44,763 nucleotides of DNA from positions 1 to 44,763 of the forward strand of contig CAYZYW010000003.1 in assembly GCA_964482665.1 (NCBI GenBank). The letters run 5' to 3'. Both the position numbers and the translations under genes were made by a program. The stretch is from Candidatus Woesearchaeota archaeon (GTDB taxonomy: Archaea; Nanobdellota; Nanobdellia; Pacearchaeales; GW2011-AR1). Of this stretch, positions 1 through 44,763 are shown in pieces (positions within the stretch are counted from its first letter, which is position 1; each line of letters begins with the position of its first letter). Under the pieces are notes generated by a model. That model ran no database searches. It was not told where the DNA came from and worked only from the letters and a program-made list of their open reading frames with translations.

Positions 1-177
1 GAGGCAAGTGCTAAAATTAATGTTGGAAAACAAAGTATGAAAGATGAAGATATTGTTGAAAATGTTTTATCTATTTATGGAGATCTTTTGAAAAAACTTC
101 CTAGGGATAAAGAGAATATTAAAAATATTCAATTAAAATTCACTATGACTAAACCAATAAGGATCGAGGTTAGATAA
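1..177 (+). CDS. rpl1: 50S ribosomal protein L1 (uL1), C-terminal fragment entering from the window edge
   Basis: Frame 1 is open from nt 1 to TAA at 175-177 (...KNIQLKFTMTKPIRIEVR*). The stop overlaps the P0 ATG (TAATG). The position upstream of P0-P1 matches the conserved archaeal L1-L10-L12 order. The call rests mainly on synteny. Confidence 0.55.
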   Translation, partial: EASAKINVGKQSMKDEDIVENVLSIYGDLLKKLPRDKENIKNIQLKFTMTKPIRIEVR

Positions 178-1064
178 TGGTAGAACAAAAAGTTGTTATG
201 GATATTCCTGAAAGAAAATTGAAAGTTGTAAAAGAATTATCAGAATTAATCAATACTAAAAAAACTTTATTGATTGCTTCTATTAAAAATTTACCAGCTG
301 CTCAATTTCAAGAGATTGGTAAAAAACTTAGAGCTAAGGCAATTGTTAAGTTCCCAAAAAAGAATTTAATGTTTAGGGCTATTGATGAATCTAAGAAAGC
401 AAATACTGAAGAATTAAAAAATCAAATTACTGAAAGTGTTGCACTTTTATTTTCAGATGAAGATTGTTATGATCTTGCATTAGAATTGATTAAGAAAAAA
501 ACTCCAGCTAAAGCTAAAGTGGGGCAAGTTGCTCCAAAAGATATTGAAGTTTTAGGAGGCCCAACTGACTTGGTTCCAGGTCCAGCTATTAGTGAATTAG
601 GAGCATTAGGAATTAAAATTCAAATTGAAAAGGGAAAGATTACAATTAAAGAATCAAAAATTATTGCAAAAGAAGGTTCAAAGATTTCTCAAGGTGCTGC
701 AGATATTATGGCCAAATTAGACATTAAACCTTTTGAGAATGGATATATTCCTATTGCAGGTTACGATCTTAAAGAAGGTAAATTATATTTGAATATTGAA
801 ATTGATTCAGAGAAAACTAAAGATGAATTGAAAACTGATTTTGGAAAAGCGTTAGGCTTTGCTGTTGAAATTGGTTATATTACAACTGAAACTATTAAGG
901 TTATGATTGGAAAAGCTAATGCTCACGAAAATAGATTAAATAGAATTATCAGTGGTGAACCTGAAGAGGTTGCTGTTGTTGAAGAAGTGAAAGAAACTCC
1001 TAAGGAAAAAAAGGAGGAAAAGAAAGCTGATGCCGGCGCTGGACTTGCGAGTCTGTTTGGCTAA
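177..1064 (+). CDS. rplP0: Ribosomal stalk protein P0 (uL10)
   Basis: 295-aa ORF of archaeal P0 length. A K/E-rich tail ends in the stalk motif GAGLASLFG, which also ends the next gene. SD-like GAGGT at 166-170. Confidence 0.9.
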   Translation: MVEQKVVMDIPERKLKVVKELSELINTKKTLLIASIKNLPAAQFQEIGKKLRAKAIVKFPKKNLMFRAIDESKKANTEELKNQITESVALLFSDEDCYDLALELIKKKTPAKAKVGQVAPKDIEVLGGPTDLVPGPAISELGALGIKIQIEKGKITIKESKIIAKEGSKISQGAADIMAKLDIKPFENGYIPIAGYDLKEGKLYLNIEIDSEKTKDELKTDFGKALGFAVEIGYITTETIKVMIGKANAHENRLNRIISGEPEEVAVVEEVKETPKEKKEEKKADAGAGLASLFG

Positions 1065-1089
1065 GCTTAATTAAATAAGGAAAAACAAA

Positions 1090-1380
1090 ATGGAATATAC
1101 ATATGCTGCACTTTTGTTGCACAAACTTGGAAAAGATATAACTGAAGACAGTTTGAAAAATGTTGTTGCTGCTGCTGGCGCTGATGTTGATGAATCAAAA
1201 ATCAAATCATTAGTTGCTAGTTTGAAAGACGTTGACATAGCTACTGAGCTAGAAAACGCTAGTGTTGTTTCTGCTGCTCCGGCTGCTTCAAGTGAAGCTC
1301 CAAAAGCTGAGAAAGCGGAAAAACCTAAGGAAGAAAAAAAAGCGGCTGCAGCTGAAGGACTTGGTGCTCTTTTTGGATAA
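1090..1380 (+). CDS. rpl12: Ribosomal stalk protein P1 (L12e)
   Basis: 96-aa Ala-rich acidic ORF (MEYTYAALLLH...) ending in EGLGALFG. It lies immediately downstream of P0. Confidence 0.9.
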   Translation: MEYTYAALLLHKLGKDITEDSLKNVVAAAGADVDESKIKSLVASLKDVDIATELENASVVSAAPAASSEAPKAEKAEKPKEEKKAAAAEGLGALFG

Positions 1381-1596
1381 TTATTAATTTAATATTAATA
1401 GTGTCTGGTTCTCTACATTAGTAGTTTGAACTTTAAAGAAAGGGATCAGTTCTTTAGATCTAGTTTGTAACGAATTATTTAATTTATAATTTTATCTAAC
1501 TATAAAACATTAATTTACAGTTTTAAGAAGAGTGGATACTGTGTCCCATAAAATGATTACAAATCTTTATAACTTGAAAAAAATTTCAATAGGGTT

Positions 1597-3525
1597 ATGG
1601 TGTGGAATCTTTATGAAAATGAAAAACTTTTGAAACCTTTGGTGTTTTCAAATGGTAAATCTCAAGAGGATGTTGTGAAAGAAGTGATTAAATCTATTGA
1701 AAACGGGAAGAAAGTTATTTTTATTCAGGGAATTTGTGGTACAGGTAAATCTGCAATTGCGTTAAATATTGCTAATGAACTTGGACGAGCTTCTATTATT
1801 GTTCCAATTAAAAATTTGCAAGAACAGTATAGAAAAGATTATGCTGAAAAAAAATATTTATTAAAACCTGATAAAACAAAATTAAAAATAAATGTTACAA
1901 CTGGAAGAAAAAATCATGAATGCCCGTTCCTGAGAGATAATAAGAATGCAATTCCTAAAATTAAATCTGAAACCAATGATAAACTCAATGATATTTTTTC
2001 AGGGAAACGGGAATCCGTAAAAAGGCTTATTGAAAATGATTTATCTGCCGACAATAGAAATCTTCCATGTAAAATCGAGATCAAAGAAAAAAATTGGAAC
2101 ATTTTAAAAGGATATTTGAAGCAAAATAAAAATATTGACTACACTAAGTTGTTAGATATTAAAGATGTTCGAAGAGCTTCTGTTGCAGGAGTTTGTCCAT
2201 ACTGGTGTCCGGTTGTGAAATCTAAATATGAATTAAAATCTTTTTCAGAAAGTAAAAAAGAAAAATATACTGGATTAAGTAATGAAAAATTTGTTTATCA
2301 TAAGGGGAGACCTGGATGTGGATTTTATCAACAGTTTGATTCTTTTATTAATTCAGATGTAATTGTTTTTAATTCTCCAAAATATAAATTAGAATCTGCA
2401 ATGAATCGTAAACCGTATACTGAAATTGAAATTGTGGATGAGTGCGATGAGTTTTTGGATAGTTTTTCAAATCAGGCAAATATAAATCTTGACAGATTGC
2501 AGATGGCTTTAATCAGATGTGTTGGTAAAGACGAAGCATCCGAAGCTGTATTACATGAAATCCGAGAAATTATTTGGTACTTGAAAAAAAATATTCAAAG
2601 CTTTATCTCATCTAAAGAAATTGTTCAATTAAAACGAACTGGACTCTATGATTTGTTTCGTATTTTTTTGAAGGATCCAGATTTTTTAGAAGGTATTGAT
2701 GAAGAGAGCTATCTGTTTGATGTTTTGAATATTTCAAAGATGTTTGAAGAGTATTTGGATGAAACATATGTTACGTTTAATAAAAATGATGATAAATTAA
2801 TGGCTAGCGTTGTGACTACCAATTTAGCCAAGAAATTTAAAGAAATGGTTGATAAAAATAAGGCTATTGTTTTAATGTCTGGAACATTGCACTCTGATAA
2901 TGTTTTAAAAAATATTTTTGGAATTGAAGACCATTGTGTTATTGATGCTGAAGTTGAAAAACAAGGAAGAATTAATGTCAAACGAACCGGGTCTGAAATT
3001 GATTGTAAATATTCAAATTTTTCTTCCAAGAAATATTCTAGAAATGATTACCTAAAAGCATTGGATAAATGTGTTGGACAATCTAACAAGCCCACACTTG
3101 TTCATGTTAATGCATTTATGGATTTACCCTCTAAAGAGGAGATGATAACACTTGGTCTTAATAATTTGATTAGCCGGGAAGAATTAAGGGAAACGCAAAA
3201 TAGGGATAAAACTGGTGAATTGATTGAACAATTCAAAAAAGGCGATACTGAAGTTTTATTTTCTACAAGAGCTTCGAGGGGAATGGATTTTCCAGGAGAC
3301 GAATGTAATTCAATTGTGTTTACAAAATACCCTAACCCAAACGTTCAAGATGCTTTTTGGAAAATTCTTATGAAAACTAAACCTCAGTTTTATTGGGATT
3401 TTTATAGAGATAAAGCTAAGCGAGAACTTTGGCAAAAAATTTATAGAGGACTTAGGCATAAGAACGACAAGGTTGATGTATTAAGTCCAGACTCAAGAGT
3501 TTTGGAAGCATTTGAGAAAGAGTAA
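1597..3525 (+). CDS. Rad3/XPD/DinG-family ATP-dependent DNA helicase (putative Fe-S helicase)
   Basis: 642 aa. Walker A GICGTGKS and a DExD-like Walker B IVDECDEF. A Cys cluster lies between them (HECPF, LPCK, VCPYWCP, GCGFY), as in an Fe-S domain. The C-terminal region has STRASRGMDFPGDECNSIVFTKYP and a YRGLRHKND motif-VI-like segment. Confidence 0.6.
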   Translation: MVWNLYENEKLLKPLVFSNGKSQEDVVKEVIKSIENGKKVIFIQGICGTGKSAIALNIANELGRASIIVPIKNLQEQYRKDYAEKKYLLKPDKTKLKINVTTGRKNHECPFLRDNKNAIPKIKSETNDKLNDIFSGKRESVKRLIENDLSADNRNLPCKIEIKEKNWNILKGYLKQNKNIDYTKLLDIKDVRRASVAGVCPYWCPVVKSKYELKSFSESKKEKYTGLSNEKFVYHKGRPGCGFYQQFDSFINSDVIVFNSPKYKLESAMNRKPYTEIEIVDECDEFLDSFSNQANINLDRLQMALIRCVGKDEASEAVLHEIREIIWYLKKNIQSFISSKEIVQLKRTGLYDLFRIFLKDPDFLEGIDEESYLFDVLNISKMFEEYLDETYVTFNKNDDKLMASVVTTNLAKKFKEMVDKNKAIVLMSGTLHSDNVLKNIFGIEDHCVIDAEVEKQGRINVKRTGSEIDCKYSNFSSKKYSRNDYLKALDKCVGQSNKPTLVHVNAFMDLPSKEEMITLGLNNLISREELRETQNRDKTGELIEQFKKGDTEVLFSTRASRGMDFPGDECNSIVFTKYPNPNVQDAFWKILMKTKPQFYWDFYRDKAKRELWQKIYRGLRHKNDKVDVLSPDSRVLEAFEKE

Positions 3526-3748
3526 GATTTAAATAATAATTGTAATTTATTAGATCAAGATGGTGAAGAAAATTTTGGTTGTTGATGATGATAGCGAGGA
3601 TTCCTCTAATATAAAAAATATCGAAATAGATTAAATGATATTGAAAAAACTCTTCCAGTTTTAGAAAGTCGATTAATAAAAAAAATTAAAAAACCTGTAT
3701 CAAAAATCGCAAAAAATAAACTAAGAAAAAAAACTAAGAAAAAATAAT

Positions 3749-4225
3749 ATGAAACTTCCAATAAAAAAAGGTTTGGGATTTGGTTTAACGTCTGGGGTTA
3801 TTACAACATTGGGTTTAATTGTGGGATTGAATTCTGGGACACATTCCAAATCGGTTATACTTAGTGGGATTTTTATTATTGCTATTGCGGATGCGCTTTC
3901 AGACTCATTGGGAATTCATATCTCAGAAGAAGCTGGAAATAAAAATATTAAGAGAAAGGAAATTTGGGAGAGTACATTTTTCACTTTTATATTTAAATTT
4001 ATATTTGCATTAAGTTTTATTATTCCTATATTAATTTTTAATCTTCAAACTGCAATTATTATTAGTATTATATGGGGACTTTCTCTTTTGGGCATGTTCA
4101 GTTTTTATATTGCAAACGGAACAAAATTTAGCCCAATTAAATCTGCTGCCGAACATTTAATTATTGCTGCGGTTGTTATTATTGCAACTAACTTTATTGG
4201 AAGCTGGGCTGCAGGATTTACTTGA
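3749..4225 (+). CDS. VIT1/CCC1-like small membrane protein (putative iron/manganese transporter family)
   Basis: 158 aa with about 4 TM segments. GLIVGL...IAIADALSDSLGIHISEE resembles the VIT-family core. It sits next to rubrerythrin/desulfoferrodoxin. Confidence 0.4.
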   Translation: MKLPIKKGLGFGLTSGVITTLGLIVGLNSGTHSKSVILSGIFIIAIADALSDSLGIHISEEAGNKNIKRKEIWESTFFTFIFKFIFALSFIIPILIFNLQTAIIISIIWGLSLLGMFSFYIANGTKFSPIKSAAEHLIIAAVVIIATNFIGSWAAGFT

Positions 4226-4371
4226 TGTTATATTTTTAAATCATCAAGTAAATGACAAAAAAGCAACTATTTATATACTGAACAATTTTTATTATTTTAG
4301 TAAAGATTCTAATATTCACAAATTGCAGTTCTTTTCTGTATCCCAATTATAAATTTATGGGAGGTAAAAAA

Positions 4372-4563
4372 ATGAAAGGAACAATAAAATTTTTCAATGA
4401 AGCTAAATCATTCGGATTTATTACGGGCGAAGACGGAATAGATGTTTTTGTGCATCAGACAGAATTGGGCGAAGGTGTAAAAGTTAAAGAAGGAGACTCG
4501 GTTACATATGATGTTGAAAAAGGAGACAAAGGTCCAAAAGCTGTTAAAGTAAAAAAAGAATAA
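4372..4563 (+). CDS. csp: Cold-shock protein (CspA-type cold-shock domain)
   Basis: GTIKFFNEAKSFGFITGEDGIDVFVHQTEL carries the RNP1/RNP2-like CSD motifs. I prefer the internal ATG at 4372 because GGAGGT (4360-4365) lies 6 nt upstream; the ORF track starts at 4357. An oligo-T run follows the stop. Confidence 0.85.
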   Translation: MKGTIKFFNEAKSFGFITGEDGIDVFVHQTELGEGVKVKEGDSVTYDVEKGDKGPKAVKVKKE

Positions 4564-4691
4564 TTTTTTTTATTTTAACTATTTTTTATTATTTATTTAT
4601 TATTTATTTAAAGAGAATGTTTGTTTTAATAATAACTCTTTTTAAAATCTCTGACTGATATGTTTAAATAGAGATTATAATTATAATTATA

Positions 4692-5216
4692 ATGACAAAA
4701 ACAGAGGAAAACTTAAAAGCTTCTTTTGCGGGTGAAAGCCAAGCTAGAAACAAGTATATGTATTTTGCTAAAGTTGCAAGAAAACAAGGTTATCATTATA
4801 TTGCTAAAATTTTTGAAGAAACAGCTATGAATGAAGTGCAACATGCGAAAGAAGAATTCAAACTTTTGAAAGGGATTGGGGATACTAAAAAAAACCTTAA
4901 AGAGGCTGTTGCTGGTGAGCATTATGAAAATACAGAAATGTATCCTCAGATGCAAAAAGATGCTGAAGAAGAAGGTAATGAAGAAGCTGCAAAATTATTT
5001 AAAGAAATTTCTGAAGTTGAAAAAGTTCATGAAGAAAGATATAGAAAACTTTTAGAAATGGTTGAAAATGATACTGTATACAAAAGAGAAATGTCAATAA
5101 AATGGAAATGTTCTAAATGTGGACATATTCACGAAGGAACAGAGCCTCCAAAAGAATGTCCGGTATGTAAGCATGAGACGGAATATTTTGAACCTGAGGA
5201 TATTTGTGTATTATAA
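4692..5216 (+). CDS. rbr: Rubrerythrin
   Basis: 174 aa. N-terminal ferritin-like four-helix region (NLKASFAGESQARNKY..., EHYE). C-terminal rubredoxin-like CSKCGH...CPVCKH. Confidence 0.9.
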   Translation: MTKTEENLKASFAGESQARNKYMYFAKVARKQGYHYIAKIFEETAMNEVQHAKEEFKLLKGIGDTKKNLKEAVAGEHYENTEMYPQMQKDAEEEGNEEAAKLFKEISEVEKVHEERYRKLLEMVENDTVYKREMSIKWKCSKCGHIHEGTEPPKECPVCKHETEYFEPEDICVL

Positions 5217-5218
5217 AA

Positions 5219-5578
5219 ATGACATCTAGAAATCAAATTTGGAAATGTCATATTTGTGGAAATGTAATTGAAATTTTACACGAAGGGGCGGATGCCTTGG
5301 TTTGTTGTGATAAAAAAATGATTTTAATTTCTCCGGAATCGGAGGGCGAATACGCCGAAAAACATTCGCCTATTATTGAAGGACATGTTGTAAAAATCGG
5401 TTCGGTTGCACACCCAATGGAAGAAGATCATTATATTGAATGGATTGAAGCAACCGATGGGAAAGAAATTTCTAAGATATTTTTAAAACCAGGACAAAAA
5501 CCAGAAGCTGAATTTTGCTTTAAACCAACATCTGCAAAAATGTATTGCAATAAACATGGTTTATGGAAAAATAAATAA
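5219..5578 (+). CDS. dfx: Desulfoferrodoxin (2Fe superoxide reductase)
   Basis: N-terminal desulforedoxin Cys motif (WKCHICGNVIEILHEG...VCCDKKM) followed by a neelaredoxin-type domain (EKHSPII, HPMEEDHYIEWI, CNKHGLW). ATG at 5219 is 2 nt after the rbr stop. Confidence 0.85.
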   Translation: MTSRNQIWKCHICGNVIEILHEGADALVCCDKKMILISPESEGEYAEKHSPIIEGHVVKIGSVAHPMEEDHYIEWIEATDGKEISKIFLKPGQKPEAEFCFKPTSAKMYCNKHGLWKNK

Positions 5579-5603
5579 AAAATTTTTATTCTTATATTTG
5601 TTT

Positions 5604-6694
5604 TCAGAAAATTAAAATAACTAATAATGGCACTAAAATAAAGGCTATTAAAATATAAAACGCCTTATTTCTTGAAATTTTTATTAATCTTTTTGATGTA
5701 AATTTTGTTATTTTATAAAGAAATTCTGTATTTGGCAAAAATATCAATGCTCCAATTATTCCAAACAACATATATGCAAATGCTGTTGCCAAAGCAAGGG
5801 GTTGATCAATTATTACAGAAGCTAAGAAAACATCTGTGAATGTTCCTAGGTCTGCTCCCAAAATAAATGGTATTGCCTTTCTTAAACTAATAACTCCTGT
5901 TACTGCAAGTGGAATTAAAAGTCCAATTGTTACACTTGATGAAAAAACTATTGCTGTCAAAAAAACTCCTAAAAAATAAACTTTAAATTTTGAATCAAAA
6001 TGTTTGTTAATAAATATTCTTGATTTATCTTCTCCTCCTAAAACATTGATCATTGATTTACCTATATATTTTAAAGTAAAAATTAAAATAGAAAAACCTA
6101 AAATCAATAAAATAAATTTATTATTATATTTGAATAGAAAATTTAGAACTGGAGAAGTTAAAAGTTCAACAAAATTTGGAAGTTTTAATAAAGATAATTT
6201 TGGACCGATTGCTGTCGCTAGAAAAAATGAAACTTTAGAAAAGAGTTTGAAAAAATATTCTAAAATAAAAACTATAACAACAAGTAATGCGCTATAAATT
6301 GCGTACGATAATGCAATTTCAAATCCGTGTCTAAAATCTTTTCGTCTTTGTGCTACAATTACTAATGAAATTATCAAAGCTGTGGCAATTGTTCCCAGAG
6401 ATGCTCCTATCATGATATAAATTGCAGTTGACAGGTCAATCAAATTACTTCCTGCGAGAATGCTGCAACAACTGAACTTACCGCACCTGATGATTGTACA
6501 ATTGACGTTGTGAACCAACCTGACGCAATTGCCTTTAAGGGTGTGGCATTTTGTAAAAGAAAATCCTTTATACTTGGTGTTAAAAATAAGGATGTTTTTT
6601 TTATTAATTCAATTGAAAATAAAAAAGTGTAGATAAAAAAAATTAACTTCAACCAACTTTGGAATATTGGTTCATGGGGGAGCGAAGGTTTCAT
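5604..6694 (-). pseudogene. Na+/Pi-cotransporter family (PF02690-like) membrane protein, split by a frame change near 6460
   Basis: Two overlapping minus-strand ORFs (6694-6440 and 6518-5604). The first ends ...TTSIVQSSGAVSSVVAA and the second continues ILAGSNLIDLSTAIYIMIGASLGT. Together they rebuild the family's QSS...G..GaniGT repeat. A second repeat unit follows (GADLGTFTD). Confidence 0.6.
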
Positions 6695-6757
6695 AGGAAA
6701 AGAAAGAGGAATGTGGTTATAAAATTATTTATTATAACGGAATGAGTTAGAAAAGAA

Positions 6758-7201
6758 TTATATTTCATGATTCACATTCTGAATAAAATAATCAATTGTT
6801 CTAGAACGAGCTTCTAATATACTTAAATCAAATAAAAGATATGTATAATCTTCCTTACTTGCACTTTCTGGGGAATTTATGAATTCCTTAGCTCTTAAAA
6901 AAATAGGCTGACAAAATTTTATACCTTCAGCCATAATAAAATAAAAAGGGTGTGATCCCGAAACCTCTGATAGTTTTTTATCAACTTGTTCAACATATAT
7001 AGAAAGTTCTTTTGTAAATTTGACTACATCTGTTCTACTTTGAGTAAATAGTTTCTTATTTTTTTCAAAAAGTGCTTCCATAATTAATTGTTGCTGCAAA
7101 TCGTATAGCCTACTGGGCTCTTCTTCAAACATATCATATTGTACCATATTGATTGCGAACAAACTTCTTATATATAATTTTCTATTCACCCCCCTGCTCA
7201 C
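6758..7201 (-). CDS. Hypothetical protein
   Basis: 147-aa ORF with no recognisable motif. An alternative start is MVQYDMFEEE. Confidence 0.4.
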   Translation of the reverse strand: MSRGVNRKLYIRSLFAINMVQYDMFEEEPSRLYDLQQQLIMEALFEKNKKLFTQSRTDVVKFTKELSIYVEQVDKKLSEVSGSHPFYFIMAEGIKFCQPIFLRAKEFINSPESASKEDYTYLLFDLSILEARSRTIDYFIQNVNHEI

Positions 7202-7320
7202 AACTCGTAAAATTTTCTTAAATTCACTTTATTTATTTATTTGAAAATTTCAGAATTGCTCGTCAAACGGAGGAATGAATCTATTTGAATTTATACGGTG
7301 AGATTCTAGGGTAAAAATAA

Positions 7321-7347
7321 ATGATATATTGCGTAGCAGTATATCAT
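7321..7347 (-). terminator. Hairpin (8-bp stem ATGATATA/TATATCAT, 11-nt loop) immediately 3' of tRNA-Ser
   Basis: Perfect inverted repeat read directly from the sequence. It starts 5 nt after the tRNA discriminator base. Function as a terminator or processing signal is inferred. Confidence 0.3.
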
Positions 7348-7351
7348 GGAA

Positions 7352-7431
7352 CGCCCCCACCCCGAATCGAACGGGGATGCCCAAAGGGCCCGGATCTCAA
7401 GTCCGGTGCAATACCATTATGCGATGGAGGC
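7352..7431 (-). tRNA. tRNA-Ser (anticodon UGA), class II
   Basis: Hand-folded cloverleaf. Acceptor GCCUCCA/UGGGGGC, 3-bp D stem with a GG loop, anticodon stem CCGGA/UCCGG with loop CU-UGA-GA. 13-nt variable arm (GCCC-UUU-GGGC), T arm CCCCG-UUCGAUU-CGGGG, discriminator G. No encoded CCA. Confidence 0.85.
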
Positions 7432-7454
7432 TTATATTTAGAAAACTGAAAAAG

Positions 7455-7464
7455 ATATTTTAAA
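7455..7464 (-). promoter_or_regulatory. Candidate TATA box for tRNA-Ser
   Basis: Minus-strand TTTAAAATAT lies 24-33 nt upstream of the tRNA 5' end, the spacing expected for archaeal promoters. AT-rich background makes this weak. Confidence 0.3.
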
Positions 7465-7525
7465 TGTTACTATAGTTCAAATAATCTGATTCCATTTGAC
7501 TAAACTGTTATTAGTCAAATTACAT

Positions 7526-7795
7526 TCAATTAAAGATTCTTTTCCACCACGGCTTTTTTATTTCAACAATATTATTATGCTGATCGTAAACCTCATACCT
7601 TATCCTTGGCTTTTCTTTTAACATTGGTGCCTTTTGTGATAATTCCTGATGTGCAACTTCAAGCGCTCTTACAACAACTGTTTTCGAATAACCCTGACTC
7701 AATAATGCGAATTTTAAAGTGTCTGACGAATATCCTTTAGATAAATTTTTTTTAAAATAACCTACAAGATTTTTTCTATTGTTTATTTCTGACAT
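7526..7795 (-). CDS. Hypothetical small protein
   Basis: 89-aa ORF with no recognisable catalytic motif. Confidence 0.4.
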   Translation of the reverse strand: MSEINNRKNLVGYFKKNLSKGYSSDTLKFALLSQGYSKTVVVRALEVAHQELSQKAPMLKEKPRIRYEVYDQHNNIVEIKKPWWKRIFN

Positions 7796-7836
7796 AAACT
7801 CATTAAGAAATACTGGTTTAAAAGATTAGTTGTGAT

Positions 7837-9309
7837 TTAATGTATCTTTATCGGTTTTTCTTTTATATAAAATTTTATAGCATCCCTTAATCTAATTTTA
7901 GATTCTGAATAAATTGTTAAAACCTTGTCACCTTTTTTTAATTTATCTCCAACATGTTTCTCTAGGTAAATTCCTGAAAATTTGTCTGCTGGGCAACCTG
8001 CAATTCTTGCAAGAAAATTGATTTTTTTATTATTCATTTCTAAAATTTTTCCAGATTTTTTTACAACTATGTCTTTAGAAAATTTCGCTAATTTTAGTTT
8101 TTTTAACTTTCCGCCTTGTGCCTCAATTATTTCATTAAATTTCTTAAAAGCTTTTCCTGATGAAAGAATTTCTTTAGCTAATTTTTTCGTATTTTTTTTA
8201 CCAACCATTTTAAAAATCTCAGAAGCTAAAAATAAAGATTTTTCCTCTAAATCTTTTGGTCCATCTTGATAAGGATCTAAAACATTTACAACATCTCTTA
8301 ATTCTAAAGCTGGCCCCACTCCATTTCCTATTGGTTTACTTCCATCTGTTAAAACAACTTTTATTTTTCTATTAAAATGTTTTCCAAGTTTTTCGAATTT
8401 CTTTTTCAAATTTAAGGCACTTACCTTGTTTACTTTTGCAGATTTTCCATATGGAATATCTATCAAAATATATTTACTATCCATTGCAATTTTTTTTGAC
8501 ATGATAGATGCTAACAACTGTGCTTCTGGATCTAACTTTAGAGCTTTCTCTATTTGTATTATTTTTGAATCTGCTGGAACCATTCCCAATGAACCGCCCC
8601 AAACCAAACATGCTTTTGTTTTTTTAATTATTTTTTTTAATTGATCTATTGAAAAATCTATATTTGTAACTGTCTCTATAACATCTGCTGTTCCTGCTGC
8701 ACTTGTTATTGCCCTTGATGAACTTTTAGGCATTGTCAATCCCGCAGCTGAACAAATTGAAACGACAATGGGGGTTGTTCTATTTCCTGCAATTCCTCCA
8801 ATACAATGCTTATCTACAATGTACTTATTTTTTAATTTCAAAACATTTCCGGATTTTAGAATTGCCTTAATTAAATAACTAGTTTCTTTTATATTCATTC
8901 CCTTTTCATACATTGATGCAACAAACAAGGTAACCTCCGATTCTGATAATGAATTATTCACAATGTCTTCTATTATTTCATTTATCTCTGCTTCAGTTAA
9001 TTTTTTACCATCTAACTTTTTATGAATAAACATCAAACTTTTTGAAACTTGAGCAAGCGTAACTTCAACCTTTTGCCCTATTTTTAATCCTAATCTTTTT
9101 TTTAATTCAGACGAAACTGCGATCTCATTTTTTCCAACAACTTTTTGAATTGTATCAACAATTGTTGAAATTTTTTTTGGATTTTTAGAAAATGTTTTAA
9201 TTAAAACTCTATCTTTAGATCTGACACTTAATTCATCTGCTGTTTTTTTATTTAACATTGCAACAGGAAGTCCTGCTGACCATTTTAAAAGTTTTATTTT
9301 TAATTTCAT
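7837..9309 (-). CDS. deoA: AMP phosphorylase (archaeal thymidine-phosphorylase-family DeoA)
   Basis: 490 aa. Has the extra N-terminal domain (MKLKIKLLKWSAGLPVAMLN...) typical of AMPpase. Glycosyl-transferase family 3 core (HCIGGIAGNRTTPIVVSI, SSRAITSAAGTADV, GGSLGMVPAD). Confidence 0.8.
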   Translation of the reverse strand: MKLKIKLLKWSAGLPVAMLNKKTADELSVRSKDRVLIKTFSKNPKKISTIVDTIQKVVGKNEIAVSSELKKRLGLKIGQKVEVTLAQVSKSLMFIHKKLDGKKLTEAEINEIIEDIVNNSLSESEVTLFVASMYEKGMNIKETSYLIKAILKSGNVLKLKNKYIVDKHCIGGIAGNRTTPIVVSICSAAGLTMPKSSSRAITSAAGTADVIETVTNIDFSIDQLKKIIKKTKACLVWGGSLGMVPADSKIIQIEKALKLDPEAQLLASIMSKKIAMDSKYILIDIPYGKSAKVNKVSALNLKKKFEKLGKHFNRKIKVVLTDGSKPIGNGVGPALELRDVVNVLDPYQDGPKDLEEKSLFLASEIFKMVGKKNTKKLAKEILSSGKAFKKFNEIIEAQGGKLKKLKLAKFSKDIVVKKSGKILEMNNKKINFLARIAGCPADKFSGIYLEKHVGDKLKKGDKVLTIYSESKIRLRDAIKFYIKEKPIKIH

Positions 9310-9314
9310 TTTAA

Positions 9315-10337
9315 TTAAGAAATCATCTTGAAAGAATCTTTTTTCCTATAAAGTTCTAAAACAATTAACAGATAAGCTAAAATTAGTGGTCCCAATATAA
9401 ATCCTATTATACCGAAGAAAAACAATCCACCTATCATTCCTATCATTATTAATGCTGGATGCATCATAGCTCTTTTAGAAACTATTATTGGTCTAAGAAA
9501 ATTATCCATCACTGTTGAAAATGCTCCGAATACAAATATACCTGTTGCTGCTAAAACATTTCCTGTTAAAAATAAATATATCATTACAGGAAACCAAATA
9601 ATCGTTGTTCCAAGTATCGGGAATACACCTGCAGCACAAGCGAATAATGTTAAAAGTAAGTTATTTGGAACTCTAAATAAAAGAAACCCTATTCCAACCA
9701 AAAGACCTTGCAAAATTCCAACCACAACCTGACCATAAAGAACGGATATTGTTATTGCCTTTGATGATTCAAAAAACTTTTTCTCAATATCTCTTGAAAA
9801 TGGAGAGATGCTTTTTATATAATCTATTATTTTTTCTTTATCTCGTAATATAAAAAACAATGTGAATAAAATTACCAACCATTGTAGAACCAATGTTGGA
9901 AAATTCAAAATTATTCCAGAAATTGAATTCATTAAACTGTTTGCCATTCTTGTAACAAAAGAAAATATTATTGATCCAACCTCTTTTGAAAACTCATCTG
10001 ATGCGAACAGGGACGGAAAAACACTTTTTAATGGTGTAACAAAATCCATTTGCTGTGATGCTTGATAAACTTTAAAAGACTGGTCTAATGCTATTGGTGT
10101 CAAAAACCAAATCGGCAAAATAATTATTAAAACCAAAATTAAGCAGATTATTAATGCAAATATATTTGGCCTATTGTATTTCTTTGTAAGATATTTGTAT
10201 AATGGTAATAAAATAATTGCAAGGATTACCCCCAGAACTATTGACATAAGTATTGGTTTTAAAATTAAAAAAGTCAAAGTCAACAAAACCAAAAGTATCG
10301 ATGCTGTCATAATTTTTTTAAATATAGGGTCATTCAT
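9315..10337 (-). CDS. AI-2E family transporter (PerM/UPF0118 permease)
   Basis: 340 aa, multi-TM. The C-terminal half (FPILGTTIIWFPVMIYLF...DNFLRPIIVSKRAMMHPALIMIGMIGG) is typical of the family. Confidence 0.7.
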   Translation of the reverse strand: MNDPIFKKIMTASILLVLLTLTFLILKPILMSIVLGVILAIILLPLYKYLTKKYNRPNIFALIICLILVLIIILPIWFLTPIALDQSFKVYQASQQMDFVTPLKSVFPSLFASDEFSKEVGSIIFSFVTRMANSLMNSISGIILNFPTLVLQWLVILFTLFFILRDKEKIIDYIKSISPFSRDIEKKFFESSKAITISVLYGQVVVGILQGLLVGIGFLLFRVPNNLLLTLFACAAGVFPILGTTIIWFPVMIYLFLTGNVLAATGIFVFGAFSTVMDNFLRPIIVSKRAMMHPALIMIGMIGGLFFFGIIGFILGPLILAYLLIVLELYRKKDSFKMIS

Positions 10338-10419
10338 TTTGTATAATTTACTTAAGTGTTTTAATTTTATAAAGTTGTTGATTGAAAAAGTTTAAAAACA
10401 AAAAGAAATTATTAATAAT

Positions 10420-11118
10420 ATGAATTTTATAAAAAAAGTTTTGAATGGTGAAAAAAGTGATTTTGCTCATCTTCAATTTCAAAAATTTAGTAAAGGTGAA
10501 TTTAGGGATAAAGCCTTAATTGAAGCAAAAAAAATGGGTAAAGGTTGGGCCATAAAAACATCTGGAGAATTTACAAATGAATTAGTTCGTATTGCAGCAA
10601 AAAAATTAGGAGAAAATAAAACTCTTATTAAAGGTGTAATTATTTCTACGTTGGATTTAGATGGAGAACTTGAATTTATTAAAAAAAGTAACTTTCAGGG
10701 TGTTAAAAAATATTCTATAAATACTGAAATGAGTGGTAATCAGATTATTGAATTATTAGATAAGATGCCAAAGAATTTTTTTGCATTGACTTTTGATGTT
10801 AAAACAGACAATACTAAACTAAAAATTAAACCTAAAAGTCCGAAAGCCAGCAAAGACAAAAAAACAGGTGATGCGAAAGCTGATTTTTGTACATTGAAAA
10901 CTACAGATGAGGCATGGGTTAAAAGTTTTATTTTTGAAAAACCTGATTTTAAAAAAGCAATAATTAATCATACATATTTTATAGAAGAAATGATTCTTCC
11001 AGAAGGGGAAGATAATTTTGCAAAAATGAGAGAAATGGCTATCCGGAAAGGAAGGATTATTAGAAAAACTAATATTGATGAAAATGAAAATTCAAAAGAA
11101 TACAATTTCGAAGCTTAA
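10420..11118 (+). CDS. Hypothetical protein
   Basis: 232-aa soluble, K-rich ORF. No motif recognised. Confidence 0.5.
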   Translation: MNFIKKVLNGEKSDFAHLQFQKFSKGEFRDKALIEAKKMGKGWAIKTSGEFTNELVRIAAKKLGENKTLIKGVIISTLDLDGELEFIKKSNFQGVKKYSINTEMSGNQIIELLDKMPKNFFALTFDVKTDNTKLKIKPKSPKASKDKKTGDAKADFCTLKTTDEAWVKSFIFEKPDFKKAIINHTYFIEEMILPEGEDNFAKMREMAIRKGRIIRKTNIDENENSKEYNFEA

Positions 11119-11119
11119 A

Positions 11120-11380
11120 ATGAATGAAAATAAAATGAAATTAATTGTTTTAATATTAATGTTTTGTTTACTTTTAGCGGTTGTATATATTGCTTTTGAT
11201 AAATACTCTGAAAGAAAAATTGAAAAAGAATCATATATTTTCCAGCAAGGTGTTCAGTATGGATATAATCAAACAATTATAGGAATTGTGCAACAAGCTA
11301 TTACATGCGAACCAGTTTCATTAAATATTGAAAATTCCACATTTGAATTAATTGCTATTAAATGTTTAAATCAGGCTTAA
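11120..11380 (+). CDS. Hypothetical small membrane-anchored protein
   Basis: Start moved to ATG 11120, 1 nt after the upstream stop. N-terminal TM helix (KLIVLILMFCLLLAVVYIAF). Confidence 0.4.
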   Translation: MNENKMKLIVLILMFCLLLAVVYIAFDKYSERKIEKESYIFQQGVQYGYNQTIIGIVQQAITCEPVSLNIENSTFELIAIKCLNQA

Positions 11381-11508
11381 ACTTTAATTTCTTTCTTGAT
11401 ATTTTGCAAAAATCCAATAGCTTTATATACCCAATTTTTCTAAATAACTTATTCCAGAGTAAGATAAAATGACATCCGCATCATTGATAAATATAATACA
11501 AAGAAAAA

Positions 11509-12447
11509 ATGCCAACAAAAAAAGCACCAAGGAGAGGAAGTTTACAATTCTGGCCACGGAAACGTGCCGCTAGATTTTTACCTAGTGTTAACTGGAAGGC
11601 TATTGATTCTAATAAAAAATTAAAAGGATTTATTTGTTATAAAGCTGGTATGGCTTCTGCGTGTGTAAAAGATAATACGGCTGACTCAATGACAAAAGGT
11701 AAGGAGATTATTACACCTGTTACAATATTGGAATGTCCATCGATGAAAATATTTTCAGTTAGATTTTATAAGAAAGGTGAAGTTGCGACAGAGGTTTTAG
11801 GTAAAAATTTAGATAAAGAACTAAGGAAAAAAGTTAAATTGTCAAAAACTGAAAAGAATATTGATTCAGTAAAGCCAGAGAGTTATGATGATATTCGAAT
11901 TATATGTTATTCACAGGTTAAAAAAACTAATATTAAAAAAACTCCCGATCTATTAGAATTTGGACTTGGTGGAAGTATTGAAGAAAAACTTGCATTTGTA
12001 AAAGAAAGTTTAATTAAAGAATTAAATGTTTCAGATTTTTTCGATTCTAAGGAATTGATTGACCTAAGAGGAATCACAAAAGGTAAGGGGCTTCAAGGTC
12101 CTGTAAAGAGATTTGGTATTCAATTAAAGTCTCACAAATCAGAAAAAGGACGAAGAAGACCGGGAAGTTTAGGTCCATGGCATCCAGCTAGAGTTATTTT
12201 TAGAGTTCCTATGGCAGGGCAGCTTGGAACATTTACAAGAGCTATTTATAATAATAAAATTATAGATATGGGTGTCGCAGATGATAAATTCAAAAACATA
12301 AAGAATTTTGGAGATATTAAAACAAATTACATCGTTGTTCGTGGTTCAGTTATGGGTCCTGCTAAAAGACAATTGATAATGACTGCCCCACTGAGAGAAA
12401 CTAAAAAACAATCAAAAAAAGATTTTGAATTAAAGGAGTTACGATGA
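11509..12447 (+). CDS. rpl3: 50S ribosomal protein L3 (uL3)
   Basis: PRRGSLQFWPRKRA..., KGKGLQGPVKRFG and GQLG motifs. First gene of the conserved cluster. Confidence 0.92.
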   Translation: MPTKKAPRRGSLQFWPRKRAARFLPSVNWKAIDSNKKLKGFICYKAGMASACVKDNTADSMTKGKEIITPVTILECPSMKIFSVRFYKKGEVATEVLGKNLDKELRKKVKLSKTEKNIDSVKPESYDDIRIICYSQVKKTNIKKTPDLLEFGLGGSIEEKLAFVKESLIKELNVSDFFDSKELIDLRGITKGKGLQGPVKRFGIQLKSHKSEKGRRRPGSLGPWHPARVIFRVPMAGQLGTFTRAIYNNKIIDMGVADDKFKNIKNFGDIKTNYIVVRGSVMGPAKRQLIMTAPLRETKKQSKKDFELKELR

Positions 12448-13241
12448 AAGCTAAATTATTAGATATAAACGGAAAAGAGAAAAGTAAAATCGATTTACCA
12501 AAATGTTTTGAACAAAAAATTAGAGAAGATATTGTTATGAAAGTTGTTGAAGCAAAGAAAAAAGAACAACCATTTGCACCGTCTCCTGTTGCGGGAAAAC
12601 AACATTCAGCTAGCGGTATCTTAATTCATCGAAGAAAGGTTTGGAAAAGTCAATATGGGAAAGGTATGTCAAGGATTCCTCGAAAAATTATGTCAAGAAA
12701 AGGTTCGCAATTTACATGGGTTGGAGCTGAAGTTCCGAATGTTCGTGGCGGAAAAAGGGCACATCCTCCAAAAGTTCTTTCACGTGTTAATTATCCTATT
12801 ATTAATAAAAAAGAATTGAAAATTGCATTAACTAGTGCGCTTAGTGCTACAACAAATGGCGATATTATTTCAAAAAGATATGAAAGATTAAATGATGCTA
12901 AAATTGAAAATTTACCTTTAATTGTTGAATCAAAAATTACAAACTTAAAAGTTAAAGATTTAATCACAAGCTTAAAGAAAATTTTAGGAAATAGTTTGTT
13001 TGAATTGGCATTACAAGAAAAACAAACTAGAAGTGGTCGAGGTAAAAGACGTGGAAGAAAGTATAAGTCAAATGCTGGATTGTTGATAGTTATTGGAAAT
13101 AAGGAAAAGTTAAAAACAACGCGTGTTGAGATTATTGATACGGCAAGCTTAGGTGTTACAGATCTTGCCAAAGGTAAGATTGGACGGTTAACATTATATA
13201 CTGAAGAAGCAATTAAAGAACTTGGAGAGAAATTGAAATGA
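12444..13241 (+). CDS. rpl4: 50S ribosomal protein L4 (uL4)
   Basis: 265 aa. ATGA overlap with L3, SD AAGGAG upstream. VRGGKRAHPPK motif plus synteny. Confidence 0.9.
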   Translation: MKAKLLDINGKEKSKIDLPKCFEQKIREDIVMKVVEAKKKEQPFAPSPVAGKQHSASGILIHRRKVWKSQYGKGMSRIPRKIMSRKGSQFTWVGAEVPNVRGGKRAHPPKVLSRVNYPIINKKELKIALTSALSATTNGDIISKRYERLNDAKIENLPLIVESKITNLKVKDLITSLKKILGNSLFELALQEKQTRSGRGKRRGRKYKSNAGLLIVIGNKEKLKTTRVEIIDTASLGVTDLAKGKIGRLTLYTEEAIKELGEKLK

Positions 13242-13483
13242 TAACATTAAGACCTGTAAAAACAGAAAAAGCTATTATGAAAATTGAAATGGAAAACCTT
13301 TTGACATTCAGAACAGATAAAAAAGAAACAAAAACTGAAATAAAAAAAGAAGTTGAAAGTCTTTTTGATATTAAAGTTGAAAAAGTTCGAACACAAGTAC
13401 GCGATAATAAAAAATTTGCATATGTTAAATTAAATAAAGATTCATTGGCAATTGATGTTGCTACGAAGCTTGGGTTAATGTAA
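13238..13483 (+). CDS. rpl23: 50S ribosomal protein L23 (uL23)
   Basis: 81 aa, ATGA overlap with L4. Synteny L4-L23-L2. Confidence 0.88.
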   Translation: MITLRPVKTEKAIMKIEMENLLTFRTDKKETKTEIKKEVESLFDIKVEKVRTQVRDNKKFAYVKLNKDSLAIDVATKLGLM

Positions 13484-14182
13484 ATGGGAAAAAGAATAAT
13501 TACACAAGCTAGAGGAAAAGGAAGTCATACTTATAAAGTAAAAAAGAAAGCGTTTAGATTTAAGCTTCAATTTCCTCCTAGGATCGAAGGTGAAGGAATT
13601 GTTATCAAATTGCTTAATTCAGCTGCTCATAGTACTCCGTTAGCAAAAATTAATTATTCAGATGGTACTTTTTACATTCCAGCTTTCAAAAATATGATTC
13701 AAGGTCAAAAAATAAACTTAAACTCAAGTAAAATTGAAAATGGTAATATTGTTCAATTAAAAGATATTCCTGTTAAAACGAAAATTTATCAAATTGAATC
13801 TCGACCTGGTGATGGTGGTGTTTTCATTAAAAGTGGTGGAAACTCAGCAACTGTAAATAAAGTTGTTGGTAAAAAAGTATTTGTAATTATGCCCTCCAAA
13901 AAGGAAAAGGCATTTAACATGAATTGTCGTGCAGTTATTGGAGTTACGGCTGGAGCTGGTCGTTTAGCAAAACCTATAGTAAAAGCTGGTAAGCAATTTT
14001 TCATTAAAAAGTCAAAAAGTAAATTGTGGCCTCGAACATCTGCCGTTAAGATGAATGCAATTGACCATCCGTTTGGATCCGGTCGTGCAAAGAATCCAAA
14101 GAGCAAGATTGCTAAGCGTAATGCACCTCCTGGAAGGAGAGTTGGATTAATAAGACCAAGGCAAACAGGTAAACGAAAATAA
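13484..14182 (+). CDS. rpl2: 50S ribosomal protein L2 (uL2)
   Basis: MGKRIITQARGKGS..., PGDGG, MNAIDHPFGSG motifs. Confidence 0.93.
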   Translation: MGKRIITQARGKGSHTYKVKKKAFRFKLQFPPRIEGEGIVIKLLNSAAHSTPLAKINYSDGTFYIPAFKNMIQGQKINLNSSKIENGNIVQLKDIPVKTKIYQIESRPGDGGVFIKSGGNSATVNKVVGKKVFVIMPSKKEKAFNMNCRAVIGVTAGAGRLAKPIVKAGKQFFIKKSKSKLWPRTSAVKMNAIDHPFGSGRAKNPKSKIAKRNAPPGRRVGLIRPRQTGKRK

Positions 14183-14183
14183 A

Positions 14184-14561
14184 ATGGAACTAAAAAAGAA
14201 AGAATTCAAATTTAAAGGAATGTTAATGGAAGAATTGCAAAAATTTAATGTTAGAGAATTTGCAAAACTATTGCCCTCTCGCAAAAAAAGAACTATTCTT
14301 AGAAACTTTCAAGAACATGAAGAATTTATTACATTAGCTAAATCCAAAAATGACAAAAAAAAGCAAATCAGAACACATAAAAGAAGTTTAATTATTGTTC
14401 CTGAATTAGTTGGACTTCGAATTCAAATTTATAATGGTAATAAATTTGTTCCTGTTGATATTGTTGGAGAAATGCTTGGGCATTCTTTTGGAGAATTTTC
14501 ATTAACACGAGCAAGAATCAAACATGAAAAAAAGGGAGGAAAAGCAAAGGCTAAAAAATAA
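14184..14561 (+). CDS. rps19: 30S ribosomal protein S19 (uS19)
   Basis: IQIYNGNKFVPVDIVGEMLGHSFGEFSLTR motif plus synteny. Confidence 0.92.
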   Translation: MELKKKEFKFKGMLMEELQKFNVREFAKLLPSRKKRTILRNFQEHEEFITLAKSKNDKKKQIRTHKRSLIIVPELVGLRIQIYNGNKFVPVDIVGEMLGHSFGEFSLTRARIKHEKKGGKAKAKK

Positions 14562-14563
14562 AA

Positions 14564-15163
14564 ATGGCAAATACTGAAAAACCCTCAACAAAAGCAGAGC
14601 AAAAAAAAGCTGGTAATATAAAAGTTCCAACTCAAAAAATTGCTGCACCAATACCTAAAAGTAAAGTTGATATAAAAAAATCTGAAAGTAAAAAAATTGA
14701 ACCTACAAAAGAAAAGAAAAAAGCTGTTCCTGTTAAAAAAATAAAAAGAAATTTTGCAACAATAAATGTTTCCAATTTACCAATTTCAACTAAATATTCA
14801 ATGGCTATTTGCAAATTCATTAAAGGTAAAAAAATAAAACAAGCTATCGCCGAATTGGAATTAGTTTGTATTAAGAAAAAAGCTGTTCCAATGAAGGGTG
14901 AAATTCCACATAGAAAGGGAAAAATTATGTCTGGACGTTTTCCAAAAAATGCCTCAGAGAGATTTATAATATTATTAAATAGTCTGATTGCAAATGCTAA
15001 TGAAAATCAAATGAATAATCCAATAATCAAAGAAGCTGTTTCAAATATTGGAGAAAGACCTTTTGGAAGATTTGGTAGATGGAGAAAAAAAAGAACACAT
15101 GTTTACTTAAAAGCTACTGAAAAAATTAAATTTAAAAAAAATAAAAAAGGAGCAAAAAAATAA
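14564..15163 (+). CDS. rpl22: 50S ribosomal protein L22 (uL22) with a Lys-rich N-terminal extension
   Basis: The core starts around ATINVSNLPISTKYSMAICKFIKGKK. About 55 preceding residues are K/P/E-rich low complexity. Confidence 0.88.
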   Translation: MANTEKPSTKAEQKKAGNIKVPTQKIAAPIPKSKVDIKKSESKKIEPTKEKKKAVPVKKIKRNFATINVSNLPISTKYSMAICKFIKGKKIKQAIAELELVCIKKKAVPMKGEIPHRKGKIMSGRFPKNASERFIILLNSLIANANENQMNNPIIKEAVSNIGERPFGRFGRWRKKRTHVYLKATEKIKFKKNKKGAKK

Positions 15164-15846
15164 TGGAAGAAAGAAAAACTATTGACCTACAAAAACAAGC
15201 ATTTACAATTAAAGAGCATGTTAAAAATTTACTTGGAAAGGGAAAAGTAAGTAAAGTTAAAATCGAGTATACACCTGTTGGAGAAAGGATTGTTATTTCT
15301 ACCAATCGTCCTGGAGTTGTTATTGGTCGTGGTGGAGAAAAAATTGCAGAATTAACTCGAATGTTAAAAAAAGATTTTAAGTTAGATAATCCACATATTG
15401 AAATTGATGAAATATTAAATTCAGATCTTGATTCACAAATTGTGGCTGATGAAATTGCATTAGGGCTTGAAAGATTTGGGCCTTTAAAATTTAAAGTTCT
15501 TGCATACCGTGCTCTTCAAAGAATTATGAAAGCTGGCGCACTAGGAACAGAACTTAGATTAAGCGGTAAACTTCCAGGTTCACGTGCAAAGGTTTGGAGA
15601 TTCGCTCAAGGTTACTTAAAGAAAGCTGGAGACAGTGCAAAAGTTGTTGATGTTGCTAACGCTAGAGCTGAAACAAAACCTGGAACTGTTGGAGTTAGAG
15701 TTAGTATTTTATTAAAAACTGCTGAATTAAAAGATCGTGTAGAAATTTCAGATGGATTAATTGAGACATTAAAATCAAATACTGAAAAATTAAACGAGAA
15801 GCCAAAAAAAGCTACAAAAAAGAAAACGAGGAAAATTAACAAATGA
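15163..15846 (+). CDS. rps3: 30S ribosomal protein S3 (uS3)
   Basis: KH domain VVIGRGGEKIAELT, plus synteny. Confidence 0.92.
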   Translation: MEERKTIDLQKQAFTIKEHVKNLLGKGKVSKVKIEYTPVGERIVISTNRPGVVIGRGGEKIAELTRMLKKDFKLDNPHIEIDEILNSDLDSQIVADEIALGLERFGPLKFKVLAYRALQRIMKAGALGTELRLSGKLPGSRAKVWRFAQGYLKKAGDSAKVVDVANARAETKPGTVGVRVSILLKTAELKDRVEISDGLIETLKSNTEKLNEKPKKATKKKTRKINK

Positions 15847-16031
15847 AGTTTAAAGATATTCAAAAATTGAAAGAAAAGGATATAGCGAAAAAGTTAAAAG
15901 AGCTTAAATTAGAGTTAATTAAAACACGAGCCGATACTGCAAAGATGAGCTCAAAAACACGTGAGATAAAAAAAATTATCGCACGAATCCATACATTCAA
16001 CACTTCGAATAAAGAGGTGTTGGAGAAATAA
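15843..16031 (+). CDS. rpl29: 50S ribosomal protein L29 (uL29)
   Basis: 62 aa. KLKELKLELIKTRA coiled segment, ATGA overlap with S3. Confidence 0.88.
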   Translation: MKFKDIQKLKEKDIAKKLKELKLELIKTRADTAKMSSKTREIKKIIARIHTFNTSNKEVLEK

Positions 16032-16034
16032 AAC

Positions 16035-16334
16035 ATGGAAATATGTCCAAAATGCGGCTTGCCTGAGCAAGCTTGCGTGTGTGAACAAATCGTGAAAAGT
16101 TCACAGCGAATAAAAGTGACAACAGACCGAAAACGATACGGAAAAATCGTTACTGTTGTTTCTGGATTCGACAGTGGAGTGGATGTGAAAAAAATCGGGA
16201 AAAAACTCAAAAATGAGTTCGCTTGCGGTGGCACATCCAAGAACAATGTCGTCGAACTCCAAGGAGACCACACAAAGAAAATCAAAAGTGTGATGGTCAA
16301 ACTGGGATTTGATGAAAGTTCAATAAGCGAATAA
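16035..16334 (+). CDS. sui1: Translation initiation factor SUI1 (aIF1)
   Basis: 99 aa. N-terminal Zn-knuckle CPKCGLPEQACVC, then a SUI1 fold (RIKVTTDRKRYGKIVTVVSGFD...LKNEFACGGT). It occupies the usual archaeal position between L29 and S17. Confidence 0.88.
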   Translation: MEICPKCGLPEQACVCEQIVKSSQRIKVTTDRKRYGKIVTVVSGFDSGVDVKKIGKKLKNEFACGGTSKNNVVELQGDHTKKIKSVMVKLGFDESSISE

Positions 16335-16360
16335 GTACACAAAAAAGAGGAAAGAATAAA

Positions 16361-16711
16361 ATGAAAGAAACAGAAAGAAAAAGCAAAAAAATGAAAGAAA
16401 CTAAAGTTAGTTGTAACGATAAAAATTGTCCAATTCATGGAAATTTAAAAATTAGAGGTAGAACGTTCGAAGGTATTGTTACACGAAAATTCCCAAAAAG
16501 AATTATGATTGAATTTGAAAGAATGGTTTATGTTAGAAAATATGAAAGATATTCAAAAACCAAAACGAAGATCCACGCAAGACTTCCTGAGTGCATGGAT
16601 AAAGATGTTAATATTGGAGATTTAGTTAAGATTCAAGAATGTCGTCCATTGAGTAAAATAATCCATTTTGTTTTTGTTGAAAAAATTAAAAATGCGGAGG
16701 ATATAAAATGA
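16361..16711 (+). CDS. rps17: 30S ribosomal protein S17 (uS17)
   Basis: CNDKNCPIHGNLKIRGRTFEGIVT...YERYSKTKTKIHA. An alternative start is at 16391. Confidence 0.9.
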   Translation: MKETERKSKKMKETKVSCNDKNCPIHGNLKIRGRTFEGIVTRKFPKRIMIEFERMVYVRKYERYSKTKTKIHARLPECMDKDVNIGDLVKIQECRPLSKIIHFVFVEKIKNAEDIK

Positions 16712-17109
16712 AACCAGTAAGTGCAAAAACAACACGATCAATGAATGTTGGGTGTAAAATGATTGCAGCTGATAACAGTGGAGCTAAAATTGTTAAGTTA
16801 GTTTCAGTTAAAAAATTTAAGGCGAAAAAAGGAAAACAAGTTTGTGCAAAACTTGGAGACTGGGTAAAAGTTAGTATCCGAAAGGGTGTTCCAGACATGA
16901 AAGGAAAAGTTTTCGATGCTGTTTTAATCCGTCAAAAAAAATCATACAGAAGATTAAATGGTGAAAGAGTTGCATTTGAAGATAATGCTGTGGCAATCTT
17001 AAAAGATGAAAAAGGTAATCCAAAAGGAACACAAATAAAAGGCCCTGTTGCGAGAGAAATTCAGGAAAGATGGCCTCAAGTAGCAAAAATATCGAAGGTA
17101 ATATATTAA
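16708..17109 (+). CDS. rpl14: 50S ribosomal protein L14 (uL14)
   Basis: CADNSGAK-like motif (IAADNSGAKIVKLVSV), plus synteny. Confidence 0.92.
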   Translation: MKPVSAKTTRSMNVGCKMIAADNSGAKIVKLVSVKKFKAKKGKQVCAKLGDWVKVSIRKGVPDMKGKVFDAVLIRQKKSYRRLNGERVAFEDNAVAILKDEKGNPKGTQIKGPVAREIQERWPQVAKISKVIY

Positions 17110-17110
17110 A

Positions 17111-17545
17111 ATGAAAAAAGAATTTAGTAAAAGTTGGAAAGCAAGTAAGCAACCAAGAAAGCAAGTAAAATATAGAGCTAAAGCTCCATTACATCTTCGA
17201 AAGAAATTTGTTAGTATAAACTTGTCAAAAGATTTACGAGATAAAATGAAAAAAAGAAATATTGTTGTAAAGAAAGATGATGTTGTTAAAATTATGAGGG
17301 GGAAATATAAAAACAAACAAGGAAAAGTTCTGAAGGTATTATTAAAAATTTCAAAACTTATCGTCGAAGGAATTAATGTTAAAAAACAAGATGGGTCAAA
17401 AGCTGAAGTTAAAATGCAACCTTCAAATCTACAAATTATTACATTGGCTGAAAGAAATAGGAAGCCAGAAAATAAACAGGTTGTTGAAAAAATAGAAACA
17501 CCTAAAAAAGAAATTAAACCTAAAAATACAGGAGAAAAGAAATAA
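17111..17545 (+). CDS. rpl24: 50S ribosomal protein L24 (uL24)
   Basis: KOW motif (KKDDVVKIMRGKYKNKQGKVLKV). K/E-rich C-terminal tail. Confidence 0.9.
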   Translation: MKKEFSKSWKASKQPRKQVKYRAKAPLHLRKKFVSINLSKDLRDKMKKRNIVVKKDDVVKIMRGKYKNKQGKVLKVLLKISKLIVEGINVKKQDGSKAEVKMQPSNLQIITLAERNRKPENKQVVEKIETPKKEIKPKNTGEKK

Positions 17546-18210
17546 TGTCGCATTTAAAAAGATATAAGTCACCAAAAAATTGGCCGATAAATAGGAAGGG
17601 TACAACATTTGTAATTAGATCTAGCTTTAGCTACAATGAAGGGTTACCCTTAACTGTTATATTGAGGGATATTCTTACAATAGCTAAAACAAAAAGAGAA
17701 GTTAAAAAAGCTGTTCATGAAAAAAATATCTTAATAAACAATCGTCTAGCTCGAAGTGAAAAAGAAGCCTACTTATTATTCGATGTTTTAACAATAGTTC
17801 CTTCTAAAAAACACTATAGAATTGAAAAATCTTTAAATGGTAAATTCAATATTATTGAAATTTCTGAAAAAGACGCTAACCAAAAAGTTTCAAAAATAAC
17901 TGGAAAGAAAATATTAAAAGGACGAAAAACACAATTAAACTTATTCGATGGTAGAAATTTTTTATCTGAAATGAAATGCTCTGTTGGAGACTCGGTAGTA
18001 GTTGAATTTGGTTCAGAAAAAAAAGATTCAAAAATTAAAAAATGTTTAACCTTAAAAGAAAAAGCAAAAGTTTTTGTTTTTGGCGGAAAGCATGCTGGAG
18101 CAAATGGTGTTATTTTAAAAATTGACGCCGAATCAAAAATCGCAGAACTTAAAGTTGGAGAAAATAAAACTAATGTTTTAATTAAACAATTAATGGTAAT
18201 AGAAGAATGA
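17545..18210 (+). CDS. rps4e: 30S ribosomal protein S4e (eS4)
   Basis: MSHLKRYKSPKNWPINRKGTTFV N-terminus is typical of S4e. Archaeal-specific position. Confidence 0.92.
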   Translation: MSHLKRYKSPKNWPINRKGTTFVIRSSFSYNEGLPLTVILRDILTIAKTKREVKKAVHEKNILINNRLARSEKEAYLLFDVLTIVPSKKHYRIEKSLNGKFNIIEISEKDANQKVSKITGKKILKGRKTQLNLFDGRNFLSEMKCSVGDSVVVEFGSEKKDSKIKKCLTLKEKAKVFVFGGKHAGANGVILKIDAESKIAELKVGENKTNVLIKQLMVIEE

Positions 18211-18719
18211 ATGAGTCAAAAATGAACAACAAAATGAGAGAAATAACAATAGAAAAAGTTGCACTAAGTATAGGTGGAATTGGAGAGGATTTAGAAAAAG
18301 GATTTAAATTATTAAAAGTTCTTACAGGAAGGAAGCCTGCAAAGATGAGTTCTTCAAAAAGAATTCCTTCTCTAGGTGTTCGTCCAAATTTAGAAATTGG
18401 TACAGTTGTTACAATTCGAAAAGACGTGGACAATATAATAAAAAGGATGCTTGTTGCAATTGATAATAAATTAAAAAAGAAACAAATCAGTGAAAATAAT
18501 TTTTCGTTTGGAATTAAAGAATATATTGAAATTCCGGATGTAGAATATCAGAGAGAAATTGGAATTATTGGTTTTGACGTAACAATTGTTTTTAAAAGAA
18601 CAGGTAGAAGAGTTAAGTTGAAAAAAATCAAAAGAGGAAAAGTTTCAAAAAGACAAATCATAACAAAAGAGGAAATAATTAAATATATGGAAGATCACTT
18701 CAAAACGGAGTTTAAATAA
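18207..18719 (+). CDS. rpl5: 50S ribosomal protein L5 (uL5)
   Basis: IEKVALSIGGIGEDLEKG..LTGRKP... and GFDVTIVF motifs. Confidence 0.92.
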   Translation: MNESKMNNKMREITIEKVALSIGGIGEDLEKGFKLLKVLTGRKPAKMSSSKRIPSLGVRPNLEIGTVVTIRKDVDNIIKRMLVAIDNKLKKKQISENNFSFGIKEYIEIPDVEYQREIGIIGFDVTIVFKRTGRRVKLKKIKRGKVSKRQIITKEEIIKYMEDHFKTEFK

Positions 18720-18720
18720 A

Positions 18721-18951
18721 ATGGGAGCAAGTGATTGGAAAAATATGTTTAAGCAATTAGATAACAAGCCAGCCATTAAGGCTAAATACATTAAACATTG
18801 CAAACCGGCGGATAGAAAATTCGGTGTGGCGTCGAAAAAATGTGAAAGATGTGGTAGATTTGGTGGCCATATAAAATCATACGGTCTGAATTATTGCAGG
18901 CATTGTTTTAGAGAAATAGCGGAGGAACTTGGATTTAAAAAATTCAACTAA
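18721..18951 (+). CDS. rps14: 30S ribosomal protein S14 (uS14), zinc-binding type
   Basis: CERCGR...CRHCFRE zinc ribbon, plus synteny. At 76 aa it is somewhat longer than the usual archaeal form. Confidence 0.88.
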   Translation: MGASDWKNMFKQLDNKPAIKAKYIKHCKPADRKFGVASKKCERCGRFGGHIKSYGLNYCRHCFREIAEELGFKKFN

Positions 18952-18955
18952 TAAA

Positions 18956-19336
18956 ATGTCACAAGATATAACAGCAGATGCATTAAATATGATTCAAAAT
19001 GCCAGAAAGGCAGATAAAGAAGAAGTAATTGTAAAAAGAATTTCAAACTTATTAATTGAAATCTTAAAAATTATGAAACAAGAAGGTGCGATTAAAAAAT
19101 ATAAAATTAACGTAAAGGATAAAACTCTTAAAATTACATTAGGGGATTTGGTAAAATGCAACTCTATAAAACCTAGATTTAGTGTTAATAAAGAACAGAT
19201 TGAAAAATACAGAAGAAGATATCTTCCAGCAAGAAAAATTGGTACGATGATTGTTTCAACAAACAAAGGATTGGTTACACACGAAGAAGCTCAAAAAGAA
19301 CAAATTGGAGGATGCTTAATTGCATATTTTTACTAA
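18956..19336 (+). CDS. rps8: 30S ribosomal protein S8 (uS8)
   Basis: Start moved to ATG 18956 (MSQDITADALNMIQNA...), just after the S14 stop. It ends GGCLIAYFY. Confidence 0.9.
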   Translation: MSQDITADALNMIQNARKADKEEVIVKRISNLLIEILKIMKQEGAIKKYKINVKDKTLKITLGDLVKCNSIKPRFSVNKEQIEKYRRRYLPARKIGTMIVSTNKGLVTHEEAQKEQIGGCLIAYFY

Positions 19337-19878
19337 TGAAAAAAAACTTATTTAAAGAAATAAAAATCCCTGAAGGAATTGAAGTTAAAATCAATGATTC
19401 TGAACTTAGTGTAAAAGGTTCTGAAGGAGAAAATAAAAAAATCTTTAATTTGACAAATTTAACATTTGAAATCGATGGGGATCAAATAAGATTTGGAAAT
19501 GAAAAATCAACAAAGAATGAAAAAAAGAAAATGAACACGATTGCTTCACATATTAAAAATATGATTCAAGGTGTTCAAAAAAAATTCGAATATAAAATGA
19601 AAATTTGTTTTAATCATTTTCCATTTACAATAAATATGAATGGAAAAAACGTTTTAATTAAAAATTTCCTTGGAGAAAAAATTGATCGATCATGTAAAAT
19701 TTGTAAAAATGCAGATGTAAAAATTGACAAAGAAATTGTAACAATTGTGTCATGCGATAAAGAGGCTGCTGGACAAACTGCAGCAAATTTTGAAACAGTG
19801 ACAAAGGTTAAAAATCGGGATCGTAGAGTGTTTCAAGACGGAATTTTTATCACACATAAGGAGGGCATTGCAATATGA
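19336..19878 (+). CDS. rpl6: 50S ribosomal protein L6 (uL6)
   Basis: Start moved to ATG 19336 (TAATG overlap with S8). IKIPEGIEVKINDSELSVKGSEGE matches the L6 N-terminus. Confidence 0.9.
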   Translation: MKKNLFKEIKIPEGIEVKINDSELSVKGSEGENKKIFNLTNLTFEIDGDQIRFGNEKSTKNEKKKMNTIASHIKNMIQGVQKKFEYKMKICFNHFPFTINMNGKNVLIKNFLGEKIDRSCKICKNADVKIDKEIVTIVSCDKEAAGQTAANFETVTKVKNRDRRVFQDGIFITHKEGIAI

Positions 19879-20294
19879 AGTTCCTAAGAAGATCATGGGA
19901 TAGATATTCCAAATTAGGTAAGGGTCGAAAGAAAAAACAAAAATGGAAAAAACCTACAGGTAGAGACAATAAAATGAGAGAAAAGAAACGTGGTAAACCT
20001 GCTGTAGTTAGTGTTGGGTACAAAAATGATGTTTCAAAATCTGGTAAATTAAAAGAAAAGATAAAAATTATGGTTAGAAATATTGCAGATTTAAATAAAA
20101 TTGGAAAAGAAAATATTGCAGTAATTGCAAATATTGGGAAAAAGAAAAAAATAGAAATAGTAAAAAAAGCAAAAGAAATGAAAGTTGAAATTTATAATTT
20201 AAATATAAAAACATATTTAAAAAAACTAGGGAATGAAAAGAATGTATCCCTTGAAAAATCTTCAAAAAAAATTTCCACTGAGGACAAAAAATGA
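19875..20294 (+). CDS. rpl32e: 50S ribosomal protein L32e (eL32)
   Basis: FLRRSWDRYSKLGKGRKKKQKWKKPTGRDNKMR motif. Archaeal-specific. Confidence 0.9.
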   Translation: MKFLRRSWDRYSKLGKGRKKKQKWKKPTGRDNKMREKKRGKPAVVSVGYKNDVSKSGKLKEKIKIMVRNIADLNKIGKENIAVIANIGKKKKIEIVKKAKEMKVEIYNLNIKTYLKKLGNEKNVSLEKSSKKISTEDKK

Positions 20295-20698
20295 ATCTAA
20301 GAAATAAAAAATCGTTGGCAGTAAGAACACTAAAAGTTGGAAGAGAAAGAATTATATTTTTAATGTCAAGACTTAGCGATATTAAAGAAGCTATTACAAA
20401 ACAAGATATACGGGACTTAAAAAAAGATGGGGCTATCTTGGTTAAAGAAGTTAAAGGTAGAAAGAAAAACCTTAAAGGTTCCACAAAACGAAGTACGGGA
20501 AATATTCGTAAAAAGGTTAACAAAAGAAAACAAGAGTATGTTATAATGACTCGTAAGCTGAGAAGATATACTGCCGAAATGAAAAAGCAGGGATTGATTA
20601 ATCTCGAAGAAACTAAGCAAATTCGAAATAAAATAAGAAATAGAATGTTTAAAAGTGCAGCACATTTGAAAACATATATTAAGGAATTAAAAAAATGA
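20291..20698 (+). CDS. rpl19e: 50S ribosomal protein L19e (eL19)
   Basis: MNLRNKKSLAVRTLKVGRERI N-terminus, plus synteny. Confidence 0.9.
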   Translation: MNLRNKKSLAVRTLKVGRERIIFLMSRLSDIKEAITKQDIRDLKKDGAILVKEVKGRKKNLKGSTKRSTGNIRKKVNKRKQEYVIMTRKLRRYTAEMKKQGLINLEETKQIRNKIRNRMFKSAAHLKTYIKELKK

Positions 20699-21189
20699 AA
20701 ACAATACGAAGAAGAAGAAAAGAATGTAAAACAAATTATCATAAAAGAGTGAAGCTTTTAAAAAGTGAAAAACCTCGATTGGTTTTTAGAAAAACAAATA
20801 AATATTTAATTGCACAATATACAACAAGCTTTGAGGCTCAAGATAAAGTTATTTTTAATATTAATTCAAAAGATTTATTGAAAAATAACTGGCCAAAAGA
20901 AATGGCTGGAAGTTTAAAATCTATACCTGCTGCATATTTAACTGGATATCTAGTTGGAACTAAAATAATTTCTGAAAAACTTGAAACTCCCGTTGTAGAT
21001 TTAGGAATGATTAGAACAATTTATAAAACAAAAGTTTTTGCTTTTATTAAAGGATTAATTGACTCAGGAGTTAAAATTCCATGTAAAGAAGAAGCTTTTC
21101 CTGAAGAAGATAGAATCGTTGGAAAAAGTTTGAAAAATGATTTTTCAAAAACATTTGAAGAAATTAAATCAAAAATAGGAAATAAATAA
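20695..21189 (+). CDS. rpl18: 50S ribosomal protein L18 (uL18)
   Basis: RRRRKECKTNYHKRVKLLKSEKPRLVFRKTNKYLIAQ motif. Confidence 0.9.
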   Translation: MKTIRRRRKECKTNYHKRVKLLKSEKPRLVFRKTNKYLIAQYTTSFEAQDKVIFNINSKDLLKNNWPKEMAGSLKSIPAAYLTGYLVGTKIISEKLETPVVDLGMIRTIYKTKVFAFIKGLIDSGVKIPCKEEAFPEEDRIVGKSLKNDFSKTFEEIKSKIGNK

Positions 21190-22085
21190 TGACAGAAGAA
21201 AATAAAAAATCAGAGAAGAAAGAAGAAATGAAAATTGTAAAAAAAACTGTAGATGCTCATGGAACAACATCTGAAAAAATTAATGAAAAAGCGACAGATA
21301 AAATGATTGAAGTTTCTGAAAAAGAAGATTCAAATAAGGCGGCAGAAGAAAAAGTTGAAGAAATAAAAAAAGAAGAAGAGAAAGACAAAAAAGGAAAATT
21401 TAAAGGTCGAAGAAAACGAAGCTTTGAGCCAACACGTGAAGAAATTGTTTCGGCATGGGAGCCCAAAACAGAACTTGGAAAAGATGTAAAAAACGAAAAG
21501 ATAAAAAATATAGATGAAATTTTAGATGCAAATAAAAAAATTCTTGAACCTGAAATTATTGATAAGTTGTTGAATGTTAAATCTGATTTAATTAATATTG
21601 GTCAGGCAAAAGGTAAATTTGGTGGTGGAAAAAGAAGAGCATGGAGACAAACTCAACGAAAAACAAAGGAAGGAAATGTTATGACATTTTCAGCTTTAGC
21701 AGTTGTTGGTGATGAAAATGGGCATATTGGTTTTGGTGTTGGAAAAGCAAAGGAAACTTTACCAGCAAGAGATAAAGCTATTCGTAAGGCAAAATTAAAC
21801 TTAATAAAAATTAAAAGAGATTGTTCAGCTTTCGATTGTGATTGTTCAGATCCTCACAGTGTTCCATTTAAAGTTGAAGGAAAAGCTGGAAGCGTTCGAA
21901 TTGTATTTACACCAGCACCGCAAGGAACACGTTTAGTTGTTGCAAATGAATTAAAGAAAATTTTAAAACTTGCAGGAATAAAAGATGTTTATTCAAAAAC
22001 ATATGGAAGTGTTCGAACAACTTTTAATTTAGTTAAAGCTTGCTTTGATGCTTTAGAAAAAACAAATACTGGAGGCATCAAATGA
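21189..22085 (+). CDS. rps5: 30S ribosomal protein S5 (uS5) with a ~90-aa K/E-rich N-terminal extension
   Basis: Core motifs: GKFGGGKRRAWRQ..., FSALAVVGDENGHIGFGVGKAKE. The first ~90 residues are low-complexity K/E-rich. Confidence 0.9.
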   Translation: MTEENKKSEKKEEMKIVKKTVDAHGTTSEKINEKATDKMIEVSEKEDSNKAAEEKVEEIKKEEEKDKKGKFKGRRKRSFEPTREEIVSAWEPKTELGKDVKNEKIKNIDEILDANKKILEPEIIDKLLNVKSDLINIGQAKGKFGGGKRRAWRQTQRKTKEGNVMTFSALAVVGDENGHIGFGVGKAKETLPARDKAIRKAKLNLIKIKRDCSAFDCDCSDPHSVPFKVEGKAGSVRIVFTPAPQGTRLVVANELKKILKLAGIKDVYSKTYGSVRTTFNLVKACFDALEKTNTGGIK

Positions 22086-22444
22086 TTTGTGCAATTAGAA
22101 TTAGGGGAATGGTAGGATTAAATAAAGATGTAAAAGAAACACTTCATAGATTAAGACTTCGAAGAAAATATTCATGTATTGTTCTTAAAAATCCAACAAA
22201 AGAACAAATTGGGATGATTAAACGTTTAAGAGATTTTGTTGCATACGGAGAAATTGATGAGTCGGTTTATAAAAAACTTGTTGACGCTCGAGGGCAAAAA
22301 GATCAAGATGGAAAATTAAAACCTTTCTTTAGATTACATCCTGCACGAGGCGGAATTGATACAAAAAAGCATTTTGGTGTTAAAAAAGGTGTTCTTGGAG
22401 ATCACGGTAAGGATTTAAATAAATTGCTAGAGAGAATGTTATAA
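22082..22444 (+). CDS. rpl30: 50S ribosomal protein L30 (uL30)
   Basis: IRIRGMVGLNKDVKETLHRLRLRRK motif, ATGA overlap with S5. Confidence 0.9.
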   Translation: MICAIRIRGMVGLNKDVKETLHRLRLRRKYSCIVLKNPTKEQIGMIKRLRDFVAYGEIDESVYKKLVDARGQKDQDGKLKPFFRLHPARGGIDTKKHFGVKKGVLGDHGKDLNKLLERML

Positions 22445-22445
22445 A

Positions 22446-22961
22446 ATGGCAATAAAAACGCACAAAAGAAGAAAAGAATCAAGACAACATGGTAGGAAAA
22501 TGGGAACACATGGTGGCGGTGCTCGTAAGAAACGAAAAGGTACAGGTCATAAAGGTGGAAAAGGAATGAGTGGAAGTGGTAAACGAGCTGATCATAAAAA
22601 AACATTAGTTCAAAAATTATATGGTCATGAATATTTTGGTAAACAAGGTGTTACAAGTCGTGGAACAAAACGAGATACGCGAAAAAGAATTAATCTTCAA
22701 ACGATTGAATTAAATCTTGAAAAATATGGGAAGAAAACACCAAAAGGTTTTGAGATTAATTTGAGTAAATATAAAATTCTCGGAACAGGTGAAGTAAAAA
22801 ATGCACTTTTCATAAAAGCACTTGAAGCTTCAAAGTCTGCGATTGAAAAAGTTAAAAAAGCTGGTGGGGAAATCGTAACTAAAGAAAAGAAGCTAATGAA
22901 AACCCCTTTAGTTGAAAGTCCAAAAGCTTTGGCAAAAAAAGCTAAAGCAAAGAAGAAGTGA
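22446..22961 (+). CDS. rpl15: 50S ribosomal protein L15 (uL15)
   Basis: Gly/Lys-rich N-terminus (HGGGARKKRKGTGHKGGKGMSGSGKR), plus synteny. Confidence 0.9.
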   Translation: MAIKTHKRRKESRQHGRKMGTHGGGARKKRKGTGHKGGKGMSGSGKRADHKKTLVQKLYGHEYFGKQGVTSRGTKRDTRKRINLQTIELNLEKYGKKTPKGFEINLSKYKILGTGEVKNALFIKALEASKSAIEKVKKAGGEIVTKEKKLMKTPLVESPKALAKKAKAKKK

Positions 22962-23413
22962 TTTTTTAATATGACATTTAAACTAGATCAATATCTAATA
23001 AATAAACTTCATCTTCAAAGGTTTCAATCTTCACGAAGAATTGTTCCTTATTGTGAAGATGAAAAAAAGTCCAAGTGAAATACTTAACATTAATCCTTCG
23101 GAAATTCTCTCTATGAAAAGCTATGCAGTTTGTGCCTATGCTTTAGAGGGATGTAAAACTTCCGACGATCTTGCCAAAAGAGGCATTGTTGTATATTGGT
23201 AATTTATTAATGATAATCTTTAAATTGTTTTTTCTTTATCAATCCGCTTCATATATGAATCGCAACCTACCTTCTTATTTGAGAACTCCCTGTCTGAATA
23301 AATAAAAAGTGGAGTCATCAAAATAGATGCACTTATAATTTTTAATGAATATTTACTTATCTAAATAAATTCCTCATCAAAACTCTTATAAATCCCTTTG
23401 GTGAATATTAAAT

Positions 23414-24847
23414 ATGGACTTTAGAAAAATATTCGATTATATTCCGGAGGTGGTGAAACCTGCAGAAAAAAATGTTGATTTTAAAACTAAACTTAAATGG
23501 ACTATCATTATTTTAGTTGCATTTTTTATATTATCTAATATTTCTCTTTTTGGACTTAGTGCAAATGCCATGGAGCGATTCGAGTATCTTGCAATAATTC
23601 TTGGTACAGATTTTGGAAGCATTATTTCATTGGGTATTGGACCAATTGTAATGGCTTCAATTATTTTACAGTTACTAATGGGTTCGCAAATTATTAATAT
23701 AGATACTTCAACAGCTGAGGGTAAAAAGTTTTATCAAGGTGTTCAAAAATTATTAGTTTTGTTTTTTATTGTTTTTGAGGCCGTCGTTTATGTTATGATG
23801 CAAGGCCTTCAGGCGATGCCTGGCTTTGCCAGTCTAGTTATTTTTCAGTTAATACTTGGTGGGTTAGCAATTTTTTATATGGATAAAGTTACAACAAATT
23901 GGGGATTTGGATCAGGTGTAAGTTTATTTATTGGTGCAGGTGTAAGTTTAAGATTATTCACAAGTGCATTTCAATTTGTAACAAATCAAGGTAAAAATTG
24001 CTTATTTGATTTTAAAGGAACTCCATGTTCGGGAAAGGTTTTGGTTTTGGTTCAATCTATAATTAATAAATATCCTACTGAGTTTATTTCAGCTCTTGCG
24101 GCTATTGTGGCGACAGTTGTTATTTTTATTGTTGTTGTATGGGCTCAATCATTAAAAGTTGAAATTCCGCTTTCTTTTGGACGAATTCGTGGCTATGCTA
24201 TGAAATGGCCATTATCATTTTTTTATGCCTCTGTTATTCCCGTTATTTTAACAGCTGCACTTATGGCAAATTTTCAATTATTTGGTGGATTAATTGAAAA
24301 TGCCGCTTCTCCATGTCTTGAGGGTGCATGCTCAGGTTTTGCGAGAATCGCTTCACATTTGGGATTTTTAGGACATTTTGTTAATGGACAAGCTGTTTCA
24401 GGTTTGTCATTTTGGATGGGCTCAAGTAATTTATTAGAGCTTTTTATTAGAGGTGGATTTATGTGGAAATATGCATTACAGGGTTTGACTCATATATTTT
24501 TCTTTATGTTGTTCTCAACTTTGTTTGCTGTGTTTTGGGTTAAGACGGCTGGAATGGATTCAAAGTCTCAGGCTCAAAAAATTGCAAGTTCAGGTTTGCA
24601 GGTTTCAGGGTTTAGACAGGATATTCGAATTTTAGAAAGTATACTTGATAGATATATTATGCCATTAACCGTTATGGGTGGCTTAGCGATTGGTTTACTA
24701 GCTTCATTAACAGATCTTTTAGGAGCATTAGTTTCAGGAACAGCAATCTTATTGGTAATTATGATTATGTTCCAGTTTTATCAGAACATTGCACAAAAAC
24801 ATATGACAGATATGAATCCAGCAATGAGAAAGTTTATGGGTGGATAG
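23414..24847 (+). CDS. secY: Preprotein translocase subunit SecY
   Basis: 477 aa, about 10 TM segments. IISLGIGPIVMASIILQLL (TM2 plug region). Sits downstream of L15. A TATA-like TTATAAAT lies at 23386-23393. Confidence 0.92.
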   Translation: MDFRKIFDYIPEVVKPAEKNVDFKTKLKWTIIILVAFFILSNISLFGLSANAMERFEYLAIILGTDFGSIISLGIGPIVMASIILQLLMGSQIINIDTSTAEGKKFYQGVQKLLVLFFIVFEAVVYVMMQGLQAMPGFASLVIFQLILGGLAIFYMDKVTTNWGFGSGVSLFIGAGVSLRLFTSAFQFVTNQGKNCLFDFKGTPCSGKVLVLVQSIINKYPTEFISALAAIVATVVIFIVVVWAQSLKVEIPLSFGRIRGYAMKWPLSFFYASVIPVILTAALMANFQLFGGLIENAASPCLEGACSGFARIASHLGFLGHFVNGQAVSGLSFWMGSSNLLELFIRGGFMWKYALQGLTHIFFFMLFSTLFAVFWVKTAGMDSKSQAQKIASSGLQVSGFRQDIRILESILDRYIMPLTVMGGLAIGLLASLTDLLGALVSGTAILLVIMIMFQFYQNIAQKHMTDMNPAMRKFMGG

Positions 24848-25930
24848 ATTTGAGAAGTTTTTGAATTGACATGAAATTGTTTCCAAGATTTACATAAGCA
24901 ATCCATCCTTGTAATATTTCTTTAAATTTTTCTTTAGATATCTTACCCTTATTAAATAATTCAATCTTTTTCCTAATGTTTCGTAAATTTCTTTTTCTCA
25001 ATAACCTTGAATAATAAAAATTTCTAAATCCGACAAAATCAACTCCTCGAGATAAATTCAATATCTTAGATTTGTCTGGATGAAGTTCAAGCCTTAATTT
25101 TTCTTTTAAAAAAATTTCAACTTGTTTTCTCCAAGTCTTAAGTTGTTTTTTTGAAGGATGTAATAAAACGAAATCATCAACATAGCGAATATAATATTTT
25201 GCTCTTAATTTATTTTTTATAAAATAATCTAATTCATTAAGATATATGTTTGCAAAAAATTGTGAAGTTAAATTTCCTAAAGGTAATCCTTTATTGTTAT
25301 CAAATCCCTGCTTACTTTTCAGGTTCGAGAGAGAGAGAGAGAGAGAGAGAGAGACGAATTACAAATATTCCCTATCGAGGATTTATTGTATCTCTCATTT
25401 TTTATTATAATTTTAATTAACTGTAACGTTTCTTGACACCTTATTTTTCTTTGTAACATCCTTAATAGAATTTTGTGGTCTATGTTTCGGAAATAATGTT
25501 TTACATCTGCCCTGAAACAATGCCCCGAAGAATGTAAATTCTTCGTAACTTTTAATTTGAATTTCTTAAGTCTTTGTAGTGCAAATAATGTTCCTTTGTG
25601 TTTTCTATTTGCACAATTATCACAAATAAATGTTTTATCAAAAATAGGTTCAATTATGTTACACAAGGCGTGATGAATAATTCTATCTCTAAAATCTGCT
25701 TTGGAAATTTTACGAGTCTTTGGGTCTCGTAAAATAAAAATTATCAAAGGCTTTGGTTTGTATGTTTGTTTTAATAATTCTTTCTGTAATTTGAAAAGAT
25801 TTTTTCGCGTATTTTTTTCAAATTCGATAACGTAGTTCTTTTTCGTTTTTCCTTTTCTTGCTTTAATCCAAGCTTTCGCTAAGTTATTCATTGCACATAT
25901 TTTAGGATAAAGATTTTTATGGGTTTTCAT
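24834..25930 (-). CDS. DGR reverse transcriptase, reading frame interrupted at a (TC)14 repeat
   Basis: N-terminal ORF 25930-25319 holds RT motifs 0-3 (NLAKAWIKARKGK, PKPLIIFILRDPKTRKISKADFRDRIIHHAL, CANRKHKGTLFAL, FRADVKHYFRNIDH). My translation of 25322-24834 in the -1 frame gives KGLPLGNLTSQFFANIYLNELD ([ILV]GxxxSQ, DGR-type motif 4), YIRYVDDFVLL (YxDD) and a thumb segment (GVDFVGFRN...LQGWIAYVN). The 3' end overlaps the secY stop by 14 nt. Confidence 0.8.
25327..25354. repeat. (GA)14 / (TC)14 dinucleotide microsatellite inside the RT gene
   Basis: Counted directly: 28 nt of perfect GA repeat on the plus strand. It encodes (SL)n in the RT frame and causes the frame break. Confidence 0.95.
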
Positions 25931-25954
25931 TTCAATGCTGTCCTGAAGATGGGC

Positions 25955-26036
25955 TATTCCAAGATTCGCGTTCCTATTGGAAGGATTCCTGTCACAATTC
26001 AGGTTCGCCCTACTCGAGTCAGCATTGAACCTCGCG
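25955..26036 (-). repeat. DGR template repeat (TR)
   Basis: 82 bp, non-coding, ending 24 nt upstream of the RT ATG. 70/82 identical to 26327-26408. All differences are at plus-strand T (minus-strand A) of this copy. Confidence 0.85.
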
Positions 26037-26279
26037 AATCAGATAGCCAATTTACCAATTCATAACGCAAAAGCGTTAACACCACAACTTCAATATTCAC
26101 CATAAGTTACTAATTGTTGTTGTTGAATTTAATGACTTGAAATAAATCTTAACAACGTGCTAGTAAATTGACGTGTAGTCCTTGTTTTATATTTCTTGTT
26201 CATGGAAATATAAAATTTCTCCAGGACAATGAATCAAATAAAAAATTGTTTAAAAATTTTGCGATGTCACTTCGCGACA

Positions 26280-26299
26280 AAAAAACAAATTTGTTTTTT
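26280..26299. repeat. Perfect 20-bp palindrome AAAAAACAAA|TTTGTTTTTT just 3' of the target-gene stop
   Basis: Read directly from the sequence. Flanked by TCGCGA at 26271-26276 and 26307-26312. It lies 4 nt downstream (minus sense) of the stop at 26303-26305. Confidence 0.8.
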
Positions 26300-26302
26300 A
26301 GA

Positions 26303-27180
26303 TTATTCGCGAACAATATAATCCCTTACCCCAAGATCCGCGTTCCTACCGGAAGGATACCAGTCACAACCCAGGTCCGCCCTACTCGAGTCAGCATCGA
26401 ACCACGCGCCACGTCCTGCTATTGGCGCCCAATAGTATAAATCTCCTTCTAGATCTTCTTTGTTCAGATTGTTGTTTGGAAACCCCTGTTCTGTTGGTGT
26501 ATCTATCCAGCTTTTTAATGAGATTCCCGGAGCTTTATTTTGTATTAATGTATTTTTTGTAATTTTTCTCTGCTTCCTGAAATCAGATTATCTTCAGAAT
26601 CAAGTTTAAAATCTCTTAAAACATATAAACCATCTTCTCTTTGCTCATAAAAATCTTCAGACCATTCAGCTCTCCAAGGAGATTTTACTCCGACAACATC
26701 AGAATAAATTGCTTCTATTTCTTTTATGTCCATTTTATGTCCTTGAGAATTATAAACTGATTCTCCGTTTAATCCACTATGGAGATATTTTAGAAATTTA
26801 TTCATCAAATTAACAAGTGGTGTTTTTCTTCCTCTTACGGAATTTAACTTTAAAGCGGTGTCTCGATTTATATTCCCAATAAAATATCTTTTCATTGAAT
26901 CACTTGAAGTATTCATAAAAGATTCTTCAAGACGTTTTCTTGCTTCTCTAATTCCATAATCTTTTTCAGAAACTCTTGCTGAATTAATATCCAAATCACC
27001 ATAACCTTGTGGTGTAATTTCTCCTGGCATAAAAATATATCCTTCTAAATCTTTTGGCTCTGTTGGAGTTTCAATTATTTGTTTAGATAAAATTGGGTTT
27101 GTTGGTGTTTCAATTACTTTGTAAACTTCTGGATTTAACATTCCTAAAGTTTGTTCGCTTACTTCGATTATCGGTGTCAT
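26303..27180 (-). CDS. DGR target protein, C-type-lectin/FGE-sulfatase-like fold with C-terminal VR; frame change between 26548 and 26587
   Basis: The 211-aa ORF (27180-26545) carries SPWRAEWSEDFY, like the GNVWEW..D.Y motif of FGE/CLec domains. The -1 frame is open from 26587 to the stop at 26303. It reads ...KSWIDTPTEQGFPNNNLNKEDLEGDLYYWAPIAGRGAWFDADSSRADLGCDWYPSGRNADLGVRDYIVRE* and contains the VR. It has no ATG of its own. Confidence 0.7.
26327..26408 (-). repeat. DGR variable repeat (VR)
   Basis: The 82-bp counterpart of the TR, in frame within the last ~35 codons of the target ORF. TR AAY/AGG codons appear here as GAT, GAC, GGT, TAT and TGG. Confidence 0.85.
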
Positions 27181-27291
27181 AGCTTATCTAGAAAAAAGTT
27201 CTTTATAAAACTTTCTATACTGTTACTTTTAAAGAAAGGCTACAGAACTAATAAAGTCAAAGTTTAAAAAAGATTTTTCATTATCTTATTT

Positions 27292-27690
27292 ATGAGTTTA
27301 GAAAGTTTAATGATCACATATCCGAAATTAAGTATTTCAATTGTTGCTCTTGCTGTTACTTTTGTTATGACATTGGTTACGAAAAAATTTACAGATCAAA
27401 AAAGACTAAAAGAATTAAAAAAAATTCAGAAAGCATGTCAGATTAAAATAAAAGATCATAAAGGTGATATGAAAAAACAAGGCGAGATTCAGAAAGAAAT
27501 GATGGCGTGTTCGATGGAAATGATGAAACATTCATTCAAACCTTTATTTATTACAATGATTCCTATCCTTTTCTTGTTCGCATGGATTAGAGGTGTTTAT
27601 ACCGAAGTTTTAACAAGTTGGATATGGTGGTATCTTGGTGCTGCAATTGCTTCAAGTATTGTTTTAAGAAAAGCTTTAGATGTTGCATAG
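27292..27690 (+). CDS. DUF106 family membrane protein (archaeal YidC/Oxa1/EMC3-like insertase)
   Basis: 132 aa. TM helix, then a K-rich coiled segment (KRLKELKKIQKACQ...MKKQGEIQKEMM), then two TM helices. This is the usual gene class downstream of secY-adk in archaea. Confidence 0.55.
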   Translation: MSLESLMITYPKLSISIVALAVTFVMTLVTKKFTDQKRLKELKKIQKACQIKIKDHKGDMKKQGEIQKEMMACSMEMMKHSFKPLFITMIPILFLFAWIRGVYTEVLTSWIWWYLGAAIASSIVLRKALDVA

Positions 27691-27724
27691 GAAACTTTAA
27701 AAATTAAATAATTCTCGGAATAAC

Positions 27725-28267
27725 ATGGAAAAAGATCAACAAGAAGTAATGTTTAAACTTCAGATGTTTGAACAACAGATTAAAGGATTACAACAACAAC
27801 TACAAGCAGTTAGTCAGGGAATTGTGGAGATGCAATCATTATGTCGTGGACTTGATTTAATAAATGGGTCTGAAGGTAAGGAAATTATGGCTCAGATTGG
27901 ACGAGGAATTTTTGTTAAAGCTAAGATTTTATCTGACAATTTGACGGTGGATATTGGTGAGGGTAATTTTGTGAAAAAAAATGTTTCTGAAACAAAGGCT
28001 ATGATTGATAAACAAATTTTAAAATTAGAAGATGTTAAAACTGAACTTGAGGAGAATATGGAAAAAGTTGGAGAAGCTTTAACTCAAACTATGCATGGTG
28101 CTCAACAAAATCAATCACATTGTGTATGTGGAGATAATGCTGAATGCCCTGGAGATTGTGGCGATAATTCCGAATGTGAAGATGAGTCCGTAAGGGAAAT
28201 CTTGTCGGAAAAAAGCTCAAGTAAGAGTAAAAAGCTGGATGAAATGTTTGAAGAAGATAAAGAGTAA
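27725..28267 (+). CDS. pfdA: Prefoldin alpha subunit with Cys-rich acidic C-terminal tail
   Basis: Coiled-coil / beta-hairpin / coiled-coil layout (QMFEQQIKGLQQQLQ...GRGIFVKAKI...VDIGEGNFVKKNVSETKAMIDKQILKLE). The tail reads HCVCGDNAECPGDCGDNSECEDES. Confidence 0.75.
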   Translation: MEKDQQEVMFKLQMFEQQIKGLQQQLQAVSQGIVEMQSLCRGLDLINGSEGKEIMAQIGRGIFVKAKILSDNLTVDIGEGNFVKKNVSETKAMIDKQILKLEDVKTELEENMEKVGEALTQTMHGAQQNQSHCVCGDNAECPGDCGDNSECEDESVREILSEKSSSKSKKLDEMFEEDKE

Positions 28268-29110
28268 TTATTGATTTTTTATAAGATTTAATTTTTTTAT
28301 AAAATCCTCATATTTCAAAACTCCCAAGCTACTTACAATTCCTTTAATATATTTTTTTGGAACAAATTCAAAAGCTGGATTTTTTATTTTAATATTTTTT
28401 GGAGCCTTATCCCAAACTTCGTTTAATTCTCTTTGCTCCATTGGTAAATCTTTTAATGTGAATTTCCATGAATCAGCAACGACAAAAAAGGGAATTTTTT
28501 CTTGTTTAGCTAATTTTGCAATCGTCTCAGATCCTATTTTATTTATAATTCCTTTTTTTGTTAAAGCATCTGCTCCAATGAAAACCTTTGTAACTTTTTT
28601 CGTTCCCTGCTCTTTTGATAATGCTACGCCTATCGCAGAATCTACAAACATTGTAACTTTTATTTTTGCTTTTTTTAATTCCTTGGCTGTTTTATGTCCC
28701 TGCATCAATGGTCTTGTTTCAGTATTATAAACCTGAAATTTTTTCTTTTGTTTTTTTGAATAAATCAAGGCATTAATAACATTTGTTGAATGACAATGTG
28801 TAAAAATTATATCATTATTTTTTATTAAGTTTGACGTAAATTTATTTATCTTATTTTGTGCAAAATCGAAATGTCCCAAAATTTCCTTATGTGAATGAAA
28901 TTTTGCTTTTTCTAAAACATTTTGCAACATTGGTTCAGTTGGACGAAGTGATAAAAGTTTTTTTCTAGACTTATCCGACGGAAATAAAAAATAAGCATTC
29001 AGCGCTGCTCTTGCAACATTTCTCGCACCCTGTATTTTAATTGACTTTATATCTCTACAAATTTTATTAAATTTATTTTTGTTTGAAAAATATTTTTTTA
29101 ATCGCTTCAT
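28268..29110 (-). CDS. eIF-2B alpha/beta/delta family protein (ribose-1,5-bisphosphate isomerase-like)
   Basis: 280 aa. IQGARNVARAA, FTHCHSTNV, TETRPLMQGHKTAKEL, IGADALTKKGIINKIGSETIAKLAK..PFFVVADSWKF match the IF-2B family core. Confidence 0.65.
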   Translation of the reverse strand: MKRLKKYFSNKNKFNKICRDIKSIKIQGARNVARAALNAYFLFPSDKSRKKLLSLRPTEPMLQNVLEKAKFHSHKEILGHFDFAQNKINKFTSNLIKNNDIIFTHCHSTNVINALIYSKKQKKKFQVYNTETRPLMQGHKTAKELKKAKIKVTMFVDSAIGVALSKEQGTKKVTKVFIGADALTKKGIINKIGSETIAKLAKQEKIPFFVVADSWKFTLKDLPMEQRELNEVWDKAPKNIKIKNPAFEFVPKKYIKGIVSSLGVLKYEDFIKKLNLIKNQ

Positions 29111-29194
29111 TTTATATGATAATTAAATAAAAATATTATATAAACATTATGAAATTGTAAGAAGATTTAAAAAATCATTTCTTTTTTGTAATAT

Positions 29195-30055
29195 ATGTTA
29201 GAATCAATTATTAATCCAAAAAATACAGAAAAAGGGGCGTGGAAAATGTTTTTTGTAGGACTTGTTTATGCATCCCTTTCTTTAATTTTGGTTCACTTTT
29301 TTTTCTCTGGAGATCCCGCATTGTCTAAGGCTTCTGGTATGCTTGTTGTTACATTTTGCATTATGTTTTCATTGCCATATATGTATTTTATAATAAAAAG
29401 AGAAGAAAAAGAAGATGAAACTATCGAGGGTTTTTTTGATGTATGGCAAGCTCACAAAGATGCACTTTATGCTTTCATGTGGTTATTTTTAGGATTTATT
29501 ATTGCATTTTCATTTTGGCATATTGTATTGCAAGATCCAAATTTATTAAATTTTCAAATTCAAACATATTGTCAAATTAATGATCCCAGCAATGTTGCAA
29601 ATTGTGTAAGTGAATATACAATTGGAGGAGGGGTGGATGTTACAGGTGCAGCAACAAAGCAAATGAGATTTTTATCTATTTTAGAAAATAATGTTTATGT
29701 TATGATATTTACATTAATTTTTTCATTAATATTTGGAGCGGGTGCTATTTTTATTTTAATTTGGAATGCGAGTGTCATTGCTGCAGCCATAGGGATTTTT
29801 ACAAAATATCAAATAGCCGAGATACCTTTGGGAATTGGGAGATATATGATTCATGGATTTCCTGAAATTGCAGCGTATTTTGTTACAGCTTTAGCTGGCG
29901 GAATTTTTGGAATTGGTGCCATTAGAAATGGTATTAAAAATCGTAAATTTTTGAGAGTTATGGAAAATACAGTTATTCTTTTATTTATTTCCATATTGAT
30001 ATTAGTCCTTGCTGCCGTTATAGAGGTTTATATTACGCCTGTCCTATTCGGATAG
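29195..30055 (+). CDS. SpoIIM-like (DUF95) integral membrane protein
   Basis: 286 aa, about 6 TM segments. MIHGFPEIAAYFVTALAG resembles the family's HG..E motif. Confidence 0.45.
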   Translation: MLESIINPKNTEKGAWKMFFVGLVYASLSLILVHFFFSGDPALSKASGMLVVTFCIMFSLPYMYFIIKREEKEDETIEGFFDVWQAHKDALYAFMWLFLGFIIAFSFWHIVLQDPNLLNFQIQTYCQINDPSNVANCVSEYTIGGGVDVTGAATKQMRFLSILENNVYVMIFTLIFSLIFGAGAIFILIWNASVIAAAIGIFTKYQIAEIPLGIGRYMIHGFPEIAAYFVTALAGGIFGIGAIRNGIKNRKFLRVMENTVILLFISILILVLAAVIEVYITPVLFG

Positions 30056-30098
30056 AAAGTGTATAAATCTTTAAAAAAGAACAAAATCATATCAATTT

Positions 30099-31097
30099 AT
30101 GAACTACCTCCTATTAATCTGCCCTCTGATTGGATTTATTCTAACTTTGTTAGTTATGCCTCTTTGGATTGAAAAATCCAGAAGAATTGGATCACTTTGG
30201 GAAGATATGAATAAACCAAAACATCCTAAAAATGTTGCGGCTTCAGGTGGCGTTGTTGTTGTTATGGCATTTATTTTAGCTGTTTTGGCATATATTGCAT
30301 TAAGAACTTTTTTTGGGGAACCATTTGGAAGGATTACTGTTCAGCTTTTTGCTTTATTAAGCATGATTTCGATTTTAGCCATGGTTGGATTGGTTGATGA
30401 TATGCTTGGTTGGAAAAACGGCGGACTTTCAACACGCGCCAGAATCGCCCTTGCCTTTATTGCATCTATTCCTTTGATGGTTATCAATGCTGGAAATAGT
30501 TCAATAAATCTTCCACTTTTTGGAGTTATTGAAATGGGAATTTTGTATCCTTTACTTTTAATTCCAGTTGGCGTGGCTGGTGCAACAACAACATATAATT
30601 TCTTAGCAGGTTTTAATGGACTTGAGGCAGGACAAGGGATTTTAATCTTGTCATTTCTATCATTTGTTGCATACAAAACTGGGACACCATGGCTTTCTGT
30701 TGTTGGAATAATAATGATCGCGTCTTTAATGGCATTTTATGTATTTAATAAAAGTCCAGCAAAAGTTTTTCCTGGTGATTCGTTAACATGGGCTATCGGT
30801 GCATTGATTGCAGGTATGGCTATTCTAGGAAATTTTGAAAAAATTGCCGTTTTTGTTTTTATTCCATATATTTTAGAAACATTATTAAAAGTTCGCGGTG
30901 GATTAAAAAAGCAATCTTTTGCTAAACCGAATCCTGACGGAAGTCTTGAAATGCCATATTCAAAAATCTATGGATTAACACATCTATCATTATTTCTCTT
31001 AAAAAAAATGAAGCGAAAAGTTTACGAAAAAGATGTTGTATATTTAATCTTTATTTTTCAGGTATTATTTATTTTAATTGGATTATTGTTAATTTAA
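30099..31097 (+). CDS. Polyprenyl-phosphate HexNAc-1-phosphate transferase (MraY/WecA/AglH family, GT4 fold)
   Basis: 332 aa, multi-TM. VGLVDDMLGW (DDxxG) and YNFLAGFNGLEAGQG (N..DG.NGL-type) motifs. Confidence 0.75.
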   Translation: MNYLLLICPLIGFILTLLVMPLWIEKSRRIGSLWEDMNKPKHPKNVAASGGVVVVMAFILAVLAYIALRTFFGEPFGRITVQLFALLSMISILAMVGLVDDMLGWKNGGLSTRARIALAFIASIPLMVINAGNSSINLPLFGVIEMGILYPLLLIPVGVAGATTTYNFLAGFNGLEAGQGILILSFLSFVAYKTGTPWLSVVGIIMIASLMAFYVFNKSPAKVFPGDSLTWAIGALIAGMAILGNFEKIAVFVFIPYILETLLKVRGGLKKQSFAKPNPDGSLEMPYSKIYGLTHLSLFLLKKMKRKVYEKDVVYLIFIFQVLFILIGLLLI

Positions 31098-31131
31098 TAA
31101 GTTTTTTAAAAGAGAAATAACATGTATTAAA

Positions 31132-33729
31132 ATGGAGAAAAAAGATATTCTTAAAATTGTTCAAAATAAGAAATTTCAACTTGGTTTAACAATCGCGATT
31201 TTTTTAATAATTTTGATTTTAAGTTCATGGATTCGATTTCAGAATTTGCCTTTATTGGTCGATGAAACAAGTGGGGAATATATACCTCTAGCACTTGATC
31301 CTTTTTATTTTTTAAGAATTGCAGAAACACTTGTCGAAACAGATGGAAATTTACCCGAAGTGGATGGGATGCGGTCTCCTCATTTGGGAATCGCTTGGCA
31401 TCATGAAATCCTTCCTCAATCTATTGTTTTAATTTACAGGATGGGAAAAATTTTTAATCCAGAATTAACATTAAGATTTGCTGATATAATAAGTCCAGTT
31501 ATATTCTTTATTTTAGGCCTGGTTTTATTTTTCTTATTATCATGGAAACTTTCGGGATCCAAAAGTATCGCTTTAATTAGCTCTGGAATTTTGGCAATTA
31601 TTCCCCCTTATTTATATCGAACTCTTGCTGGCTTTTCAGATCACGAATCAATTGGTATGTTTAGCTTCTTCTTGACATTACTTTTATTTTCATTCGGAAT
31701 GTTTTATTTAGATAAGAAAAAATCTAATTTTATTAAATCGTGTATATTTGGTGCCTTATCTGGACTTGCTACTTTATTTGCCATTGTTTCTTGGAGTGGT
31801 GGTGCAAAGTTTTTATTTATGATTCTACCCTTGACTTTCTTAATTACTTGGATCATTAAAAAAAATAAGAATAAAAAAAATTATCTATTTTTCTATTTAT
31901 TTTGGATTGTCGGTGTCCTGATCAGTGCTCCTATTTTTGGACTTAAAGTTTCCCAATCTCTTTCATACATGCTTGGATCTACTGGAATCCTTACTTTTTT
32001 TGCATTAGGTTATGCTCTTGTGGATTTTATTCTAATAAAATATAACTTGATTGATGAAAAATTTAAAAAATGGAAAGAATTAATTAACTTTGGTGTTATT
32101 GTCATTGTTGGTGGTATTGTCTATCAAGTATTTGTTGGTAACTTTTTTGGACTGGTTGGAAATTTAATAAAAAATATTCTCTATCCTTTTGGTGTAGACA
32201 GGGTTAGCTTGACTGTAGCTGAAAATAAACAACCCTACCTAAATGATTGGATTTTACAAATTGGAAAATTTACCTTCTATACCTTTTTAGTGGGATGTTT
32301 TATTGTTGGTGCTAAAATATCCAAAGGTATTAAGGTTAAAAAATTTCAATCACTTTTTACACTTAGTTTTGCTTTCTTTATTGTTGGAATTTTATTTTCA
32401 AGGATATCTGAAAGCTCTATTTTAAATGGACAAAGTTTTCTAAGTAAGGCTTTATTTTTTATCTCTTTTTTGATATTGTTTATATCCTCAGTTTATATTT
32501 ATAAAAAATCTGAATGGGATATTAACACTAAATGGATTCTGATTGTTTCGTGGATGATTCCAATGCTCTTTGCGGTTAGATCTGCCACAAGAGTCTTCTT
32601 TGCAATCGTTCCTTTCGTATCTTTTTTGATTCCTTTAGCAATCTTTGAAGTTGGAAAGTTTGCTAAAAAATCAAAAGATGAATTGATAAAAATGTTTACT
32701 GTAATTATTTTCACTTTATTAATAATTGGGCTTATTTTTAGCATGATTGGATTCTATAAAACCACAATTACACAAGCAAAATATACTGGACCTTCTGCGA
32801 ATGTTCCATGGCAAAAGGCTATGTCTTGGGTTAGGGATAATACATCACCTGAAAGTATTTTTCTTCACTGGTGGGATTATGGATATTGGGTTCAAACGCT
32901 TGGAGAAAGAGCTACTGTTTCAGATGGAGGACACTCTCAAACTGCCTTTGGGGACCATTTAATTGGAAGATATGTTTTAACAACTCCTAATCCTAAAACT
33001 GCAAAAAGTTTTATGACAACACATAATGTTTCATACTTATTGATTGATCCTACAGATATTGGCAAGTACCCTGCATATTCTTCTATCGGAAGTGATGAAA
33101 CAGGTGATGATAGAAATTCCTGGATTATGACTATGCTTTCTAATCCTTCAGAAATACAGGAAACAAGAGAAGGAATGATTCGAACCTATCAGGGTGGGTT
33201 TGGATTAGATGGAGACTTATATTATAAACCTGAAGCTGGAAAAGAAATTTTTCTTCCTAGGGAAAAGTCCATCATCCTTGGTACAGTTATAGAATTTGCT
33301 GGAGATCAAGTTAAGCAACCCGAAGTAGTCTATCTTATGAATGGAAATCAAATAAAACTTCCAATAAGATATCTTTATTTTAATAATGAACTTTTTGATT
33401 TTAAGGTGGGTATTAATTCAACAATTTACCTATACCCATCTGTATATCCGAATGATGTTGGCCAAGAAATTGATCAAACTGGAGCCGTAATGTATCTCTC
33501 AGAAAAGGTCAAAGATAGTTTAGTCGCGAAACTTTACCTAATGAATGACCCCGAAGAAGAATATTCTAATCTTGAATTAGTTTATGACAATGGGGGGCGT
33601 GGTATGTATTATTACGGGGGATTTGTTGGCCCCATAAAGATTTTTGAATTTAACGGTGAGGGAATTGAACATAAAGAATTCAAAAGGATTTCCGGGAAAT
33701 ATGCTGAATTTGATTATTTATTTGAATAA
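31132..33729 (+). CDS. aglB: Oligosaccharyltransferase AglB (STT3 family)
   Basis: 865 aa. A ~13-TM N-terminal domain, then a soluble C-terminal domain beginning with the catalytic WWDYGYW motif (LHWWDYGYWVQ). Confidence 0.9.
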   Translation: MEKKDILKIVQNKKFQLGLTIAIFLIILILSSWIRFQNLPLLVDETSGEYIPLALDPFYFLRIAETLVETDGNLPEVDGMRSPHLGIAWHHEILPQSIVLIYRMGKIFNPELTLRFADIISPVIFFILGLVLFFLLSWKLSGSKSIALISSGILAIIPPYLYRTLAGFSDHESIGMFSFFLTLLLFSFGMFYLDKKKSNFIKSCIFGALSGLATLFAIVSWSGGAKFLFMILPLTFLITWIIKKNKNKKNYLFFYLFWIVGVLISAPIFGLKVSQSLSYMLGSTGILTFFALGYALVDFILIKYNLIDEKFKKWKELINFGVIVIVGGIVYQVFVGNFFGLVGNLIKNILYPFGVDRVSLTVAENKQPYLNDWILQIGKFTFYTFLVGCFIVGAKISKGIKVKKFQSLFTLSFAFFIVGILFSRISESSILNGQSFLSKALFFISFLILFISSVYIYKKSEWDINTKWILIVSWMIPMLFAVRSATRVFFAIVPFVSFLIPLAIFEVGKFAKKSKDELIKMFTVIIFTLLIIGLIFSMIGFYKTTITQAKYTGPSANVPWQKAMSWVRDNTSPESIFLHWWDYGYWVQTLGERATVSDGGHSQTAFGDHLIGRYVLTTPNPKTAKSFMTTHNVSYLLIDPTDIGKYPAYSSIGSDETGDDRNSWIMTMLSNPSEIQETREGMIRTYQGGFGLDGDLYYKPEAGKEIFLPREKSIILGTVIEFAGDQVKQPEVVYLMNGNQIKLPIRYLYFNNELFDFKVGINSTIYLYPSVYPNDVGQEIDQTGAVMYLSEKVKDSLVAKLYLMNDPEEEYSNLELVYDNGGRGMYYYGGFVGPIKIFEFNGEGIEHKEFKRISGKYAEFDYLFE

Positions 33730-33775
33730 ATAAGCAATCAAAGAGTTTTTAAAATAGTTATTTCATAGGCTATAT

Positions 33776-34921
33776 ATGGGACAAAAAATAGCATTATTTC
33801 ATCCTTGGATTAAATCTCTTGGGGGGGCTGAAAGAGTAGTCCTTGAATTGTTAGAAAAATCTAAGCACAATATAGATATCTACACTTGGCTATACGACAA
33901 GGAAAAAACTTTCCATGAATTTAAAAAATATAATATAAATATCTTAACCCCAAAATTTTGTAAAAAATTTGCTAGATTTCATATTTTAAGGGGATTATTC
34001 TTGCCTTTAAGTATGTTAAAAAAAATCCCTCTTGATAAATATGACAAATTTTTAATTTCAACTTCGGGTGTTGGTGAATTTATAACTTTTAGAAATTATA
34101 AAAAAGGGCAAACTTATGCTTATGTCCATACGCCATTAAGAGATGCTAATAAAAAAATTATAAAATGGAACTTAAAAAATAGATATTCCTCAAAAATAAA
34201 AAAATTAATTTATCTTTTTTCAGTAAAAATTTATAAAATTTTTGAAAAAATTGCATGGAAAAAACTAGATGTAGTAATATTTAATTCAGAACTAAGTCGA
34301 TCTCGAGCCAAGGAAAGTAATTTAATAACAAATCAAAATAAACATATTATCTATCCTCCCGTAAACTTTTCTAAGTTTGGGGAATTGGAAGTAAAAAAAG
34401 GGAAACACTTTGTTTATATTTCTAGATTAAATCCTCCAAAAAGACAAGATATTTTAATTGAGGCTTGGAAAAAATTCTCTAAAAAAAATAAGGGATATAA
34501 ATTAATTTTAATAGGAACTCCAGATAATAAAAAATATTATAAAAAATTGTTAAATTTATCTAAAGAAGATTCCTCTATTGAAATAATGTCAGGCGTTTCA
34601 GATAAAGAATTAGGGGAAATTCTAAGCAATGCAAAGGCAGGAATTTTTCTAGGATACCAAGAAGACTTTGGCATCATCCCCCTAGAAATTCTTGCTGCTA
34701 AAAAACCCTTATTAGCTGTGAACGAAGGAGGGTATTTTAAACTTATAAAAAAGCATCCCTTATTTCATAAAATAAGAGAGAGGCACGATAAAAAAGATAT
34801 GATTAACGAAGTTGCTAAAGAATTAGATAAATTTATGAGCAAAAAATATGTAAAAAATACTGTTGAAAAAATAAAGATTAAAAATTTTATTAAAAAAATG
34901 GATGAGGTATTGGGAATATGA
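33776..34921 (+). CDS. Glycosyltransferase, GT4 family (GT-B, Glycos_transf_1)
   Basis: 381 aa. GGAERVV N-terminal motif and EDFGIIPLEILAAKKPLLAVNEGG (E(x7)E-type) C-terminal motif. Confidence 0.75.
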   Translation: MGQKIALFHPWIKSLGGAERVVLELLEKSKHNIDIYTWLYDKEKTFHEFKKYNINILTPKFCKKFARFHILRGLFLPLSMLKKIPLDKYDKFLISTSGVGEFITFRNYKKGQTYAYVHTPLRDANKKIIKWNLKNRYSSKIKKLIYLFSVKIYKIFEKIAWKKLDVVIFNSELSRSRAKESNLITNQNKHIIYPPVNFSKFGELEVKKGKHFVYISRLNPPKRQDILIEAWKKFSKKNKGYKLILIGTPDNKKYYKKLLNLSKEDSSIEIMSGVSDKELGEILSNAKAGIFLGYQEDFGIIPLEILAAKKPLLAVNEGGYFKLIKKHPLFHKIRERHDKKDMINEVAKELDKFMSKKYVKNTVEKIKIKNFIKKMDEVLGI

Positions 34922-36006
34922 AGATTTACTTACAATATCCTTGGAAATTTCCAGATTCTCCTTATTACAAATATTTATTAAAAGAAATTCCAGAAGAAAT
35001 TAAATATCTTAATGTTGAAAAACAAAAAGGTGTCATTGTAAATAAAAGATTTTTTTGGTTTTCTAACTTTTTAAAAAAATACATAAGAAAATTTACAAAA
35101 TTTCTGTATCCTTCAATGTTAAATGCACACTTAAGTCCAAATGGAAATTATGACTTAATACATTGTGCCCATTGTTTAAGTAAAAATACAAATAAATCAT
35201 GGGTTTTTGATATGGAGGCTTTTTGGCAATTTTGGATATCTACCAAGCAAACAAAACTTGGGTTGAAAAAAGTTGAAAAAATTTTAAAAAGAAAAAATTG
35301 TAAAAAAATTTTACCTTGGACAGAAAAAATAGAAAATGAGTTTATTAACGCATTTCCAAAATTAAAAGAAAAAATAGAACGAGTTTATCCTGCGGTTCCG
35401 TTGATGAGAAAATCTAAATCTTTTAATAAAAAAGAATTAACCCTTCTTTTTGTTGGAAGATATTTTTACTGGAAAGGTGGACTTCATGCCACTAAAGCCA
35501 TTGATAAATTAACAAAAAAACATCCAAATATCAAAGGTATTGTAATATCTGATATCCCGGAGTGGGTAAAAAATAAATATTCAAAAAATGAGAAAATAAA
35601 ATTTTACTCACTTATGTCACAAAAAAAAGTTTTTGATATGTATAAAAAATCTGACATACTTATTTATCCTGGATATACTGACAGTTTTGGTTTTGCTTAT
35701 CTAGAAGCAATGAGTTTTGGTATTCCAATAATTACCGTTGATGGATGGAGTAGAAAAGAAATTGTATCCGAGGGTAAAACTGGCTTCGTTATAGATCGTC
35801 CTAAAAAAATCAAATGGAACAGCATTGGTAATACTGAGTCTAAAATAATTGACGATATGGTGAATAAAGCCTCTTTGTTGATTGCGGATAAGAAAATTCT
35901 TAAAAATATGAGTAAAAATTGCATTAAAGAGATAGAATCTGGAAAATTTTCAATTAAAAAAAGAAATAAAAATTTAATAAAAATTTATAATGAGGCAATA
36001 GAATGA
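34918..36006 (+). CDS. Glycosyltransferase, GT4 family
   Basis: 362 aa. DSFGFAYLEAMSFGIPIITVD motif. ATGA overlap with the upstream GT. Confidence 0.75.
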   Translation: MKIYLQYPWKFPDSPYYKYLLKEIPEEIKYLNVEKQKGVIVNKRFFWFSNFLKKYIRKFTKFLYPSMLNAHLSPNGNYDLIHCAHCLSKNTNKSWVFDMEAFWQFWISTKQTKLGLKKVEKILKRKNCKKILPWTEKIENEFINAFPKLKEKIERVYPAVPLMRKSKSFNKKELTLLFVGRYFYWKGGLHATKAIDKLTKKHPNIKGIVISDIPEWVKNKYSKNEKIKFYSLMSQKKVFDMYKKSDILIYPGYTDSFGFAYLEAMSFGIPIITVDGWSRKEIVSEGKTGFVIDRPKKIKWNSIGNTESKIIDDMVNKASLLIADKKILKNMSKNCIKEIESGKFSIKKRNKNLIKIYNEAIE

Positions 36007-36563
36007 AAAAGTTGAACGTTGGTTGTGGAAAAGAAATTCTAAAAAAATGGATAAATTTAGATTTTATAAAAGCAGAGGGCGTAGATATCGTCCATAATTT
36101 AGATATTACCCCTTATCCTTTTGAGGACAATACTTTTGATCACATAAGAGCATCTCAAATAATAGAACATCTAAACGATCCAGAAAATTTTCTAAGAGAA
36201 TTGTGGAGAATTTCCAAACCAGGAGCAAAAATAAATATCGGCACGGTCCACTTTTCTGCACCAACAGTCTGGGGAGATATAACCCATAAAAGACCTTATC
36301 AATCAGATACTTTAAATTATTTCAACATTAAATATAAAGATAGAAAACGCCAAGCACTAAGTCTTTCAAATTGTGGAAAAGAATATTTTCATGTTAAATC
36401 AAGAATTTGGTTCAGATACTTTTTCACTCCATTAAGATATATTGTAAACATAAATCGATACACTCAATTAATTTATGAGAGATGGTTTTCTGGAATATTT
36501 AGGGCAGATGGGCAAAGTTATGATTTAATTGTAGTCAAACCCTGGGATGGGGGAAAATATTAA
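36003..36563 (+). CDS. Class I SAM-dependent methyltransferase
   Basis: 186 aa. LNVGCGKE (motif I) and FDHIRASQIIEHLNDPENFLRELWRISKPGAKI (Methyltransf_11-like). Confidence 0.7.
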   Translation: MKKLNVGCGKEILKKWINLDFIKAEGVDIVHNLDITPYPFEDNTFDHIRASQIIEHLNDPENFLRELWRISKPGAKINIGTVHFSAPTVWGDITHKRPYQSDTLNYFNIKYKDRKRQALSLSNCGKEYFHVKSRIWFRYFFTPLRYIVNINRYTQLIYERWFSGIFRADGQSYDLIVVKPWDGGKY

Positions 36564-36564
36564 A

Positions 36565-37701
36565 ATGAAATCCATCTGCTTAATTTCTGGATCATCTCCA
36601 AGATTTCTTGGAGGAATTTCCCTTTACCAAAAAAACCTTATTCATTATGCGAAAAAGAAAAAATTGGATTTAAAATTTACATGGATTTATCCTGGGAAGA
36701 AAAATGTAAGATATTATCACCAAGGATTTAAGTGTATTGAAATTAAATCCTTCAAATATCCTCTCTTAAAAGAGTTTTATTTTTCTAGAAAAGTTAGAAA
36801 GTTATTAAAAAAAGAAAAATTTGATATAATTAATACTCATGCTAATTGGGGATATTGCCTTAGGGATTATCTTAAAAAGAAAAATCAAAAAATAATTCAC
36901 ACATATCATGGGGTTACCGCCCCATATATGAAAATTCAGTTTGTAAAATTTGGTCTCCTTAGATATCTTTTCTATCCTCTTCTTCCGCTTTTTCATCTCT
37001 CGGAAAAACCCCCTATGGAAAAAGCGGACAAGGTCATTTGTGTCTCCAATAAAGTAAAGTATATGCTGCAACAGATTTATAAGTCCAAAAGAAAAATGCA
37101 AACAATAAGGACTGGCGTTGACCTTAAGGTATTTAAGAAATTGAATAAAGAAAAGTCCAGAAAAGAATTGAAACTAAAAGGAGATAAAATTTATGGTCTT
37201 TATTCTGGTAGGGGAGGATATTGGAACAAGGGTTTAAGTCGGGCAGTGTCTCTCGGTAAAGAATTGTATAATCAAAATAAAAATTTTAGACTAATTGTTA
37301 TTGGTTCGGATAAGAAAAAATGTGAAAAATATTTAAAAGAAAAATTTATTACCTATAAGGGTGTTGTAAAAAGACAAGCTCTTCCAGGATATTATTCTGC
37401 CTGCAACTTCTTCCTCTTTTTATCTCGGTCTGAAGGGGGAGCGCCTGCACTAGCTTTGTCTGAGGCTCTTGCTTCAGAATGTTTATCTATCTGTTCAAGT
37501 GATTCACGTCCCGAAATCTTATTGCACAAAAAAGATTGCTTAATTATTGAAAGCTATGGGAAAATTCAATCTAAACAAATATTAAATCTATTAAAAAATA
37601 AAACAAAAACTGAAAACATGAAAAAGTCTGCAAAAAATAAAATGATAAATTTATCTCTGGAAAAATGGGGAGAGAAATATTTTGAGGTTATACTAAAATG
37701 A
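36565..37701 (+). CDS. Glycosyltransferase, GT4 family
   Basis: Start moved to ATG 36565 (MKSICLISG...), after the methyltransferase stop. SRSEGGAPALALSEALASE motif. Confidence 0.65.
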   Translation: MKSICLISGSSPRFLGGISLYQKNLIHYAKKKKLDLKFTWIYPGKKNVRYYHQGFKCIEIKSFKYPLLKEFYFSRKVRKLLKKEKFDIINTHANWGYCLRDYLKKKNQKIIHTYHGVTAPYMKIQFVKFGLLRYLFYPLLPLFHLSEKPPMEKADKVICVSNKVKYMLQQIYKSKRKMQTIRTGVDLKVFKKLNKEKSRKELKLKGDKIYGLYSGRGGYWNKGLSRAVSLGKELYNQNKNFRLIVIGSDKKKCEKYLKEKFITYKGVVKRQALPGYYSACNFFLFLSRSEGGAPALALSEALASECLSICSSDSRPEILLHKKDCLIIESYGKIQSKQILNLLKNKTKTENMKKSAKNKMINLSLEKWGEKYFEVILK

Positions 37702-38597
37702 AAAATTCAAAAATTGCAATAATCATTTCGACATATAGTCAAGACAAGCTTCTAGAGAAAAATATTGAATCTATTGTGAACAATACTCTCAAAATTGATC
37801 CTAAAATTTGCTTGATTGATGATGCTAGCGATAACAGAATTGGAGAAAAAATAAAAAATAAATTTCCTTTTGTTGAAGTCTCTACAAATAAACAAAATTT
37901 TGGATTTTCAAAATCATATAATCTTGGAATTATGGGGGCAAGAAAAAAGTATAATCCTGATTGGTTTTTAATTTATAATGATGACTGTGAATTTGTCGGC
38001 AAGGGGTTTTTAGATAAATTCCTTGACAAGGTAAAAAAATTTCCAAAAGTAGGTATCTTTGGATGTAAATTAATTTATCCAGAAGGATCGATCCAATGGG
38101 GAATTAAAAAAAGCAAACCCTATTTCTTTGAGAAAAAGGGAACCTTGGAAAAATTAAAAGAGTTTTCGAAAGATAGTAACTCAAAAGAGGTTATCGGAGC
38201 ATTTATGCTAATTAAAAAAGAAGTTTTTGAAAAAATTGGACTTTTTGATGAGAAATTTTCTCCTTTCTATGGGGAAGAATCAGACCTTTGTCTTAGAGCT
38301 CTTAAAGCGGGTTGGGATATAAAATATTTTGGAAATTTTGAAATTGTCCATCATAGAAATAAATCCATAAGTAAACTTTCTGAAAAAAAAGTCTGGTTTA
38401 TAAAAAAAAGAAATTCCATTAGATTAGAATTTAAACATTACCCTCTATGGAAAATATTTTATTATGGGTTCATTCACTTTGGATCTGTTTTTAAAAAAAA
38501 TAACTTTCCATTTACTAAAAAAATTAATCTATTAACTGAAGCGTATTTGTTTAATTTTAAAGAATTCTTTAAAATTAAACAAAAGAAAATTCTTTAA
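37698..38597 (+). CDS. Glycosyltransferase family 2
   Basis: 299 aa. IIISTYSQDK...IDDASDN (DxD region), NDDCEF, GAFMLIKKEVFEKIGLFDEKF. Confidence 0.75.
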   Translation: MKNSKIAIIISTYSQDKLLEKNIESIVNNTLKIDPKICLIDDASDNRIGEKIKNKFPFVEVSTNKQNFGFSKSYNLGIMGARKKYNPDWFLIYNDDCEFVGKGFLDKFLDKVKKFPKVGIFGCKLIYPEGSIQWGIKKSKPYFFEKKGTLEKLKEFSKDSNSKEVIGAFMLIKKEVFEKIGLFDEKFSPFYGEESDLCLRALKAGWDIKYFGNFEIVHHRNKSISKLSEKKVWFIKKRNSIRLEFKHYPLWKIFYYGFIHFGSVFKKNNFPFTKKINLLTEAYLFNFKEFFKIKQKKIL

Positions 38598-38679
38598 AAA
38601 TCTCCCTATGTTAAAAAATGAATGGTGCTTATGTTTCATCTATATATTTTATCACAATTAACTTTATAAGTTTAATTTC

Positions 38680-39354
38680 ATGTTTAATTCTATGAAGATT
38701 TTAGATATAAAGAACTTAAGCATACCTGAAATAAAAGTTATAAAATTTGCAAGATTTTGTGATGATCGAGGATATTTCACCGAACAATTTAGAAAAAGTC
38801 AATTATTAGAAGATCCTGAAATATATTTCTTGAATGATGTGGAATTTATGCAGGCGAATCAAAGTTCTTCAAAAAAAGGAGTTATAAGAGGTTTGCATTT
38901 TCAATGGAATCCCAATATGGGAAAACTTGTACGAACATTGTCTGGACATATGGTGGATTTAGTTTTAGACATAAGAGAAGGATCTCCAACTCAGGGAAAG
39001 ATTGTCGGATATGATATGCCTGCTAATAATGATAGAAAGTATGATGAATGGATTTGGGTTCCGGAAGGGTTTGCGCATGGAAACTATTTTCCAGAATCAG
39101 GAATGATTGAATATATGTGTTCCAGTGAATACAGCCCTCAATGTGAAGCTGGAATCTCTCCTCTTTCAAAAGACTTGGATTGGTCACTATGTGATCCAAA
39201 GCTAAAAAAAGGCTTTGATGAGATTCAGGAGTATGGAGCTATAATTTCAGATAAAGACAGAGATGCTCCTTCTTTTAATGATTGGATGGAGGATGAAAGA
39301 TCTAAAAATTTTATTTATACTAAGTCGGAAAATAAAGGTTATCAACATGAATAG
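38680..39354 (+). CDS. rmlC: dTDP-4-dehydrorhamnose 3,5-epimerase (RmlC-like cupin)
   Basis: FCDDRGYFTEQFR, IRGLHFQ, VDLVLDIREGSPTQGK, VPEGFAHG motifs. Confidence 0.8.
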   Translation: MFNSMKILDIKNLSIPEIKVIKFARFCDDRGYFTEQFRKSQLLEDPEIYFLNDVEFMQANQSSSKKGVIRGLHFQWNPNMGKLVRTLSGHMVDLVLDIREGSPTQGKIVGYDMPANNDRKYDEWIWVPEGFAHGNYFPESGMIEYMCSSEYSPQCEAGISPLSKDLDWSLCDPKLKKGFDEIQEYGAIISDKDRDAPSFNDWMEDERSKNFIYTKSENKGYQHE

Positions 39355-40078
39355 AAAACAAATTTTATTTACTGGGGGAACTGGCCTTCTTGGATCTAAT
39401 ATGAAAAAAATGTTTACAGATGCCCTTTTTCCAACACATCAGGAACTTGATGTCTCAAGTTATTCTCAAGTAATAAGGTACTTTGCAGATAAAGAAATTC
39501 AAACATTGGTTCATGCTGCAGCATTTACATCTCCTCCAAAAGTGGATACAAATCCAATAGAAGCTATTAATTCAAATATTATTGGAACTTCAAATATTAC
39601 AAAACTTTGTATTGAGAGAAATATGAGATTGGTATACATATCAACAGATTATGTATTTAGGGGTGATCGTGGAGAATATTCCGAGGAGGATGCAGTTTTT
39701 CCTGTAAATAAATATGCTTGGTCTAAATTAGGGGGAGAATGTGCAGTTCAGTTATGTCCCAATTCATTAATTATTAGAACATCTTTTGGGTCAGATATAT
39801 TTCCTTACGAAAGTGCATTTGCTGATCAGTATACTAGTAGAGTTGGGGTTTCTGATTTGACAACAAAATTATTACCAATAATTGAAGATCAAAACTTAAA
39901 AGGCATAATTCATATAGGGGCGAATAGGAGAACAGTTATAGATTTTGCAAGAAGATTAGACCCCTCAAGAAAAATTGGAGAAATGTCAATAGGTGATGTT
40001 AATTTTAACGTGCCGGTAGATACCTCTCTTAACTGTTCTAAATATAATAAATGGCTTCAAGAGAGTAGTAACAAATGA
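39347..40078 (+). CDS. rmlD: dTDP-4-dehydrorhamnose reductase (RmlD-like)
   Basis: Start moved to ATG 39347 (MNRKQILFTGGTGLLGS, Rossmann motif). STDYVF and YAWSKLGGE (YxxxK) motifs. 8-nt overlap with rmlC. Confidence 0.7.
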   Translation: MNRKQILFTGGTGLLGSNMKKMFTDALFPTHQELDVSSYSQVIRYFADKEIQTLVHAAAFTSPPKVDTNPIEAINSNIIGTSNITKLCIERNMRLVYISTDYVFRGDRGEYSEEDAVFPVNKYAWSKLGGECAVQLCPNSLIIRTSFGSDIFPYESAFADQYTSRVGVSDLTTKLLPIIEDQNLKGIIHIGANRRTVIDFARRLDPSRKIGEMSIGDVNFNVPVDTSLNCSKYNKWLQESSNK

Positions 40079-41040
40079 CAAAACTTTTGATTGCAGGAGG
40101 GGCAGGATATATTGGTTCAAAATTAGTTCCAGAACTTCTTAAAAGAGGATACGATCTAGATGTGGCAGATTTACTTTGGTTTGGAAATAATCTTCCTAAA
40201 GAAGTTCGTGTAATAAAAAAAGATATATTTGACCTAAGAAAGAAAGATCTAGAGGGATACGACCAAGCCATTTTTCTTGGGGGATTGTCTAATGATCCAA
40301 TGGCCGAATTTAGTCCAAAGTTAAATTTCATACATAATTCGGCTCTTCCCCAATATCTAGCTTTTCAATCTAAAGAAGCTGGAATTAAAAAATTTATTTA
40401 TGCTTCTTCTTGTTCAATATATGGATATACTCAAGATAAGTTGTTTGATGAAAATTCTCCAACAACATGCGGTTATCCTTATGGTATATCAAAACTTCAA
40501 GGGGAAAATGGATGTATGCAGCTGCAAGATAAAGATTTTTCGGTAATATCTTTAAGGCAAGGAACAATGGGGGGATTTAGTCCAAGAATGAGAACAGATC
40601 TTGTTGTGAATGCCATGTTTAAGAATTCTATATTAGAACAAAAATTGACTGTAAATAACCCCTCTATATGGAGACCCTTGTGTGACATAAGGGATGCTAC
40701 TACGGCGTATATTCGCGCAATCCAGGCAGATCAATCTGTGAGTGGTATTTTTAATATCGCCTCTGAAAATTATACTATTGGAGAAGTTGGAGATTTAGTT
40801 AAACAAGAGGTTGAAAAATTAACTGGAGATAAAATAAAATTAACAATCAAAGACATGCAAGATTTTAGAAATTATAAAATTTCATTTGAAAAAGCAAAAA
40901 TAGTATTGGGATATAATCCTAAATATGGCGTTAGAGATACTGTGGAAGACTTATATTCCAACTTGGAAAAAATTGGTAATATTGGAAATCCAGAATTTTC
41001 AAACATATATATGTTTAAACAATTAAAATTAGATAAATAA
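40075..41040 (+). CDS. NAD-dependent sugar epimerase/dehydratase (extended SDR)
   Basis: LIAGGAGYIGSKLV Rossmann motif and YGISKLQGE (YxxxK). Substrate not assignable from sequence. Confidence 0.7.
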   Translation: MTKLLIAGGAGYIGSKLVPELLKRGYDLDVADLLWFGNNLPKEVRVIKKDIFDLRKKDLEGYDQAIFLGGLSNDPMAEFSPKLNFIHNSALPQYLAFQSKEAGIKKFIYASSCSIYGYTQDKLFDENSPTTCGYPYGISKLQGENGCMQLQDKDFSVISLRQGTMGGFSPRMRTDLVVNAMFKNSILEQKLTVNNPSIWRPLCDIRDATTAYIRAIQADQSVSGIFNIASENYTIGEVGDLVKQEVEKLTGDKIKLTIKDMQDFRNYKISFEKAKIVLGYNPKYGVRDTVEDLYSNLEKIGNIGNPEFSNIYMFKQLKLDK

Positions 41041-42096
41041 TTAGATTCTAACAGACTCGCAAACATCACAGACTGTAAATGTTTTATTTTTAGGTTTTTC
41101 TTTAGAAAACCTACTTCGGGCCGAAACATATTTTTTATTATTCCAAACAGATTTTAGGTCATTTTTTAATAAATTTCCAAAATCTGTTTTCTTGTCATAT
41201 AGTGCACAACAGGGAGAAGTGGTCCCTTCAGGATTAACAAATAAATATCTAAATGGATAAACACACGCACCTTGAATATTTATAGTTGAAGATGCTTCAA
41301 TGGGAGTACATTTAAAATATTTAGAAACCCACTCTTCTACAATTTCTTTATTTAACTTCCAACCTTTTCTTCGAATCAATTGACTTGTTCTCATGTAAAG
41401 AAAATTTATTTTTATTCCCAATTTTTGAGCTATTGCACTTGCCTTATCTACATCATCTTCATTTTTTTTAGATATTAAATACTGCCAAACTATCCTTGGA
41501 TAATTTGAATTTAATTCTTTTTTTCTCCTAATTATTTTTTTAAGATTCTCTAGAACTTTATCAAAATTTCCACCTTTTCTGTATTTGCCATATGTTGCCT
41601 GAGATGCCCCATCTAAAGAAACAACCATTTTATCTAACTTTAATTTTATTATCGAATCAATCATTTCTTTAGATATATTATTGAGATTTGTGCTCAATAA
41701 TATTCCCACTTTATTTTTTTTTGTATATTTGATAATCTTTAAAATATCTGGATTCAAAAAGGGCTCTCCCCAGTTGTATAAATTAACAACAAAGGCATAT
41801 TGTTTTATCTTATCAAAAATAATCTTATAATCTTCAAAAGACATGAGCTTTTTTTCACGATCGGGACAATTTGTTCCAGTAGGACACAAGGGGCATTTTA
41901 AGTTGCAAATATTGCCAATATCTATTCCATATGCCGATGGAAAAGAATTCATCCTTATTTTTTTTGAATTATATTCATACAAATTATACAAGACATTTAA
42001 TAGTTTTTTTAATGTAAGATTTTGCAAATATGAAAGATAGTTCTTATATAAAAAAATGTAATAGACTTTTTGTTTTAAATCTTTGAAATTAACCAT
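41041..42096 (-). CDS. Radical SAM protein with SPASM-like C-terminal Cys cluster
   Basis: IGNICNLKCPLCPTG (Cx3Cx2C). C-terminal cysteines ACVYPF...SPCCALY...CDVCES. The stop abuts the stop of the convergent epimerase gene. Confidence 0.7.
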   Translation of the reverse strand: MVNFKDLKQKVYYIFLYKNYLSYLQNLTLKKLLNVLYNLYEYNSKKIRMNSFPSAYGIDIGNICNLKCPLCPTGTNCPDREKKLMSFEDYKIIFDKIKQYAFVVNLYNWGEPFLNPDILKIIKYTKKNKVGILLSTNLNNISKEMIDSIIKLKLDKMVVSLDGASQATYGKYRKGGNFDKVLENLKKIIRRKKELNSNYPRIVWQYLISKKNEDDVDKASAIAQKLGIKINFLYMRTSQLIRRKGWKLNKEIVEEWVSKYFKCTPIEASSTINIQGACVYPFRYLFVNPEGTTSPCCALYDKKTDFGNLLKNDLKSVWNNKKYVSARSRFSKEKPKNKTFTVCDVCESVRI

Positions 42097-42129
42097 ATAA
42101 TTAAATCTTCTTAGAGTTTAAAAGATTTT

Positions 42130-43005
42130 TTATAAACAATCATGCCCACTTATTTTTCCCTTAATGCCCTTAAGGAAATCTTTGGCACCCTTTAAACTTA
42201 ATTTAGCATACGCTTTATTTTTCATTAATCCATATACTATTCTTGCGAAAGCTTCTAGTATCCAGTAAGAGTAAGCTATAATTTTATGCTTACTCCATTT
42301 TTGAATATAATATCCCCTATTTCTAAGAAGATAATAAGCAGCAGTTGGAGATTTTTCTCCCCCATAAGAATAAGCCACTTTGTGCCACAACTTAGCGCTT
42401 GGAACCCATGAGATTTTAAATCCTGCTCTTTGTGCACGCGTTTGCCATTCTGTTTCTTCGTAATATGCAAAGAGAGATGCGTCAAAAAGGTGAATCTTTT
42501 CAATAACTTTTCTGTTAACAAACATTGCAGAACCTACTGCTTGATCTACATCAACATTGTCATATTGCCCCTTATCTTTTTTCTTATTTCCTTTTAATTT
42601 AGCAACCATAAGAACTTCATTTACATCTGACCCTATTGCCCAAAAAGTATTTTTTCTATCGAAGAAATAATTTTTTACTCCTAAAATATCTGCTTTTTTC
42701 CTATTCTTCCATAGCTCTTCTAGAAAATTATCTGCCAAAATTATATCATTATTTATGATTAAAAAATAATTTCCTTTTGCATATTTTACTCCGCTATTAT
42801 GCCCTCCGGCATAACCTAAATTTTTTTTATTTGCAACTAGTTTTACAGATGGAAATTTTTTCTTGAGATATGATCCAGACCCATCAGTAGATGCATTATC
42901 AATTAAAATAACTTCATAACCCTTAAAGGTTTGTTTTTTTATTGACTTAAGACATTCTTCTGTTACTTTTTTCCCATTCCAATTTAAAAGCAATATGGAT
43001 ATCAT
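42130..43005 (-). CDS. Glycosyltransferase family 2
   Basis: ISILLLNWNG...LIDNASTDGS (DxD region), NLGYAGGHN, NNDIIL, YYEETEW motifs. Confidence 0.78.
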   Translation of the reverse strand: MISILLLNWNGKKVTEECLKSIKKQTFKGYEVILIDNASTDGSGSYLKKKFPSVKLVANKKNLGYAGGHNSGVKYAKGNYFLIINNDIILADNFLEELWKNRKKADILGVKNYFFDRKNTFWAIGSDVNEVLMVAKLKGNKKKDKGQYDNVDVDQAVGSAMFVNRKVIEKIHLFDASLFAYYEETEWQTRAQRAGFKISWVPSAKLWHKVAYSYGGEKSPTAAYYLLRNRGYYIQKWSKHKIIAYSYWILEAFARIVYGLMKNKAYAKLSLKGAKDFLKGIKGKISGHDCL

Positions 43006-43064
43006 TTATTTTTTAATGCAGGTATGCTTTTAAAGAATTCTAATTGAATATTATAATTCAATTT

Positions 43065-44582
43065 TCATAAAGCAATTCTACTTAAAGAACCTGCACTTTC
43101 ATTTATCCTCCTTATAATATATTCTTGAGGATTTATCTCTCTCCAAGCTCTTTCAACCAACTCTTTTAATCTTTTTGGATCAACTACTGTCTTCTCCATT
43201 ACTGGATTTTTCCAATTCATCTTGTCTGGGTCAAAATCCTCACTAATATGCCCTCCTTTAATAGCCAAAGAATATAACTTGCTTCCAGGAAAAGGAATTG
43301 GATGGAAAAAAGTTACATAAGGAGCTCCCCCTTCCTCAACCAATCTCCTGGATAGATCAAAGCTCATCCTTATCTCTTTTTCCGTTTCATCTGGAAAGCC
43401 AATCATTGTATTTATCGGCGCCTTGATCCCCCTATCTGAGATTGCCCTCATTAGCTTTACAAGATCCATTTTCTCCAAGCGTATTTTATTCGTAGCATAT
43501 TGCTTTTGAATCCTGGACGATCCAGACTCCAAAGGAAAAACAATTTGTCCAAACCCTGCTTCTTGTAAAATATCCAAAAACTCATAATCAATAACATACT
43601 TACCCTCTTTGGATCTTCTCTGAGAATCATATAAATTTATAATATTAACGCCGTTAACATCTAATATTGACAACCCCTTATCTTTGATTTTCCTAAAAAT
43701 GTCTTTTGCTCTTTTTTTATTGGCCAATAAGCTATCATCCTCAAAAAATAATTTTTCAATTCCTAGATCTTTTAATCTTTCAATTTCAGAGACCACTCTT
43801 TCCATAGAGTGTGTTTTATATATCCCAGTACCTCCGCTTTCAGAACCTTTTTTCTCTTCAGAAATATGGCAATATAAACAAGAAAAAGGACACCCTCTTG
43901 AGGTCATAATTGGAGCATATCTTTTTGGAATGTTTCCAGTTACATCTACCCCGTGAGCAGAGAAAATATTTTCATATTTTTTAAAAGGGAGCTTTTCCCA
44001 AGCAGGCATAAGTAATTCATCTAAATTGTTTGGAAAGCAGGATTTATCAACTGGATTCTCTCCACCTAAATATGCAAACCCGGGAGTTCTTTCCACTCCC
44101 TCATTAAGAACCCTTGGAAACACAAGCTCTCCTCCTGTTAAGCAGATGCCTTCAAAATACCCTGTATTCAAAAATCTTTGCTTTAAGGCTCTTGCATTGA
44201 CTCCTCCCGAAAAAATAGGGATTTGAGGATTTAATTCTTTTATTGCCTTAGCGGTCTCAAAAACCATATTAGTTTGGGGGGTAAAATTAGAATTTATTCC
44301 AACAAAATCATAACTTCCTTTGTTTACAAATGCTGCAATCTCTGAAAAATCCATACCAATTCTTATTAGTCCATTTTCTTGCTTAATTCTTCTATAAAAA
44401 GTATCTTCCAATTTTTGACAATCTCCTCCAACTGAAGCATCTAACACATCTGTCTCATACCCTTCTTTCTCTAGTTGCGATGCTAAATATAATGGTCCCA
44501 ATGATCCATCTGGTCGTGGAGTTTCAATATCCATTAACTGATTTGGGGGATAAATTAAAAGCACTTTAAGATCCTTAGTCAT
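43065..44582 (-). CDS. B12-binding-domain radical SAM protein (class B type)
   Basis: 505 aa. N-terminal Rossmann-like B12-binding region (KVLLIYPPN...GYETDVLDA...VGINSNF), then TSRGCPFSCLYCHI (Cx3Cx2C). Confidence 0.7.
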   Translation of the reverse strand: MTKDLKVLLIYPPNQLMDIETPRPDGSLGPLYLASQLEKEGYETDVLDASVGGDCQKLEDTFYRRIKQENGLIRIGMDFSEIAAFVNKGSYDFVGINSNFTPQTNMVFETAKAIKELNPQIPIFSGGVNARALKQRFLNTGYFEGICLTGGELVFPRVLNEGVERTPGFAYLGGENPVDKSCFPNNLDELLMPAWEKLPFKKYENIFSAHGVDVTGNIPKRYAPIMTSRGCPFSCLYCHISEEKKGSESGGTGIYKTHSMERVVSEIERLKDLGIEKLFFEDDSLLANKKRAKDIFRKIKDKGLSILDVNGVNIINLYDSQRRSKEGKYVIDYEFLDILQEAGFGQIVFPLESGSSRIQKQYATNKIRLEKMDLVKLMRAISDRGIKAPINTMIGFPDETEKEIRMSFDLSRRLVEEGGAPYVTFFHPIPFPGSKLYSLAIKGGHISEDFDPDKMNWKNPVMEKTVVDPKRLKELVERAWREINPQEYIIRRINESAGSLSRIAL

Positions 44583-44632
44583 ATCTTTTTACAAAGACTA
44601 TACTTTATAAAGATTATTATAGTTATGTTTAA

Positions 44633-44763
44633 ATGAAGGCTCTGATTTTAGCAGGAGGAAAAGGTAAAAGGTTGGGATCATTAACAAAAAATCTCCCAAA
44701 ACCAATGGTTCTCATGAAAGGAAAACCGGTTCTTGAACATTTGATTCTTTTACTTAAGAAACA
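44633..44763 (+). CDS. Sugar-phosphate nucleotidyltransferase (RmlA/NTP_transferase family), N-terminal fragment running out of the window
   Basis: My translation from ATG 44633 gives [37 protein letters not shown], which contains the LAGGxGxRL signature. Confidence 0.7.

Follow-up and report, generated by a model that had tools for sequence, protein, structure and literature searches.

Organization of the locus

We confirm that the window analysed here, a 44,763-nucleotide stretch of DNA from a Candidatus Woesearchaeota archaeon, carries a chromosomal diversity-generating retroelement (DGR) of a DPANN lineage (Woese-/Pacearchaeota-type Nanoarchaeota). Its target gene, variable repeat (VR), template repeat (TR) and reverse transcriptase (RT) gene all lie on the minus strand (Table 1), and the original prediction had placed them correctly there: 290 nt separate the VR from the TR and 24 nt the TR from the RT ATG, which lies at 25930, and the target stop codon is at 26305-26303.

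Table 1. Features of the DGR cassette and of the adjoining genes (positions in the window).
Feature	Coordinates	Strand	Remarks
Whole DGR cassette		-	order: target-VR, 290 nt, TR, 24 nt, RT
secY	23414..24847	+	convergent with RT; 14-nt overlap with RT stop
DGR RT gene	24834..25930	-	split by frame break; stop 24836-24834
RT C-half frame	ends 24834	-	motifs 4-7, with GNLTSQ and YVDD
RT catalytic box YVDD	25184-25173	-	
RT motif 4, GNLTSQ	25277-25260	-	LPLGNLTSQFFANIYL
RT N-half ORF	25930-25319	-	203 aa; motifs 1-3
Perfect (TC)14 microsatellite	25327..25354	- (coding); (GA)14 on +	RT frame-break site, between RT motifs 3 and 4
TR-RT spacer, 24 nt	25931..25954	-	begins AATAGCC (IMH*-side), finishes CAGCATTGAA
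TR	25955..26036	-	24 adenines, mostly AAY codons
RT-16 RNA (Rfam RF03019)	26038..26206	-	structured non-coding; within VR-TR gap, 3' end 2 nt before TR
Composite hairpin	26271..26313	-	14 nt past VR end; TTCGCGA...TCGCGAA flanking A/T stem
DGR target gene	26303..27180	-	about 292 codons after repair
VR	26327..26408	-	last ~28-35 target codons; 3' end GGGGT (IMH-like)
A6 homopolymer	26553..26558	-	target frame-break site; A7 needed, would read ...LQKNTLIQNKAPGISL as in homologues
Target N-terminal ORF	27180-26545	-	211 aa; VR-bearing C-terminal frame runs on to stop
EMC3/TMCO1-like (DUF106) membrane protein gene	27292..27690	+	divergent from target

The RT carries the predicted DGR signature in motif 4 and the YVDD box, and the stretch GNLTSQFFA is invariant across 32 RT homologues. 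Its best sequence match in the PDB is the Bordetella DGR RT (bRT, 8ub7; E 1e-44, whereas group II RTs reach 3e-17 at best), and the top five Foldseek matches are all RTs of DGR RNPs (E 2e-17, TM 0.68/0.74). The target gene has no match in Pfam, NCBIfam or the PDB; its AF2 model, built from only 8 sequences, reaches a pLDDT of 79.5, and the top 31 Foldseek matches of this model are all FGE/EgtB proteins (C-type-lectin-like), at weak scores (E 0.03-0.5, TM 0.3-0.39).

Avd is present in 74% of DGRs and is thus not universal. Here the cassette has no Avd-sized ORF, the longest minus-strand ORFs between the target stop and the TR being of 24, 34 and 38 aa, and no Avd-type Pfam match was obtained among 20 scanned ORFs of the window. 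The cassette is therefore as minimal as had been predicted, but this is not the peculiarity that it was taken for: about 42 of 80 related loci have the same compact, Avd-less layout with A-only TR/VR pairs (target, ~200-500 nt, TR, ~25-35 nt, RT), which is the rule in the Woese/Pacearchaeota RT clade to which the window belongs. Much the same holds for the position inside the ribosomal/secY supercluster. The overlap with secY is real, but the setting recurs: DGRs beside secY/EMC3 are found in at least 7 other lineages, with secY adjoining the RT gene in L012, L047, L097, L120, L130, L172 and L204.

Template and variable repeats

The TR and the VR align over 82 nt with 12 mismatches, and 12/12 fall on TR adenines (P = 3e-8 for 12 random positions all on A), which bears out the predicted adenine specificity with zero non-adenine differences. 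Of the TR adenines, 22/24 fall on the first or second codon position, within AAY codons. From the end of the VR to the target stop there are 21 nt; the TR, 24 nt from the RT ATG, has stops downstream in the VR frame. The GGGGT end of the VR corresponds to GGAAT in the TR, a difference conserved in the related loci inspected. A 96-nt stretch that includes the hairpin following the VR folds at -12.8 kcal/mol (z -2.3); in relatives this site is taken by a short hairpin with a GC stem and a GAA-type loop (GCC-GAA-GGC), and that of the window is longer, composite and atypical. Within the TR-RT spacer, ATAGCC is complementary to the 3'-terminal GGCTAT of the RT-16 RNA, and the terminal CAGCATTGAA to TR positions 26029-26020; both complementarities may reflect pairing, and little covariation accompanies the proposed pairing of RT-16 with the TR 3' flank. 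The VR is identical in the three assemblies of the window. Indirect signs of ongoing retrohoming come from relatives only, two pairs of which (L180/L002 and L152/L098) have VRs that differ at variable positions between identical flanks.

A structured RNA abuts the template repeat

The 290-nt spacer has the predicted length but is not empty, as it encloses a full-length RT-16 RNA, which the original prediction overlooked together with the simple-sequence repeats under both frame breaks. The covariance model matches over positions 1-158 of 158 with 93.3 bits (gathering score 50; E 6e-15). Of the related loci tested with Rfam, 20/20 have RT-16 in the corresponding place, SCGC AAA011-G17 among them, and it abuts the 5' end of the DGR TR in 21/21 loci. 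It was found in 69/76 repeat-bearing loci and in 39/64 GTDB loci (those with enough upstream sequence), and 118 of the 120 nhmmer matches share the strand of the RT, their distance being nearly constant. RT-16 was described among 19 'RT' motifs whose role was unknown and for which an association with retrons or DGRs was speculated, only RT-10 being tied to a DGR (Weinberg et al. 2017, PMC5737381). The RNA of the window agrees with the published RF03019 in lying upstream of an RT gene, on the same strand and at full length; its constant contact with a DGR TR goes beyond that description. In PMC4372165, PMC5758913 and PMC5737381, RT-16 is not placed beside a TR and repeats in the RT are not mentioned; based on a limited literature check, no repeat switch acting on a DGR RT appears to have been reported.

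Both frame breaks lie on simple-sequence repeats

The original prediction noted frame breaks in both protein genes. These are real, since the locus (3.3-7.7 kb) has the same sequence, at 100% identity, in the JGI, ENA and Logan assemblies, but they are probably not random decay, as both fall on repeats and the RT tract is hypermutable throughout the clade. The target N-terminal ORF needs one additional nucleotide at its A6 run to join the VR frame, and the homologues, namely 7 from databases and a 287-aa protein of a related locus (36% identity, E 1e-42), align across this point without interruption. In the RT gene, the loss of 2 nt, i.e. one TC unit of the (TC)14 tract, would join the N-half ORF to the frame of motifs 4-7. 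The tract lies inside a loop insertion of ~30 residues relative to bRT (pLDDT <50). TRF detects no other dinucleotide repeat of at least 6 units in the 44.8-kb window, and in 1.28 Mb of DPANN DNA all such repeats are inside RT genes.

Tracts of the (GA)n, (TC)n or poly-G type occur in this loop throughout the clade; one relative has G11 in the loop, and two more carry G9 elsewhere in the RT gene, at a second position. Among 106 metagenomic RT genes with (GA)>=7 in the loop, only 14 keep the frame (p=2e-6 vs one third), with 46 offset by +1 and 46 by +2, whereas repeat-free relatives are in frame in 69/69 cases. The repeat-bearing RTs are otherwise open (N-halves 85/87, C-halves 90/92), and a TR/VR pair whose mismatches are essentially confined to adenines persists in 31/39 out-of-frame loci. 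RT ORFs limited to the N-half also populate the protein database, 55 ending after RERE, 4 after SLSL and others after GGGG. Near-identical alleles differ in repeat number in 6 of 10 clusters; there are three ON/OFF pairs, and also pairs of near-identical contigs in which, over 2.5-9.4 kb, nothing but the repeat or the VR varies. For instance, over 7051 nt, L180 (OFF) and L002 (ON) are distinguished only by 8 VR substitutions, one adjacent substitution and one GA unit, and the sole difference between L100 and L155 over 9440 nt is 3 GA units. The RT frame-break tract thus looks like a clade-wide on/off switch. The window's own (TC)14 and A-run show no length variation across the three assemblies, which may share reads. 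An identical ATTCG(TC)14, likewise out of frame, occurs in L204; exactly 14 units in a different lineage is odd for a fast-changing tract.

Interpretation of the frame breaks

Taken together, we consider it probable that the locus is a DGR of known type whose RT is held OFF by its repeat, and four other readings were weighed against this one. The foremost, which we regard as unlikely, is a formerly active DGR in decay, both genes having been permanently inactivated by ordinary frameshifts that happened to fall on repeats, so that only a pseudogenised remnant is left. Two independent breaks within one 2.3-kb cassette and the atypical hairpin after the VR would suit such a remnant, and inactivation was the ground on which surveys discarded over half of their candidate DGRs (PMC5758913). 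The window also has a third split gene, a Na/Pi cotransporter (about 6440-6518), with its break away from any repeat; together with the broken target, this indicates that some true gene decay or consensus error exists. However, in a genome of 30% GC the two halves of the RT, of 203 and about 160 codons, and the two parts of the target are otherwise open, the TR/VR pair is free of non-adenine mismatches and the RT-16 RNA still scores 93 bits. Throughout the clade, moreover, out-of-frame RTs retain intact halves and clean TR/VR pairs and differ from their in-frame twins by repeat units only.

Somewhat less likely still is that the out-of-frame state is itself functional, without any switch at the DNA level: transcriptional slippage or a ribosomal frameshift at the repeat would yield a little full-length RT and so hold its level low, much like the gag-pol frameshift of retroviruses. 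Out-of-frame alleles are indeed over-represented (87% vs 67% expected), tracts such as G9, G11 and long GA/TC are of the type prone to polymerase slippage, and the C-half of the window's RT has no start codon for separate translation. On the other hand, the offsets +1 and +2 are equally frequent, so no single directional recoding signal fits, and changes in unit number are seen directly in DNA between near-identical contigs, including the ON/OFF pairs. For the favoured repeat switch, the scarcity of in-frame alleles (13%, below the one third expected under neutral slippage) calls for extra selection or another mechanism.

That both breaks are consensus errors in low-complexity sequence, the real genes being intact, seems very improbable. 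Indel errors do concentrate on repeats, and the Logan contig terminates 2 nt past the (TC)14 tract. Nevertheless, three assemblies from different pipelines agree across the locus, and the ribosomal-protein operon of the window, itself rich in A-runs, has ORFs that abut without breaks; the window as a whole holds ~350 A/T runs of at least 6. Repeat lengths are reproduced in replicate contigs of relatives, and N-half ORFs split in the same manner are found by the hundreds, from many projects. Finally, an RT of group II intron, retron or defence type beside an ordinary duplication can be dismissed with near certainty. In its favour, the top-scoring NCBIfam model is a group II RT/maturase, but at 135 bits against a cutoff of 300 and because that library has no DGR model; the RT scores far under the cutoffs of the group II and retron models alike. 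Against it, bRT is far ahead in sequence and structure matches, all 12 TR/VR mismatches are at TR adenines, RT-16, TR and RT keep a fixed arrangement among relatives, and Rfam, searched over 24500-27500 up to E<=5, returned no intron domain and no retron msr/msd, only RT-16 and one chance match.

Proposed mechanism and comparison with known systems

In the repeat-switched DGR that we favour, a single transcript comprising RT-16 and the TR, with the 5' part of the RT mRNA, would be bound by the RT, which would copy the TR into cDNA with random bases opposite adenines; this cDNA would then replace the VR. RT-16, to whose 3' end the TR is directly fused, with the RT gene 24 nt further, presumably acts as an RNA scaffold for RT binding, priming or positioning, as the counterpart of Avd and the RT-10/Sp RNA in the Bordetella phage; the cassette may encode no accessory protein because RT-16 would provide this scaffold. 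Slippage would change the length of the RT tract and toggle the RT reading frame, so that the mutator itself would be phase-variable, turned ON and OFF in a stochastic, heritable and reversible manner. The sequenced population would be genetically OFF, its RT out of frame by one unit of the (TC)14 tract in a predicted disordered surface loop and its target out of frame by one base in the A-run. We infer that the RT tract is reversible in the organism of the window; the break in the target A-run may conceivably be so as well.

The Bordetella phage BPP-1 DGR (mtd-avd-TR-brt; 8ub7-8ubf) shares with the cassette of the window the adenine-specific TR-to-VR transfer, a target that carries the VR at its 3' end, ends resembling IMH and IMH* that differ between VR and TR, and an RT homologous over its full length. 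The cassette differs from it in the lack of Avd, in a TR-RT gap of only 24 nt, in the RT loop insertion between motifs 3 and 4 encoded by the repeat and in its cellular, archaeal host. The conserved RNA is also on the other side of the TR, 5' in the window (RT-16) and 3' in BPP-1 (Sp, which is Rfam RT-10; PMC5737381). Accessory-free DGRs ('Architecture A') make up 29% of 372 DGRs (Wu et al. 2018, PMC5758913), and Lineage 3 DGRs, centred on Bacteroides, are without avd (PMC5758913). The cassette of the window resembles Architecture A by gene content, its core being TR-RT with no avd, HRDC, MSL or CH1 gene.

The closest relatives are the Nanoarchaeota/DPANN DGRs (Paul et al. 2015, PMC4372165; Paul et al. 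2017, cited in PMC5758913), whose RTs belong to the same clade and with which the window shares the target-TR-RT order, orphan targets of ~250-300 aa, a hairpin after the VR, which in the window has an atypical form, and a chromosomal cassette. One related locus is the SCGC AAA011-G17 contig of Paul 2015, with an RT 44% identical to that of the window. Small basic ORFs between target and RT were proposed there as possible Avd analogues (PMC4372165), whereas in the window this interval is occupied by the RT-16 RNA, with ORFs of at most 24-38 aa.

The RT tract is also reminiscent of the simple-sequence contingency loci of Haemophilus, Neisseria and Campylobacter, in which an intragenic perfect repeat sets the frame by its unit number while the flanking ORF is intact, unit number is polymorphic between otherwise identical alleles (here in relatives) and repeats are confined to particular genes. 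In the present case switching is deduced from sequence comparison rather than from clonal culture, (GA)n and (TC)n are among the repeat types, the host is archaeal, and the gene under control would be that of a mutator enzyme, the DGR RT, instead of a surface structure or a methylase.

Identity and architecture of the cassette

The adenine-specific mismatch pattern claimed for the template repeat (TR) and variable repeat (VR) was borne out: all 12 mismatches fall on adenines of the RT-proximal copy (P = 3e-8 for 12 random positions all falling on A), and 22 of the 24 TR adenines lie at the first or second codon position, largely within AAY codons, the same placement as in classic DGR templates. 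When the TR was searched against the whole window, one VR was found, and no second VR or remote target. The original prediction was also correct in its other coordinates (target stop, RT start codon, a VR-TR gap of 290 nt and a TR-RT gap of 24 nt) and in the reverse transcriptase (RT) motifs LPLGNLTSQFFANIYL and YVDD. The VR ends in GGGGT and the TR in GGAAT(A/G)G, a difference conserved in the loci inspected; a few nt past the VR, relatives have a short GC hairpin capped by a GAA-type loop, and the window has a longer composite hairpin.

The repaired RT matches Pfam RVT_1, and of the solved structures the one nearest to it in sequence is the DGR RT of Bordetella phage, bRT (8ub7; E 1e-44, 156 bits), as against 66 bits for the best group II intron RT. 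The five best Foldseek matches of its AlphaFold model (pLDDT 73.7) are RT structures of DGR ribonucleoproteins (E 2e-17, TM 0.68/0.74), ahead of group II RTs, and an Rfam scan of 24500-27500 returned no intron or retron RNA even at E<=5. The proposed assignment to DGR RTs thus holds, and group II, retron and defence-RT identities were set aside.

Positions of the cassette features in the window, and of repeats and other features in the window and related loci
Feature	Sequence	Position	Strand	Remark
Target ORF	window	27180-26545	minus	ends ...KLQKIH*
A6 in target	window	26558-26553	minus	A7 needed
VR	window	26408-26327	minus	82-nt repeat with TR
Target stop	window	26305-26303	minus	
RT-16 match	window	26206-26038	minus	93.3 bits, threshold 50
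GGCUAU, RT-16 3' end	window	26043-26048	minus	
TR	window	26036-25955	minus	24 adenines
TTCAATGCTG, TR 5' part	window	26029-26020	minus	
AUAGCC-type element	window	25952-25957	minus	immediately 3' of TR
CAGCATTGAA	window	25940-25931	minus	right before RT ATG
RT start codon	window	25930	minus	
RT ORF, N-half	window	25930-25319	minus	203 aa, motifs 1-3
Short (GA)3-4	window	25390-25400		
(TC)14 in RT	window	25354-25327	minus	
End of RT C-half frame	window	24834	minus	
Na+/Pi cotransporter gene	window	5604-6694	minus	84-aa and 304-aa ORFs in different frames
Cotransporter frame break	window	near 6440-6518		
Short (GA)3-4	L204	1140-1190		
G11	L205	1713-1723		RT motif 3-4 loop; out of frame
G9	L206	3216-3224		RT between motifs 5 and 6; out of frame
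G9	L207	933-941		RT between motifs 5 and 6; out of frame
(AG)10	L038	5407-5426		DGR RT
N run	L005	~1092-1330		RT motif 3-4 loop
N run	L048	~5418-5590		RT motif 3-4 loop

The compact cassette and its place in the ribosomal/secY supercluster had been thought unusual. No Avd was found in the window, either among the ORFs of the VR-TR interval, which are as small as predicted (24, 34 and 38 aa), or in a Pfam scan of 20 window ORFs. The layout itself is ordinary: 80 related RT loci were fetched from GTDB genomes (Woese-, Pace- and Nanoarchaeota MAGs, RT identity 43-63%, including the SCGC AAA011-G17 contig of Paul et al. 2015), and about 42 of them have an adenine-biased TR/VR pair in the same arrangement, with a target of ~240-310 aa, a VR-TR distance of 210-528 nt (median 291), the TR, roughly 25-35 nt and the RT. 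In the VR-TR interval, measured over 43 loci, the median of the longest open stretch is 56 aa, target tails included. The layout agrees with published surveys, in which avd is absent from 26% of DGRs and accessory genes are lacking altogether in "Architecture A" (PMC5758913). The cassette does lie between secY and an EMC3-like gene, its RT stop overlapping that of secY, but similar surroundings occur elsewhere: related DGRs adjoin secY in six fetched loci (L012, L047, L097, L120, L130, L172; SecY 53-89% identical to that of the window), the RT of L012 being likewise convergent with secY, and adjoin EMC3-secY in L204, a 100-kb Pacearchaeota MAG contig. The neighbourhood is therefore recurrent and not a one-off insertion, and appears to be a habitual home of these cassettes.

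A structured RNA at the 5' edge of the template

The VR-TR spacer is not empty; a full-model match to the structured RNA RT-16 (Rfam RF03019) fills part of it and ends 2 nt before the TR. Full-length RT-16 was present in all 20 relatives tested (68-113 bits), and ended within ~3 nt of the TR start in every locus where its end was compared with a mapped TR. Its distribution was taken from nhmmer and Rfam, as the MAFFT alignment was too ragged for a covariance model of our own; the nhmmer profile was found in 69 of the 76 repeat-bearing metagenomic loci and 39 of the 64 GTDB loci with enough upstream sequence, and 118 of 120 matches share the strand of the RT, at a near-fixed distance. RT-16 was published among 19 RT-associated motifs of unknown role, with a DGR connection made for RT-10 alone, the TR-RT spacer of Bordetella (PMC5737381). 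In the incompletely covered literature, no paper naming RT-16 was listed by an RT-16/DGR term search, and its placement at the 5' edge of a DGR template appears to be new. In this Avd-less clade, RT-16 is best taken for a 5' leader carried by the template RNA, and we infer an activity in RT binding, priming, positioning or termination. An orphan Rfam RNA would thereby gain a genomic role in a large archaeal DGR clade, and RT plus RT-16-TR RNA would define a minimal two-component system, a candidate for in vitro reconstitution or for engineering.

The near-invariant GGCUAU at the RT-16 3' end is complementary to AUAGCC, AUAGUC or AUAGUU immediately 3' of the TR, and the pairing recurs at the same positions in related loci (L002, L004, L009, L015 and others). 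Changes are mostly G-U compatible and few are compensatory, with little true covariation; judged from sequence, the two elements could form a short helix clamping the template, which we keep as a lead. In the window there is also a perfect 10-bp complementarity between TTCAATGCTG and CAGCATTGAA, equalled in just 2% of shuffled versions of the window's spacer, which would loop the TR closed and mask the RT start region; a conserved TR-closing helix was rejected, this pairing being window-specific and not conserved in 42 related loci.

Frame breaks in both protein genes

The frame breaks predicted in both protein genes are real. They are base-identical in the JGI 3300025669, ENA ERZ27315536 and Logan SRR5581654 assemblies and so did not arise in a single assembler, though the assemblies may share reads, and assembly-wide homopolymer errors were rejected because the ORFs of the ribosomal-protein operon abut unbroken in a window with ~350 A/T runs of at least 6. 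The RT ORF runs into a perfect (TC)14, and the C-half frame, with GNLTSQ, YVDD and the thumb, carries on beyond it; one TC unit fewer joins the halves. The tract lies within an insertion of ~30 residues between motifs 3 and 4, relative to bRT and most homologues, and modelled as disordered (residues 183-211, pLDDT <50). A split RT working as two proteins was rejected for the window, since the C-half frame offers no start codon until after motif 4 and YVDD.

In the target, the VR frame carries on from the place where the ORF ends, and in homologues (L001 and seven proteins from the database) the reading ...L(x)KNTLM(x)DKTPGISL... runs uninterrupted across the break, with A5-A6 in frame at the site of the short A6 tract. 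The family is very small, with 8 members among 5.8 billion proteins, the closest homologue being L001 (287 aa, 36% identity, E 1e-42), and had no sequence match in Pfam, NCBIfam or PDB. The AF2 model (pLDDT 79.5, shallow alignment) gave only formylglycine-generating enzyme/EgtB folds as top Foldseek matches, all weak (E 0.03-0.5); the predicted fold is consistent with, and not proof of, the C-type-lectin-like fold of DGR variable proteins. The Na+/Pi cotransporter is a third frame-broken gene of the window (...VVAAFSQEVI* versus ...SILAGSNLIDLS...), with no homopolymer or repeat at the junction.

A repeat tract in the RT loop across the clade

Contrary to what had been proposed, the RT break is not an oddity of this instance and belongs to a clade-wide pattern. 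About a quarter of the 120 closest full-length RTs carry RERERE in exactly this motif 3-4 loop, at lengths that differ between close relatives and encoded in the DNA by (GA)n, such as the (GA)13 of the related contig L002. Metagenome contigs from many projects were scanned for (GA)7 followed within 10-40 nt by PLGNLTSQFFA codons, giving 120 loci, and frame was scored in the 106 where the DIKHYF and GNLTSQ motifs could both be placed. Only 14 are in frame, with 46 offset by +1 and 46 by +2 (binomial p=2e-6 against one third in frame); with one locus per lineage (92 lineages) the counts are 10, 40 and 42. Both halves remain open, the N-half for at least 135 codons in 85 of 87 loci and the C-half for at least 140 codons in 90 of 92. 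Relatives without the long repeat are in frame in 69 of 69 cases, a set picked by tblastn score and so biased to intact genes. The scan gave no matches in viral contigs.

The most direct evidence comes from near-identical contig pairs. L180 (reading frame broken, OFF) and L002 (intact, ON), from different assemblies, differ over 7051 aligned nt by 8 substitutions within the VR, one just after it and one GA unit; L180 and L190 differ by the GA unit only (2518 nt), and L100 and L155, again from different assemblies, by three GA units only (9440 nt). L152 (ON) and L098 (OFF) differ in the VR-RT region of a 2303-nt alignment at 16 VR positions and by one GA unit, the other 36 substitutions all lying further downstream. 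DGR activity and repeat slippage are thus seen directly on the same short timescale, and no sites in these genomes change faster than the repeat and the VR. The 1.28 Mb of fetched DPANN DNA contained no dinucleotide repeat of at least 6 units outside RT genes, and the only one in the window is that of the RT.

Other repeats occur as well. Almost all protein-database matches to the RT N-half were N-half-only ORFs, a result that gives no estimate of frequency because such a search probably favours proteins of similar length. Among 97 RT ORFs stopping before motif 4, 55 stop after RERE, 4 after SLSL (including that of the window) and many after GGGG; tails of the halted ORFs, such as KECLLEI*, are out-of-frame readings of KGMPLGN. 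L204 carries ATTCG(TC)14, out of frame, and the loci L205, L206 and L207 have out-of-frame poly-G tracts in 30%-GC DPANN genomes. That a dispensable loop of a single gene carries three kinds of repeat, on either strand, in 30%-GC genomes points to a probable DNA-level role in mutability, not to a peptide or RNA function.

Discussion

In the best-supported reading, this is an archaeal DGR of known type, with a slippage-prone tract in its RT serving as a stochastic ON/OFF switch, and the window holds an OFF allele, one repeat unit from ON. A hypermutable repeat, whether (GA)n, (TC)n or poly-G, would have been recruited repeatedly into the dispensable RT loop, and its slippage would toggle the targeted mutator heritably, with most cells OFF, while the Avd-less DGRs would use RT-16 RNA, fused to the template 5' end, in place of the Avd/Sp (Bordetella spacer RNA) apparatus. 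That both parts hold together, with DPANN DGRs under a second-order mutational switch, RT-16 replacing Avd/Sp and the window element in the OFF state, we consider an evenly balanced proposition.

The excess of OFF alleles suggests either selection against constitutive RT activity or low-level expression by slippage. The latter is the main rival mechanism: transcriptional or translational recoding would yield some RT from OFF alleles and so fits their excess, but the +1 and +2 offsets are equally numerous and the repeat polymorphism is seen directly in DNA. Simple decay of this particular locus is also a serious rival, as the target and the cotransporter gene are broken too, the post-VR hairpin is atypical, and the (TC)14 allele shows no length variation among the assemblies compared, L204 even having the same number of units. 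Against decay, out-of-frame relatives keep essentially adenine-only TR/VR mismatches in 31 of 39 loci, which argues against long-dead elements.

Published work already covers DGRs as a class and in DPANN archaea, architectures without Avd and the RT-16 motif, and a compact Avd-less DGR is by itself ordinary; the interest lies in the repeat switch. Within its incomplete coverage, the full-text literature on DGRs with phase variation, simple sequence repeats (SSRs), microsatellites or contingency loci yielded no report of repeats in DGR RTs. Hypermutable repeats within DGR RT genes, mostly as out-of-frame alleles, thus appear to be new, as does the resulting idea of a phase-variable diversity generator. 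To our knowledge, SSR phase variation has rarely been documented in archaea. A repeat tract within the RT would render the hypermutator itself phase-variable, a form of bet-hedging on evolvability in tiny genomes with few regulators, and the locus and its relatives suggest testable answers on the regulation of DGR activity and on the workings of Avd-less DGRs. Pipelines that drop RTs with "premature stops" would systematically miss such elements or call them dead; one survey discarded over half of its candidates on these grounds (PMC5758913).

Several minor observations concern the repeats. The Logan contig L083 (SRR5581654_12080) ends 2 nt past (TC)14, at window position 25325, which could reflect an assembly-graph branch (length heterogeneity) or low coverage at the repeat. 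The N runs of the GTDB assemblies L005 and L048 fall exactly in the RT loop, possibly through assembly or scaffolding trouble, and the L005 sequence then picks up again in a second RT-like copy. The (AG)10 of the Micrarchaeota RT L038 (46% identity) is at another site, ~50-70 nt upstream of the HYF motif. Both (TC)14 lineages have the short (GA)3-4 ~35-45 nt upstream of (TC)n, where hairpin pairing is possible, and the (TC)n tract may have originated by inverted duplication of the (GA)n tract common in relatives.

Follow-up and report, generated by a model that had tools for sequence, protein, structure and literature searches.

A frame-setting dinucleotide microsatellite in the reverse transcriptase gene of archaeal DGRs: a candidate phase-variation switch

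Introduction

Poly-G, dinucleotide and tetranucleotide tracts phase-vary genes in Neisseria, Haemophilus and Campylobacter. The known cases of programmed slippage or frameshifting use homopolymer runs or slippery heptamers, and the direction of the shift is fixed. The reverse transcriptases (RTs) of diversity-generating retroelements (DGRs) have a GNLTSQ-type motif 4 as their signature. To our knowledge, the regulation of DGRs is largely unknown, and surveys usually call a DGR active or inactive without giving a mechanism.

The DGRs described from Nanoarchaeota and other DPANN archaea (Paul et al. 2015, PMC4372165; CPR/DPANN set of Wu et al. 2018, PMC5758913) resemble the one analysed here in having a chromosomal RT of the same family, with the template repeat (TR) adjoining the RT and a variable repeat (VR) that carries adenine-specific differences and sits at the 3' end of a short target gene. 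Neither description mentions a repeat or a frameshift within the RT gene. In contrast, a microsatellite splits the RT in the 44,763-nt stretch of DNA studied here (the window), and its target gene carries a frameshift. An earlier note on this DNA had proposed the microsatellite as a slipped-strand ON/OFF switch and had known of no such description for DGRs; we likewise found none in open-access text (two surveys of DGRs and the paper that first described archaeal ones included) that ties DGR RTs to simple-sequence repeats (SSRs), phase variation or frameshifts.

Results

The DGR of the window

The DGR is located on the minus strand. The TR (25959 to 26036) lies immediately upstream of the RT start and forms a 78-nt repeat with the VR (26331 to 26408). 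The two are 87% identical, and all mismatches (10/10) fall at TR adenines of the minus strand. Directly 5' of the TR, positions 26038 to 26206 (minus strand) give a full-length match to the RT-16 RNA (Rfam RF03019), with a covariance-model score of 93.3 bits against a gathering threshold of 50 (E=9.5e-14); this RNA is presumably part of the DGR RNA. Because the TR/VR mismatches are adenine specific and the RT-16 RNA is present, the DGR is genuine. No Avd-coding ORF was found between the RT, the TR and the target in the window. The locus is chromosomal, with a series of close-packed plus-strand ORFs upstream and SecY as its direct upstream neighbour; the downstream neighbours are EMC3-like, prefoldin and IF-2B genes. 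Scanning for promoters and terminators near the DGR with a bacterial consensus gave fewer matches than shuffled sequence. The RT has 6,328 homologs at E<=1e-10, the named ones being RTs of Nanoarchaeota, Pacearchaeota and Woesearchaeota. Judged by its sequence, the host is an AT-rich DPANN archaeon (Nanoarchaeota/Woese-/Pacearchaeota-type).

The target gene is read in two frames. Its N-terminal ORF (26545 to 27180, minus strand) encodes 211 aa; the C-terminal part (26303 to 26587, minus strand), which ends ...GAWFDADSSRADLGCDWYPSGRNADLGVRDYIVRE before the stop, has no start codon and lies in the -1 frame relative to the upstream ORF. The frameshift is located near A5/A6 runs at about 26550-26580, and the VR occupies the last ~35 codons of the frame ending at 26303. 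Four relatives (L001, L098, L122 and L083) have both parts in a single frame. As the target gene is frameshifted, the DGR of the window may be decaying rather than awaiting switch-on.

The TC tract and the reading frame of the RT

Between motifs 3 and 4 of the RT, at 25327 to 25354, the plus strand reads (GA)14, which is (TC)14 on the coding (minus) strand. The tract is perfect over 28 nt, in agreement with the earlier note. It is the sole dinucleotide run of more than four units in the window (GC content 30%), and a TC run of 12 nt was expected 0.00 times in 100 dinucleotide-preserving shuffles, which bears out the view that such a tract is atypical for this AT-rich genome. It is thus a perfect SSR inside an ORF, far above chance length, with a unit whose length is not divisible by three.

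The N-terminal ORF of the RT (25930 to 25319, minus strand; 203 aa) covers motifs 1-3 (family HMM positions 1-186), ends in ...NICNSSLSLSLSLSRT and terminates just past the tract at the TGA 25321-25319. The C-terminal part, NLKSKQGFDNNKGLPLGNLTSQ..., occupies a second frame that extends from 25325 to a stop at 24834 (minus strand; 163 codons plus stop). It reads NLKSKQGFDNNKGLPLGNLTSQFFAN...YVDD... and comprises motif 4 (GNLTSQ), YVDD and the thumb (family HMM positions 179-340). Both ends, the TGA of the N-terminal frame and the run of the motif 4-7/thumb frame down to 24834, are those first read from the sequence. On the minus strand, motif 3 is at 25516-25475, motif 4 at 25280-25260 and YVDD at 25184-25173. 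The residues G218-N-L-T-S-Q223 are invariant across the alignment of RT homologs.

Neither (TC)n nor (GA)n has a stop codon in any frame. Since the unit is 2 nt and the repeat is free of stops in all frames, motifs 1-3 and motifs 4-7 with the thumb are joined or separated by the length of the tract alone. When the tract was exchanged in silico, 13 or 16 units gave an uninterrupted ORF of 364 or 366 aa, close to the ~365 codons predicted earlier, and the ORF stayed broken with 12, 14 or 15 units. A tract of 26 or 32 nt is referred to here as ON; the 28 nt of the window are OFF. The repaired RT protein matches Pfam RVT_1 with E=5e-21.

Looking up the window SecY and the N-terminal ORF of the RT returned one further contig only, identical to the window. 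This second JGI contig, Ga0208904_1002672 (11 kb), matches window positions 23221-29930 at 100% identity, with the same VR and the same 14 units. The population of the window is represented by these two identical contigs only, possibly assembled from the same reads, and no length polymorphism is seen between them.

The loop between motifs 3 and 4

The tract is inserted at a position where the RT family varies. The best 120 of the 6,328 homologs are all intact (324-468 aa, identity up to 64%), and in these the spacing between motif 3 and motif 4 ranges from 39 to 78 residues. Their loops contain (ER)2-4 in ~18 cases, G3-G5 in ~12 and ALSLS in one. In the AlphaFold2 model of the repaired RT, residues 179-214, which include the (SL)n that the tract would encode, have pLDDT <50 and are without secondary structure. 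The site of the tract is a surface loop that accepts insertions, and the model predicts it to be disordered.

A GTDB set of 80 loci from species representatives (459 kb) shows the same preference. Of 24 strong SSRs in these 459 kb, seven are located inside this loop of ~100 nt. The loop of L002 has a perfect 27-nt (AG) tract, (AG)13.5, which is in frame and encodes IERERERERD, and six loci (L005, L006, L040, L042, L048 and L070) have runs of G7-G11 in the loop. Repeats occur elsewhere in the RT gene as well: L009 and L010 have a G9 run ~154 nt past motif 4, and L038 has (AG)10 ahead of motif 3. In the L005 and L048 scaffolds, N gaps adjoin the poly-G run in the loop.

Tract-bearing RT genes in metagenomes

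Metagenomes were scanned with a pattern in which motif 4, reverse-complemented, is followed after 15-45 nt by seven [G/T][A/C] units, and which was found to be specific when run on the window and the loci collected earlier. All evidence is from assembled consensus sequences. The scan gave 90 further loci with DPANN-type RT genes, all with a perfect (GA)n/(TC)n tract of 13-29 nt in the same loop, so that the comparison with orthologous RTs suggested by the earlier note finds the tract to be a recurrent feature, variable in length. This recurrence in the loop excludes one possibility raised there, a one-off inactivating insertion. Among 87 distinct alleles (including the window), 77 have the purine strand as coding strand; the other 10, like the window, code on the pyrimidine strand. 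On viral contigs, (GA)7 or (TC)7 upstream of motif 4 was not found. Throughout 450,610 nt of tract-bearing loci there is no second dinucleotide tract of at least six units and no G/C run of at least eight.

The frame could be read in 78 distinct alleles with both motifs on the contig; 13 are ON and 65 are OFF. The two OFF frames are nearly equal (33 versus 35 loci), and because the unit is 2 nt, each OFF allele is one unit away from an ON length. The ON fraction (0.167) is below the neutral expectation of 1/3 (binomial p=0.0016). To explain this deficit one must assume in addition either a cost of the ON state or some other route of expression for out-of-frame alleles. As the frames look random, an intron or bypassed segment was considered; it was rejected because in ON alleles the tract is read as (ER)n or (SL)n, matching the variable loop of intact homologs, and because no conserved structure was seen to flank it.

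Apart from the tract, the OFF genes are mostly undamaged. Among the 45 that are clear of contig ends, both halves are complete in 40 by the family HMM (N-terminal half ~1-185, C-terminal half ~180-340). The five exceptions are L120, L143, L155 and the pair L135/L144, in which an in-frame TAG replaces an invariant Trp. For pairs of OFF alleles the median dN/dS is 0.14 in the N-terminal block and 0.10 in the C-terminal block. As dS is about 1 and near saturation, these ratios reflect long-term history and cannot date the OFF state. They indicate that both halves of the RT have been under purifying selection.

Constraint on both halves of a gene that is out of frame in 65 of 78 alleles would also be expected from an attenuator acting on RNA. 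Here the polymerase would slip by at least one GA/UC unit (a ribosomal shift being less likely), out-of-frame alleles would yield a low level of RT, and the length of the DNA tract would tune the dose. The shortage of in-frame alleles relative to the neutral 1/3 would then follow if full expression did harm. RNA structure in the 45 nt downstream of the tract is stronger than in controls (mean MFE -7.3 versus -2.5 to -3.9 kcal/mol; mean z -0.9 versus -0.1 to -0.4). In E. coli, transcription produces a significant excess of 2-nt deletions at dinucleotide repeats (PMC5574713); however, in the same study they did not rise with repeat number. The direction of the required shift is not conserved and there is no slippery heptamer, the upstream signal of a nascent-RNA hairpin is absent (45 nt upstream, z -0.27), and changes in DNA length, described below, are observed directly and are enough to explain both ON and OFF alleles. 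We regard slippage on RNA as distinctly unlikely. A classical -1/+1 programmed ribosomal frameshift was rejected, given the two directions and the lack of an X_XXY_YYZ heptamer.

Tract-length differences between near-identical alleles

Repeat number varies in six groups of alleles and additionally in L107/L160 and in the same-sample pair L162/L163. L090 and L149 align over 1004 nt with 0 mismatches, and their sole difference is one unit (2 nt); both are OFF, in different frames. L113 and L155 (845 nt, 1 mismatch; both OFF) differ by 4 nt in the tract. The tracts of L092 (OFF) and L171 (ON) differ by 8 nt, with the rest of the RT identical, and L095 (OFF) and L140 (ON), which are 97.7% identical over 2.3 kb, have a 2-nt tract difference. 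L107/L160 (99.66% over 11.8 kb) and L135/L144 (99.3% over 3.5 kb) have tract differences of 2 nt and 4 nt, respectively, and are OFF in all four cases.

L162, with (TC)12, and L163, with (TC)13, are both from sample Ga0209542, carry the same (TC)n-type RT and are identical at 102/102 nt downstream of the tract, where L162 stops; L163 begins 2 nt upstream of the tract. L162 is OFF, and L163 would be ON provided that the two share their upstream sequence. The L103 contig begins exactly at its tract and is one unit off its twin L147 from a sister sample. Such cases are the closest available stand-in for read-level heterogeneity, and the tracts of L162 and L163 have the orientation seen in the window.

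The earlier note had allowed for an assembly or consensus error or a chimeric join, that is, for a true tract of 13 or 16 units that was miscounted or for flanks that do not belong together. Dinucleotide tracts are prone to PCR stutter, and several of the contigs break at or near their tracts. The 28-nt tract is, however, far below read length and assembly k-mers, and the only difference between L090 and L149 in 1 kb is a single unit. The 65 out-of-frame alleles come from many independent projects and assemblers. An error in the consensus is unlikely because the two contigs agree on 14 units and most alleles of the family are OFF. The flanks are contiguous halves of one RT, both colinear with intact homologs, which excludes a chimeric join. 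Taken together, an artefact has in our view very little chance of being the explanation.

The tract could instead be a product of non-adaptive decay. A GAGAGA (ER) seed would expand in repair-poor DPANN genomes and frameshift a dispensable gene; the DGR of the window would be pseudogenising, and the toggle would have no regulatory role. This would fit the frameshifted target gene of the window, the VR that is identical in both available contigs, the OFF state of most alleles, the extra nonsense codon in L135/L144 and the short (ER)2-4 seeds that are common among intact homologs. It does not readily account for the 40 of 45 OFF genes that have no other lesion over about 340 codons in AT-rich genomes, nor for the coexistence of ON and OFF among near-identical sequences (within one sample, if L163 continues upstream as L162). 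Strong SSRs are absent from the 450 kb of neighbouring DNA, which has many presumably dispensable genes, and at the loop they recur in two orientations and as poly-G. On balance we consider decay unlikely.

VR diversification in tract-bearing lineages

Between L095 and L140, as between L135 and L144, the allelic differences cluster in the VR, and the TRs are identical. The VR-TR mismatches in these four loci fall at TR adenines in 12/12, 16/16, 10/12 and 12/12 cases. Since the VRs of near-identical alleles differ at TR adenines, diversification is recent in a tract-bearing lineage. The VR divergence was dropped as proof of current RT activity: the VRs of L135 and L144 differ despite the nonsense codon at the invariant Trp of their RT, so an active RT need not be adjacent.

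Discussion

Our data show that the tract sets the frame of the RT, recurs at the loop, varies in length among near-identical alleles, also within one sample, and lies between two conserved halves. We think it fairly likely that the gene is subject to slipped-strand phase variation at the DNA level, in which the tract would be a hypermutable repeat and changes in its length would turn translation of the RT ON or OFF. The comparison of about 90 related RT genes (13 ON and 65 OFF alleles, halves intact) lends the switch put forward in the earlier note strong support.

A mechanism can be proposed from the sequences. A hypermutable SSR in an insertion-tolerant loop of a chromosomal DGR RT would gain or lose units by slipped-strand mispairing at replication. 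Each change of a unit would toggle RT synthesis between heritable ON and OFF states, reversibly within a lineage, and adenine-directed mutagenic retrohoming of the VR would be turned ON or OFF with it. The window allele with 14 units would be OFF and one unit from ON (13). The predominance of OFF alleles would fit a hypermutation that is on in a minority of cells (bet-hedging), or a costly ON state. As to the adaptive value of such a switch, we see the case for and against as evenly balanced.

Tentatively, and with some doubt, we extend this to DPANN archaea as a group. They may gate targeted hypermutation by a second hypermutable layer, the dinucleotide and probably also the poly-G tracts in the loop being kept by selection, with most cells OFF and a minority heritably ON, which would make the RT a contingency locus for evolvability; in a variant, the OFF alleles would be expressed through slippage of RNA polymerase on (GA)n. 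Such a variant could be a previously undescribed, dinucleotide-based form of recoding in archaea.

If phase variation at the DNA level is correct, a frame-setting microsatellite in the RT would provide simple, heritable and reversible control of a DGR and would explain why many DGRs look inactive. Among archaeal examples of SSR phase variation it would also be one of the clearest, with a mutable switch governing a mutator. Protein-based DGR surveys and standard gene calling miss or fragment most of the tract-bearing RTs, because the RT appears as two fragments.

Two kinds of described system are close to this locus. Programmed slippage and frameshifting (dnaX, IS elements, Shigella mxiE) likewise involve two conserved ORF halves in different frames with a repetitive junction; however, in these the junction is a homopolymer or a slippery heptamer and the direction is fixed, whereas here it is a dinucleotide tract of variable length and both directions are about equally frequent. 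The SSR contingency loci of bacteria are similar in having a perfect repeat inside an ORF, with a unit that is not a multiple of three and a unit number that varies between near-identical alleles. In both, ON and OFF alleles occur, the rest of the gene is intact and the repeat is over-represented relative to the genome. The differences are that the host here is an uncultivated DPANN archaeon and not a host-adapted bacterium and that the OFF excess is beyond chance. The gene that would be switched is neither a surface antigen nor a restriction-modification enzyme but the RT of a targeted hypermutation system, so that one hypermutable site would control another mutator. The mechanism itself would match that of the bacterial contingency loci; what appears to be new is the placing of such a microsatellite switch, widespread and mostly OFF in these archaea, on the RT that powers a targeted mutator.

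The repeat tract and its flanks

Among all tract-bearing alleles, the coding strand of the tract is biased, with purine (GA) repeats in 77 alleles and pyrimidine (TC) repeats in 10. The sequence CG(TC)nGA is frequent among the TC-type alleles. When reverse-complemented, it matches the common (GA)nCG flank, which may point to small inversions or to independent origins. In many (GA)n alleles, CGCG follows the tract directly. The 45 nt immediately 3' of the tract (about 25282-25326, - strand, in the window) were folded for 69 distinct alleles and compared with other segments of the same genes as controls. This segment has a higher GC content and folds more stably than the controls, with a mean minimum free energy (MFE) of -7.3 kcal/mol versus -2.5 to -3.9 kcal/mol and a mean z of -0.9. 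At one related locus (L111), a (CT)12 tract around position 5285 is followed by an intact C-terminal half of the RT; motif 3 was not found upstream of this tract, and the site is not at a contig end. A rearrangement or deletion may have occurred at the tract.

Simple repeats and a nonsense codon in related RT genes

Simple repeats occur at three positions in related RT genes of species representatives with AT-rich DPANN genomes, and in this set all of them leave the RT in frame. G7-G11 homopolymers are located in the motif 3-4 loop in six of them (L005, L006, L040, L042, L048, and L070); in the scaffolds of L005 and L048, N gaps adjoin the poly-G run. In L009, L010, and L012, such a G homopolymer is situated about 154 nt past motif 4, and L038 carries (AG)10 ahead of motif 3. 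In two relatives, a C13 run (L044, 119-131) and a G10 run (L051, 2972-2981) precede the aligned start of the RT by no more than about 30 nt; these could be simple repeats at the 5' side of the RT gene or of the DGR RNA.

The near-identical alleles L135 and L144 carry an in-frame TAG, about 150 nt past the motif-4 Pro codon, in place of a Trp that is otherwise invariant (W266 in the RT of the window). Despite the TAG in both RTs, their variable repeats (VRs) differ at positions of template-repeat (TR) adenines. Either a different RT acts in trans, the VR variants are older than the nonsense mutation, or the TAG is read through.

Target gene and RT-16 RNA

The target gene of the window's DGR is itself frameshifted (26545-26587, - strand). 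Its N-terminal ORF of 211 aa (- strand) stops at 26545; the VR-bearing C-terminal part is in the -1 frame relative to this ORF and has no start codon. A5 and A6 runs are located near the frameshift. The second contig (JGI Ga0208904_1002672) has the same sequence here; in four relatives (L001, L098, L122, and L083), the two parts share one frame.

Directly 5' of the TR, the window matches the Rfam family RT-16 RNA (RF03019) over its full length (26038-26206, - strand, 93 bits). This location places RT-16, a candidate structured RNA, within the predicted DGR transcript of a DPANN archaeon.

Follow-up and report, generated by a model that had tools for sequence, protein, structure and literature searches.

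The minus strand of the window, a 44,763-nt stretch of contig CAYZYW010000003.1 to whose positions all coordinates refer, almost certainly carries a diversity-generating retroelement (DGR). Taken as a whole, the element is very probably a chromosomal DGR of the nanoarchaeal/DPANN type that underwent transfer in the past and is off as assembled, the lesion being likeliest a switch. In the assembled form the cassette is in all likelihood non-functional and, on sequence grounds, we lean towards reading the dinucleotide tract in its reverse transcriptase (RT) gene as a reversible slipped-strand on/off switch which would gate hypermutation, rather than as a mark of decay. The DGR reading of the original prediction was borne out by the adenine-only mismatches between the two repeats, by a bRT-like RT, by the position of the variable repeat (VR) at the C-terminus of the target and by the occurrence of a like layout in related loci of DPANN archaea, of which there are at least 44. 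The order of the cassette, i.e. target gene with C-terminal VR, RT-16 RNA, template repeat (TR) and bRT-like RT gene (Table 1), is common to these loci. In the 44 related loci (54 TR/VR pairs including that of the window), the mismatches are A-only or nearly so, and TRs of 70-97 nt end ahead of the RT gene at a distance that is typically 20-50 nt and ranges over 15-113 nt. The cassette as assembled has three defects, namely a frameshift of the RT at the (GA)14 tract, a frameshift of the target and the loss of the canonical hairpin behind the VR. Its neighbours code for SecY, an EMC3-like protein, prefoldin, IF-2B and SpoIIM, and the 3' end of the RT gene shares 14 nt with the stop region of secY.

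Table 1 Features of the DGR cassette in the window, with the basis of each assignment.
Feature	Position	Strand	Basis or remark
RT, C-terminal part (GLPLGNLTSQ, YVDD, thumb), other frame, ~160 aa	24834..25326	-	translation, RVT_1
RT, N-terminal part, 203-aa ORF with motifs 1-3, TGA just past the repeat tract	25319..25930	-	ORF list, translation
(GA)14 microsatellite, which reads (TC)14 on the coding strand of the RT	25327..25354	.	RT frame changes here
TR-to-RT spacer, 24 nt, GCCCATCTTCAGGACAGCATTGAA	25931..25954	-	3' flanks of 45 loci
TR, non-coding	25955..26036	-	24 adenines
IMH* TGGAAT, 3' end of TR	25956-25961	-	sequence
RT-16 RNA (Rfam RF03019), structured, directly 5' of TR	26038..26206	-	93.3 bits, gathering score 50
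Interrupted AT-rich palindrome TTCGCGA..AAAAAACAAA/TTTGTTTTTT..TCGCGAA	26271..26313	-	predicted stem
Target gene, C-terminal part with VR, -1 frame, TAA at 26303-26305	26303..26552	-	translation, ending in ...WAPIAGRGAWFDADSSRADLGCDWYPSGRNADLGVRDYIVRE and stop
VR	26327..26408	-	70/82 identical to TR; 12/12 differences at TR adenines
IMH TGGGGT, 3' end of VR	26328..26333	-	sequence and nanoarchaeal motif of PMC4372165
Target gene, N-terminal part, 211-aa ORF, TAA at 26545-26547	26545..27180	-	ORF list
Target frameshift site with two coding-strand A-runs, A6 (26553-26558) and A5 (26563-26567)	26553..26567	-	three-frame translation

Ungapped realignment of the two copies at an offset of 372 reproduced the identity that had been claimed for the pair and returned the same 12 mismatch sites (25957, 25958, 25966, 25977, 25978, 25987, 25990, 25998, 25999, 26005, 26026 and 26032). 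When the mismatches were tabulated by TR base, every one of them was a plus-strand T, i.e. a minus-strand A, in the RT-proximal copy, with nine A>G and three A>T substitutions, while none of the 58 TR positions occupied by other bases differed, all as originally predicted. The chance that 12 of 12 mismatches land on the 24 adenines is small (hypergeometric p = 3.3e-8). The repeat was also recovered by blastn of the window against itself (E-value 3e-22), and this search returned no second VR or further repeat copy elsewhere in the window. Similarity ceases abruptly on either flank of the alignment, and the codon pattern that had been reported was found again, with six of the seven AAY codons altered and 11 of the 12 changes at codon positions 1 or 2. 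Substitution of any adenine of the TR cannot create a stop codon, and the theoretical repertoire amounts to ~9e11 proteins.

Two of the 12 changes, at 25957 and 25958, correspond to a fixed IMH*/IMH difference that recurs in 45/54 related TR/VR pairs, in which the VR ends in GGGT where the TR has GAAT; since the difference between GGAAT in the TR and GGGGT in the VR is fixed family-wide, these two changes are not stochastic mutagenesis. The original remark that an IMH is missing was wrong for a family of the nanoarchaeal type, as the 3' ends of the VR (CTTGGGGTA) and the TR (CTTGGAATA) contain the short pair TGGGGT/TGGAAT. This pair of IMH and IMH* has been published for the DGRs of DUSEL4 Nanoarchaeota (Paul et al. 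2015, PMC4372165). The canonical hairpin with a perfect GC stem and a loop of 3-4 nt was absent within 45 nt of the VR of the window. A perfect GC stem with a GAA triloop follows 46/54 VRs of the family, and the window keeps only its left arm, GTTCGC-GAA. An interrupted AT-rich palindrome begins 13 nt past the VR and covers the stop codon of the target; this predicted stem may be a stand-in for the canonical hairpin, a terminator or both.

The interval between VR and RT lacks an ORF on the strand of the element because it is occupied by RT-16, to which the covariance model was matched in full length (model positions 1-158 of 158). RT-16 was found in 37/40 related loci and adjoins the 5' end of the TR wherever both were mapped; in 6/6 loci in which it lies on the strand opposite to the RT, the next 86-94 nt are the TR, with A-only mismatches to the VR. 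RT-16 is a putative priming, termination or scaffolding element. On the other side of the TR, the RT gene starts after a spacer which, together with the end of the TR, makes up a block GGAATAGCC...AGGA that is conserved in the family (45 loci compared). In the window, the conserved GGCUA just ahead of the TR can form 6 bp with AAUAGCC just behind it (duplex of -12 kcal/mol). A long-range pairing of the two is nevertheless unsupported and was rejected, since variants such as UGAC, UAAC and GACUA are uncompensated across 45 loci.

An intact RT reading frame was found neither in the window nor in contig L084, the two halves of the protein lying in different frames in both. Once the frame is restored, the RT comprises 364 aa, matches RVT_1 at 5e-21, contains the motifs LGNLTSQ ([LIV]GxxxSQ type) and YVDD (YxDD type), and retains all residues that are invariant among 13 homologues. 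Among structures in the PDB, 8ub7_A was the best match, with 156 bits for the single sequence and 205 bits (1.4e-59) for the family profile, compared to 65-105 bits for the best group II intron RT. From its residues, we take 8ub7_A to be the bRT of the Bordetella phage, and the entries 8ub7-8ube, the structures of the Bordetella phage DGR RNP, presumably are those of the preprint by Handa et al. (10.1101/2023.10.23.563531). An avd gene was detected neither in the ORF list nor by Pfam in the cassette and the adjacent genes.

The frame of the RT is lost within the sole dinucleotide repeat of five or more units in the window. The tract lies in an extra loop insertion of ~90 nt; removal of one unit or addition of two restores the frame, and stops of the alternative frames flank the tract directly on either side. 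When metagenomes were scanned without bias for tracts of at least (GA)10 that precede GNLTSQFF, 53 loci with tracts of 20-40 nt were obtained. Among the 48 complete tract-bearing loci, the frame is shifted across the tract in 36 and kept in 12. Both RT halves of the shifted loci are stop-free, and dN/dS values of the half downstream of the tract are alike irrespective of frame (0.195 for OFF-OFF, 0.197 for OFF-ON and 0.22 for ON-ON comparisons). The tract length varies in 5/9 multi-member clusters of relatives. In one comparison, L002 and L134 keep the frame that is lost in L128, and in another, L121 is shifted and L083 is not, in both cases with flanks that are 100% identical. Within identical flanks of 560 nt, the number of units alone differs; for example, an allele with 13 units is in frame and one with 12 is shifted, and a tract of 23 nt keeps the frame where one of 37 nt does not. 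The VRs of shifted loci still bear 12-19 A-only changes. Among tract-free RT genes 0/80 were shifted, but this set was chosen by contiguous matches and is thus a biased control. For the window's own allele, no variation of tract length was seen in the sibling contigs retrieved, whose cassettes are 100% identical. The orientation of the tract distinguishes the window, which has (TC)n on the coding strand, from every relative found, all of which have (GA)n, and no second (TC)n example was found in a scan of the viral collection. In viral contigs, (GA)10 and (TC)10 followed by the RT motif gave zero matches each, as would suit a family of cellular DPANN elements. An origin of the (TC)14 tract from an inverted (GA)n segment was considered and rejected, as the inverted versions, read by eye, give stops or leave the shift; the idea that the frame is restored by flipping the 36 nt which separate GAGAGA from (TC)n was discarded for the same reason.

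The target gene is likewise split. The frame that bears the VR is not free-standing: addition of one A in either A-run joins it to the upstream 211-aa ORF, and the homologues P0122-P0124 (291-316 aa) read through the stop of this ORF into the VR-bearing frame. The restored junction EKLQK/NTLIQNKAPGISL aligns with EILDKNTLMKDKTPGISL of the target homologues. The restored protein of 292 aa is colinear with the homologues and keeps every residue invariant among them, and the VR encodes its final ~27 variable residues (residues ~258-284). In the family, 41/44 VRs belong to ORFs that are open for 190 aa or more on the upstream side, and a frameshift of the target is rare among relatives (about 2-3/44). 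The A-run lesion was also present in the independently assembled contigs L084 and L085. The A6 run was rejected as a designed tract, since the window contains 347 A or T runs of at least 6 nt and this one is thus not distinctive. None of the 8 family members searched matched a Pfam domain even at E = 10, and the sequence comparison of the target with the PDB returned noise only. An AF2 model of the target reached a pLDDT of 79.5, with one of the five AF2 models being confident, and the top 31 Foldseek matches were all FGE/EgtB C-type-lectin-like folds, albeit weak (E 0.03-0.5, TM about 0.3-0.39). According to this model, the target may have a C-type-lectin-like fold with the variable residues at its C-terminus.

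By analogy with the DGR of the Bordetella phage, the RT would bind the RT-16-TR transcript with RT-16 as a scaffold, and cDNA synthesis would begin close to IMH* and proceed as far as the 5' boundary of the TR, at which the RT-16 terminal helix starts. Adenines would be miscopied on the way, and the cDNA would replace the VR in a process directed by the IMH. A VR that differs from its TR by A-only changes indicates that such a transfer took place in the past. As assembled, the system would be off, with the RT out of frame in the (GA)14/(TC)14 tract and the target carrying a 1-nt deletion in an A-run. The coexistence of identical alleles that differ in tract length, the prevalence of out-of-frame alleles and the purifying selection acting on them together make a switch state the most likely nature of the RT lesion. 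As a broader proposal, which we put forward tentatively and hold to be somewhat less probable than not, a selected slipped-strand switch, formed by a hypervariable (GA)n or, here, (TC)n tract in a surface loop of the RT, would leave the mutator of DPANN DGRs off in the majority of cells and activate it stochastically, and a 5' RT-16 leader would replace both Avd and the 3' spacer RNA in a retron-like topology, possibly with a different mode of priming and termination. The abutment of RT-16 on the TR and the (GA)n switch pattern appear to be two previously undescribed results at the level of the family; our partial literature search returned no description of an RT-16 leader in DGRs or of the (GA)n tract.

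The coincidence of three defects would suit a switch and the onset of decay equally, and we therefore considered that the cassette is a dying relic, i.e. a once active DGR in which the lesions in RT, target and hairpin are early and irreversible and the tract is a mere mutational hotspot devoid of a regulatory role. The three defects are independent and fall within a 2.4-kb cassette, while adjacent ORF pairs that were inspected in other parts of the window proved to be separate, intact genes; the rarity of the target frameshift among relatives, the atypical orientation of the tract and its ~90-nt loop insertion, and the lack of VR variation among the sibling contigs point in the same direction. 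We nevertheless regard decay as unlikely, given that none of the 58 non-A positions of TR and VR has been substituted, that RT and target keep all family-invariant residues, and that the lesions are confined to repeat tracts, where reversion is also easiest. Moreover, the out-of-frame RT halves of the relatives are stop-free and evolve at a dN/dS of about 0.2, equal to that of in-frame alleles, and ON alleles occur alongside OFF alleles whose flanks are identical to theirs. These last observations also bear on a different possibility, namely that the element is active despite its frameshifts, with transcriptional slippage or ribosomal frameshifting on (TC)14 and A6 providing low levels of full-length RT and target and the repeat tuning this level rather than acting as a switch. 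About three quarters of the tract-bearing RT genes are out of frame and still under purifying selection, and a -1 slip on the A6 run would yield exactly the homologous ...QK/NT... junction; in AT-rich endosymbionts, frameshifted genes are rescued by polymerase slippage on long A-runs. The context of the A-run, CAA AAA ATA, is however unlike the canonical slippery heptamer X XXY YYZ, slippage on dinucleotide tracts is not known from direct evidence in archaea, and in-frame and out-of-frame alleles with identical flanks are what would be expected of switching at the level of the DNA, so that this possibility seems to us rather improbable.

Sequencing or assembly errors in low-complexity tracts might have feigned the lesions of a truly intact DGR. 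Both frameshifts lie within repeats, and Logan contig L085 terminates exactly at the (GA) tract, indicating that assemblers struggle there. On the other hand, the JGI and Logan assemblies agree on the A6 lesion, the length of the (GA)14 tract is identical in the window and L084, and a tract of 28 nt is far below read length. A consensus error is also no possible source of 36 shifted loci among 48 from many samples and assemblers, and the neighbouring ORFs that were inspected are separate, intact genes in spite of the many A/T runs in the window. Errors of this kind are thus a very improbable source of the frameshifts. The idea that there is no DGR at all, but an ordinary duplication whose copies differ by chance or by base-specific damage or editing, can practically be dismissed: it accounts for the bare existence of the repeat and nothing more, whereas the restriction of the mismatches to adenines has a chance probability of 3e-8, the 12 changes include three A>T, a substitution that deamination of adenine cannot make, a bRT-like RT adjoins the repeats, IMH and IMH* are present, and no fewer than 44 loci repeat this architecture. 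We thus maintain the reading of the element as a DGR whose RT is, with fair probability, held in the off state by a reversible tract.

On its own, the TR/VR pair adds one further DPANN DGR to the thousands known, and the surrounding anatomy is worth more. If the proposed switch is real, the family would practise a two-tier bet-hedging in which a stochastic switch is placed upon a targeted hypermutator, i.e. a mutator under contingency control, and surveys judging the activity or completeness of DGRs from assembled RT ORFs would systematically err on such elements. The orphan Rfam motif RT-16 would gain a function and a genomic address as the 5' leader of DGR templates. The loci also define a large DGR family that dispenses with Avd and with the 3' spacer RNA upon which the sole mechanistic model, that of the Bordetella phage, relies, and the priming and stopping of cDNA synthesis in the RT-16/DGR family are now open to direct testing.

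RT-16 was published as an orphan motif beside an RT gene (Weinberg et al. 2017, PMC5737381). Of the RT motifs published there, RT-10 alone was linked to a DGR, and for the others a part in retrons was proposed (PMC5737381). The window shares with the Rfam motif the full-model match and the adjoining RT gene, but here RT-16 is the 5' neighbour of DGR template repeats. With retrons (msr-msd-RT), the cassette has in common the order of structured RNA, template and RT gene as well as the absence of an accessory Avd. It differs from them in that the RT belongs to the DGR clade rather than the retron clade, that the product recodes a target gene, and that neither branched msDNA nor a1/a2 inverted repeats are evident. 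The likeness is one of topology only.

In comparison with the DGR of the Bordetella phage BPP-1 (mtd-avd-TR-Sp-brt), the element shows the same adenine-specific transfer from TR to VR, the same class of RT, an IMH-type asymmetry at the 3' ends and a VR at the C-terminus of the target. In contrast to BPP-1, it lacks avd and its RT contains a ~30-aa insertion placed exactly before G(I/L)P(I/L)G.LTSQ; the TR of BPP-1 is 134 nt long, compared to 82 nt here. The essential RNA of BPP-1 is mostly a 140-nt spacer downstream of the TR, whereas here the spacer measures 24 nt and the 169-nt RT-16 lies upstream.

The nanoarchaeal DUSEL4 DGRs (SCGC AAA011-G17 and others; PMC4372165) share with the window the RT family, with 44% identity to the AAA011-G17 contig (L079), a short TR just upstream of the RT, the pair of IMH TGGGGT and IMH* TGGAAT, a cassette without an Avd homologue, a target without a recognisable domain and with a C-terminal VR, and a theoretical repertoire of 1e11-1e12 variants. 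DGRs of DPANN and CPR that were surveyed later are grouped with those of DUSEL4 as the closest known systems. A hairpin with a GRA triloop was reported in all DUSEL4 DGRs (PMC4372165); the window differs from them by the absence of this hairpin and by its frameshifted RT and target.

Phase variation by simple sequence repeats (SSR) is exemplified by (AG)12 in the Type III mod gene of Mycoplasma mycoides (PMC3498834) and (CT)n in oipA of Helicobacter pylori (PMC10564699). As in such genes, a pure dinucleotide tract lies inside the ORF, the frame toggles, wrong-frame stops follow just past the tract, and the number of units differs between otherwise identical alleles, here in the relatives. The cassette differs from them in its DPANN archaeal host and in the nature of the gated gene, which codes for the mutator enzyme of a DGR rather than for a surface or restriction-modification function.

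Base-by-base recomparison of the 82-bp template repeat (TR) and variable repeat (VR) gave a gapless alignment with 70/82 identities, and the 12 mismatches lie at exactly the positions of the original prediction (25957, 25958, 25966, 25977, 25978, 25987, 25990, 25998, 25999, 26005, 26026 and 26032). Tabulated by TR base, all of them fall on a plus-strand T, i.e. a minus-strand A, of the copy proximal to the reverse transcriptase (RT) gene, with nine A>G and three A>T substitutions from TR to VR. The TR has 24 adenines, the remaining 58 positions show no difference, and the probability that 12 random mismatches would all hit these adenines is 3.3e-8. Identity falls to background beyond both ends of the pair, in line with the abrupt end of homology reported before, and the codon pattern was reproduced as well (6/7 AAY codons changed, 11/12 changes at codon positions 1 or 2). 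The pair is the longest direct repeat of the region in a repeat search, and a blastn search of the full window with the TR returned the VR (E = 3e-22) and no further copy. Substitution of a TR adenine cannot create a stop codon at any position, and the 21 adenines upstream of the IMH, the motif at the 3' end of the VR, allow ~9e11 protein variants. The cassette is almost certainly a diversity-generating retroelement (DGR), as originally called and of a kind known since 2015, and the VR, in its relation to the TR, proves past activity.

Features of the DGR cassette in the window
Feature	Position	Strand	Remarks
Target, N-terminal part	27180-26545	minus	211-aa ORF
Target continuation with VR	ends at 26305-26303	minus	-1 frame, ends with TAA
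VR	26408-26327	minus
AT-rich palindrome	26313-26271	minus
Rfam RT-16	26206-26038	minus	full-length, 93.3 bits vs gathering score 50
TR	26036-25955	minus
TR-RT spacer	between TR and RT	minus	24 nt
RT	25930-24834	minus	split in two frames

The locus is part of an archaeal chromosome and not of a virus. The cassette is flanked by genes for SecY, ribosomal proteins, an EMC3/TMCO1-like protein, prefoldin, IF-2B and SpoIIM (G+C content of the window, 30%). Its surroundings are core housekeeping genes, with the ribosomal-protein/secY cluster directly on one side and the EMC3-like/prefoldin pair on the other. The RT gene (minus) and secY (plus) are convergent with a 14-nt overlap at 24834-24847, and the prefoldin-domain protein (27725-28267) carries an unusual Cys/Asp-rich C-terminal extension (CVCGDNAECPGDCGDNSECEDE).

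The N-terminal part of the RT (first 203 codons, motifs 1-3) runs into a TGA just past the (GA)14 repeat at 25327-25354, (TC)14 when read on the RT coding strand. The C-terminal part (GLPLGNLTSQ, YVDD, thumb) uses a different open frame, which a TAA immediately ahead of the tract closes. Subtraction of one repeat unit restored a 364-aa RT with an RVT_1 domain (5e-21) and more than 6,000 relatives, the best of which are 56-64% identical and, where the source is named, come from Nanoarchaeota or Pacearchaeota. The RT family profile matched PDB chain 8ub7_A (328 aa, in nine entries), which we take to be Bordetella phage bRT from its aligned residues, with 1.4e-59 and 205 bits, against 105 bits for the best group II intron RT. 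When GTDB was scanned with a single genome for each species, 80 loci came up, nearly all of them carrying DPANN labels (Nanoarchaeota, Woesearchaeota, Pacearchaeota, Micrarchaeota and Aenigmatarchaeota) and including SCGC AAA011-G17, the genome of the first archaeal DGR description (Paul et al. 2015, PMC4372165). For 44 of the 80, a simple blastn screen detected a TR of 70-97 nt whose end is 15-113 nt (usually 20-50 nt) ahead of the RT start, together with one or two VRs located 200-530 nt or about 1.1-1.3 kb upstream. The mismatches between them fall exclusively or almost exclusively on TR adenines. Since these loci share its TR/VR/RT layout, the window element is a member of a large, uniform DPANN DGR family. 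Two VRs per TR, in paralogous targets ~0.8-1.3 kb apart, were seen at loci L010, L016, L025, L029, L030, L052, L055 and L079 (SCGC AAA011-G17); the window has only one.

The nanoarchaeal IMH contains TGGGGT where its counterpart at the TR 3' end, IMH*, has TGGAAT (Paul et al. 2015, PMC4372165). This pair is present at the ends of the window VR (CTTGGGGTA) and TR (CTTGGAATA), so that the lack of an IMH in the original prediction did not hold. Because the same GAAT/GGGT contrast recurs in 45/54 family pairs, two of the 12 changes, those at 25957 and 25958, mark a directional signal that is fixed, or reflect constraint at the protein level on the conserved G-V-R, and are not stochastic mutagenesis. 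A GRA-triloop hairpin inside the target gene was reported for each nanoarchaeal DGR of that study (Paul et al. 2015, PMC4372165), and a perfect GC-containing stem lies within 45 nt after 46/54 family VRs, with a GAA loop in 28. In contrast, the 45 nt past the window VR contain no such stem, only GTTCGC-GAA with the complementary right arm absent; a larger AT-rich palindrome spanning the target stop codon is predicted to fold and may take the place of the hairpin. In many relatives, the GAA-loop hairpin is followed 3' by CGC and an A5-8 run (e.g. gcgcaaaaaatt; window: cgcgaataatctaaaaaac), which may be conserved C-terminal coding sequence or a terminator.

The (GA)14 tract is the only dinucleotide repeat of at least 5 units in the 44.8-kb window. 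Compared to bRT, the window RT has a ~30-aa insertion exactly before G(I/L)P(I/L)G.LTSQ, where the HMMER alignment breaks, and the tract lies inside an extra ~90-nt insertion, beside a GAGAGA remnant at the usual tract site. Among the 114 closest full-length RT homologues, about one in four carries (ER)n runs in the same loop, which at the DNA level, where DNA was fetched, are pure (GA)11-15 tracts in frame. Metagenome contigs were then scanned, without regard to reading frame, for (GA)10 with a degenerate GNLTSQFF motif within the next 20-50 nt, which gave 53 loci (L086-L138). Of the 48 tract loci with both RT halves, tblastn assigned the two halves to different frames in 36 and to a single frame in 12; an independent ORF walk agreed, and both halves are open over normal lengths. 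Tract lengths unrelated to frame would give two-thirds shifted, close to the 75% seen here; in a tract-free comparison set chosen for contiguous matches, 0/80 were shifted. Pure (GA)10-20 just before G(M/L)PLGNLTSQ recurs in L086-L138, L002 and L081-L083, and the tract-bearing RTs are diverse (median identity 63%, minimum 34%), clustering in the subfamily of the window RT but also occurring outside it. Clustering by flanks gave about 27 shifted (OFF) elements, 10 in-frame (ON) elements and 1 mixed, and within clusters, alleles with 100% identical 560-nt flanks differ in unit number only: 13 units in frame in L002 and L134 and 12 units, shifted, in L128; 23 nt in frame in L083 and 37 nt, shifted, in L121; and, all shifted, 26/22 nt in L102/L127, 40/34 nt in L090/L115 and 25/27 nt in L104/L122, L125 and L137. 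Shifted loci retain VRs with 12-19 adenine-only changes, and dN/dS of the downstream half, rough owing to high dS, was 0.195 (OFF-OFF), 0.197 (OFF-ON) and 0.22 (ON-ON). Taken together, the shifted fraction, the length alleles between identical flanks, the retained VRs and the low dN/dS are signatures of slipped-strand phase variation.

Neither (GA)10 nor (TC)10 with the RT motif turned up in viral contigs, and this (TC)10 scan gave no second RT with (TC)n in the coding orientation. In a Micrarchaeota MAG (L038, 4407-4426), (AG)10 occurs in frame (QREREREP) in another RT loop, flanked by the KGT motif and KADIRHYF, so tracts are not restricted to one loop. No tract-length variation was seen among the siblings of the window; the Logan sibling contig L085 (SRR5581654_12080) ends at window ~25325, exactly at the start of the tract, a break that could stem from tract-length heterogeneity in the reads.

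Only seven relatives of the target were found, three of which (291-316 aa) are colinear with the two window frames joined, the junction of ...EKLQK with NTLIQNKAPGISL... aligning to ...EILDKNTLMKDKTPGISL... of the homologues. By this alignment, the lesion is a 1-nt deletion in an A6 (26553-26558) or A5 run (26563-26567); such runs are common in the genome (347 A or T runs of at least 6 nt in the window), so this is no distinctive tract. A truncated target is unusual, as the ORF is open for at least 190 aa upstream of 41/44 family VRs. Pfam and PDB sequence searches with the target gave no match. AlphaFold2 was confident in only one of five models (pLDDT 79.5, pTM 0.77), for which the top 31 Foldseek matches were formylglycine-generating enzyme and EgtB (E 0.03-0.5, TM ~0.3-0.39). 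C-type-lectin-like folds such as these are typical of DGR targets, and the model is suggestive only of such a fold.

As assembled, the cassette is very probably non-functional, and we moderately favour the window RT tract being a reversible on/off switch. The coincidence of three defects in one cassette, the RT frameshift, the target frameshift and the missing hairpin, favours incipient decay, which we consider unlikely. That TR and VR agree at 58/58 non-adenine positions, and that RT and target have kept all residues invariant in the family, says that the lesions are recent or reversible. Slippage-based read-through of the frameshifts, by which the cassette would work in spite of them, is rather improbable. 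The target lesion recurs in the JGI sibling contig L084 and in the separately assembled L085, which match the window at 100% identity within the cassette, and an assembly error as the source of the frameshifts is highly improbable.

RT-1 to RT-19 were listed as motifs near RT genes, of which only RT-10 was tied to a DGR (the Bordetella spacer) and others only speculatively to DGRs or retrons (Weinberg et al. 2017, PMC5737381); our literature search found no paper connecting RT-16 to DGRs. Rfam searches detected RT-16 in 37/40 related loci, adjoining the TR 5' end in every locus with both mapped; on the RT strand, its 3' end and the TR start are always about 0-4 nt apart or less. At six loci RT-16 is found on the other strand from the RT and at a distance from the RT 5' end, and in 6/6 it is followed by a TR of 86-94 nt. 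Compared with a VR located 365-1126 nt upstream on the strand of RT-16, these TRs show 9-23 mismatches at adenines only, apart from 1-2 others in three loci. Since RT-16 adjoins the TR even there, it is coupled to the template and not to the RT gene. The 3' flanks of 45 loci share a block GGAAT(A/G)GCY right at or after the TR end (window 25931-25961) and, 10-20 nt beyond and ahead of the RT start codon, YWRGGAYWTT, a candidate ribosome-binding site or RNA element. A 6-bp pairing of GGCUAU (5' of the TR) with AUAGCC (3') was without covariation support and was rejected.

In the mechanism we propose, an RNA comprising RT-16 and TR would be transcribed and bound by the RT at RT-16 as a putative scaffold, cDNA would be initiated near GGAAUAGCC with adenines miscopied during its synthesis, the terminal helix of RT-16 may mark the end of synthesis, and the VR would be replaced by the cDNA in an IMH-directed manner. 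In the Bordetella DGR, most of the RNA that is essential lies 3' of the TR, in a 140-nt spacer to which bRT and Avd bind and which supplies the priming adenosine, whereas in this case avd is absent and the gap between TR and RT start is only about 25-35 nt. This 5' leader architecture without Avd or 3' spacer appears to be new. A microsatellite gate on a DGR RT likewise appears new, our literature search having found no report of a phase-variable tract in a DGR; coding dinucleotide tracts working by phase variation are known from the Mycoplasma mod gene (PMC3498834) and Helicobacter oipA (PMC10564699).
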